A DNA stretch of 64,000 nt, taken from contig OX597816.1 of NCBI GenBank assembly GCA_951406725.2, positions 80,538,001 through 80,602,000 of the forward strand. Direction: 5' to 3'. The DNA is from Octopus vulgaris. Taxonomy: Eukaryota. Positions 1 through 64,000 of this stretch are shown one piece after another (position 1 is the first letter of the stretch; every line of letters starts with the position of its first letter). The position numbers were made by a program, and so were the translations under genes. Below the pieces are notes generated by a model, which saw only the letters and a program-made list of their open reading frames with translations, was not told where the DNA came from and did not search any database.

Positions 1-164
1 ACAACGTGTTTTGTCACACGGTTTAATGTAGCAGCCAAACCCCTGCACAGGATATTCTAACACTAGAGGGACACATTGTATGATCTGGTTCTAGATACAT
101 CACTATAATTAAAAAAAGAAAAGACAATACTCGAATTTTATTGATAATAGTTTTTTTCTCGGTC

Positions 165-250
165 AAACAAAAGGGATTTAAACAAAACTATGGCAAATAA
201 ACTTATAATTAAATATGATTATCATAGTTTTGTTTAAATCTCTTTTGTTT
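165..250. repeat. Short inverted repeat (28 bp arms, 30 bp spacer)
   Basis: aaacaaaagggatttaaacaaaactatg (165-192) is the reverse complement of catagttttgtttaaatctcttttgttt (223-250) with one mismatch. Confidence 0.85.
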
Positions 251-595
251 AATTACGCTAAATTAGTTTATACTGGTTTATATTATCATATCAAATTTAT
301 ACTATTTTATCTTATTTCTGCATCGTATTCGCTGAATATCATTAAACGGCGGCGTAATACTACCGATGTAATAATATAATAGCTTATAAATAGCAAAGTT
401 ATTTCAATTCCTGGAGACGTAACAGATAAACAAAATCCCCTTATCCCGTAAATTAAGAGGTTCTTATTCGGTCTGCATCAAAATATATATAAAATATACC
501 AACTTGAACGTGGACACATATTTGACAATAGGTTTTATAAATGATATTTATTAAATTTATTACTGTATGCTTTTATATTCACACACACATACATA

Positions 596-638
<43 letters not shown>

Positions 639-1455
639 TATATTTCCAAGTAAGTTTGTCTTAACCTTTTTGATGCGACTCTACTCTATACAGTTTCCTC
701 CCATCGATCTGTAATTCCCTTTTTCTCCCCTTCGCCATTTTCTATGTCTCTCTCTCTCTCTCTTTCTCCTTTTCTCTCGCTTTCTTTTCTTCACGTGACC
801 ATCTTTCTTTTCCTGCACGACGTTCTAGGGATTGGACGTCTATCTTTCTCTTTTGTCTTTTCTCTTTTCAAAGAAAATATTTCTCCCAGCGTTCAGTATC
901 CTTGTATGTCTCCACTGCCCTGTTTTTGTTCACAAATTTTACATTCCATAAATCCTAAATTTTATTTCGGAATTTATGGGAGCAACTGCCTTCGAAGACT
1001 CATATTGTCGTTCAATGTTCAACATAAGTAAATAGACAGCCGACAACTGATGAAGACCATGTTTGATTTTAGCTATATACCTCAAGGTGGACTGCTTAAG
1101 TACAGGTTATTGAAACTGCTTGTTGCTGGGTATGTACGTTTACAACAATGGGCTGATAGCATAGCTTAGTAAATCAAGTAAGAGGCACCTCGAGATATGA
1201 AGTTATGTCAGTAATCAGGTCATACAGGTGCGACGTAACTTGTGATAATTCAGAATATACTGTTTTATTAGTAAATACAAGGTGAGTGACTCAATCCTTT
1301 TATCAGTATCTTGAATGACTAAAGTAACTCCTCCACTATGAAAATATATTTGTTTCAACACACGATTTTAGTGCAACTTAGAATTACATTCATAAACATG
1401 CATACATACGTATTTATTTGTGTATCTGTGTATGCGGATATGTACATCATATATA

Positions 1456-2001
<546 letters not shown>

Positions 2002-2085
2002 TATATAATATTTTACTATAAAATTGGATTTATTCCTAAATCTGATTTTTTCCCTGTAATTTGGGATTTATTCCCTAATATTTAT

Positions 2086-2131
<46 letters not shown>

Positions 2132-3104
2132 ACGTGTGTGCCAGTCAGTGTATAATTGTATCAATAGATGGATGGATGGAATAGATGGAAGGACAGATGG
2201 GTTGGATGGATAAATAGAGAGATAGATAAATAGATAGAGGGAGGAAGAGAGAGACAGAAAGATGCAGACAAATTGTGAAAATTGTACAGTAGCTAATAAA
2301 AACAACTAACACCCTAAATTGTGCACGAAATCGTGTGCATGACAATATCTGTACATCTCTATCTATTTTTATGGGATAGCTTTGTTTACACTTGTGTGCA
2401 TGTTTGTTTATTTATGAGTGGCGAACAAAAACAAAAGGTATTATTCTAAGTTAAAACGTAAGCAGAACATTATTTCCATGAAGAATTCATTTACATTTAT
2501 CAATATTTTAATCGGAATTATCGTGTAGGATTCTACATAATACATGTACATGCTATTCCAGGTGTGTTTCCTCAATATAATTTAGACAAGAGTAATGTCG
2601 TTGGTTATTTGCAATATGCTGTTAGCTTTTACATTCGACTCTGCTGAATCAGTTAGCAAACATTTCCCCAAAATATCATAGAAATTACAAATAGACATAA
2701 AGAAATTATTCAGATGTAAAAAAAGAAGAAAGAATTATAAAGGAACAATGGACCATTTTGTATATTTTACTCCATATTATTTTATTTCCTCTCTCTCTCT
2801 CCCTCTCTTTCTCTCATATATTACTTCTATTTTATTTTACTATATTTCACAATACTTCTATTCCGAGGTTCTGCTATTTCGATCCTGTCAGTTCAAAACT
2901 GTTAAGCGGTGGCGGTGACTGTATTGGTTGGGCAGGCACAATAGATAGATAGATTGCGTGAAATTCTTATAAATTATGGAGTATTGCATGGACATTGAGA
3001 GACGGTGAGTTAAGGAATGGGCGGGCGGTAGGATTATTATATTGTAACATCACATTCGCCCAGTTGTTAGTGAGACGAATCGTTTTAAATGTAAAAGGAT
3101 CTGC

Positions 3105-3105
<1 letters not shown>

Positions 3106-3153
<48 letters not shown>

Positions 3154-3309
3154 TATGGACATATACTCATATATGTATGAACTGTAAATGTCTCTCTCAT
3201 TTTCTCGCACTCACTCTCTCTCTTACATATGTGTGTGTATATATACATACACATATATGTATGTATATATATATATGTATATATATATATACACATAGAA
3301 ATATATATG

Positions 3310-3344
<35 letters not shown>

Positions 3345-3397
3345 CATATGCATATATATATATACATACATACACATGCATATATATATATACACAT

Positions 3398-3432
<35 letters not shown>

Positions 3433-3450
3433 CATATGCATATACATATC
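3106..3450. repeat. (TA)n/(CA)n compound microsatellite
   Basis: Directly visible; it accounts for the YI-rich spurious ORFs here. Confidence 0.95.
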
Positions 3451-3734
3451 CACATGCAAGTGAACATGCGGGAATGTATAAATAATAAAAATACTTGAAT
3501 GAAGAAATTATGGAACTGACAGCCTGTTACCAAACAATAAGTAAAATAACCAATATCAAAATCACAAAAAAATAGCAATGGGGAAACGTGTCAAAAGAAT
3601 AACAAAGTAAAGCTGCATATACATATATAAATACTTAAGAAGAATGGTAAATGTAATTCTACATTTGTAAAACTGTCTAAACTTGAAAGATATATCAACC
3701 GATAGACGCATCAGGAAATGATATAATAATAATA

Positions 3735-3965
3735 ATCCTTTCTACAATAGACACAATGCCTGAAATTTGGGGGAGGGGGTTAATCGACTAAATCGGCATC
3801 AGAATTTGGTTGCTAGTTTATTTCATCAATCACGTAAAGATCAAAGGCACAGTTGACTTCGGCGTTATTTGAACCCAGTACGTTAAAGAACCTGAAGAAA
3901 TGTCGCAAAGTATTTTGTCCAATACGCTAATGCTTCTGCCAGCTAGCTACTACTACTACTACTAC

Positions 3966-4022
<57 letters not shown>

Positions 4023-4212
4023 TATTATTATCGATAATATTATTTCAAAAATTTTGCCACAAGGACAGCTTGGAAGAGGTGGGGATAAGCCGATTAGATC
4101 GACCCCAGTGTTCAACTGATACTTATTTTATCGACTCGAAAGGATGAAAGGCAAAGTCGACCTCAGCATAATTTGAACTCAGAAAGTGCTAGCGATTCTG
4201 CCAGCTCGCCAG
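3735..4212 (-). mobile_element. Two copies of SINE family B separated by (ACT/AAT/ATT)n
   Basis: Both copies (3735-3945, 4043-4212) are reverse complements of the gagctggcagaatcg...gagttcaaat...gtcgactttgcctt motif that recurs at 11260, 20440, 32335, 39600-40135 and 41870. Confidence 0.75.
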
Positions 4213-4263
4213 CTTGTCAATAATAATAATAATAAGAAGAAGAAGAAGAAGAAGAAGAAGAAA

Positions 4264-4343
<80 letters not shown>

Positions 4344-4349
4344 AATTTA

Positions 4350-5700
4350 CAAATTCTGATAAAACCATGTTATTCTGCCAAATATTCATGGGAAACTGTA
4401 TACTTTGAATGTCATTGATAAAGAAAATCACAAAATGACGAGTTCGACAAGAACAATTAAACAGATATTTGATGAAACCTAGAAATCTAAATAAAACGGC
4501 TAGTCTTAACTCCTCGGTTCTCGCAAATATAACAGGAAATGTATAAATGGACACGATAGGAATATGTTTCCATTATACTCCCGTATTTTACAGCCAGAAT
4601 CAAACCAAAACTGAAACCAGGACACTATACACATAAAGTTTGAGGGAAATTATCCCAACAGAAAAGCTAGCATCAAAAGTTAAAATCTCAAAGCCAAACA
4701 AGTCTCAGAAATAGAACACTGGACACAATACATTATAAGAATTAAAAAATATATATTGCGTAGGTAATTCACAGAAATTGGAATAATATGTGCAGATGAG
4801 ACAAAGTAAATAACAACTACGCAACAAAATTCTAGAACTTCTACAGAATACTGACAGCCAAAACCTGAGCATTAACAATATGATACAAAAAATATAAATG
4901 AAAGTGAATATGTGGACGGCTTTAGAATAGAAAATTCTAAAACGGGAAACCATGAGCGTGACAATCGAAAGGCAGATATATTTAAATTAAAAGCATGAGA
5001 ACTTTATATGGACCAACGGAAGTAACTACCAAAGATAAAACTTAATGATAAAATAGGAACAATATAACTGCAAATTTGGCTACCATAGACTTTATGACAT
5101 CAAGCACGAACATTCATATCTCCAGGTTAAACAAAGTAATATAAGAAGCAGCCACAGCAGTTGGAAAGGTAAATTGGCATTTCCTCAGATCTACTCGTAC
5201 TTGAATATCAAAACGCATGCAAACACTTTGGAAAACAATCAAACAGGAAAAGATAGGAAAACAGATCTCCCCAACCTTAATGAAATCAATAACGAAACAG
5301 CAGAGCCGGAAAATAAAAGAAAAAGAGGCAATAAATACTGGAATATACAAACAAATAAAGAAGTATCCAAAATGAACGAATACCAGGAACACGCAATGAA
5401 TCCGTTGGAATGGAAAGAGAAAACAATTCTTTAAACCAAACAAACAGTTCAACTAAAACTATAGAATTATTTTATGAAGAACTAAGGAAGAGTGAAATAA
5501 AACGCTGTACATCACTAACAAAAAGAATGTAAGAATCAGTGGGTGGTATATGGATAGTAAAGTAATTACCACGGGCAAGATTGTCCAAAACACAACTGAA
5601 CAATCGAACGTTACAGATTCACTCGCAAAGTTGGAAACAATCCTAATCCCGAATACTGACAAAACAGTAAACCTTAAAGGAAGCGCTTCCACAACGGTCG
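4350..5700 (+). mobile_element. Decayed N-terminal part of an R4/Dong-like LINE ORF
   Basis: A-rich, coding-like sequence broken by stops. 5622-5678 translates LAKLETILIPNTDKTVNLK, which aligns with WLTKGKTILIPKSNETEKP in the RT at 14728. It is preceded by an (AAT)n/(AAG)n/(AAAG)n tract. Confidence 0.5.
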
Positions 5701-7696
5701 TGATGTCTGGTAAAACAACCTAAATTCAGAGCAGAAATGTATTGAAAATATTAATTTAGCTATAAAAATCAATTAATGATTAAAAGTACCCTAACCAAAG
5801 AGGAAAGGAGAGACTGAGTATAGCATAGATTCGCTAGCCATGGGTAGTTTTTTTTTCAAAATTGCATTGAGAATGACATAGTTATATATTAAAAAAAAAA
5901 CATAAACACAAATTTGTTATATACTTATGCGCTTACATGCAAACATATACACATTCATATACACTGTAAAACAAATAGAGATGTCCATACTGTAATGGAC
6001 GTCGTCTACCTAGAAGATGCATACATCCTGTACTCAGTCAGCGAAAATGAATTTAATACATTACGATTACTGAGAAAGTGATACACATTTTTAATGTAAT
6101 TGGTTATGTAAGATACTATTCAGGCAGAACCCTTGATATCTTTAGATTGCTTGGCAATGAAATACAATACACAGTGCATGTTTTGTTAGTTCAGCTTTTA
6201 AATGGGTCGGCAAAAAAAAAAGTCAAAAGTATTTCTAAAGTTCGATTCGTGACTTGCATTATTATCAATAACGGATTCCAGCTGCTTTTGTATTGATTTG
6301 TTTTACACTGAAATTTCAAGAATCATAAAAAAATTCATACCAGTGTTTCACGTCGTCTACTTTCCAACAAAGATCTCTATTTCCTAATATTTTAAACCTA
6401 TTGTTGTTTTTTTTATACTTCAGAAACAAAATAATTAAATACATATATTCCCTCTTTGTATTAGCGATAACATAAAAAAAGACATCTGAAGGAGGGGGAA
6501 CTCGGTTAACATTACTTTTCTCATTTATTCTTGGTCCACGGCTCCTGTGGATTTTTAAACACAGAATTTACAAAGGTGAAATTAAATGGAAAGCATATAA
6601 GTACGTTGGTCACTGTGCTGCTAAGTCATTGATATATCTAACAATGTTACGCTGGTTTTATTGATTCAGTGAAATTTCTCGGTACTAGTCTCTTTCGACT
6701 GAATAGAAAATATCCATACTTAAACTGAAGGGGAAAATGAGAGGAGTGGTGAGCTTGAACCGTTTTCCACTTTCAATTTCATAATTTAAATATGTATCGC
6801 ATTTAAGACATGCTAGGAGTTTAACTAATGATCTATTGTGCTTGACACAAACAATTTTAATATCGAAAGGACCTACGCATATATGTCTACGTATCTACCC
6901 GTAAAATAACAGTAAATGGCTAACAGGTATAAGAAATATATAATACCAGTCGCAATTCTATACTACGGTCGGAGTTTTTGACGAAAAAAGGCCGAAAATA
7001 CAGGTGAACAGAAGAATTGGATTCGACCAAATTTCGTAAGTTAGCAAGACAGGCATCAGCTTTACAATGCTGCAGTTTCTTGCAGGAGATAGTTATCTAC
7101 ATCATTCTACCTATTTGTGTCATGTTATATTAATGCATTTTGAGTTAAGTGTCTTGAGCAATAATAAAACTACTTACTGGTGATAGCATAAGACCATAAA
7201 CCTATTTACTCTTAGTCATGGACCACCGTCTCTACCATGAGCACAAAAAAGCATGCTAGTGATATGAGGTGAAATCAACTGATAATATACGTTAGACCAC
7301 AACAACGCGTAAAAAAAATTTGGCATGAATTAAATGCTGCACTTATAGTTAATGCATGGAGGCTTTTCATCAGATATGAAAGCAACTTTCGATTTTCATA
7401 TAACACTAGCAACTTTACATAGCATATAACTTTAACCGCTAATGGAGATAAAATAGACATGTTTTGAGAAGTGTTCTGATATTTCCGGCATCAGAGATAC
7501 AATTATACATCCTAACTATGAATACTAAAAAATTCTTACAACTTTTGTGACCAATTTGAAAGCCCTCTATGCTATACATACGTGAATGCAAATACGCACA
7601 CACGTACATACGCATCACCTTTATATTAGAATTGCGAGGAAGATTCGCATTCCTAACTGCTGGAGACTTATGTAGATATAACATTAATACTTCTGC

Positions 7697-7732
<36 letters not shown>

Positions 7733-7768
7733 GACTGATATGTGTGTGTGCAAAGACATACACACACA

Positions 7769-7837
<69 letters not shown>

Positions 7838-7993
7838 TAGCATTATGAGCCGTCGTTGCCTGGTCATAGTCTTAGTGCATGTATATATGTGTATATATAT
7901 GTGTACATATTACATGCACATCTATATTTATACATCTACACATAAAATACAAAATACAAAGTTATATCTTGATATCGCTAATGATAACAATAC

Positions 7994-8514
7994 TCAAAAT
8001 ATATAACAGACTGGAATTGTAGGCCCGTCTCTTGTAATTTCGATCAATTGTATCTTGTCCTCCCTCTTGTATAGAAGTGTGGCTACAATCCAGCCTACCT
8101 CTACTTCTGTGGGGACATTTTTAATTTTTATCCGGGACGTCATACGTCCCAGATATAAAGGTGAAAATAAAATATTTCCACTTTGCAAGGTTCGAGTCGA
8201 ATACTCCCTTGCACGCTCCGTTGACTCGAACCTTGCTTCTATTGTGGCGAATTTACCGCCTCTGGTTAGATATATTTCATAGTTGCACCAAGACTCATTT
8301 CGATGGTGCTTTCCTCCAGGTGTTCAAATCTTTTTTTCTCTATATTGTATACTTTATAGACAATAGTCTTTTCTTTAATTTGATTTTTTACTTCGTTTGG
8401 TGGTGTTATCCTAGATTCACCGTCTTTGTCAGTGATCAATCCGAAATAGGTTTGTATTTCTTCCATTTTAATTTTAATGAGTTCGCGCCCGCCGACGGCT
8501 GCAGCGAAATTCAA
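7994..8514 (-). pseudogene. Frameshifted, 3'-truncated LINE ORF1-like (L1/Tx1-type, RRM-like) fragment
   Basis: ORFs 8266-8514 and 7994-8188 join if 2 nt are removed at MKY(I), giving ...MKYLTRGGKFATIEARFESTERAREYSTRTLQSGNILFSPLYLGRMTSRIKIKNVPTEV.... The IxIxNVPxE pattern resembles non-LTR ORF1 proteins; the family assignment is an inference. Confidence 0.5.
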
Positions 8515-10394
8515 TTTTGGACTTTCTTATAATCGAAGGCATTCTAACAAAAATGCTTCCGTGTAAACGGTGAAAATATTGTCAATTTCCTCAAACAGGG
8601 ACACAATTCAATTTTTAAACAATAACCAAAGCTCCTTCTCCCAAAGGGGGAGGGTTACAATTTACAATTATTTAACAAATGCAACACAACATTTCCCTTA
8701 CGAGGAACCAACAAACGGGATAACAATAGTTAAACAGTAACAATAATAACAAACCTTACAGTGAATCAAAAAACAGTACGCAATTGAAGCTATAGTCCTT
8801 TATGTATAATAGTCCATCTGGACTATTCCATTTCTGTACGCTAATTTTATTTTTCATTTATTCCCATTCATGTGAAACCACTTATTCAAGTTCAAGTCAT
8901 TGATGCAATTTTATACTAATTGTTATTTTTACTCTTATTATGTTACGGTTATATTATACTTTAGTTTGATTTTAATTATTACTTACAACATATAATTCAA
9001 TTGTTATTATTATCTCTAATTTTTATTGTTAAAGTGAAGGTATCTGACATAAAATAGAGAAATGTTTTTATTTCACTTTTAACACGTAATTCTGAAATAG
9101 TGGAGAAGATATGATATTGCTATGGGCTCGCCCTTTTTTTTGCCGATGACACTCTCCAGACCCTAAGTAAGGCATGTGTAAAATTTGAATGAAATTGGTT
9201 GTGTAGTTCTCAAGTTTTAGGGAAACACAGACAGACAGACAGACAGACAAAGAGACAGACAGACAGACAAAGAGACAGACAGACAGACACACATTCTCAG
9301 TTTTATATAGAGAGAGATGTACGTATATATATATACATGTATGTATATATGTATATATATAATGTAAGTAGGTATGTGATTTTGTATGAAGGTGTATATA
9401 TATGGATATATGTGTGTGCGTGTGTATGTATGTATGTATGTATGTATGTATGCATGCATGCATGGATGATTACATTATTTAAACAGATGGACTATATTAA
9501 AGCGTTTGCGGTTATGGCTATGAATATGTAGAGGCTCTTAGAACTAAGGTAAACAAGGAAATACATCAAGAATCAATGAATAAACATCACTGTTTAATGT
9601 GTTTAAATGAGTTTTATATATTTAAAATTGTATAAAAGAATGTAAAATAAACTAAAATATATTCACTTTAGATTTGACATCACTTAGCAGCAATAATGAA
9701 ATAATAAGTGTAAAAGACATCCATCATCTCGGTTTTATATTGAATTTATTAATGCTACCTTAATGTAGCATTCGCAAAACATGCAAACAATTTCATTAAG
9801 CCTCTGCGTATCCAGTTTTAATTAATGAAACTGTAACTTATATCAGCAAGTTGTACTTAAAAATTACTAATAAAATTTTGATGAGAATACACAACAAGCC
9901 TTCGCAGTACTTTGGGTCAGAAGTTCTGACTTTGTGTCCATGTAATGAATCGAGACTGGTGCAAATACAACTAAATATTTCTGTTGGCGTTATTAACTAA
10001 GAGCGGAAATAGCAGGTAATGTATATTGTCAGAAATCTACTGTTAATTAATTGTGATGTTTAGATTAAAAGCATAGAACTGTCTCGATATGGTAAACATA
10101 ACTCTAGAAATCCTTTCATAATATCTATGAATATTATTTGTAAAAAAATAAAAATACAAATAATGAAATAAAACGTTAAGAGAAATATAATGCAGTTACG
10201 TTACAGTTACATTAATTCAATTAGTGGAAGCCCGAACTCCGTTGATTATTAGCTACTACTATTACTACTACTACTACTACACAGACACACAAACACACGC
10301 ACACACATATATGTTTGTATGTGTGTGAACGTGCGCGTGTGTGTAGCTTGAAAATTTACTCATGTAAGTCTTCACTAGAACCAACCGTCCTGTG

Positions 10395-10630
10395 CCAAAA
10401 AGGGAAACATCTATGTGGTCATTCGATCATCTAGAAATAACAGCCAAATCTCTTAAATTATATACTGACACCGTTATAAACAGAAAACATTGCATGAACT
10501 CATCCTATACACACAATACAAAAAAAAAAATAATTAACACTAAGTTAAACTCATAATGGTTCAAATATCTTTGACCTGCTATTTTCTTTGGCCAGATCCC
10601 CATTGAGACTAAACTGCAACTAAAACAACA
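10395..10630 (+). repeat. Dispersed repeat (ctagaaatagcagccaaatct... family)
   Basis: Degenerate matches recur at ~1-170, ~28030-28230, ~43625-43810 and ~56735-56920, ending in a (CAA)-like tail. Confidence 0.5.
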
Positions 10631-10726
10631 TTACCAAAACAACACAGTGAATAGGACAATGATAACCATTGTGCGTTACAGAGCTTTTGAACTTAAATGA
10701 AATAAGGATCGACATCTACCTGATTT

Positions 10727-11118
10727 CTCTTTCTCTTTTACTTGTTTCAGTCATTTGACTGCGGCCATGCTGGAGCACCGCCTTTAATCGAGCAACTCGA
10801 CCCCGGGACTTATTCTTTGTAAGCCCAGTACTTATTCTATCGGTCTCTTTTTGCCGAACCGCTAAGTGACGGGGACGTAAACACACCAGCATCGGTTGTC
10901 AAGCAATGCTAGGGGAACAAACACAGACACACAAACAAACACATATATATATATACATATATACGACAGGATTCTTTCAGTTTCCGTCTACCAAATCCAC
11001 TCACAAGGCATTGGTCGGCCCGAGGCTATAGCAGAAGACACTTACCCAAGATGCCACGCAGTGGGACTGAACCCGGAACCATGTGGTTGGTTAGCAAGCT
11101 ACTTACCACACAGCCACT
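10727..11118 (-). mobile_element. tRNA-derived SINE (family A), near full length
   Basis: Minus-strand head gtggctgtgtggtaagtagcttgct...ggttcagtcccactgcg (A and B boxes), then a cttgggtaagtgtcttc core-like segment and an internal CA/TA microsatellite. The same head occurs at 59229. Confidence 0.85.
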
Positions 11119-11259
11119 ATACTAAGAGTATATTTCTACTACCTTATCCATATTCAGAGAAGGACTTAAATTTAGAACAGCAACTTTATGAAATCAGTTT
11201 ATATGTCACTAGCCTTTGTCTCTCTCTCTATTTTACTGGTTAATATTTGTAATCGTATT

Positions 11260-11352
11260 AAGGCCCCGAGCTGGCAGAATCGTTATCATGCCGGACAGAA
11301 TGCTTAGCACTATTTCGTCCGTCTTTAGGTTCAGGGTTTAAATGCCACGAGT
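11260..11352 (+). mobile_element. SINE family B, 5' fragment
   Basis: gagctggcagaatcgttatcatgccggacagaatgcttagc matches the other family B copies. Confidence 0.7.
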
Positions 11353-11364
11353 ATCGAATTTGGG

Positions 11365-11660
11365 AAAAAGAAGAAGAAGGAGGAGGAGGAGGAGGAGGAG
11401 GAGGAGACGGAGGAAGAGGATGAAGAGGGGGAGGATGAGAAGGAGGAGGAAGAGGAAGAGGATGAGGATGAGGAGGAAGAAAATGAGGAGGAAGAGGATG
11501 AGGAGGAAGAGGATGAGGGGGAAGGGGATGAGGAGGAAGTGGAGGTGGTGGAGAAGAAGGAGAATAAAAAGGAGGAGGAGAAGAAGGAGAAGAAGAAGAA
11601 GAAGAAGAAGAAGAAGAAGAAGAAGAAGAAGAAGAAGGAGAATTGGGAGGAGGAAGAGAT
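11365..11660. repeat. Homopurine (GAG/GAA/GAT)n tract
   Basis: About 300 bp of almost pure purine on the + strand; it is the source of the poly-R and poly-P ORFs. Confidence 0.95.
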
Positions 11661-13779
11661 AGTGAAAAATTTGTTAAATAAGACAAAATTGAAAGATGAT
11701 AAGCAGGTACGGTGCGTGAGCTGAACAAAAGCTATCCGGTCGTTCCTGAGGATTCAAATCCTATTGGTCGTAGAATAGACAGTGGAAGGAAACACTTAAT
11801 CGGTGAGGCAGAGGTTGTAAATTGTAAGTGGAGAGTTGTTTATTAAGTGACTGGTCAATAGATATGCTACTTTTCGACGTGGACCGGTGTGAACATGCTG
11901 ATGCTGATGCAACATCAGAGTTGTGCGAGTTGTACCCTAATGTTAGTGTGGGGTTTAACAATTTATTTGTGTGAGAATATCGAGTAACTGGCATTTCTGA
12001 ATGATTAAGGATCTCTTTGTAACGAACACTGGAGCGATTTTCATTTGGTTTTATTTATCTCAAGGATATTTCTGACGTAAGTGGTATAAAATAATTATAC
12101 TGAGTATCATCAGATCGATCGTGAGTTAATTTATCAGTTACATCGAACAGAAGGGAATATACGTCAAGCATCAATGTGTGTGAATGCACTGATTTAAAAT
12201 ACAAAAACTAATAACTTACAAAATACACGTCATGATTTTTCGCATGCTTTAGATTAATACATTGGAGAATCATGTGTATCTCCCAAGTGGATATAAGCAT
12301 ATTCACATCTACGTAAGTTAAAATCAGTCAAACGCCTACAATTTAGAGAGAGAAGGAAGCTATGAAAGAATCATAATGTAATTATGTAAAATTTATAAAA
12401 TTTTCCAAGATCAGAAACCCGATACTGTAAAATATAAAAACACAATGAAACAATGATATATGAGATTAAAACTTCTCCAGAATTGTAATTGAATAAAAGC
12501 TGACTTTCGATGAAAACCTACAACTATTCACAATAACGAATAGATTCAATTATGTAATTGATAGTGAAATTACTGAAATGAAATAAAAGTTAGCAACCGG
12601 AATGGAATTTGAACTCAGTCTCTATTAGTTTTAATCGCCATAATATCGATGCTTTTCACATGAACAATGAACAAAATTTAAGGCATTATATAGGATATTG
12701 TATGACGTTTATGTAATAGTAAAGGCATTAGCGGCGAAATTTAAATGAATTCAGCCGAGAAATCGAAACTCCAAGTGTTAAATCTGAAGGACCGAGAACA
12801 TAACACTAAATCTACTGTACGTATCAAATGAAAGACACCATTATTACTTTCTTTTGATTTACCACAACGTTGTATATTCACAGAAGGTGGGGTCTGACAA
12901 TTCGCGCAGTTCATGATTTATCTCTCCAAAATGGAATGTTAAGGAACATAAATCTAGAACGGACTGTGTAACCAAGCGCGGTTGAAAAATGTCTTAAAAT
13001 AGAAATCGATATTTAAATAGCAAATAAGGGCTATATTACGCAAGAAATGAAGATTCTAGTGTGATGTGTTTAAAAGATATTTTATATATTTCATAGCGCC
13101 ATTGTTCCTTAGGAAGACATCAACGTTGAAATATCTGTTTCCTCAGATGTTTCTCTGTTCTAACAATTTGTTGATATTTGGTGTCTTTGTGTCTAGCAAA
13201 GAAAAATCGATGTTTAATTAATAAGATGAATGTCCAGTGATAGAGATTGCTCGCCAATAATCTGATTCAGCCACCCAGTTTTTATTTCTACCTGAAAGCA
13301 TTTGCCTCATTTAGTGGACAATGATATTAGGATATGAGAGCAAAAAGTAATGAATAATCTGATTTTCTCACTCCTGTAAGGTTATTATTTCAAAGCAAGT
13401 AATCAGAGGGACATAATATGTTCTACAACAAGTTAGAGGGGTTAGAAGTGAACCCCCAAAAGCAGGGAGAAAACAACATATTCTGATGCCCGTTATGTAT
13501 TTGTCATAGCATGAATATTTCAAAAATAGTTTTTCATCCTATAAAATATAAATGCAAACAGATTTAACAAATTGCTACTTTCGAAATATAAGAAAACATA
13601 TAATGATTAAATATATTTATATATTTAGCCTCCAAATACCTGATCCACCGGAACACATGTTCCGTAAATACTAAGTTTAGTAGTCTGATATACAGGATAA
13701 AAAGAGGACTAGTATAGAAAGTACTTAGATAGAGAAGGCCAACCCATATAATGACAGCCAAAAGTACCACAGCGTCATG

Positions 13780-14260
13780 TTCGTTGACGCTAACCCAGGA
13801 GGAGAACTAACTTATCATTTTGCCTTAAGTAAACTGAATCTCCGGATTGAAGCGGTGGAAAGGACAGGAAATACCACAAAATCCAAGATAAGTAACACAT
13901 GCCATTTGAAAGAACCTCTGTATTCATAGGAACTGTGCAGAGTGTAAGGCCACAGATAAACTACGAAGTTAGGAACACCGTCTTTAGTATAACGTGTACA
14001 AAGGAACGGTGCAGAAACAGGACATACATTAGAGAAACAGCCCGTGGCACAAGTAACAGATTAAATGGTAACTGTTGGGAATTCAAGGTGGGGCAGTTTT
14101 CGTCAATGTTATACCAACATGTTAACCTAAAATATGGGAACTCGAAAGATAAGAGAATTTAAGTGCCTATGCATACACAAAACTGACACAACACTCAGAC
14201 AAGTTACGGAGGCCTCACACATAATAGAAAGTAGATTGAGCCTCGACGGTAAATGCGAAT
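13780..14260 (+). mobile_element. Penelope-like element, GIY-YIG endonuclease remnant
   Basis: ORF 13899-14162 contains NTVFSITCTKERCRNRTYIRETARGTSNRL...SMLYQH, a degenerate version of the PLE motif NxVYxIxCxxC...YIGET.R...RxxEH...SxxxxH. Confidence 0.7.
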
Positions 14261-14585
14261 GAACACCTCACTCCACAGCCTGACAACTGAAGACAGAAAA
14301 GGGCCAAACCAAAAACAAACGAGACACAGATACAAGCATTACAATATTACAACCCCACCACACACAGAAAGACACACAAACACATACACACACAGATACA
14401 CAGTCACATGCCAAACGCATAGACACAAACACAGAAACAGGCGGAAACGCATACGCAGATATCCATATGTACTACAGAACGACAATAAGGAATAGACAGG
14501 ACAAGATCAGAGAGAAGGGCATGGACAAGAAGAACAGATAGTCATTGAAGAGGTCATAGAATGTGTATAGAAAAACTCTGGCAAA

Positions 14586-14587
<2 letters not shown>

Positions 14588-14635
<48 letters not shown>
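14588..14635. repeat. (AAT)n target microsatellite, left flank of Dong-type LINE
   Basis: Pure AAT run directly abutting the truncated RT coding sequence. Confidence 0.95.
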
Positions 14636-14636
<1 letters not shown>

Positions 14637-17047
14637 GACCCCCATAACAACTGAAGAGGTCACCCAGGCACTGCAAAGACTAAGCAACTGGAAGGCACTT
14701 GGGCATGACAAGATCCCCAACTTCTGGTTGAAATATCTAACAGGAATGAACAAAAAGCTGGCTGAACACTTTAACAACGTACTAGCAGAGCCAGAGACAA
14801 TGCCTGAATGGCTCACGAAGGGGAAAACCATCTTAATTCCCAAATCAAATGAAACAGAAAAACCAGAAAACTACAGACCAATAACCTGCCTCCCTACTAT
14901 GTTCAAGGCATTTACTGCAGTGATATCACAAAGGCTGAACAAGCACCTGGACGAAAACAAACTGTTCCCAGAAGAGCAGAAAGGATGCCGCAAAGGCTCA
15001 TATGGCTGTAAAGATCAACTAATGATTAATAAAGCCATAACTGAAGACAGCCACAGAAAGAAGAAAGGCCTCAGTATGGCCTGGATTGACTACAAAAAGG
15101 CGTTTGATAGCATCCCCCACACATGGATCCTCGAAACACTAGCCATTAACAAAGTAGCACCAACAATCATAAAATTCATAGAGCACTCTATGAATAAATG
15201 GCAAACAGTCCTACACCTCCAAACAAAAGAGGGACTCATGAAAACCAAAGACATCCCCATTAGAAGAGGAATATTCCAGGGAGACACGCTCTCTCCACTC
15301 CTTTTCTGCTTGGCACTGTCACCGCTATCTGATATGCTAAATAGAACTGGATGCGGATATAAATGTTACGGCAAAACGATCAGCCACCTTTTATATATGG
15401 ATGACCTTAAAACTATACGCTGCAAATGACAAACAGCTGGAAACACTATTAAAGACAGTTCATGGATTTACCAAAGAAATAGATATGAAATTTGGATTAG
15501 AAAAATGCGCCAAAGTAACCATGACAAGAGGAAAACTAGTTAAGAGTAACAACATCACACTAGATAAAACCAATGAAATAAAAGAATTAGACCAAAGCCA
15601 AACTTACAAATACTTAGGAATCCATGAACTAGATAAGACACAACACACACAAATGAAAGAGAAAATAAAAAAAGAATATTATAGACGAGTTATATCAATA
15701 CTAAACACAGAGCTCAATGCTAAAAACAAGATAATAGGTATCAACACTTTAGCTGTCCCAGTTATAAGTTACAGCTACAATATCCTTAACTGGACACGAA
15801 ATGAACTGACCAAAATAGATAGGAAAACAAGAAAAATAATGACAGGATCTAGGATGCATCACCCAAAATCTGACATAGAAAGACTATATATACAACGTAT
15901 AGAAGGTGGTAGAGGCCTTATACAGCTGGAAAACTACTATAAAATAACCACCATAGGACTGCAAAAATATCTACTTCAGAAGGAAGGAAAACTGATCCAG
16001 ATAGCGGCAAAACACGAGCAAAACAAAAAACTGTTCTCAGTATTTAAGGAAGCTGACAAATACAAACAAGAAATCATACCACCTAATAAATATGAAGAAG
16101 AAGAAGAAGATGAAGAAACAACAAAAGCTATAAAACAAATGAAATCCAAACTGAAAATAGAACAGCAACGAACCATGATAAAACGATGGCAAGAAAAGCC
16201 CCTTCATGGTAAATACTGGACTAAACTAAACGCAAAAGAAATAGACAAAGAAAAATCCCAACAATGGTTGAGAAGCTCAGGACTCAAAGCAGAAACAGAG
16301 GGATTTTTAATTGCAACACAAAACCAAAGCCTCCCCACCAGAAATTACCAAAAACATGTAATGAAAAGAAATATTACAAGTAACTGCAGAATATGTGGAG
16401 ATGGACAAGAAACAATAAATCATATTATCTCTAGCTGCCCAGTCCTGGCTAAGAAGGAATATATTCACAGACATGACAGAGTTGGAACCTACATACATTG
16501 GAAGCTATGCCAACATTATGGAATAACAACAGAAAAAAGATGGTATAGGCACACACCAGAAAAGGTCACAGAAAACGAGAAAGCAACCATACTCTGGGAT
16601 ATGCCGATACACACAGATAGAGAAATTAAGGCCAACAGACCAGATATAGTTGTCAGAGATCATAAAGAAAAAAATGCTTTCTAATTGATGTATCAATACC
16701 GGCTGATGACAACGTGTCTCTAAAAGAAATGGAGAAACTCTCAAAATACAAAGACCTGGAAATAGAGGTAACTAGAATGTGGAATCTGAAAACAGAAACA
16801 ATTCCTATCATAGTAGGTGCATTAGGCATGATAAAAAAATATTCAGACAAATACATAACAAAAACACCAGGACTTACAAACACATATAACATACAGAAAA
16901 TTGGACTACTAGGCACTGCACACATCCTACGCAGAACACTTTCCATACAATAACCATCAGAGCATCACAACAAATCACAGCACATACCAAAGACACACAG
17001 AGCTGCGCTCGGTAGTGAAGTGAAAGCACGCTATAAAAATAAAACTA

Positions 17048-17050
<3 letters not shown>
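14637..17050 (+). mobile_element. R4/Dong-clade non-LTR retrotransposon, 5'-truncated, young
   Basis: RT motifs (WKALGHDKI, NYRPITCL, EEQKGC, IDYKKAFDS, GIFQGDTLSPLLF, YMDD), a CCHC knuckle (CRICGDGQETINHIISSC) and RLE nuclease motifs (RHD, NRPDIV, IDV, KLSKYKDL). Short 3' UTR; (AAT)n on both sides. Confidence 0.95.
14641..16953 (+). pseudogene. RT-RLE polyprotein with two 1-nt frameshifts
   Basis: ORFs 14728-15429, 15401-16684 and 16714-16953 are one protein. There is one extra base just after YMDD (~15405-15411) and one missing base in the A7 run at ~16668-16674. No internal stop codons were seen. Confidence 0.9.
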
Positions 17051-17082
<32 letters not shown>

Positions 17083-17114
17083 CAACAACAACAATAATAA
17101 TAATAATAGTAATA

Positions 17115-17157
<43 letters not shown>
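17051..17157. repeat. (AAT)n with AAC/AGT variants, right flank/tail of the LINE
   Basis: Directly visible. Confidence 0.95.
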
Positions 17158-17159
17158 TA

Positions 17160-18238
17160 AGGCAGAAAGATAGATGCAAATAGGCCAGACATCATATTGA
17201 AAGACTTCAAACCAAGAACATGCCTCCTCATTGATGACTGTCCCTATCCATATAAACGTATCTCTCAAGACCTACCAAAAACTGAGCAAATATAAAGATC
17301 TTGAAACAAAAATCAGCAAAATGTGGAACCTGAAGACTAAAACAATACCTGTTGTCATAGGTGCCCTGGGAATGATAGCAAAAGGGGCTGATCGCTACCT
17401 AATTCAGATACCAGGAAACCCCAAAATGGCAGAAATTCAAAAGATAGTGCTCATGGGAACTGCACATATCCTACGCAAAGTACTTTCTATGTAATCTCAA
17501 GTTTTAAAACAAACATAATTTTCGTTTTTTTTTTATTGTTTTTTGACATTCACTAGTACAACACTAAATACAAAACCAAATATATGGCACACTAGGCCTA
17601 ACAACATCACGAAATTCCAACCTGTTGTCTCTTGAGGTCTTTGGGTGAGACTTCGAGCCAACTTGTACAAATATAAAGCAAAAGTCAAACATAGAATAAT
17701 ACCAGGTACTGGCACTCATGGCTTTTGATCTTAAACTGATTGGAAGTGTTATCATGTACATTGTTTTGTCTTGGTATAAAAGATGGGCTACAGCAAATAT
17801 TCTGCTCAATACCACGATTTGCTTGTCAATTGTTTGACCATGACCAGTTGAGCATGTCCCTTACTGGCTAAAGATACGTGCATCTCTGATCATGAGTAGA
17901 AGTAGTGGGCGAGCACCATAGCCATATGTTGAGATGAATTCTTTGGGGTTTGAAAAATTCACCTCCGGAAACGTAAGTGTTTTGTTCACCGTCCTTAAAC
18001 AATGTGAATTCAGTGACCTATTGAGCGAATGGGCTACTCGACCTGAAGAAAATTCTATTTGGGCTCCACTTGCAAGGTCATGCACTGTTTGTCTTGATAT
18101 GAGATCACCATGTCACGGACATATAGTTGTCATGCATTTGTGTAGTGTACTCTTATCAGACGAGTAACCATGGTGGGTATACTGGGCTTCATATATTTGT
18201 ACCCCAGTGTCACTTTGATAGCATGCGCTGCTCTCTCA

Positions 18239-18240
<2 letters not shown>
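17160..18240 (+). mobile_element. Second, divergent R4/Dong-type LINE: RLE C-terminus plus long 3' region
   Basis: KIDANRPDIILKDFKPRTCLLI / MTVP...KLSKYKDLETKISKMWNLKTKTIPVVIGALG...GTAHILRKVLSM (to 17494) is a paralogue of the first element's C-terminus. About 750 bp of non-coding sequence follows and ends in (AAT)n at 18241-18309. Confidence 0.85.
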
Positions 18241-18310
<70 letters not shown>

Positions 18311-18655
18311 CGCGCGTGTTTATTGGCAAAATAACCACTTACAAATATAACAATTTGTCTTTAAACACACGATTTCACATCGAGAATCTTCCCAGCAGTG
18401 TAAGCAGTGCATTCTGACATCAATCGCAACAGTCTCGGATAGTTTGTGAAGGACATGGACATTGTCAGAGCAAGCAAGTAAATATAACATGAGAATGCCT
18501 GTTTGTGCGTGTGTGTGTGTGTGTAAATAAGTGAGTACAAGCGTTTAGTAAGAAACGAAGAAACGATTGTAAACTTCAGCATCAAAAGAGGGACATAGAG
18601 AGTACACGATATATTTGTCAAGATATAGTTGTTACTATCGAGGAATCAAATTTCG

Positions 18656-18697
<42 letters not shown>

Positions 18698-19510
18698 CGA
18701 AGAGAGATATACGCAGAAATGCATGTATAAATGTATGTAAACGCATATTATATACATGCGTATGTGGGTGTGTGTATATATTTCTCATGTGTTTGCGTGC
18801 GTGTGGGTGGGTGTATTTTTATGCGTGGCGTATTAAATGCAAATTGAAATGAACATGTTTCCTGTCGAATTGCCTAAAATACAATTCATTATTTCGAATG
18901 CTACAGAAAACAGAATTTTTCCAATAGCAACAAAAGGAAAACAGCAAAAGCATCACAAACAAATCACAAAAATAGAACGTATGGATTGGTATTATTTTCC
19001 ACTAGATACAAATGGGATTATATAATAATTGTTTATAAGTGTAATATATGTGAAATAGCCGACATACCTCACAAGCAAGCAAACACACAGTTATACATAT
19101 ATAAGTTGTTGCCTGTGAAAGACGTATTGTATGGAAGGAAACATGGAAAATTAAATTTTCATAATAGTACAAGTGTTTTATATATATGTTTGTGTGTGTG
19201 TGTGTTGGTGTGTGTATGCATAAATGGGTCATCACAATTGCTTAAGGTAAAAATGAATTCCTCGCTCTTTCGGAAACATGAATCTTCTGTATTGACCGCT
19301 TTCCACCACTTTGATCTGTTTTTTGTATTGAATACGTATCGCCACCGTGGGCCACTGCATCGAACACTTTGAACATATACTTCAAACTATATATCAACTA
19401 TACATGAACTATATATCAACTATACATGAACTCTAAGATGTCTGACTCCGTTGTGTATTATAAATGAATTTCTTGTGTTTGACGGCATGAGCTGTCTCTT
19501 TTTATATATA

Positions 19511-19558
19511 ACTTTTTTTGATAAGGTTCATTTCAGGAACTGAAACATGTTATAATGT
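19511..19558 (+). ncRNA. Candidate minimal hammerhead ribozyme, U3-A8 core variant (degenerate)
   Basis: acttttt-TTGATAA-G GTTC atttcag GAAC T-GAAA-CATG-TT-ataatgt. It has a 5-pair stem II, a palindromic stem III (ACATGT) and a 5/7-paired stem I. Confidence 0.5.
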
Positions 19559-19650
19559 ATATATAAAAATTAAAAATTGTATAATACAGCAGCATTTTCG
19601 AACTTCATTTTTTACAAATATATACCTACTCGTATACGAGCTAATCCTAT

Positions 19651-19654
<4 letters not shown>

Positions 19655-19688
<34 letters not shown>

Positions 19689-19764
19689 TATATACATGCA
19701 TATATATATATATATATATATATATGAATATATACATGCATATATATATATATGAATATATACA

Positions 19765-19818
<54 letters not shown>

Positions 19819-19826
19819 TATATACA

Positions 19827-19870
<44 letters not shown>

Positions 19871-19878
19871 TATATACA

Positions 19879-19930
<52 letters not shown>

Positions 19931-19938
19931 TATATACA

Positions 19939-19974
<36 letters not shown>

Positions 19975-20078
19975 TATATACATGCATATATATATATATA
20001 TATATGAATATATACATGCATATATATATATATATGAATATATACATGCATATATATATATATATATGAATATATACA

Positions 20079-20112
<34 letters not shown>

Positions 20113-20120
20113 TATATACA

Positions 20121-20162
<42 letters not shown>

Positions 20163-20246
20163 TATATACATGCATATATATATATATATATATGAATATA
20201 TACATGCATATATATATATATATATATATATATGAATATATAGATG

Positions 20247-20282
<36 letters not shown>

Positions 20283-20292
20283 TATATACATG

Positions 20293-20329
<37 letters not shown>

Positions 20330-20337
20330 TATATATA

Positions 20338-20390
<53 letters not shown>

Positions 20391-20415
20391 CATATATATA
20401 TATATATATACATAT
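19655..20415. repeat. Higher-order compound satellite: (TA)n spacers between GAATATATACATGC units
   Basis: Roughly 18 copies of gaatatatacatgc separated by TA runs of variable length; copies at the right end are degenerate. Confidence 0.95.
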
Positions 20416-20439
20416 GTGGCATTTTATAATGTAGTTAGG

Positions 20440-20600
20440 GCAGGAAAGATGGCAGTATCGTTAGCTCTCCAGAAAAAAAAGCTTAGCAGCGTTTACTTCG
20501 TCTTTATATTCCGAGTTCACATTCTACTGAGGTCGAATTTACCTTTCGGGATAATAAAATAAGCACTAGTTGAGTACTTGGGTGGATGCGATCGACCTTT
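20440..20600 (+). mobile_element. SINE family B copy
   Basis: tggcagtatcgttagc...gagttcacattctactgaggtcgaatttacc...aagcactagttgagtacttgggtggatg; followed by (GATA)n at 20652-20745. Confidence 0.7.
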
Positions 20601-20651
20601 ACCACACCCACACCCCACCAAAAATCATCAAGAAGTGTAAATAAATAATGT

Positions 20652-20746
<95 letters not shown>

Positions 20747-21530
20747 GCATAAATAGATATACCCGCAAACTCATAACGAACTACATTATAAAAATACACA
20801 GATTAATGTGCATTTAAACAGCGAGAAACATTTTCTTGGTCAATCTAATCTGTCGACCGCTTCTCAGATATATTCAGTTTCTTTGCTTTGTTAGTTGCAT
20901 AGTATACGGTTTTCTATATAAACTCTCGTCAGTATTTCACCGTAGTGGATACCTTATTTTGCGTAATTTCTATGAACGCTACATCATCGAATACCTATTA
21001 GACATTTTATGAACAATAATGTGTGATTAGGAGTGCCATAAATTTAAATATTAGAAAGCCTGGGTGTGAACGAAATTAAATTTCTAGCATGTGGAACGTC
21101 TACACAAAATTTCATTTGTTATGAGAGGGAATGGAAATTTGCAGAAACACATATGCTTGCAATTGTTCGTGATAATGTGATATGAATTCCATTTCTTTTA
21201 GGGTCTTAGATTTTTACAAACCCTAATATGAATGCTCTTCATATAAGCAAGTTCCTTATTGTCTCTTAAACCCAGGTCAATGAACGATCCCAGCTTAACT
21301 AAAAAGAAATTTGATATACGTTAACAATTTGATTGTCGCTGTTTTAAAACTGTTCAGCAGATGATTACAAGGAGCTTTAACATATATATACACACGCACA
21401 TTTTAGCTGATGCACGCATTTACATTGTATGCATTGAATGCATATGTACATGCATTCATATATCCATATACGTGTGAGTGAATGTATATGTGCTTGTGAA
21501 CATTTCTAGGTGTGTCTGCAAACATATTTT

Positions 21531-21568
<38 letters not shown>

Positions 21569-22380
21569 GTGTGTGTGTGTGTGTGTATGTATGTATGCGT
21601 GTGTGTGTGGGGGGGAAGAGAGTGAGAGAGAGAAAGAGGGGGAGAGAGATGCTATGACAGATAATTTGTGTGCGTGAATCAGTGAGTTTGTGGATAAATA
21701 CATTGTAATGCATATAAAAGAATGACATGATGAGAAGAGAGAGAATTGGGTATGGATATATTAATTCAATAATACATACTTATAAAATATTGAATGCTTA
21801 AAATTAATTTATCTTACTGTTTTCTTTATGTTGTTGTTGCTTTTTGTATATAAATATCTTATACAAAACGTTGTTATGAATTCAATATCCTACTCAAATT
21901 TCAAAATTGTGAGGAATAACATGGTCTAAAAAATCACATTATTATATTCTCATGATTGTAATTGAACGAGAAATATTTAATAATTTCAAAATTGTAGAAC
22001 TGTTGAAATATATATAACGATAATGATTTCATTGTTTATTGATATATTTACATGCTTTTTTTTTTACATTTTATTTTTACACCTGGTCCGATCTTCTTTC
22101 TATTTGCGTATAATGTATCTTTTTGAATTAGACAAAAGATTTATATTAACAAGGCGATTATTCACTTCAAATAAGATCATGAAAAGTTATTTAAAAACTG
22201 CTCATGTAAGTTATATATCCATGCATAATATGTACGTAAACAAACGCACGTATGTTCATACACACATAAGGCACACAAACAAATACACATTCATTCAAAA
22301 CCATCAATCAGACACACAATATAGATAGAGGGATAGATAGATAGATATATAGATAAAGATAGAGAGAGATACATATACCT

Positions 22381-22412
<32 letters not shown>

Positions 22413-22430
22413 GTATATACATACACACGC

Positions 22431-22461
<31 letters not shown>

Positions 22462-22919
22462 TGTATGTATGTATGTATGTATGTATGTATGTATGTATGT
22501 ATGTATCGCTTCCTTTGTTTCTGAGATTCGATATAAATGTAATATCCGAATAAACGTAGTTCGGATCCTCTCACTTATCTTTCAGTGTATGACCAAAATA
22601 CGTCACCCTTCAAGTAGGTTAAATGTTATTTATTTGCACTGGTCGGTATATCATACCACTAGAAGAAGTTAAATTATTGCATAATTTAGAAATTTTTCCT
22701 TGGTAGTGTGTTCTTCCTTGAACTTAATAAAAGGGAGGCAAAATATCTATTTAGAGAGGAACTCCGATAGTGGCTTGGTGTAAAAACTTATAAAGAATGT
22801 CATTGTGTTCAACTAATCAAACGTGTCAACGAAACCGTAACGATTGAAGACATAAATAAATGAAAGTAGAGGTCTCTCTGATATATTTCAAAATGTTGTC
22901 TAACTATGCCAGTTGTAAA

Positions 22920-23061
22920 CAGGTGTGGAGAAAATTTTTCAAGAAGTGGGCCGCATGACGCTCATCAACAGTCGACTGCATTACTGAAAAAAATTCAAGA
23001 TAATTTTTCGTTATATCTGTTCTTCAGAAACTCTCGTGGGTCGCATTTTGCCCATGACTAG
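22920..23061. mobile_element. hAT-type MITE remnant
   Basis: Ends caggtgtggagaaa ... ttgcccatgactag resemble CAGGNGTGGGCAA hAT TIRs, with subterminal gtgggccgcat / gtgggtcgcat motifs. Confidence 0.45.
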
Positions 23062-25636
23062 TTTACATTGTCACAATTGCTTGAACATTCTACAAATTCC
23101 ACTTGTTTAGATATATTCCTTAAGTAATTTCAAATTTATAAAATTTAGGAAACATTTTTCCTCTCAGAATCTTAAGAATCGGTACTTCTCTGCCTACCTC
23201 CAAATAACGAATAACAAAATATATTCTGGAGGGATTGTATCAATATAAACTATTTCATGTAGCTTTCTCTGACTATCTTGATGCTGGCCTATTTCAGGAT
23301 GGTCTCATTACTTAGCCCGTTATATATATTATCTCTGGAATCTATTTAGGGTTTATTGTAGATTTGCTAATTATGGAGATGGTGGTGGCAAGAATTGAAT
23401 TGCTCAATTAAATACTCGATATTAGCACTTTCTAATCTCTGATTCACCGCACAGCGTATATCTCTTTTATATATGAATTTAATTTCTTAATCATGGACAA
23501 GGCTCCAGGTTTATTCAGAAAGAAGTAAGAAATGTTATCATATGTCGTTAAACCTTTACCTAAAACCATTAAGAAATGATACAACAATGAATAATGTGAA
23601 ATGCATTCAAGAAAAGGCTTTCAAGGAACTTCTCTTTTTTCTTCTTTGCTGACAGCTTTATACTCGTGTTTCTAAATTTATAACTGTTAATTGAAATATC
23701 AGATGTTAATGCATTTCCATAGTTTTAAAAGTGTTAGCACATACGATGATGAGATTTGTATTGCTTAAATCTTATCTGTTTCGAATTTGATGTATTTTAA
23801 TCGCTCAGTAGAATAAAGTAAGCGTAAGTAAAATTATTGCAAAAGTAGGAAAAAGCAAGTTAGATTTCTCCTTTGGGTTACTGGGATGAACTCAAAATTC
23901 CGTATTTATATAATTTAACGTTCTGACTCAAGCTGCACAACTGTGGTTGTGATTGAACCTGGCATTCAAGGAATTGAATTCCAGAAGTTTTCAGACTTTT
24001 TCAGGGGAGTCTGATAATGTTTGCAATGCACCTTGTATTTATGTAAAATTAGTCAAGCAGACTGTTTAAAAAATACCAATATCGAAGTAAATGATTGAAG
24101 GTGAAAATGACCAACACTTGAGATACTTCCCAACCTACCAAAAGTATTAGGTGGGCGAATTTGAAGATTTAAGTTAAAGGAGCACTGTATATTTGTCAAT
24201 ATATTTAGCTCCTATATCATATTCAAATCCACTTTCGAACTTACTTAGAAGACAAATTGTGTTTATCAGCTGAATTTCTGTGGAAATCTTCCTGAATGAG
24301 AAATCTCCCAAATGCGAAACCTACGACCCGATGTGCAATAAGATTCACAACCCTTATTTATCCATCTAAAACACAATCTATTTTATGGGAAATCATCTAT
24401 ACTTTTCTCATATACCGTTTTTATCTAATTCTTCTCGGTTATTTTTCGACCAATGTTTCTCTCGGGTTAATAACATTTATAAATCTATCAATCTCGTCCA
24501 CTTTCGCAGCATCTTCTTGAATGTCTAAGAACGTCGATAATATTATTTAGTATTTTAGTTTTTTCTGTTTAGATATTAACTGTATTCCGCCTCGTCATTT
24601 TGTATTTTGTAAATTAGATCATGCCGTTATCTAGAAAAAAATACCTTATAAATGAACTACAGTTTTGCTTCACTTTTGCAATTTATCTAACTTATGTTAC
24701 AATCTAGGATTTGTATTCTCAAATGCCTGTAGTATAAAAACCATTCGCAGCGTCAAACGATTGTTTATATATATTTGTTGGATTGTGTGCATATTCATCG
24801 AACTATTTCAGCTGTCGGAGATAGAACATGTTAGCTGTCTATCTAGCTTAGTATTTAAAGAAAATCCATGACAAGGCGAATTTCGTAATATCAAAATCTC
24901 TATTACTTCACAAGATTATACTCACATCGTAGCACTCACAAATTAAGCAGTTTTAAATATATTTTTGGTTTTCCTTTTTGTTTATATTTATGTATTTGTA
25001 CTCATTATTTGTATTCTTTGCAATACAGGTTAATTATTTCAAAACGACCGCAAACTCTAAAATCTTAACGAAATTTCAAAATAAAAATATGAAATAAAAA
25101 TATGCTTCATGGATTAGCTTGTAAGAAATAAGAATCTAAAAGCATTTTAACAAAGTCTGCTATGGCCGTGTTCCTTTATCAGCGTATTTCAGCATCGCAT
25201 TTAATACCACTGAAAACGTTTTCTCAGTACATCTTAACTTCTTCTCTCAGTATTCCAGAAACATTATCAAAGAAATACTTCCCAGCATAAATCCACTGAT
25301 TCTGTTTTGAAATGCCATTACTTTTCTGTTGGCATTTAATTGAGTTTCTGCGGAATAAAATGCGTCAAAAATAAATTAACACCGAGTAACCTACAATACG
25401 GAGTTTATTCTCAACTACATCTCTACACAACTGGTTATTACACCATATAGGACTGGTTTCCCAGTTTCTCTGGCGTACATATTAAAGCCTAGACGGGATG
25501 TCGCATGTCGCTCCTTCACAGGATTACTCATTTTCACTAACTGAGTGAACTGGAGCAATGTACAAGGAAGTGTTTCTTCAAGAAATCATAACTTTACGAT
25601 TATGAGTCCAACAGCCTAACGACTCATACACCTCTA

Positions 25637-25679
<43 letters not shown>

Positions 25680-25826
25680 GAGAGAGGGGTAAAAAGAAAG
25701 AAATGCACATTAGGCATAAATATAATGGCTTGTATTTGTTTTATAAAAACAAAGATATATACATGCAAATAAATGATTAGAGGTGGAATTAAGAAGTATA
25801 AAAATCATTATTATGAGTTATTATAG

Positions 25827-25865
25827 AAAGTCATGCCCGTTTCGTCATAGCTGTTCACTGACTTT
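25827..25865 (-). ncRNA. Minimal hammerhead ribozyme, G3-C8 core variant (copy 1)
   Basis: aaagtca-GTGAACA-G ctatga C-GAAA-CGG-GCA-tgacttt. Stem I is 7 bp; U16.1 is changed to C. Confidence 0.65.
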
Positions 25866-26466
25866 GAATCGACACCGATTTGCAAACGGTTTTGTGTCTA
25901 ATAGTACCTGAGTGAAAAGAGTGCATGCAAGGGAGGTAAGTGGTTCTGAAAATTATGCAATTAAGGTAGATATGATTACTAGAAAATGAATGGTATATGG
26001 CATGTATGAGCATAAGTGAGATTATTGGTATTAGCAAGGGTAGTAGTGCCCTGCATTAAGTTCTTTGTTCGTGTTAGTTGTGGTGGATATTTATCAATGA
26101 AATTTGCTGCTTCATTTAATCTTTGCTGCACTGTGATATTCTGGTGATACTGATAAAAGGGGAAAATTTAGAAGTTTGGTTTAAGGTTCGTAGCACATCT
26201 GCCTATGTGCGCACTGACCTGTATCTGTCTATATTGTGGGAAGCGGATTTTTTCTTCGCCTGAGGGAATTCGTGTTTGGCCTATATAGTAGGTAATAACA
26301 TAGATTAAGTTTTCAGAGTCACAAGTAAAATTTAACTTATCATAAACATTTCACCTTGTTTGAAGTAAAAGGTGGGGACATGTGCCACAGTTAGGTCTTC
26401 CGCATTTTTCCAGTTTTGGTTCCGTTGTTAAGGGATATAGTCTTTTGCGCTGGTTGATGTTTTTTC

Positions 26467-26505
26467 AAAGTCAGTGAGCAGCTATGACAAAACTGGTATG
26501 ACTTT
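26467..26505 (+). ncRNA. Minimal hammerhead ribozyme, G3-C8 core variant (copy 2)
   Basis: aaagtca-GTGAGCA-G ctatga C-AAAA-CTG-GTA-tgacttt. Stem I is 7 bp and the GUA cleavage triplet is present; G12 is changed to A. Confidence 0.65.
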
Positions 26506-28684
26506 CTATAATAACTCATAATAATGATTTTTATACTTCTTAATTCCACCTCAAATCATATATTTGTATGTATATATCTTTATTCTCATAAAAATCAAGA
26601 CATTACCTTTATACCTAATATGCATTTTCTTTCTTTCTTTTTATTTTTATCTTAATTTATACCACGTGTAGTCTTTTTTCTTTGAAACCTGTTCTTATTA
26701 TACTCACACACACATACACACACATATATATATATATGTATGTGTGTGTGTGTGTATGTATATACTACATTAATTAAGCTTATCTCTAATAAAGTTTCGA
26801 TCTAAATTCTTAATTATAACTTAACTAAATATTTAAAAATATATTCTTTATAATTATGAACTCCCAGTTCAATTTTGTAATCTGAGATACATGTATAAAT
26901 CATAAAACATCATTCCCACTGAATCAAAACTAGAAATATTATGTACATGTGTGTGTATGTGTGTATGTTTATGCGTACATACATATATATACATACACAA
27001 ATATACACACATACATATATATATACATACATGCACACATACATATACACACACATACATACTTGTAGGACATGTTGCTAGTGTTGCATATGTTACCGAA
27101 CTAACTATCGTCCATTGGCTAAAATTGCAAGTAGGCAGAATTACGAAAAAGAAGCAAAATCTAATCAATGACTGGAATCGAATGTCTCAGACTTTACCAA
27201 CCAAGGATAACTTGGGACCTACAACCTCATTACAACTCTTCTACAGCCCAATCAAAAAAGAACAAAAGAATTTAAAGCTGAGAGCTAAATATCGACATTT
27301 GGTTTAATATTAAATTCAGGTAGACTCTTCATTTCACTTCTCTCTAGATACTTCTGACTGAGTCGAGATGATTTTCGCTGTTAATTTACACCCATGACTT
27401 TCGTTTTCTAATTTGCTTAGACTTAACGAAGAAAGAATTGAAGATTTATTAACACACTTGACTCTCTTCTTAGATTTTAATTTCCTGTCTTATAAATCAC
27501 ACTGAGTGAGTAAATATGATATTTGGAAGTAGATGTCGCCTCGTATCAGATTGACGGCTCAGAGGTTGTAAGCTCAAATTAGCAGTAATTGTTTTGTTGT
27601 ACATCTGAGTAGCATACCTAATTCTATATTACTTTGATTCATTAAATATTAGATGGACATAGAAACTTCATATTCCTGGTGAAGTTACATAAAATAACAC
27701 AAATACACAAATTATAAAACAATAAATATTCCCTCGTAGAAGTGGTATATATTTCATCAATTAAACGTAACAAAAGCCTGGAATTAGCACTAAACTAATG
27801 GAATTAATTACTGATAGTAATAAGAAGCAATATATTCGTTTAGCGAAAATCACGGAAAATTTGAAGTGAATTTAATTGTCTGAATAGTCTGTAATGTGCA
27901 TCATTCATGCTAGTACACAATTGTAATCCTCCACCACGCCCCGAAGTTTTTCGTTCATGCATTCTAATGATATATGTGATATGAACTGAAATTACGTCGC
28001 GGAATAACGGCAACAGACGACCCGGAAAGGAAACACTTCCTGGTCATTGCACTGCGAAAAGCGCTATACCTCCTTTAAATCGGAGACCTTAAAAGGTATG
28101 AAAGAACATGTCGGATAACGTAATCTTAAATACATATATATTTTTTTTAATGAACGTTGGGATGTTGATGGTTAAAATGCTTTTGATCAAAAATCTGTTT
28201 TATCAGGACTGAACTAAGGAAAAACTTACAAAAACAGCAATTACTATATAGCATATATAGCATATAAAGCAGGTTCGATGAAGATAATTTTGATTTCTAT
28301 TGACGATGATCCAATTATGAAACTTAAATAATAAATCTAGCTTTAAAAAATCATACAAGATGAATACAAAAGAGAAAGCGAATACATAAAAAACGTATTT
28401 CAAAAATAGTAAAAATACAAGAGTAAAATTTTCAAAGAGAAGTCTAATATAAATGGTTAGATAACACATTATTTTATTGCTGCTATTTTTTTCATCGCAT
28501 ATCGTTTGTTATTTCCGTCTTTTCAAAAGACATAATGTGGTGTGAAGAGGAAAAGCCATTAACAAACTGGATTATATATTTATTATATAAGTGTTTCGAA
28601 AGCGAGTCAAAATCATTCATTTTATATTTTTTGTTTTATATCATCAAAATTACACGAATATATTTATATATTCATATACATATT

Positions 28685-28765
<81 letters not shown>

Positions 28766-28984
28766 ATGTAAGTATGTACGTATAAATGTGTGTATATATC
28801 TATATAAGTGTGCATGTGTATACATATATTCACATTGCATAAATATAATATACATGTATAGGAAATCATACACAAAGACACACATTGTTCACACACACAC
28901 ACATATATGTAATAATACATAAATGAATAAACGCGTGTGCATATATAAGTGTGTGTGTGTGCGAGTGTGTCTGTATGTTCATAA

Positions 28985-30104
28985 TGAAGAAAATGTTTCA
29001 GTGACTGCGGACCCCCCACCAAAGGATAAGTGAAATCCTCAATGCAATACAAAAGTGCTTTCACAACTCCACTGGGACACTTGCAACTACGCCTGACGAG
29101 TCCTTCGACACCAAACCAAGGGGTGGCAACTATCGATTACAACGAAATAGAAGGAACTGATGTAATATCAGCCATTTGTTGAAAGGAGCTTAAACTCAGC
29201 CACTGACACTGTTGGATTCCAGGCACCACGCCACAAAAGAGGTAAAGGAGTCTTAGCAAAAGCTCAATAGATCTTCTTCCAAATCCTCCAAAGATTCCCT
29301 GCAAGTAGTTAGACACCCCAGAAAGTTAAAGGAAAGTATATTATGCTATATCCATAAAGGAAGAAGCAGAGCAGATTCTAAACATTATAGATACCCCGCT
29401 CTCTAACCTCATATACCAACAGTCATAGAAGGAATTGTCAGGAGGAATCTGACCATGTTCCTAGAAGACAGCGATTTGCTCCCTGACATATGACACCTAG
29501 CATGAGACACCTAGCATGACTCCGCTCAGGAACCATGCTAGGTGTCTTGTGCAGCTTCTGAGGCACTATCACCGGGTCTTGGAACAATTTATAATTCTCT
29601 CATATGTGATATATCTTGATTTTGCAAAGTCGTTTGATAAAGTCGATCACGAGGCGAAATGTCACAAGCTACAAGGAGAGGAATTAGTTTGGAAACTAGG
29701 TGAATGTTCACATTACTTCTTAAAACGCAGAAGCCATGCTGCGGTGGCCAAATGTACCCCCTCTAAGGAGACATTAATAGCAACTAGAGTGACCCATAGA
29801 ACTGGACTGGGACCGGTTTTTAACTAACATGCTGACAGTTACAAATGGCGAATGGCTCGATGGCTTCTGAGAACTTCACGAGAAATTATGCTGGTCCTAT
29901 GGAGGACATCTTTCTTTATCTGTCTGGACTACTGCGGTAAGCTTGGTCACCCAGTAGTCTCACATTAATTGCGGAATTCGAGGTAGTTTAGCTGTGCTAC
30001 GCCAGGAAGATTGCATATATGGAGCAATTCAGCTACTTGGAGAGACTGAAAGAAAACAATTACCACCGTACTCCCTGCAGAGAAGACCACAGAGATATGC
30101 AGTG

Positions 30105-30166
<62 letters not shown>

Positions 30167-30300
30167 AAGATCCTTCAAGGGTAGTCACCAAAAATTGGTA
30201 TCGAGAGTTCTACCAGCCCCCGGAACAGGATACCACTGCACTTTTCCAAAGGTACGCTGACATTATCTAGAGTAAGGACCAGGTACTGCAATAGTTTGCG
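28985..30300 (+). mobile_element. Decayed CR1/L2-type LINE RT region
   Basis: IHKGRSRADSKHYR (~29349-29390), IYLDFAKSFDKVDH in ORF 29516-29827, and MLVLWRT...LDYC at ~29888-29935. Many stops and an internal (GT)n. Confidence 0.8.
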
Positions 30301-30479
30301 ATTGTAGGACCGATATATTGGTGGAGGAATGAGTTCAAGAATCAACTTGACATTTTATTGTCCAAGATCCATGTACGTGTGTCTATATGTACAGACATAT
30401 ATAGAGAAATACATAAATACATACATTTATGGTCATTCATATATTCATAACTACATGCTTACAGATAGACATACAGGCA

Positions 30480-30511
<32 letters not shown>

Positions 30512-30982
30512 TCCGTTTCTATATCATATCTCGCTCATATTCATTAATAAATTCATATATTCCAACAGTTTCACACTAAAACATGAATATAACCAGATCC
30601 ATACCAGCCTTATCACCTTTTAGCGCATATTTTCTATACCTGTATTCGAAATTCGCTGATATTTAGTTAGATATGAAATTATTCAACATAATTGTTACTA
30701 TTATTCTCGCAGCAAGAATTTGTTAACAAAATTATTATCTAGCCTCACACACACACACACAAACACAAACATAATACCCACCTACATACATGCATACATA
30801 CATACATACATACATACATACATACATACATACATACATACATACATACATACATACATAGTACATCCATCCAAACATGCATGAATATTTTGGTATATCT
30901 ACAAACGCATACACTGCCACTTACATTCACACTCATCCACTTTCTCTATATTTGCAATTCTACTTAGGCACGTGTGTGTATA

Positions 30983-31015
<33 letters not shown>

Positions 31016-31310
31016 CTGTGTATGTGTGTATATGTGTGTGTGTGTATGCGCGTGTATATATATATGAATACATATACCTTTTTTGATACGTATATAATTC
31101 TATCTCTATCTATCTGGCTCTCTCCCTCTCTCTCTCATTTTCTCTCTCTCTCTCTCTCTCTCTCTAGTTATCTATTAACAAAACTAGATATCTGTTGTTG
31201 ATATTATTTTGTTGATGTTGACGATGATGATGATGACGATGATGATGACGATGATGATGACGATGATGATAGTGTAGTAATCTATGTAGTTAGCTAACAA
31301 TGTGTCTCAG

Positions 31311-31368
<58 letters not shown>

Positions 31369-31987
31369 ATATGTACCTATGTATCTATATAATTATACAC
31401 CACAATATATACGTATATATATATATATGTATGTATATATATATATATATATATTTATCTGTATATCACATACATACTCATACACACACGCAAACACACA
31501 CACATTATCTCTATCACAGCTTGTTGTCCTCTTTACTCTATATCGAACACAATATAATATGATTGCACTCCAGTGGCAAGTGTCATTATAAATCTGTCAG
31601 CGTAGCGAATGACTCAATAACATAACTGATTAGAAATTCTCGACGAACCGTTGTAATTGCTTTATTCCATTTTGATCTATATTTTTGGCTTGTTTCGTTG
31701 CTAAAGCAGCAAAATCATCTGCGGCATGGAATCCATAACCCAAGGTAATCACAATAACGTTAGTAGAGCTACGCTTCCACTGTATGCTGAGTCATGGAAT
31801 CGTCTCTATCTCTATAATCATTCCATTTTCTTCCAGTTGTGAACAACTCATTGGTGAGAGAGAAAAACTTGCTATATATTAACGTTGTGACCTTGATGCC
31901 TCTTTCTGTGAGATTGACTAAGTTGCACGTGATAAGATTAAAGATGCAGTCTTGAATATGAGGAAAAGAGATCAGACAACAGATATC

Positions 31988-32105
31988 TTCTCTTTCCTTT
32001 TACTTGTTTCAATCATTGGACACATCATCATTCCGCACATTTTCCGTCCATCCAGTTCACTCACAAGGTACTGGTCGGCCGAGGCTAGAATAGAAGACAA
32101 CTACT
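31988..32105 (-). mobile_element. SINE family A, internally deleted copy
   Basis: cttttacttgtttcaatcattgga...ccagttcactcacaaggtactggtcggccgaggctagaatagaagaca matches 10735-11040. Confidence 0.65.
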
Positions 32106-32334
32106 CTGCGGCTGCAAAACGAGAGTCTGAAGCCATACATACACTAATTAAAAAGTGAAATAGATGGAATAAAATTATGGGAGAGAGAATAACAAACTCT
32201 AGTAAAGAAGATCGTCACTACTCCATAAGAAATGCAACTAAATCATGCTGCTCCAGCCAAGGTGGAAAATATTTTAATCATATCACTTCATCGGAAGTAG
32301 ACGTGAATTTTACAGCGCTGCATTGCTTATATAA

Positions 32335-32550
32335 GGTTGCGAGTTGGCAGAATCATATCAACACCGGATAAAATGCTTAGCGGCATTTAGTGCGACTTTA
32401 CGTTCTCAATTCAAATACCGTCAGAGTCGAATTTGTCTTTTACCCTTTCTGGATTGATAAAATAAATATCAGTTGGGCACTGGGGTCAATGTAATCGACT
32501 TACCCTCTTCCCCGAAATTGCTGGCCTTGTGCTTCAATTCGAAATCGATA
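32335..32550 (+). mobile_element. SINE family B, near full length
   Basis: gagttggcagaatc...gtcgaatttgtc...gcactggggtcaatgtaatcgact...gctggccttgtgc. Confidence 0.75.
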
Positions 32551-32561
32551 TTTTAGCTTAT

Positions 32562-32592
<31 letters not shown>

Positions 32593-33184
32593 CCTATCTC
32601 TCGCTTTCTTTCTCTGTATCTCCATTTCTCTCTATCTCTCTCGTTCTCTCTCCAGTAAATCTTTACACTCTCTATTTCAATTTCTCTCTCACCCTCTCTT
32701 CCTATACTTACTGATGACTCATTCAATTAATCTATATATCTAGTTATCAATCTATTTTTCTTTCAATATTACTTTCTTTCCTCCTTCCTTTCTCTCTCTC
32801 CCTCTCCCCTCTCTTTCTCTCTCTCTCTGCTTCTATCCTTTTCTCTCAGCCCCATTTATTCTAGTTCAATATTGACTAATCTGCAGTGATATTTTAAAAT
32901 GTTAGCTAAATACGATGAAAACGCATATATTTAAAACTGAAGCACGTGCAAACAAAACACAATATCAAAAACTGAAACATCTGTGACTCTTTTACCAAAG
33001 ACAGAAATAGATGATACATAAATGTAAAACTGCATGTTATTTAATCTTCTGGATGTAATCTTGATATAAGCTTACAGAATGGATTCATTTAGCTAAAACA
33101 TTTAAACTGAGTTACTTTTCTACGAAGTGAAGGCATTTTTTTTTCTCCTTTGATGCATTTGTGTGTTTAAAAGAAGTGACTCTA

Positions 33185-33330
33185 GTATGGCAGTGTGTTT
33201 AAGAAGTCTCGAAACAGAGTTCGATTCCACTATACAGCACTTTGGGCAATGTCTTCTGTCGTTTTGCTTTGAGGTGATCAATAATTTATGCGTAGAATTT
33301 GCTCGTCGGAAACACTGATACAGCTTGTGT
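33185..33330 (+). mobile_element. Degraded SINE family A head
   Basis: tggcagtgtgtttaagaag...gagttcgattccact...ctttgggcaatgtcttctg. Confidence 0.55.
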
Positions 33331-35611
33331 ATGTGACGTGATGCGCGTGTGCATTGTTTTCTAATTTGACGTTTGAAAAATGACCAAAATGCTGAATGAA
33401 GCTTTTGTTCGGGCGGATTAAGAAAGCCTCATTACTGACGTAATGCGGTCCACACCAGCGAAAATTGACTTGAAATTTGCTTCCCTCTTGATAGTTCTTC
33501 TTGAATTATGTCTATGAGTCGTGAGGGAAAAATAGAAGTAGAAGGAAATTGATATCTTTACCCAAAATTTAAGAGACAATAATAACTTTTGTATTCTTGA
33601 CGACTTCTTCAAAGCCATAACACCGCTCCTGTTAAATTATAATCCTCCACCACACTTTTAAATTCCTTGAACGTTAGTTTCTTTGAATTTCCATATTTGT
33701 AATCCTAGCTGTGTCGCTGCACATGCTAACCACACCCTTACTGGTATAAATTCCACAGTTTACATGAAAGTTTGGTAACGATGCTCTTCACAATCCTTCA
33801 AGATTTCCCCAAACATTTTCTAAGCACGGTTTCCAAACCAGCAGTTCTTAATTTTAATCCTTTCAATTAAACTTTATTTTGAGGTGCCATTCTCCATACT
33901 TGAGGATGTGTTACATAATTGTGCGGGGATTCCCCTCCTTTATTTTCTCTTTCCCCTTCATTTCCTCTTTCTTTTAGTTCTTCCACCTTAGATTTTAGGT
34001 ATCTCCACCCTCAATCTTTGACACTTTATTTGTGAGGTTTATTTCTAAATTTCATTTCGCAGGTCTTTAATCTTTTAACCACTAATCGTTCACGCGGCGT
34101 CATTCATTTCCGACTAACTGATGTATCGGTCCCAGATTTTATGCTTTTCTAAGATACATAATTGAACGCCCGATTGTTACTCACCTCCGTCCCTCAAATT
34201 AGTTATCGTTATTGTTCCTCCCTCTACCCTTAAGTTACACTTCTAATTTGCCTTGCTGCTTTCCCTTTTCGTTTCATTTTACTCCTTCCTTAACTCAACC
34301 TAACATTCCGTCATCATCCACAGCCCAGTCGTTTCGTTATATGGTACTTTCACCTTGGAACAGTTTTGCTACAGCAGAGGTGGTAATACTTCACATCACT
34401 TGATTGTTCGATTCACACTTTAAACTTATATCCAAACTTATTATTTTGTAGACCTAAAACCTATTGTAATTGCCTCCTGTAAATTTTTCATTTTCTTCAT
34501 TTCTACCGAATACATAATTATTCTCCATCTTTCGATACAGTATTCTTAATTAACGAGATTACTGATTAGCTAACGAATAACTTATTTCTAAGCTTTTGTT
34601 TACTTAATACATCATCATGCTAAAATGTAATATTATTTTATTTATTAGTTAACTAGTCCCAACGAACTGCGAGAATTCTTTTTCCCTTTATATTTCATTC
34701 TTTTTTTCTTTATTTTACATTTATTGTATTTTCATTTATCTCCTTCTCCCACTCCTCAGCATATGGAGTCGAGGGATCCTGATGCATTTGTCTCCTATCG
34801 TCCATCAATCCACCTTAACAGACTCTAGTGGAATGAATATCAAGCAATCGTTCACATTTATTATCTGTATAGTTATCACCGTTAAAACCCTTTATGGCTT
34901 GCTTTAAAATTTTATTGCCAGTAACTTCTTCCTTCAACTACCCCACCCCTACACTCCAGCATATTGTTTTACCCTTACATGTACTTATTTTTTTTCCCAT
35001 CCACATTATTAACGCTGCTACTACCATCACCATAACATCATTATCATTACTGAAGTTGATATCATTACTATTGTTTGTTTCTTTATCACCTCATTAGTAT
35101 TAGTACTATGTTTGATCATGCTTTTAGCGTTCCTCTAGGTTACTATAAATGAAATCGTACATTTCCCTCGTTGGCTAAATAAAAATGGTACATTATCATC
35201 ATCATCTTATAATGACTTTGCTTGTCATTGGGTTACTTAGCCCGTTGGTAACACTTTAACGTGATTAGATAATAAGAGGGAGAGAGAAAAATAGGGAAGG
35301 AGAAAAAGAGGGAGAGATAAGTGTCGATAACGTGAAGTTATCAAATGATTAATTGAAGGGAAATAGAGGAGAAAGCAAAAGGAGAGAGAAAAAGTGGATA
35401 GGGCGAAGAGAGAGACAGAAAGAGGATGAAAGAAAAAGAGGGATACTACAGAGACAATAGTAACGAATATTGTGCTAAATTCTATATTTTAACTGATATG
35501 TGTGTGTGTGTGCCTGTGTGTATCTATGTGTGTGTGTATGAATGTATGTATGAATATATGTAGCTATGTGTATATGTACAGATACACATGTATATGCTTA
35601 AAAACATGTGA

Positions 35612-35937
35612 AGATGTATGGCTCAGTGGTTAAAGCGTCGGGCTCACGATCATCAGATAGTGAGTTCAGTTCCCGGACCGGTCTGCATGTCATGTTCTTG
35701 AGCAAGAGACTTTATTTCACTCATCTGTAGAAATGAATTGCGACGTCACAGGTGTGAGGCTGTATCCGCCTTTGTCTTTCCCTTGGATAACATCGGTGGC
35801 GTTGCATAGGGGAATCTGGCATGCATGGGCGGCTGCTGGTCTTCCATAAACAACCTTGTCCAGATTTGTGCCTCGGACGGGAAATTTCTCGGTGTGATCC
35901 CAAGGTCATTCATGACCGAAGGGGGTCTTTACTCTTT
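35612..35937 (+). mobile_element. tRNA-derived SINE (family D)
   Basis: A box tggctcagtgg and B box gagttcagttcc, then a cttgagcaagagactttatttcac core. GC-rich body with a ctttactcttta tail. Confidence 0.75.
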
Positions 35938-37844
35938 ATACATGTATAGAAACCCTCACACACACACACACACATTGATCGCTTCCTTTCGGAAGCGATA
36001 GGTGTGGCAGTCAATGTAAGCTTTCGCGAGCCAACACAATTTCTATTTTCATTCTCCTTAAAAGTGCTTAGAAAATTCAAACTGAAACAAATATTCTAAT
36101 TTTAATGGGCAAAGACCTTAGAGCAAGATAAAAAGCGCTGGTGAACCAAATTCTGTAAATAAGTTTCTGTTTCAGGTTGAAAATTATTTTACTAATTTAC
36201 GACACAAACTTACTTTAAAAAGGCATGAAGACAGTTTGTCCCTTCTAAAAAATGTTTCTTTTTTGTTACAACTGCAAAGGAGTTTTTTCTTTTCATTCTT
36301 GCCAACAGTAGCGCAGTGAGTTCACTTTTAGTTCTCAGTATCTGTTTTTGAACAAGGCAAGTTAACAAAAGATTAGCTGTGCTTTAGCTCCTGGTGCAAC
36401 TATTTTTGCCACTGCCGTTACTAGAGTTGCTACTACTGATGCTTACAACACTGAGCCGTTTCTACTCTTAAGTACCCATTTGAAGTTATATATACTGGTC
36501 TATTTAAGATGTAACTGTCTTCTTTATCAAAGACACATGATATTCAGATTCTTGGGTGATGGGTCAGAATCATTGGAAAAATCGGAAAACCTGGATAAAA
36601 TTGATATATACGATATATTATTTCGGTTGAGTAACATAAATGACTGCTTCAGTATCTTTGAGAGATTCTACATTCAATTGAATCATTTCTTCTTGTGATT
36701 TAATTACCAGTTGGTTGCGTTACCGTAACATAATTCCAATGTATACATGTTATAAAGTTATGTTTAATTTGAATGCGATTTCAAAAATATCTCGACCGTT
36801 GTATGTGTAAGGATAGACGGTGTAGCAGTAGAGCGACAAAATAATTGTAAATGATCGTACGAATGATTGAATTTATAGAAAAGAAATTATTTTATAATCA
36901 AATATGTATAAACGCACACAGACACACAAATACACACACATACACACACTCATACGACACACACATATGCGCATATATATATATGTTTCCATGAAAATAT
37001 AAATAGATAATGTTTAAGAATAAGAAAAATCGACTATAAATTAAAGAATTTCTTAACAATTTCATTGAAACGAGAATATTAGAAAGAAATAATTTAGATA
37101 TATTTAATTTATATCCAACTCTTTCAATAGCGTAAAATAATACTGTTACACATGATAAGGTAAAAAAATAAATCAGTAGTAGTAGTGTTAATCTATAAAA
37201 TTATCATCGTCATAATCATCACCATCATCATTCTCAACATCGCTAATAACAGCATCATCATCATCGCTACTTAAGAAATACGTCAATGTTTATTAATCCG
37301 ATTCACTTGAATATAAAGCGACAAATATTGTATTAGACACTGATGGAAGAGAAGTTTGCCGATGGATTCAATGAAACTTTTTAGATAACTTGGTCTACGT
37401 AGTATAACATTTTCACAGGAGAATAACAAATGTCTTTAGAGATGCCACTTCAGCCTGAATTTATTTTATGAAACATTAAGTTTCTGCGATATATGTGTAC
37501 GAAATGTGAAATTATTGAAAACTGGAAACTTCACCTTTATTCATACATACATACATACATACATATGTATGCATGTATGTATACATACATACATACATAC
37601 ATACATACATACATACATACATACATACATACATACATACATACACGTGTGTGCTATCCTTTCTCTTACTTTTTTCTATCCTTAGAGTGCGGCCGTTCTA
37701 TGCGCCGCCTAGAAAGGTTTAATTTAAAAAATGGACCCCAGTACTTATTTTATAAGCCTGCCACTTATTCTGTCAGTCACTTTTGCCGAAACTCTAGATT
37801 ACGAAGACATAAAAAGGAAAGGTCGGTTGTTAAATGGTGGGAGT

Positions 37845-37892
<48 letters not shown>

Positions 37893-39256
37893 CACACAAA
37901 CAAACACACAAGGGTACAAGAGAGTGGCGATATAAATTCATTATAAAGGATTTTCATTTTCAAAAATATATTCTGTGTGCAATTAAATTTAAAAACGAAA
38001 CTCTTGTGTACAAGCACAAAACTCTATACGCATAAATGTGCATATGTACACAAATACATATGATTACATGTGTAAATTAAGCATAATGCTAATGTAATAA
38101 ATTGTCTCTTCGTAGACAAAAAGAGAGCTAAGTGAACTGGTTTTGATCAGAGTATTGTGTATTAAGGACGCCACTATAACACATAAACAATTCAATGGTA
38201 AATATTTTTGCTTTCGATGCTACAATATAACATGAAATAAGTCAATATGCTTTTAACAACCGTTGCGTGCATAATTCAAACATAGAACAGATGTAAATAC
38301 TTGTCTTTATAAGAGGGAAGGTATTGATAGCTGTGAACAGGCGAAAAGCAGCCTGAACGGTTAAAAAGTACTTTGAGAATGATAGGTATAATGGATGCAC
38401 TAAGTAAGATAAGGAGTTGAAAATGTAGATTTTGTGTGCATCATCTCTTGTGAGATGCTGACAACATAAGCTACTTGAAATTCCTTAGTAGCATGCGAAA
38501 TCAAGATATCTCTAGCAATGATTTACCCCTTTTATTTATGGTGGTCTCCCCCTTTAGCTTGTAGAAAAACTGTGATGTATCCTGGCTTTAAAATGCAATC
38601 CTGGTTTAATAACAGATTACCATACCGCAATTGAGCTACATAACCTCTGCAGTGGTTTTTGAAACTTAACTGCAGGTCCTAATAATCATCTGAGAGCACA
38701 CACACATAATGCAGATTATCGGAAGGGTGTAGATTAACAGAGGCGGCTATCATTTGTTTAAAAAATCGATCATCATGTACGTACATATGGATGGATGGGT
38801 GGATGGATGCATGCATACTTGTTTGAATGCATGGATGTATATATGCATATATAAGTATGTATGTACGTAAATATTCGTGATTTCGGTAATTTAAAGATAA
38901 TTGAGATATCAATTAAAAAAAAGAGTAATCAAGTGTGAGGTAGAAATACAATAATACTTGATTAGATTTCTTACGGTATTTTCTCCCACGTCTATCATTA
39001 AATATCATGAAATATTGCTTTTCTAAATGAGATCGTACGTTGTTGAATATAATGAATCTCTTTCAGTCTAATTCCATCGACCACTATGGAATTAAATTTC
39101 GAGCCGCTGTATCATATGAGCTTCATCTGAGTTTATTACCCAGATTCCATTTTTGATTAGAAGAGAATTCACATCTTGTGCAATCTTAATGCTCCTGAAA
39201 AAGCCATGAAGGTCACACAACCTTCTTCATCCTGTGCAAACCCAAGGCTTTGAACC

Positions 39257-39426
39257 AACTTGGGAATAAATTATTTGAATACCAGATGTTTTTTATTTGT
39301 CTGGAATCATATCGAACCAAACTCGAAACTGTTGAATATTAAAATAGAAATTTTGCAATATGTCACGAAGGAAATATTTGCTCTTGTCCTTTGAACAAAA
39401 AAATTAATTAATAGATGAAATAGAGA
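39257..39426 (+). repeat. Long-range inverted repeat, left arm
   Basis: Reverse complement of 42550-42718; 5 mismatches counted in the ~140 bp core. Confidence 0.95.
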
Positions 39427-39599
39427 CGGAAAAAGAGAAAGAGGGAAAACCAAATTAACTCAGAGAGATTATGTGTTCAAATTTGCAAAACTTCTGCCAG
39501 CTTGAGTTTAGACCCTCCGAAATTCAATAAATATCATGAAATAGAGAGGACTAATGTATTGAGAATGACTCATCTAAAAACACTTGCCTTAATATTCAG

Positions 39600-40135
39600 G
39601 CCAAATTTTGGCACAAGGTCTGCAATTTCGCGGGAGTAAGTAAGTCAGTTAGATTGACCCCCACAATTTAACTGGTACTTAATTTAACAACTCCAAAGGA
39701 TAGAAGGCAAAATCGACTTCGGCGAAATTTGAAATCAGAATGTAAAGACGGACGAAATGCCCTAAGCATTTTGCCTGGCGTGCTAACGATTCTGCCAATT
39801 CACCGCTTTAACCTTGTCTTAATATTTCGTCCGCCTGCACGCTCTGAGTTCAAATCCGCCGAGGTCGACTTTGCTTTTTATCATTTTAGGATCGATAACA
39901 TAAGTGACTATTGAGTGCTAGGGTCGATGTAATCGACTTAGCCCCTTTTCCGAAATTTCTAACCTTGTGCCAGAATTTGCAACCAATATTAAAAAGGTTT
40001 AAATCAGTGAGCTGGCAGAATCGTTAGTACACCAAGCAAAATATTTAGCGGCATTTCAACCGTCTTTACATTCTGAGCTCAAGTTCGTTGAGGTCGACTT
40101 TGTCTTTCATCCCTTGGGATCGATAAAATAAGTAC
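39600..40135. mobile_element. Cluster of three SINE family B copies (-, +, +)
   Basis: 39600-39805 on minus; 39825-39990 and 40005-40135 on plus. The first two are head-to-head and mutually complementary. Confidence 0.8.
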
Positions 40136-40230
40136 AATCCTGAAACAACTGCCAAAACCAGGTTGAAATGAGAAGGTACTGATGTTCTTTCAAATAACGA
40201 TGGAGGCATTATGTTAAGATCAGTAAAATG

Positions 40231-40256
40231 ATTTTGTTTTTCTTTTACAGGTAACA
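40231..40256 (+). promoter_or_regulatory. Strong 3' splice acceptor directly followed by a donor-like GTAAC
   Basis: attttgtttttcttttacag|gtaaca. Motif only; there is no transcript evidence. Confidence 0.35.
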
Positions 40257-41869
40257 GAAATACCTTTCACTCATGAACTTAGCGTCATTCATAACGTATT
40301 TTTTCTAAAATATTCTCGACCACATGGTGTTTGCTTATAAGATTACGCTTGATACAGATAATATATAAAACCCACCAATATCCATATCCACACTTCCATC
40401 GCTATGTGGGGTAATATCAGTGTACTTCTCATTTCACTTAGTTTCTGCAGTTATTTCAGGATGTTATTCGATGCTAAGGAAAACCTGATAGAACGTTACT
40501 TTTGGTTAATAGGCCTAATATTATATTTTTTTACCTATACATTAGGTTCTACATTGTGCTTGCCAAAGGTTGTCAAGACTTTGGTCTTGTTTGAACTTAC
40601 AGTTCGACCACAGAAATTGCACACTATTCTAACTTGCGTATCTTCTCTAAGTACTATAAAACCAGCATCGTCTGTATGTATGCGCGCGCACACACATACA
40701 CACACAAACACTCACAAATACACAAACGCACTCACACCCATGCACGCATACATACACACACGCATACATACATACATACATACATACAAACATACATACA
40801 TACATACATACATAAATTATGCCAACATAGCGATTTAAATATAATTGAAAATACACCAGCATATATCTTATTTATTATATGTATGTATATATGCATATAT
40901 GCGTGTATACATTTATGTATAAATGATAATCATACATTTAGTGTACAGAATAGAGAGAAAAATAATAAAGATAAAACTTATTTTTTTCTCTTCAGTGGAT
41001 CAAACGAAGAAGAGGTTTTGACACTTTCCTCTTCGTTTATGTTAATAATGTTATCTAACTTTGGCCGAAAATAGCAAATTGCTAGGACATACATATATTT
41101 AATTTAATTTAATTGACCATAGTACTTTACTGGTACTTATTTTACTGACCTTAGAAGGTTCAAATTATAGTCACATTTCGTGCTAGTTACAATCAAAGCG
41201 TGAATGAACATAAGTAAATATCAGAAGCCATTTTGTTAACTCGGTACTGAAATCTCCAACCATCTCTCTTCAATGACGTAAATAATGAATGAATTAACAT
41301 TGACAGGCATCTTCTTTGACTTTGTATATATGTTTCCTGCAAAGTTACTTGCATAAAATTATAAATTTATAAGTGTTGTAAATCATTATGATAAAGTATT
41401 TCTCAGACACACATTCAACATTGGTTCTATATAAATACAAATATTTTTATATGATGCTGAACACTCTTATGTGACTAAGAACAGAAATTAATAGCTCTTA
41501 TGTATTTCGTTTTATATGTTAAATATAAAGTGTGTTTCCGGTCTTATTTGCTGGATAAATGTCCGCTTCATTTTATTTAATTTGAAAATCATATAAATAT
41601 TGCAAGAAATATATTAATTATACACTTCGTTTGTGTACTCAAAATTGTGTACTTAAAATTCTACCCTGGATAAAGCAATCAATCACTCTATGTTTAATTC
41701 GCGCGATTTTGATCAAATAGTGTATCAGTCCACTGAAAGAATATGAGATTTTTTTCGGGTGCATCCATTCGTGGGTGACTGGTCAAATACGGTCGATAAG
41801 ATTCTTTCTAGTTAAATACAAGATAAGGCTTGAAAACAACCTTCTATTTCCAATAGCAACAGTAATAAG

Positions 41870-42030
41870 CATTTTTGGGGGCACAAGAAAAGGGGTTTGT
41901 CGATTACACCGACCCTATTCTTTACGTAGTACTTTATCGACTTCAGATATATATGTGGCAAAGTTGACCTCGGTGGGATTAGAACTAAGGAAACGGAAGA
42001 CTGGACACTCTAACGATTCTAGAAACTCAC
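41870..42030 (-). mobile_element. Degraded SINE family B copy
   Basis: ggcacaag...gtcgattacaccgaccc...ggcaaagttgacctcggtgggattagaact...taacgattct. Confidence 0.6.
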
Positions 42031-42549
42031 CACTTTTCGACCAGCAATTAACCAGTAAAACCACTGGTTAGTAGATCTTTCGGGTAGTAAATATTTACTC
42101 CTAGGTGGACTTGACGAGTGTGAGTTAAATATGTCCATGAGTACAGTGTAGTGCATCAGTGACGGAATACAAATTGTCGATAAGTTGTAACTCTTTCAAT
42201 AGATAGAAACAAATTTAAACGACGTGCCACAAGTACCAGGATGGAATTGTAGGATAACGAAGAAATAATCGAAAGAACAAACGTGGTTATGTACATAACC
42301 CTAATACAAATTTATTCACGTCAGAATGAAATGATATATTCAAAGACAGAAATACTGAGTTTGTTTTGCTGCTGCTGTTATTCTTGTTCACTTGTTGTTC
42401 TTTTTTAATACTTGTCTTTTTACCAGACAAAGTTTAGTTGAGACAACATGATTATATTGATTTTTTGGAGAGAAAATAATCAACGCCTCATTTGACTGGT
42501 CATAAACTGACACGATTTCATTTCAAAAAAAGTTAATTTGCCCTCCCCT

Positions 42550-42718
42550 TCTCTACTCCATCTATTATTTAATTATTTGTTCAAAGGACAAGAGCAAATA
42601 TTTCCTTCGTGACATATTGCAAAATTTCGATTTTAATATTCAACAGTTTCAAATTTTGTTCGATATGATTCCAGACAAATAAAAAACATCTGGTATTCAA
42701 ATAATTTATTCCTAAGTT
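42550..42718 (-). repeat. Long-range inverted repeat, right arm
   Basis: Reverse complement of 39257-39426. Confidence 0.95.
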
Positions 42719-45700
42719 AGCCTCACATTATCATAGGATGGGGGTAAAAACGACTGAGTGGCTCATGCTTTGTGAGGGTCATTAATATCTTAAAAGAAGT
42801 TAAATTTTCTTGCGATCAGGAAAGGAATGCAGATATTGAACTCAGTTTGGAGAAAAAGTATCATAATACGGCTCAAAACTATAAATCCACAGTGGTAGAT
42901 TGAATGAGAATTAGTGTGTTTCAAAGAAAAGCACTATATACCCTGACTGAATATAATCATCTAATTGCTGAATAAGCTTGTAGACTTTTAGATATTTTTT
43001 AAAGAGCAATACCAGCGTAGGTGAAGTGTAATGACTACACAAAGTATGACAATAAACTCACAATCTACGACACTCGCCACAAAGAGGCTGATGTTTAACT
43101 GATGTACAGACAGACATATCCAAAATGGATATAAGAAAAAAATGGATTTTCACTTACATGTAACTGAAAGAAGTTAATTGGCTATAACCATGTTTAGAAA
43201 CCGGCTCGCCGTCTACGGTACTAGACATAGATAAGCCTAGAGTTCTCATTTACTTGTTGATCAAGATTGTTCTACAACTAGAACCACTATCTTCATTCCT
43301 TCCTCAAGAGCATAATTTAAGTGTAGTGGAATGACTTCAACTATGAATTGAAATTAAGTGATGGTCACGGTTCGTTGGATTCGGTATTTCACAGTCTACA
43401 GCTACACGCTATATTTGCTTCAACGGACCTGACAATGAGAGCAAATGCAATCTCTCGAAAGGGAACAATGTACACACATATTATTATCATTATCACTATC
43501 AAGCACAAAAGTTATCCATATTATTTTTGTTTCTTTTACACTCACATTTACTTTCTCTCTCCCTCCCCTCAGTCACACACCTATACATATATGTACTGAC
43601 AACTCTACGGAGCTAACGAGAGTTTCTGTATGTGGTAACCAAACCCGTTAGAAATAGTAACCAAATCTTCTTGAAATTACATTGCTTCCTCTTTTAAAAA
43701 AATTGGACGATGTGATTCTGGGTATATTACACAGGAAAACAAAACGAGAGCTTCAAAGCATTTTATAATAGCCCTGTTTTATGAGGGATGAGCAGGAGAA
43801 ATAAAACAAAAATTCTGCGCTATCTTCTATTCCTACTAATCTCTACAAACTGTGGTATGATGAATTATTGCAATTTAATAATTATTTAGATCTGGCTGTT
43901 CTCTTATCGGTATTTGCAATATTTAAACACCATGCAAACACTTCAGAAATGATCCACAGTCGCAACAACAACAACAACAACAATGATCACGACGATGATG
44001 ACAACAACAACGACAGAAACAACAACAGTTACAGCAACAATGACGAAGACGACAATGACTACAAAACGACAACGATGCAGTAGCAGGAAAATGGTTTGTG
44101 GATCATACATCGTCATTTTGCTGACTATTTTCATAACATAGGTTTGCTTAGATAAAGGGTGTCTAAGCAACACAATGGCGGTAGCAGCACGGGTTCAGCA
44201 GCAGTATTATATCAATGGAAGAACAGAAATCGCATTTGCTGACATGATTTGGAAGAAATTCTTCGGACTACTTCTAATTGTGTCTTCTCTTGATTTCAAC
44301 TTTTGATTTATAGCTTAATATTTGCTATACCGTCAATATCGATTTTTACGTTTTTAATGGAGAGAAACGAGCAGCAGCAAGTCGTCAAAATCTTTGTCCA
44401 CTTGCTGTTGTCATTACTGCTGCTGCTGCTTCGAAATTCTATATATCAGACCTGATTCAGTAGACTTTACAGCTTTACATGTGGATGATCAGCTTCATAA
44501 GGCCTAGTAGATATTTAACTGCTCTCGATGGTATTGCATCATATCAGACACATTAATGCATGTAAGCTATTTTGTAAAGAGGTACTGCAGATTACAAACA
44601 AATTACCACTGTGAACAGTGGTAACAAGGTAAATATGAAGAGAGCTTTGCTAGCGAGCTGGTTAGTCATTAATAAGATAAATATTTGTATTTAACATTTA
44701 TCTCTCCCTGGGACTTTGTTCACACATATGACTAAAACACTGAGTCTAACGTCAATCGAACCGATTGAAAAATTGTGTATATGTAAATAGATAAAAAAAA
44801 TATACATTTTAAAGTTTATCATAACCTTATAAACTTTTTGCAATTGCATCTTGACTACAATGAGAAAGATTAAATTTATTGGCTACACATATATTATAAC
44901 ACCCGCAGGATGACGACAAATATCCGATTTTAAAATTGCTGTTGTCACAATCTCTTTCTATCTCTAATTTTATTGTTCTTCTCATATAACGGTATCTGCA
45001 ATCTTTTACATGTTGTCTGTACTATCTTTCCTCTAGTTTTACTATATGTTAGATTAATTCCTTAAACAAATTTTATTCAACAGAAATGTATCTTAGGTGT
45101 AGAGAGGTATTTGGTTGTCTCTTCTCTATTGGAAACACACAATGACATTAATAGTTGGGGAGCTCTTATTAGAAATATTAAGCTGTCTGTATTTTATTCA
45201 CAAAGACATTTCAAATTATAATTCACATCATCATGAATTACCTAGTGAAAGTGTGCTTTACAACAAAATATAAACCACGACACTCATCTAAATAAAACCC
45301 TCGTGCAAATTCAATTTGCAGTACAAAATGTACTTCACTTAAGCTGTTAATGAAAGTTGGGATTGTAAAAAAGTTACCAGATTCCCACCATCAATTCTGC
45401 TAAAATATTTAGCTTTTCTCCATAGAAATTGTTAACTTGTGCGAGTATAGTAAGATAATCGACAATACTAGTGTCCCACCACGTATGGGTTTCACGCCAC
45501 CATCTGTCTTCTCTCTCCGCTACATATCTTTTAGTGATTTAGCTATGTACAAAATCAGTGTTTTGAAAGAACTTATGAAGAATACAATGATGCTGTTTTT
45601 ATTATGATATAGTGAAATATTACTGAGAAACGCGCAAATGTCCCAACATGGATTTCTCTGTGCTGTAACTGAATTCAGACAAATGCATAAGTTTACATAT

Positions 45701-48370
45701 TTTAGGAGCAGTACAGTCGATATATTCAGCTTCAGGATTTGGCTGATACTTATTTTACCAAACCCAAACGAATTGCAAGCGAACATCTTCAACACCACAA
45801 TCGATAGCTACGCGATCGAAGAGACAGGCAATTTTTATATAACCAAACAAGAGTTTGGAAAAAATTAAGAAACTTCTATTCTCCGAAATTATAAAACTGA
45901 GTCAAAGAAAAAGTAATTTTCCTTGAGAAATGCATGAACGTTGCAGTGTTTGAGTATTCTATTCTTTCCTTATGTTATAAATGTGAAGCTTTATGGTGAA
46001 TCAATAATATGGCTATTGTTTTCTGCACATCCCAAGATCCAAGATGTAATTGGTTAGATAGTTAGATGCTCATTTTGTGTTAATATTCTTTCGGGAGAGA
46101 ATCTTATCGCAAATGGCTGAAATTCCACGGGTTTAATAATCATTCTTGAGATACTTCAAAGCATCTAATTATATTACAACAGCGTAATGATTAAACAAAC
46201 AGCCACAAACTTTGCCAACTAATTCGAAACGTGATATATACATTGACAGGATTGGATTTTCTTTGCCAACCATTAGCAATATTGATTTCGTTTCTTTTGG
46301 ACTAGACACAATTGTATTATATTTTAGGAGGCGAAAGGAAGAGATGGGAATATGCATGTCCAGGCCTATTTCAGAAATGGTATTAACTATTTAAGTGAAG
46401 TCAAATGTCTTCCACCAGAGATTAAATCATGAGGTCAACAGTGTGTCCGATGCTTCTTGATCTACTATTTTCATCTGCTCTTAGGAATATTGCCCTAACC
46501 AGTGCCATATGGTGGAGAGGTAAAATACTAGACTGCATATCTAAAAACCTTTTGTTATTAATTCCTTCCAACTACGTTCTGAATACTAATCTCATTGAGT
46601 CGTATCTCCTTGGATTTGCTTTCATCTGTCTAGACTGGATGAAATGCACAACATACAACAGAATCAATTCAAAATTTACTCCGCCGACGAACATTGTTGA
46701 ATCTTTGTAAGGGATCAATATATATTTTGTGAAGACCAAAATTTACTTAATACTAAACATAAAAGGAAACCAAACCTGAATGCTGTTCATCCTTTAGAGC
46801 TGGTTGAACTTAGTCGTTGATAGGAAAGTTTGTAAATGGATGCAATGCAGTGTCAATAATACACTGGAACTGGCAAAACTTAAGATGGGGCTTAGACACT
46901 TATTCCATTTTCAGAGTAAATTTAGCTCAGCGTATACACTACCTGGTTAACTGACCATAGGTCATGTATTCAGATTCACTGATGGCATTCTGATATTTTT
47001 GAATAGTTATATATGATGCAGAATGTAATATATTATATACTGAATGAGTTACTATATTAGAATGAAACCCTTTATACTACAGAGAAGTTACAAATATATT
47101 TTAGTAACTATAGAAGGTGCCAGATTTCTTATCAACGTTTAACTTTGAAAAATATTATAAAGCCTATCTCAAACAGTGGTTTGTTAGCATCTTATATAGA
47201 TCTTATATAGGCGCATAGTGCATAAATGGACACACCCAGATCGTAGCAAGCGAAAATCGTATGTGATGGGCGCTGGAACTCCCGTGTGATGGGATTTCAT
47301 TCTAATGGGAATCATCAGTGGAAGGCGTCTGATCACTGCCAGCAAGTCAAATCTCGCTGCTACGATATATAGAATATCAGTATCTTTTCAAACACTGATG
47401 TTCGGCACCCTTGACAGACAATTTTATGTATGTTATTATGTACTATGCACCTATATGAGGTTAACAATGGAGTATTCGGTATAGCTTATATATATATATA
47501 TATATATATATGCGTGTGTGTGTGTATATATATATATATAAATACACACGCGCGCGCGCATATGCATATATATATATCAGCTCACCTGAATTCGAAACAT
47601 CAAACATCCTTTACTGAGCATTTGCAATGTTTTTGATATGTTAAGTGAAATGAATAATTCAGTATTCAATAGCTTTTCCAGAAGAACAATGCAATAAACG
47701 AGCATATTCAAACCTGTTACCAATGAGACTTAACCTAAGAACATTTCTGCTTCGATATTTCACCTCTGCGTACAATTACTATAAGCAGAAAATATAGCTC
47801 AAATTTCCCATAGAAAAATATTCAATAATAAACATGATTCTCGAAAGCAAGTTTTGCAGATTTAATACATGCTGTTAAAAAACAAAAATACAAACAAACC
47901 GGGAGTGTCATACTTTAGAATATAAAAACGATAAATAAAAGTGTTAAAACACACGGTTGTATATATATATTTCTTTTTTAAACATTCTTGTTTTTTGTTT
48001 TGTTTTTTGGGGGAGGGATGCAATGGGTGGTAAATATACATTATATTTTGTTAAGTATTTAAAAGAATTTTGAATCGTCATAGCGCAAGACAGTTAAGAC
48101 AGAGTGTTATCTTCTTGAACATTCAACTATGTTAATATATAAATTAATAGAGAAGGATTGAGAAATAAACAACATAGATATAAAATACTGTTCACAGGTA
48201 AATGAAGCCAAACAAATATGAAGCGTATGACTGGAGAATATTACACTTGACTCAAAGCAATAATAAGTGAGATGACATTCAAGCTAAGCAAACGCCGTGT
48301 TTTGTCGTACGGAACGTAACACACAACAGAGATTAAAAATGGCAATTTGACAACATAAGGTGTAATACAT

Positions 48371-48410
<40 letters not shown>

Positions 48411-48518
48411 ATGTATGTGTGTATACATAAAAATATTAAGAAAATTATGCATATTTATAAATCAAATTTTACATATGAACATGCACACATTTACACAAAA
48501 ATACTTTAATTATTTATA

Positions 48519-48567
<49 letters not shown>

Positions 48568-49619
48568 ATGCAGAAATTACCAACACAAATATATAAATTA
48601 AAGTATAAAATATACACATTATTAATATATTCAGCTAGGTGTAATATGAAATATATGTACATACACAATAAATTTATATGCATTTATATGTATATAAACA
48701 TATGTACATATACATTTATAAATATATATATATTTATATATGCATACATATATTCATATACGAGTATGTGCATGTTTATGTATATTCATACACACACATA
48801 CAACAGGTACCAGATGTCTGAGGAACAAAAATGATGTAACATACCTTCCTCGATGTCGACACTTGGTGGCGCTTGAGGAGGTTTCCTTCTCCTACTAGGA
48901 TCAAAAATGTATTCGTATAGCAAGCCCGCTGTAATGCCACCTCCAAAAGGACCGACCCAGTATATCTGAAATACACGAAAACAGAAATATCATGCATTTT
49001 ACTATTACAAAAACACCATATATGTAAATATGCAGAAATAAACAAATGCAGCACTCATTTAAATTCCGCCTAGATTTGTACTAGGTAAGTTTCAGCTTCG
49101 TTTAGATTTTATAGAACTCGATGACGTTATGCTTTTTTTCTTTTATTCATCAACGCGCATTACATACACGTATGCATTCATACATATATACATACATAAA
49201 TAAGTAGACCAGAGATGTACATATATATATGAAAGTGTACATAGGGAATAATACTATATTTGTTCGACGTCCTCGCCATGTTGTGTTTTTTGTGTTTTCT
49301 TGTTTGGATTAACTTTATATATATATACAAGATAAAATAAAGAGACGTACTCTCACGTTCTAATATCACACAGATACAGACCCAAAACCAGTAATACATT
49401 GCTACATCATTTACACATACACAGTTATTGCCAGTCAATCATAGATACATGCATATACTCACACACACACATACACACACCACATGCAAATATATAAGTA
49501 TAAGTTCATATATTTCCAAATACAAAGAAAACGTATATGCACTCATTTATACAAACATACATAAAAAGAAATAATTGCATAAATAAACCCATAAATAGAT
49601 GTATACATGTAATGGTATA

Positions 49620-50220
49620 AATACACAAAATATCTGATGTACAATGAAAGGAAGTTATGCAGGCAAGACACTTAGATGTGACAACCGAAGCAGACTCAGT
49701 TGAATTAACACCGAAGATGTGACACACATCGTAAGCAGCTCCACGATAATGTTATCATGACACTCTATGTATGAGGCATGACATAGTAGCAAAATCATTT
49801 CACACTAGATTCCAGAGATAGGATAATTCGGGAGATCAAAAAAAGTTACAGCAATCTAGAAAGCACACTTCATCGTAACATCAAAGAATATTGGTAAATA
49901 TGCAAAATGTAGGCACAACAGACCAGATAATTGTTACGGATTAAGAAATGAATGTACGCACACTCGTAAAAATCTGTTGTCCAGTAACCGTTATCGAAAA
50001 TAAAAAAAGATAAAGAAAAGACAATACTCAAAACTAACGAGAAATATGCAGATATAACCTCCGGAGTATTATACCTGTGATTACTGAGGCAGTTAGTTAT
50101 AGAACTAATTGCCTGCGTGACAATCTTAAGAAGCTAGACATCGCAAAAACCAAACAGTATAGCAATTAGAAGACATTTAATGAAACTCTGAAATTATGTA
50201 AAATATTCCACTTGAGAACA
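49620..50220 (+). mobile_element. Old RLE-LINE (R4/Dong-like) C-terminal relic
   Basis: aggcacaacagaccagat gives RHNRPD (~49911) and atacctgtgatt gives IPVI (~50071), in the same order as the RLE domains at 16630-16830. Heavily decayed. Confidence 0.55.
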
Positions 50221-50581
50221 AAGTAGTTACTCACACACACACACGTACATAGAGGCATAGTGTCACTGTCGTAATAATTTAAATTATCTATAGACCATAC
50301 TTTCCTCGATTCTTTTTTTGAAACAGTGAAACTCGAAGCATTTATTTACTAAAACAGAAAAGGAAATACGAAGGTTTGCTTTAGTTCAATAGTAGAACGT
50401 CTGTCACGTTGACTTTTTGCATCCAAAGGGTTTTTACACACGCTATCATTCACCACTCAAGAAGAATATTATATCCGCACACACACACACCTGCCTACTC
50501 CCCACCATATATAAAAGAATTTTTGCGTAATGAGATAAGAAACCAAGGCTGTGTAGATATTAGAACATTTATAGATAGAAG

Positions 50582-50633
50582 GTCTTACAGGTGTTTCCAG
50601 GATATTTATTAATTATATCCCTTCATCGGAGAC
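50582..50633 (-). ncRNA. Minimal hammerhead ribozyme, CCGAUGA core
   Basis: gtct-CCGATGA-a gggatat aattaataa atatcct g-GAAA-CACCT-GTA-agac. Stem I is 4 bp, stem II 7 bp, stem III (ACACCTGT) is near-palindromic, and the GUA site is present. Confidence 0.7.
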
Positions 50634-51658
50634 GTTGTGAGAGGATGATTAAGTAATAGATAGTTTATATAGGATAGAAAATAGACAGTGAGGTGCTGGA
50701 AAGAAAATAGATGTGAGATATGAGTTGTAGATCCATTTTTTAGGCAGAATGCTATATATGTAAGATTCCAATGCCTAATATATATATATATACAAAAAGA
50801 GAGAGGGAGAGAGAGAAAGAAAGAGAGAGCGAGAGAAAGATAAAAGAAAGAAAGAAAAAAACAAACAAGCAAAGAAAAAAGAAAGACAAATATATGTACA
50901 TGTACTCATACATACGTGAACTTACTGATTCGAACATTCAATGACATGCACGGATGTACGCATATAACCAGCATTACTGAGTAGTCGTTGCTAAGTTCCA
51001 ATAAAAGAGCTTTGTTTCTGGGTTAGAAATTTGTTCTTTTTCTATTGGTGAATTTTTTGGAATTAAACCACATCATACACTCACACACATAGTAAATCCA
51101 TACTTAAATAATACAGTTGTACATACATAAACACACATACGTATTTACACGTATGCATGTATGTACATGTAATACTTAATACATACAACCGTACATATTC
51201 CATGCATACATATACATACATTGATACGCGTCTATATATATATATGTGTGTGTGTGTATGTGTGTGTGTATGTATGTATATGTATGTGTGTCTGTGTATA
51301 TGTATGTAAGCATGTGTATGCATGTATACATGTGTACACACAGATAGATTCAATGTGTTTGCATACATACATACATACATACATACATGCATACAAGTGG
51401 AGAGGTAACAAGGTGAACAATAAATACAAATATTATAAAAATATACTTGCTCCGACTTATTTCAAACATGGAAAACTTTCATAGAAATCAGATTGAAAAT
51501 TTATTTTTACTAGTATTAAGATTTCAAAAGAATCACGAAATAAATTCTATTGGTTATTGGATTTAAATTTATTTCCTTATTTTCTATTTTCATTGGCTGT
51601 GAAAAGGATTAAGATATTACTGGCTTGCTTCAAAGCTGCTTTATCCTCTTCTACTGAG

Positions 51659-51726
<68 letters not shown>

Positions 51727-52689
51727 CATTATTACTATTATTATTAGTTTCAGTATTAGTATTATGTAAGGAAACAACATCATCATCATCATCGTCATTC
51801 GTCTTCATCATCATCACCATCATCATCATTAAGATCATCAACCTCATCATCATTATCACTGTAGAATCTATCAGTTTAAGTATTTATTTCATTTCTTTCC
51901 CTTTCATTGTTCCACAATATTTTGAAAATCGTATCAATAAATAGATTAGAAATTATCTCCAAATCGAATTCTTACATTAAGCACGTATACCCACACACAC
52001 ACTCACACACAAGCACACACACAAGCATACACACACACGCACGCTCACAGTCGAACACGTACACACACACACATATGTACGCATGTACGTATGCATGTGT
52101 AGATATATATACGTATTTATAAATGCATTTATATATAGTTCTTTACATACATGTATATAAATATATATGCATACATATATACAAACATTAATGGATGCAT
52201 CTATATATTCTACTTTTACCCATACATTTTCAAAGGTAACTATACATTTATAGAGATGCAAATGCTCACCCGCATACGTGTCTGCAAATCTTTATATATT
52301 TCAGGCTTTAATATTATATGCATAACCGTAATATCGAGCCAATATGATCAATTTAAAAAAAAAAACTAAGAGCACAAAGATCAGACTTAGATTTTCATCA
52401 AAAATCATCGCAACAAATACTGAGAAAGAATATGGAATATAACTACGATAAAGTCAATGGTAATTATAAAGTGGTGAGCAATATTTTTAAAATATTTGTC
52501 ATAATCATAAACCAACTGCATTTTCTGTCAGGATTAGTTGCTATGCATGCAAAATGCATTTTTCTACTCTTTTCAAACATTTCTGCATACCTACGGATCT
52601 ATATATCTTTCTTTTATTCTTTTATTCCTTTCCTGGTTTAAGTCAGAGGCTGCGGCCATGCTGGAGCACCGCTTTTCAGTGTTTTCAGG

Positions 52690-53390
52690 GTCTCCTTTCG
52701 GTACTCTTTTTGGTGAAGAAGCGAGTTGGACGAAGCTTCTCTTCTTTGTTCCTCCTGCTCTGATGTGGACTTATCTGGGATTTCAGAGACAAGTTTGCCC
52801 AGGTGCTTTTTGGACGTTTCCACTTTCTACCTCTTGTAGATCTCTTAGGTTCTTTGGTAGAATGTTAAACAGTTGCAATCTACTGAAACTCAAGCCGTTG
52901 CAATACTGGACTCTCATGTGATGAAGAAGACGGTATCTTTAGTACTATGTAGTTGCGTCCAGTTCGGTAGTTGGTATAGCTATTAAGTCCAAAGTTGGGA
53001 GCTAGACTTTCCAGGATCTTTCATATGTATATCATTGCATTCCTTCTTCTAGCCTCTCCCAGTAGCTCCTCTCTTTCACAGAATCAATATTGTTTGTGCA
53101 GTAGAGCTGTATTGCCTCAAATTCCGTCACCAATTTGGCGCTCTGCAGCGACTATAGTTGGGAGCAGGAATCCAGACGACTGAGGACAAATGTCCCCTAT
53201 AAGAGAAGCAAGGTACCCTTATTTCATGTTCTGAATGATCAAGGGATCCATCCAGCTACTCGTCTGTACAGTATTGCTATCTCGGCAATATGCACATGGA
53301 ATGTTGCATTACTACTCATATGGATTATCAGGTCACGCAACAATTCTAACTCTGGGATTGCATTTCCCCCTGGCCCTATGTATTCCGATT
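52690..53390 (-). mobile_element. Decayed CR1/L2-type LINE 3' part
   Basis: The minus strand at ~53200-53105 reads GTFVLSRLDSCSQL*SLQSAKLVTEFEAIQ (LDYC..W motif), homologous to 29888-29990. Confidence 0.7.
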
Positions 53391-53424
53391 GTAGCCTGTT
53401 TGTGTGTATGTGTGTGTATGTGTG

Positions 53425-53492
53425 TGTGTGTGTGCACGTGTGTGTGCACGTGTGTGTGCACGTGTGTGTGCACGTGTGTGTGCACGTGTGTG
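53425..53492. repeat. 12-bp tandem repeat (GTGCACGTGTGT)x5
   Basis: Directly visible inside a (GT)n tract. Confidence 0.9.
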
Positions 53493-53505
53493 TTTGTGCG
53501 CGCGC

Positions 53506-53559
<54 letters not shown>

Positions 53560-54099
53560 TTATACACACATAGCTTTAAATAGATATAGAAATATATAAA
53601 TACAGAATGCTGGAAACGAGAGTAATTGGAGAAATTAATCAATATGCACAAACGAAACTGCAATATAGCAGTTATTACCCACATTTCAATTATCGAAGGA
53701 ATTACACCATACAGTATTTTCTTTGCTTATATTTCTGCTGATGAAATTTATTTTTCTTCCCTATGTAATATATCCTATATAATATCCTATATAATATCCA
53801 AATGATGAGTAATGCTTTTATATGATTCTTTGTCACAGAATAAAATGGATGTCTGCTAACTAATTTTATTAACTAATATTTGGGAGCACTGGCAATTTAT
53901 AAACTTTATATTAATATAAAGCCAAACCTCATTAGATTTACTACAACGGCTGCATTAATATATGCCAGCATGTAGAGTTATATGTAACAAATTAACGATA
54001 CTTGGATTCTAATCATTTTATTTTTGATGAATTCCTACTAAAGAGTATTCAATACAAAGTGATTAATACTTTTCAAAATGCATATAATCACTGTAAATT

Positions 54100-54600
54100 T
54101 CTGGAGTGAACTTTCTTCTAATGCAAGTCCAAGTATACATTGCTTTCGACTCACAAAGTTCAACCCCGTCATACAATCCCAAGTAATATGCAGTCACTAA
54201 GTTTAACACAAAATAATTCTTGTATAATAGCAAAGAGTTCCTCGCGTGTATAATAAAATTAATGTCAGAATTATTATGTCACTCGAGTTCTAAAGCTTTC
54301 TTAGGAAGAGATTTCATTCCACGCATTTCATGCAGCAAAACTGGACCAAGGTGCTTATTAGCTATATCACTTAAGCACTTGCTGGTAAATAAACTCTTAT
54401 TCTATAACGCAAGAAAAGTGCCATGTCTAATGTCTAAGACGCTGGTATCTAATGTTATTTTATTGACCATACCTATTTCCCTTATTACCGGATTTACTAA
54501 TCCATAGACTACGTGGCAAGAAAATTATAAGCATGATCGTTGAAAGTAATGTCCAGTTTAGGTAATAGTAAATATTATGTATCGTCTGTTTTAGGCCAAT
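54100..54600 (-). mobile_element. Possible pogo/Tigger DDE transposase relic
   Basis: Minus-strand fragments MD...IRYQR and AA*NAWNEIS resemble the QPMD...K..Y and AW..I C-terminal motifs; many stops. Confidence 0.35.
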
Positions 54601-54699
54601 AATTATTACTTTTGCTTCTAAATTAGTGACATTGAAATATCGTTATAAAGTTGCCTTGGACGGGCTAAAATGAGTTTCAGATATATTCTTGGTTTTGTC

Positions 54700-55372
54700 G
54701 GAAGAACCATGTTTATTTGGATTTTTTTTTTTTTTCTGATAAATAATTGCATGAAAATTTTTGAAATTTGTTGGGTGATGCTTAAATCTTAACTCTTTGC
54801 AACGTGCTAATAAGGGCCGATTCAGAGGATTTTTGCACTGTGTTCTTGGAGAGCATTTACTACATTTACCCGTGTTTCCTTAATTCACTTTAGTCTTTTG
54901 AATAATACTTCTAATATACTCGCTTTGCTGCTGGTGTCGAGTTTTTCTTTACAGAAAATTTCAGATGTTCCACTATTTTCAGCTTTTGCATCTCTATGCA
55001 TGAATAATTCCTGACAAACCCTGGATGAATATTTGTATTGTTGAATGCCTGCTTTTAGAAATGTTGGAAAAACGTTCAGTATGTCAGTATGTCAATTGTA
55101 TGTCAACAAAACCATTACCAAAGGCCTACTTGATATTCTGTAGAGCTTCTGCGGCAGAGTGACCCAGTTTGTACTCATACGAGAAAATCACTTAACACAG
55201 TTTGGTTGTTATCATTTTCATAAGGTCTGTGGATACGAATTTTGTATACCAATATTGTTGGGAAAGAAAAAGAGTCAAGATTAAATGCAAGGTATACATA
55301 ATTGAGTTTTTAAATGACTGACTGAAATAACAGGTAATTAAAAATTCGACATTTCATGTGAAACAACCTAAT
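54700..55372 (-). mobile_element. mariner element relic (TIR + HTH N-terminus)
   Basis: Minus-strand end tattaggttgtttcacatgaaatgtcg is mariner-TIR-like. VIFSYEYKLGHSAAEALQNIK*AFGNGFVD (55191-55102) resembles the Hsmar1/SETMAR transposase N-terminus. Confidence 0.75.
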
Positions 55373-57263
55373 ATAATTAGATTCCATTGCTTTTCACATT
55401 AAATAGGTCACTTCACTTCCCTTATGAAATAGTACCTTATCTGAGATGAAATGGTACAGTAATGGAGATTTGAAGAGTTCGCAAATTTATCTATAATTAA
55501 ATCGCTTCAGAAATTTTTAGGATTCAGCAAAGGTTTTATTCTTATTAGTAATACGAGACATTAATATCATTATAATGCACTAAAAGAAAGATATGAATGA
55601 TATCCATAAATACAAAAATATCAGCCAAAATGTAATTGTGCGACACAATCCTTTTCAAAATTCAAATGTTTGTTCTAGTGTTGTCAGGATTTTGGTTCAC
55701 CTTATAAAGAGGAATTTGCCATAAACAAGGTGTTCCAAAAGTCACAAGTTTGCCTTTCTTAAACATTAGTTAATTGAAATAAAATTTCTTTTGTAGATAA
55801 TGAAAAAATAAAAATGTTTAGGTATGAATGTAAGTCTTCTTATTAGAGACTAGAGATTCCCATGGCACTCAGAAAAACGCCGCACATTATAATCTAAATA
55901 AAATTTGATTTTCTAAATAGATATCCTTTATGGAAGACATTAATTGTTTCAATACGTGCTGCTCTTTCACTCACATAAAATATATAAATTTTATTAAAGT
56001 ATATTTCAACACTTGCCTATAGTTTTCTATGAAGAATTATTGAACAAGCAATTCACTAACATATTTTACTTCGTACAAAAGGGATTTGTTATTTCCTGAA
56101 ATGCGGCTAGATAATTGCTTCAGCTATTGACACAAGGTTATATAATGAAAAGCTAAACTTACTCACGACCATAGAAAATACTATATCGCTCTCGAACATA
56201 GGCGTTAAGAAAAAGAGGAGAGAGTTTCTAGATATATCTCTTAATCTATCTGAGACAAATGTTTCCTCTTTTATAACAGCTTGAAACAATGAAACTTATG
56301 CCAAGTGAAGAAATTAATATCATAAACGACATCACACCGATAACAATAAAACAATAAAAGTAGAATTAGTCGCAACTTCTTAGCCACACTATGACAAGGA
56401 TTCAGAAAGTGAACATGTGACAACACACATTACGTGACGCAAATTAAATGTATAAAAATATGACACATTTCTATCCCACCAGTTTCTTTTAGATATTTAT
56501 TTTGTTTTGGTAACTAACAGCAGCAACAATGAAAATAAGGGTTAAATATTTTGAGGTGGGATGTTTCTAAAAGAACTCAGCATGTGTTAGGTGGATTCTA
56601 TTTCTCAAAGATTTTCTGCAGGAGCACTTGAACTGGTAACGAAAGACTCATCAAAAAAGACTGTTTGCAGAAGGAAGATACTGATGGTGGTGATGAAGAG
56701 TTAAAAGACAGAGAATCTATTGAATTCCTACGGGAGTTACTGCGAGCCCGTCAACTTGCTAGAAATAGCAGAAAACTATCCTTCAAATCACATTCTATCC
56801 TTTGGACACATAATAGACCCGTTGAAAAAGTAAAAAAGAAAATAACAAATCATCTTCACTGGAATACCTCTGATTACAGGTGTTCTTAATCAGAATTGAC
56901 CCTGGGACTCAGCAACAACTTAAGTGAAGTTGAATTGGATTGTTGTGATTTAAATGCATTTATTTACTATTGGCAGGATGCAATGCAGGTGACGCATCTT
57001 CGACACCTTTCCGATTCAATGATCTGCAGTTTCCCCACTAATGGAATACTAACTTCTATTTCATAATTCGAGAAATTGTCACTTGATACATCAATTCACT
57101 ACAAAATCCTCCATCATTTTCCACAGAGCGAGAGAAAAAAATATTATTAAAATAAACATATGAAGAAATTAGATACCAGCGATTTGACATTGTTATAACA
57201 GAAGAGAGATTTGTCACTCATGTTTAGCTGTTAACGCTGAAGACATGAATTCGATTTCAACTA

Positions 57264-57315
<52 letters not shown>

Positions 57316-57678
57316 AGGGAGAAGAGGAGGGAGAAGACAATCCATTCACAACATAAGGGATTTTGTTTTAATTTGTTTTAGTCAGCTGAGAATAATATCG
57401 GAGAAGGAAGGAAACAAACATTAATGGAGTTATTTATTCACGGTGCTATAATATAATAGTAATAATATCCATCGTAAGAATCAGTGATGCAATGATGCAT
57501 GGGCAATCTTTCGATCATAACTTTTAGTTTGTGTTTCGACAAGATTCAAATATGTTAATGGAAATGATAGTTATACAGTGTGAAGTAAAGAAGCACGAAG
57601 AGATACAGAATTTTTTTTATCAATTTGGCATTGGTGGCAGTGGAGGTAGTGGTGCGAATAGCGACGAGGGAACGACTA

Positions 57679-57726
<48 letters not shown>

Positions 57727-58832
57727 CAGCAGCAGCCTTTATTGCTTTATTTTTTTACATGGAAATGCAAACTATTTTCAGTGAAGAAGAAAAAGTGGAA
57801 GAAAAAAAGTTGATAGTTGTGTTGTTGTTAGAGCTATTGCTGATAGTGTTGTTTCGGTGTTGATGGCGGTTGTGGAGGTTGTATCAGCAGCAATAGTGGT
57901 GGTGAGGGATTACGGTATGCGGTGGAGAGGAGGGCAGCGGCAGCGGTGAAGAAAACGAAGACATAAGATGGGATGAACAATAAAAAAGATAAAAGATTAA
58001 AAAAAGAGAGCTAAGGGCATTGAATTGAAAATTGCCAGATACAACTTCACAACGCACGGTTTCATTGCGTCTCATTTCTCACCTTGACCAAATTCAAACG
58101 ATTAGTTGACAGGGAAAAATAATACTTGAAAAAGAACTTGTGAGATTTGGTCTATCATAATCCTTTTTAGATGTATTCATTTGTGAACAATAACCTCATT
58201 CTCATACTTGGGTCTCGTAAAGATAGTCAGTGATCTAATGTATTATATATTCCAGTTTAGATCCAACAAACGGCAGGTGTTTCGACACATTATTCTAGAA
58301 AGTCAAGGTTACATTAGCGAATGTAATGTGCAATACTTCTCGAGATATTTACAGTGAGTGTGCATGAACGTGTATGGCATGTTTACAAGCATAATGTATC
58401 AATAGATTTTAGCTAAAAACTCATGGAACAGGCAAACGTAAATATGTTTGTACTAAATACAATATTTTCCTGGGCAGATAAGGAGTGATACGCCAGTATC
58501 TTGGCTGTTCTTCTTTTTATCTCAACGAAGATATCGTGGTGAAGGTATTTGCATCTAACTATGACATATACCGTATACTATGCAACACAGTACATAACAC
58601 TACGTTAGACAATTGTTACTGCACCAGAAAAATACACGCACTTATACATAAATACATGCATACTTACACATATATATGGATATATATAAATATACATTTG
58701 CATGATATTGTCTAAATTCCGTTCCAAGACTTTATTTCTAAGTAGGAAGTCAGGCTTTTTCTATTTGTGAGAAATATATAACCTAGAACACACATATGCA
58801 TACCTGTGCGAGCACACACACACTAAAAAACA

Positions 58833-58878
<46 letters not shown>

Positions 58879-59069
58879 AACACAAACCAGCATATATGCA
58901 TAATTATACTTGCTTTTATAGATGATAACATGGCATATATATGACAACTCTGAAGTGCCTTTGTGTAAGTTACGGTGCTTTAGATTACTGAGTACATTTT
59001 CCTGAACTGTGATTCACTCAGAGGTTTTTATGCACAGATATATACAAACATACACACACATATACATAA

Positions 59070-59125
<56 letters not shown>

Positions 59126-59228
59126 GTATATGTGTATGTATGTTTGTATGTATGTATGTGTATATATATATATATATATGTATACATATACATATATATA
59201 TAGAGAGAGAGAGAGAGATATATAAACG

Positions 59229-59360
59229 TGAGTTGCTGTGTGGTAAGTAGCTTGCTTACTAATCACATGGTTCCGGCTTCAGTCCCACTGTGTGGCACCT
59301 TCGGCCGACCAAAGCTTTGTGAGTGGATTTGGTAGACGGAAATTGAAAAAAGCCCGTCGT
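59229..59360 (+). mobile_element. SINE family A, head plus deleted body
   Basis: gttgctgtgtggtaagtagcttgcttactaatcacatggttccggcttcagtcccactgtgtggcacc...tggatttggtagacggaaa. Confidence 0.8.
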
Positions 59361-59391
59361 ATATATGTACATATATATATATATACATTCA

Positions 59392-60115
59392 TACACAGGG
59401 TGTATATGATTTATGTTTATAAAAGAAAAACAGAAATATAATAACAGATAAAAACTTTATTTATCAAAAATTGATATGAAAATAAACGTTCTTTTCTATA
59501 ATGTTATTCAATAAAGCCACCTTCAGCTTCAACAACTGCTTGTATATGAAATCTGAATCATATATAGTCTTGAATCAAGCGGTCCTGGTTCAATTTGGAC
59601 ATTACTCTGACTATGGCAGCTTTCAAAGAATCTTTGGTGTCATGGGCGCGTTCATTGACTTCTCTCTTAATCACGCACCCCATGCAATAGTCCAATGGAT
59701 TGAAATCTGGGGAATTAGGAGGCCAAATATTAGGGGTTATATGATCATGAAAATGTTCTGCCATCCACTCCTGTGTTACTAGAGCTATGTGTGATAGTGC
59801 AGAGTCTTACTGAAACACATATGGCCTTCCATTGCACACTCTCAATCCAGGGCTTAACAATCATTTCCAGGACATCAATGTAGGCGGCAGAGTTATCTCT
59901 AAGGCCTTGTGGAAAGAAGTAAGGAGGCATCACATCTCCTTCTTTGCTGACAACCCATAAAACCATGACAGTTGCAGAAAATTTTGTATGCATAACACTT
60001 GGAACTTCATAAGGGTCTGCACATAACCATCTGTCATTTCTTCTGTTAACTTTTTGATCTTGGTCGAAGTTGTTTTCGTTTGAGAAAAACCAAAGCAAAT
60101 CTTCTGCTGGATTAC
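59392..60115 (-). mobile_element. Tc1/mariner maT-type (DD37D) transposase relic with one TIR
   Basis: FFSNENNF...NRRNDRW, then VFQ*DSALSH...WPPNSPDFNPLDY, with 37 residues between the second and third Asp by manual count. The terminus is TA-CA-CAGGGTG. Confidence 0.85.
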
Positions 60116-60179
60116 TTATCATCAAGGGCATTACTAACACAGTTTTAAAATCATTTCACAACTACCTCTTTTTTTCTAG

Positions 60180-61395
60180 TATCCCATAAACGTTTTACCC
60201 TCTCACACACCTGTGTAATAGTAGGCCTCTTCTTTCTTCCTGTTGGTGTCACTTCAAAATCTGAAGACTGCACCCACTTGCTCCACTCCATATTTATTGA
60301 TTGAAATATCTAAAGGCTATAAACTGGCTGGTTAGGCCACCTGAAATTATAGCTAACTGAGTCTTCAGTTCTCCAAGTTTCTCTTATGAGCTCGAAAGTG
60401 GCCCCAAACTAATAAAGCAGGTTCCTTTAATAGACTACCAGGACGCCTGGACCACCCTTTATCAAGTCACAATTTCATTCTTTCCTCATCCATCCAACCT
60501 TTTGTGTGGACATGAACATAATAGTCATTGGGTATCTTTTCTTTAGTCAGTGTCTTATAAAAAATTAAAGAAGGTGGTAGTTTTGTGTCACCAACGCAGC
60601 TTGCTAATACAACTGTGTAGTGTGTCCTTTCATGGCCACACGTTTTAACAGTTGGTTTTAGCACTCTTGGATTATAGCGACTTGTTTGAAGGCGCATCAA
60701 ATGTCAGAGTCTTCGTCCATATTCTTTTCTTGAATTAATGACATACCTTTGAAAATTTAGATATTTGATCTTCGTATTCAAGGGACATTTTTTGTGCTAT
60801 TCTTGTCCTAACCCCCAAACAGATGTTATTTCTGCTCATAAATCTGGAACATCATAATGTTGACCCTTTAAAATCATTGATATCTCTGTCCATTACTATA
60901 AGTCTTGAACAGTGCATAATCATTTTAGTGGATACTGAAAGGCCCGATCTTCCTTAGTCTAAAACCCATGCTTTTAATTTTTCTTCTAGATCTGACCACT
61001 TTACAATTCCCTTACAGAGTCAGTGTTTACTACGTTTAGCAGCTTTTAGCTGCTCTTCTTTTTCCCTCTAAGGAAACAAGAACAGCTGGGTTATGTATGT
61101 TGGGGAAGGAAGGGAGGGAGATGATGTGAGCTTCTCTAACTGCCGACGTATCGTAAGCAATTTTTCGTAAGTCTGTGATAACAGACAGTAATAATTCGGA
61201 TTGTTTTCAATATTTTATTATTAGTAACACAATTTACTGTAATAATTTGGCTTGTTTTCATTATTTTATTAATTGCAACAATTTTGGTGCTTAGGGAACT
61301 TACTCAGTATGCCTGTGCAGCTCCCTAACCTACGGCGCTCGATCTACCATCCGCAATACGGCCGCATTAGATGCAGGGCAATTTTTTAATACATT
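60180..61395 (-). mobile_element. pogo-family (POGK-like) transposase relic
   Basis: ORF 60467-60700 reads TCGHERTHYTVVLASCVGDTKLPPSLIF...VHVHTKGWMDEERMKL, a DDE_1 pogo signature. Flanking coding sequence is decayed and the boundaries are approximate. Confidence 0.8.
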
Positions 61396-63014
61396 TAATG
61401 CGTATATGATTTTAGCTAATTGTATTCTCTACTGAAGATTTTTAGTGGGTAGTAGTTAGTGACGAGAAACCAGTATTAATGCTCTAGATTTAAGTGATAA
61501 AAACGAACTGACTGAGATTTCAGCCTCTTTTGTATTAATTTACAGAATAAAAGAATTTATATTTGGTTATAACAGATGTCTGATTAAACCTTTAAGGAAA
61601 TGGACATTGGCATTGTTTGAATGAAAGAGCCCAATCACTTGAGCTTCACAAGAGAGGAATAACGTATGTATTGCGTATATTCACATTTCTTTTCATAGTG
61701 TACTATGTAAGGAGTAATGAATGATTTGACAGCATATTTAAATGAGTTCTCTGAGAGAACTATTATCATTTCTCTTTCTCTGCACACTTAGTTTAAAATA
61801 TAGACTATTCATAATTTTTATATTAGCAGTAGTATGATAACTTTCATAGAAATATTTCCATACACACTCAAGCACATATACATACATGCATATAATACAC
61901 ACACGGATAACTAGCTGTGGGCAGAATGGTGGAGAGAGAGAGCAAGATAGTTAATGGTTAACCTATTTATTTCCATGAACATTGCTGACCAAAGCTTTTT
62001 CGTGACTTTAGTTTACGTATGGAAGCATCAACTGCTGATAAAAAGCAAACTCTCCTAATGATGTAGTTTTTCAAATGGATTTCTACAACCTCAATTATAT
62101 TTGCAGACTTTGTAGTCTCGAAAGATTTTACTCTAAGACATACAGTAGTACTCTTTTATAATACAGGATTGGTGCAGGAATTCATTCTTATGGATGTAAG
62201 AATTATTGCAATTTTCGTACTGCATATAACTTCATACAAATCATATAATCTAACACTTCCCTTCCCCGCACGTCAACTCCAAATTTCTCTACAACACACA
62301 GGTTATGATTCACAAATTAACCAGCAGGTATTCAAACTAAACATTCATCCGTATCGATCCCACCAATCTCGGACGGACTGCAAAAGTCAGGGGCATTGTC
62401 CCTTCTTTTTGAGTAAGCCATAAAAAATAATAAACAGAAAGTAAATGCTATCATCAATTCAAAACACCAATGCCGACAATCTTTTGATACGTTAGAGTAG
62501 AGAACCATATCAATAAAAGATTTCGACTAAATTTACATTGCAGATATGATTTTGTGGAAACGTTGATAGTAAATAATAATTTCTTCCTGCTAATGTTATC
62601 CAAACAGCAAACATGTAATAGAGAACGTGATATACTGATGAATCTGAAGATTGGAAATATGTACATCGCAAATGTAGAATTAGCGATACACATAAAATTG
62701 GTAGTTTTCTTTTAACGTAACTCAATAGATTAAAAATGGACACATGTGCGTGGATGCATGTATGCATAATTATGTATGTATGTATATGTGTATGTATGTT
62801 TGTATGCATGTACGTATGTTTGCGTTGATGGATGGAAGTTTTAGACGAGAAAGGAAGCGATACATTTGTGAAAAAAGTATGTATGTGTGCTTGTAAATGC
62901 ATCGGAAATTCTCAAACTCATTGCACGTACTTTTGTATGCATATATGCGTGCATATTACATACATACACAATATGTGTGTTTCTGTATGCAATATTCATG
63001 TGTGTGTGTGTGTG

Positions 63015-63057
<43 letters not shown>

Positions 63058-63939
63058 CAACTGTTTGTATGTATGTCATATGCATGTGTGTGTGTGTGTT
63101 TATGCGTGTGATCAGATTATAGTTCGTTTGTAACACTAAAGTTCACAATTTCATGTTAATCAATGTTTCTAGCCAAATTTTAAAGATATGAAACATTGGC
63201 TTCTGACTTGCCCTTTGTTACAGAGATTGTCTTATGCGTATACAGATTTTCGTCAGAGTTTGTGCATTTGAGCCAAATCGCATCTATTGTGTGCCGCAGC
63301 ACAAAGCTACAATAAACATACAACATACACTACAACAGTAAATCAGATGAGGTTTGAACACTAATGCACTAACAATCAGGTGCCGGAGAGAAAGCTTATT
63401 ATCATAAGTTATCATTTATATAAAGACCAATGGTAATATTTATCCACACTTAAACATGGATGTTCAACTGGAACAAACTTACTGCGATAAACAGAACATT
63501 TAAATGTGTGTAAATATTACCTCTCTGTATAGTTCCTCTGTCGTTGATATATATTTTTCAAAAAGGCCAAAGTAAAAGCCAAAACTATTTCTCATCCAGT
63601 AGATGAATTTGGGAAATATTATTCCAAACGATGCACGATATGTCCCTTTACTTATATATATTTCCACCCCGACATATATATATATATATATTTATATATA
63701 TATTTAATTTAAGGTCATGTATTAAAGCACTACTAATAGTTTCATATGTTGAGAAAAATCAAACATATTTTTCAGGTGCAAACCATATATCACTATTTTT
63801 AAAATTTTAGTTTGCTTTTCATTTCCCCTTTATCGTTTTCCGTTGTTTTTCTATCTGCGTTTTCTATATGGTGTCTTGTCAATTTTTTCCCGTTTCTTCT
63901 GTTATTCAATTTCTTGAGTTAGTTATGGCAAGTGCTTCC

Positions 63940-63990
63940 CGCCTGAAGAATATGTTTGAGCTTTCTCAACATATTAAACTATTAGTAGCG
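63940..63990 (+). ncRNA. Hammerhead ribozyme motif, canonical core with G12->U change
   Basis: cgc-CTGAAGA-atatgtt(t)gag cttt ctcaacatat-TAAA-ct att ag-TA-gcg. Stem II is 10 bp, stems I and III are 3 bp each, and the GUA site is present. Confidence 0.65.
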
Positions 63991-64000
63991 CTTTGATACA

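Follow-up and report, generated by a model that had tools for sequence, protein, structure and literature searches.

A truncated Penelope-like element with two hammerhead copies

The window is a stretch of 64,000 nucleotides of Octopus vulgaris DNA (contig OX597816.1, positions 80,538,001 to 80,602,000 of the forward strand), and all positions are given within it. Between 25693 and 26636 it carries a dead, 5'-truncated Penelope-like element (PLE), which consists of an endonuclease remnant and an inverted terminal repeat. The left arm (25693..25868, minus strand) is the 3' pLTR end of the element and adjoins a (TA)n tract at about 25638-25676. The right arm (26464..26636, plus strand) is an inverted, 5'-truncated copy of the pLTR that starts 3 nt ahead of stem I of its hammerhead and meets the element body at a shared word of 5-7 nt. 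As inverted repeats, the arms are 92% identical over 130 nt without gaps and 88.7% identical with gaps when 25693-25868 is aligned to 26464-26636. The region between them is read on the minus strand and comprises the 3' untranslated region from the end of the ORF to the hammerhead (25869..26038) and the 3' end of the broken PLE ORF (26039..26464), in which a C-x4-C-x2-C linker and a GIY-YIG remnant were recognised among stops, frameshifts and deletions. On the side of the right arm only, a family-derived extension (26637..26700, plus strand) is covered by family loci and followed by (CA)n/(TA)n; it is partly of low complexity and is likely the one-sided 'tail' of a PLE. To the left of the element, the segment 25420-25600 resembles another dispersed repeat, and two fetched loci match 25520-25580.

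The protein evidence came from related copies in the 2.8-Gb genome. With tblastn, the ORF remnant was 54% identical (E 5e-37) to the C-terminal 154 residues of a frame of 563 aa in copy L111. Within this one frame of L111 a reverse transcriptase is followed by a C-terminal GIY-YIG endonuclease, as in EN+ PLEs, and both domains are above the Pfam cut-offs (RVT_1 with 31.4 bits, cut-off 29.6; GIY-YIG with 27.6 bits, cut-off 22.6). Three short frames of the window had no Pfam match, four short frames of other copies gave sub-threshold matches only, and the protein database returned a single relative, P0001, without DNA context. The pLTR with its inverted 5'-truncated copy and the microsatellite target likewise fit an EN+ PLE, and a layout of truncated body, inverted pLTR fragment, one-sided tail and microsatellite flanks is described for PLEs in PMC8557442.

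The initial annotation had spoken of a Penelope pLTR. That the element is a PLE was upheld by the protein evidence, but the linker points to another branch of these elements. A CX2-5CxxC linker, named in PMC8557442 as a mark of Neptune or Nematis and not of Penelope/Poseidon, is present as C-x4-C-x2-C in both the window and L111. Judged by this linker motif alone, the element would be of the Neptune/Nematis type rather than Penelope/Poseidon. The Neptune and Nematis EN+ PLEs described in PMC8557442 share with it, besides the linker, the C-terminal GIY-YIG, the insertion into microsatellites, the inverted 5'-truncated copy and the one-sided tail. The locus does not fit a non-LTR retrozyme, which would consist of non-coding tandem units each with a hammerhead; it holds one coding element only, truncated and accompanied by an inverted arm.

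Each arm contains a minimal type I hammerhead of 39 nt with a G3-C8 core. The hammerhead of the 3' pLTR in the left arm occupies 25827..25865 on the minus strand, with G3 at 25858, C8 at 25853 and H17 at 25834, and its cut is predicted between 25834 and 25833. In the second copy, which lies in the inverted pLTR fragment at 26467..26505 on the plus strand, G3 is found at 26474, C8 at 26479 and H17 at 26498, with the predicted cut between 26498 and 26499. Both motifs have a stem I of 7 pairs, a six-base loop closed by G10.1-C11.1 and a stem III insert of four bases. The conserved core is broken in both of them: C replaces U16.1 at 25835 in the left arm, and A replaces G12 at 26489 in the right arm. 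A G12A change is described to slow cleavage of the full-length hammerhead about 10^5-10^6-fold (PMC2553840) and would on its own silence the right arm; in their present state, neither of the two copies in the window would be active.

It had been claimed that both inverted arms carry a GUGANCA-type hammerhead with one private lesion in each copy. The 39-nt motifs were indeed found in these places, and U16.1C and G12A are private, with U16.1 restored in 87-96% of the contig depth of three public runs. The number of private changes had been set too low: the palindrome is additionally altered by C to G at 25838 in the left arm and by C to U at 26494 in the right arm, where N7 is G and not the A or U of the family. 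The assumption that the variable base is C, which makes stem III palindromic, was borne out by the family copies.

When folded as monomers, the motifs were no better than shuffled sequences (z -0.70 and -0.47), as is expected of a minimal hammerhead. No hammerhead was among the Rfam matches listed for 20000-34000 (best 150 of 173), and no gathering match was obtained in 7 loci, canonical C3-G8 arrays included. Since Rfam also misses these canonical arrays, the miss is not specific to the swapped pair.

The G3-C8 core and its conservation in the family

The family pattern with G3-C8 had 42 exact matches in the genome and 0 for the reversed control, so the motif is not due to chance. The canonical C3-G8 version of the same pattern had 0 genome matches; a CUGANGA search misses the family, as the initial annotation had foreseen. 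With positions 3-9 left free, 50 genome matches were counted by eye and showed G3 in 49, C8 in 47, both in 46 and C3 in none; 12 of these rows are near-identical copies from contig C17, and after collapsing them 35 of 39 had G3-C8. The swap is therefore a feature of the family, as had been proposed, and the family state in these matches is G3-C8 and not CUGANGA. A set of 30 loci chosen by DNA similarity contained 26 G-C, 2 G.A, 1 G.U and 1 G.G. In the contigs of the three public runs, none of the listed variants exceeded 3% at G3 and C8-to-U made up 3-4% of the depth, with N7 varying in a third to a half; these contigs passed an 80% filter that favours the G-C subfamilies, and they cannot show cut ends. 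Since the contigs of the three runs are similar and one run may be of the same source, they are no evidence of a spread to distant species.

One old insertion is present on the single contig C17 in at least 12 near-identical copies (G000:C17:44.67-79.95 Mb; L012, L013, L016-L018, L020-L022, L025, L026, L029), which a segmental duplication or a gene array has carried along.

For a second sample, copies were chosen by endonuclease protein similarity, so that the hammerhead played no role in the sampling. It comprised 90 of 150 copies (the top 30 and 60 with long frames or spread down the list). A parser in which positions 3, 7 and 8 were free accepted 76 motifs from 91 locus-strands; 15 without a parsable motif were dropped, and L165 was counted twice for its two arms. 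The closing pair of stem II was well kept, with G10.1 in 73/76 and C11.1 in 72/76. Stem I covariation, which the initial annotation had named as a genome-wide check, was found at two pairs that change on both sides, 2.1:1.1 (A-U 42, G-C 27) and 2.3:1.3 (G-C 41, A-U 23, U-A 4). The NUH triplet was present with A in 42, U in 28 and C in 5 motifs at H17, and G in 1. The stem III insert was CCGG in 21, CCAUGG in 18, CCAAUUGG in 9 and CCGCGG in 1 of the 76 motifs, the remainder being mostly one change off, and it stayed palindromic throughout its growth from four to six and eight bases. Helix II follows straight after A9 with 1-3 pairs, one base pair in the window's subfamily, and thus differs from a long helix II preceded by an unpaired base.

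The majority letters of U4, G5, A6, A9, G10.1, C11.1, G12, A13, A14, A15.1 and U16.1 were unchanged in all seven subfamily groups, with A14 at just 3/6 in one small group. Across the same groups 3:8, 2.1:1.1 and 2.3:1.3 changed on both sides, and N7 and H17 varied inside their permitted sets. In the flanks 57 of 179 clear columns varied (32%), which corresponds to a rough P of 0.015 for 0 changes at the 11 core positions. The parser scores the core positions and conservation is partly built in; an independent alignment gave the same picture.

The switch to A3-U8 and the other 3:8 pairs of the genome

Among the 76 motifs of the protein-selected copies, the 3:8 pair was A-U in 61, G-C in 11, A.C in 3 and A.A in 1, and C3 was absent. 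In the subfamilies with one common stem I, the best 100 of 129 matches were read by eye as 82 A-U, 11 G-C, 4 A.C, 1 G.U and 2 other, where independent columns would be expected to yield about 10 G.U and 15 A.C. The younger subfamilies had 96 A-U among the best 100 of 125 matches. A single copy with C3 occurred in each of these two sets of best 100, unpaired at 8. A Watson-Crick pair at 3:8 was found in 72/76, in 93/100 (best of 129), in 96/100 (best of 125) and in 46/50 with the core positions free, and the C3/G8 of the CUGANGA box is not a character of the family. That both letters changed together argues that the predicted self-cutting fold was likely still under selection. The double change in the window had initially been read as covariation. 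This is supported, but the two arms of one insertion represent one event that was copied, and the later switch from G-C to A-U is the better evidence.

A DNA tree of 107 copies, calculated with the hammerhead excluded and after removal of nine duplicates from C17 and of six rows that were redundant or doubtful, was a ladder with one G-C/A-U change, which amounts to 1 independent pair. The median end branches were 0.087 for G-C (39 rows, some with noisy alignments) and 0.029 for A-U (60 rows). In the protein tree, which was rooted on the sister family B, the A-U rows formed one nested clade (97/94, with the bootstrap not settled) that had one G-C row inside. The ladder, the branch lengths and the protein tree indicate that G3-C8 is the older state and A3-U8 the derived one. 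In these trees the change from G3-C8 to A3-U8 is one event, not 72, and because of this the Fisher P of 7e-11 for the 76-motif table is not independent evidence.

Two related young copies, L118 and L159, are both unpaired with A3.C8 and perhaps represent a short-lived intermediate subfamily. In the youngest subfamilies of family A (L103, L111-L114, L120, L121, L130, L134, L143, L157-L170) the GAAA box contains one extra base (G, U or A after G12) and stem II has two conserved pairs. The series points to an upstream G that assumed the role of G12, and the extra base could also be read as a loss of G12.

The sister family B, with 58% protein identity, has the same 11 positions and the palindrome, and carries U3-A8. 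It is very young (L221-L224; G000:C9:10668000-10677999 and many others) and forms tandem units of about 4.4 kb at 99% identity; 150 scored copies had 94-100% protein identity. In these units a 446-aa upstream frame overlaps the 784-aa RT-EN frame. EN+ PLEs are described as having a single ORF, which makes this pair of overlapping frames unusual, and remnants of the upstream frame were also seen beside family A copies. In L193, a second hammerhead-like motif with U3.G8 lies behind the family B hammerhead at a junction with another element. Tandem units of about 359 bp, each with a canonical C3-G8 hammerhead and a palindromic stem III, are present in L188 and L189 (G000:C1:20001500-20005500 and C1:92886000-92889000) in head-to-head blocks and are retrozyme-like.

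A general pattern that allowed just C or G at each of positions 3 and 8 had 444 matches against 65 control matches in all; by eye, the best 100 of the 444 comprised 66 C-G, 30 G-C, 3 G.G and 1 C.C. With G-C and A-U in the lineage studied here, U-A in family B and C-G in other repeats, all four Watson-Crick pairs occur at 3:8 in one genome. Among 40 loci screened for a near outgroup, L077 and L173 were the only ones with a canonical core that had PLE protein remnants, and these were too short to place. A metagenome scan gave at least 115 matches (51 G-C, 47 A.C, 10 A-U and 7 G.U), of which 11 had 5/6 stem I pairs; there was no pairing bias, and the matches were set aside as chance.

Predicted cleavage and its alternatives

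We consider it probable that the intact copies of the source elements are slow, dimer-dependent and probably protein-assisted self-cleaving ribozymes, a reading that draws on the joint change at 3:8, the fixed core, the stem I covariation, the palindromic stem III and the position in the pLTR. The two pLTR hammerheads of a tandem transcript would pair via the palindrome over 6-10 bp, from A15.1 to U16.1, and swap their stem I strands. G12 would serve as general base; the general acid would be the 2'-OH of nucleotide 8, positioned by the 3:8 Watson-Crick pair irrespective of its letters, and the cut would occur after GUA, or after GUU or GUC in the young subfamilies. Cleavage would trim unit-length RNA out of read-through transcripts, probably with the help of the element's protein.

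In the cofolds, the intermolecular stem III formed in all 7 copies whose palindrome is intact; the left arm of the window did not form it in the designed way. Only for L091 was the complete designed dimer the minimum-energy structure, and for L050 and L014, which belong to the subfamily of the window, a competing hairpin was more favourable by 4.6 and 10 kcal/mol. Any Watson-Crick pair at 3:8 can reportedly work, as Przybilski and Hammann are said to have found in 2007, with a context-dependent preference for a pyrimidine at position 3.

The chemistry is documented for other hammerheads. According to PMC6155905, G12 is the general base and G8 acts via its 2'-OH as the general acid, and a G8C mutant is described as nearly dead and partly rescued by C3G (PMC8495972). 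For the hammerhead of the lizard Poseidon PAc PLE it is reported that engineered C3G/G8C partly restores cleavage and that the protein is needed (PMC11167929). Minimal PLE hammerheads cleave weakly, even when dimeric, and a palindromic stem III implies the dimer model, as set out in PMC4209133.

The fold could instead be kept as a structure for binding or template recognition by the RT-EN protein, with cleavage residual or absent. The account of the lizard PLE in PMC11167929 speaks for this, since catalytic mutants left insertion in vitro intact and no RNA reads ended at the cut site. The inverted arms of our own elements speak for it as well: none of 16 inverted second copies started within 10 nt of the predicted cut (107 loci examined, microsatellite matches set aside), and 5 of the 16 started 27-41 nt before it (26464 in the window; L107, L114, L150 and L009), close to the 5' edge of stem I, which is a possible template-switch hot spot in these small numbers. 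The lineage also tolerates a one-pair stem II and an insertion in the GAAA box. However, the 3:8 pair sits in the catalytically rearranged core, G12, U16.1 and the NUH triplet are kept as the chemistry needs (H17 is A, U or C in 75/76), and a surface recognised by a protein would be less ready to accept four different 3:8 pairs across families; we therefore regard a pure binding structure as unlikely, although it is the strongest competitor of self-cleavage.

Still less can be said for a ribozyme that died in an ancestor, after which 3 and 8 drifted and their match was a coincidence carried by a single master lineage. Such drift would agree with the one joint 3:8 change, with both changes being transitions in an AT-rich genome and with no path to G-C having been observed from either C-G or U-A. 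It is very improbable in view of 3 and 8 both changing inside one stem-II subclass almost without intermediates, of stem I pairs that change on both sides, of a palindrome lengthened symmetrically twice, of 11 core positions that stayed fixed against 32% change in the flanks and of the common core in family B. We give almost no credence to the conserved letters being a DNA-level signal of the pLTR, such as a promoter or an endonuclease site, and not an RNA structure. Promoters in pLTRs are described in PMC6765202 and palindromes suit dimeric DNA-binding proteins, but the compensated changes at 3:8 and in stem I, the free N7 and loop II and the variable length of the palindrome match the hammerhead map position by position.

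Relation to known hammerheads

Taken as a self-cleaving ribozyme, the lineage behaves as a minimal PLE hammerhead that departs only in the literal C3/G8 and in the long helix II, and cleavage is predicted for it. Metazoan PLEs carry minimal hammerheads of type I (Cervera and de la Peña 2014, PMC4209133) that are alike in the pLTR position, the type I topology, G10.1-C11.1, the palindromic stem III that implies a dimer and the opposite-strand second copy of truncated elements. In their CUGANGAH consensus helix II is long and A9 is followed by an extra base; this consensus and the inspected rows of the alignment have C3-G8, and U3-A8 is the sole 3:8 variant reported. Here, in contrast, G-C or A-U occupies 3:8, helix II is 1-3 pairs long, no extra base follows A9 and the young subfamilies have an insertion in the GAAA box.

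The natural U3-A8 hammerheads (Perreault 2011, PMC3088659; Schistosoma Cercyon PLEs, PMC4209133) are described as likewise compensated with 3:8 pairing kept, and Perreault 2011 (PMC3088659) also reports a stem II of one pair and the insertion of a U into the GAAA box. U3-A8 needs two transitions and keeps the pyrimidine-purine order, whereas G3-C8 and A3-U8 reverse it. Engineered C3G/G8C (lizard Poseidon PAc, PMC11167929; PMC8495972; PMC3884650) is the same pair and is described as partly active, but these are laboratory mutants, unlike the natural G3-C8 here that was carried through successive amplification waves. The hammerheads in File S2 of PMC8557442 all begin with CUGA and have G8, which gives a C3-G8 pair unlike here. 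Animal non-LTR retrozymes, as presented in 10.64898/2026.07.22.740005, are alike in the type I hammerhead and the palindromic stem III but are non-coding tandem arrays, whereas the hammerhead here lies behind an RT-EN ORF remnant. In the literature covered, G3-C8 was found as an engineered pair only and A3-U8 not at all; the survey of Lünse 2017, the largest of these ribozymes, lay outside this scope, so the absence from print is not secure. The initial observation is confirmed, and the sequences support an extension of its interpretation from G3-C8 to a purine-3/pyrimidine-8 lineage.

It is debatable whether the mini-hammerheads of PLEs do anything: they cut weakly in vitro and were dispensable in the one reconstituted system. 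The compensated change of the 3:8 pair, which positions the general acid, is sequence evidence for selection on the catalytic fold in a transposing lineage, and the four Watson-Crick pairs in one genome are a natural series at hand for assays. At least 300 copies with an exact pattern in this genome (50, 129 and 125 matches) escape CUGANGA descriptors, so that PLE surveys and statements of 'no hammerhead' need redoing with a free 3:8 pair. A possible, though tentative, reading is that the lineage is a time-ordered natural record of a working active site evolving in one genome, from G3-C8 to A3-U8, to a longer palindrome and then, together with an inserted base, to a shifted register of the general-base G, with every step active. 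If this is true, purine-3 cores would form a class of PLE hammerheads that is widespread and invisible to descriptors, and a hammerhead would be present in some of the elements that are reported to lack it.
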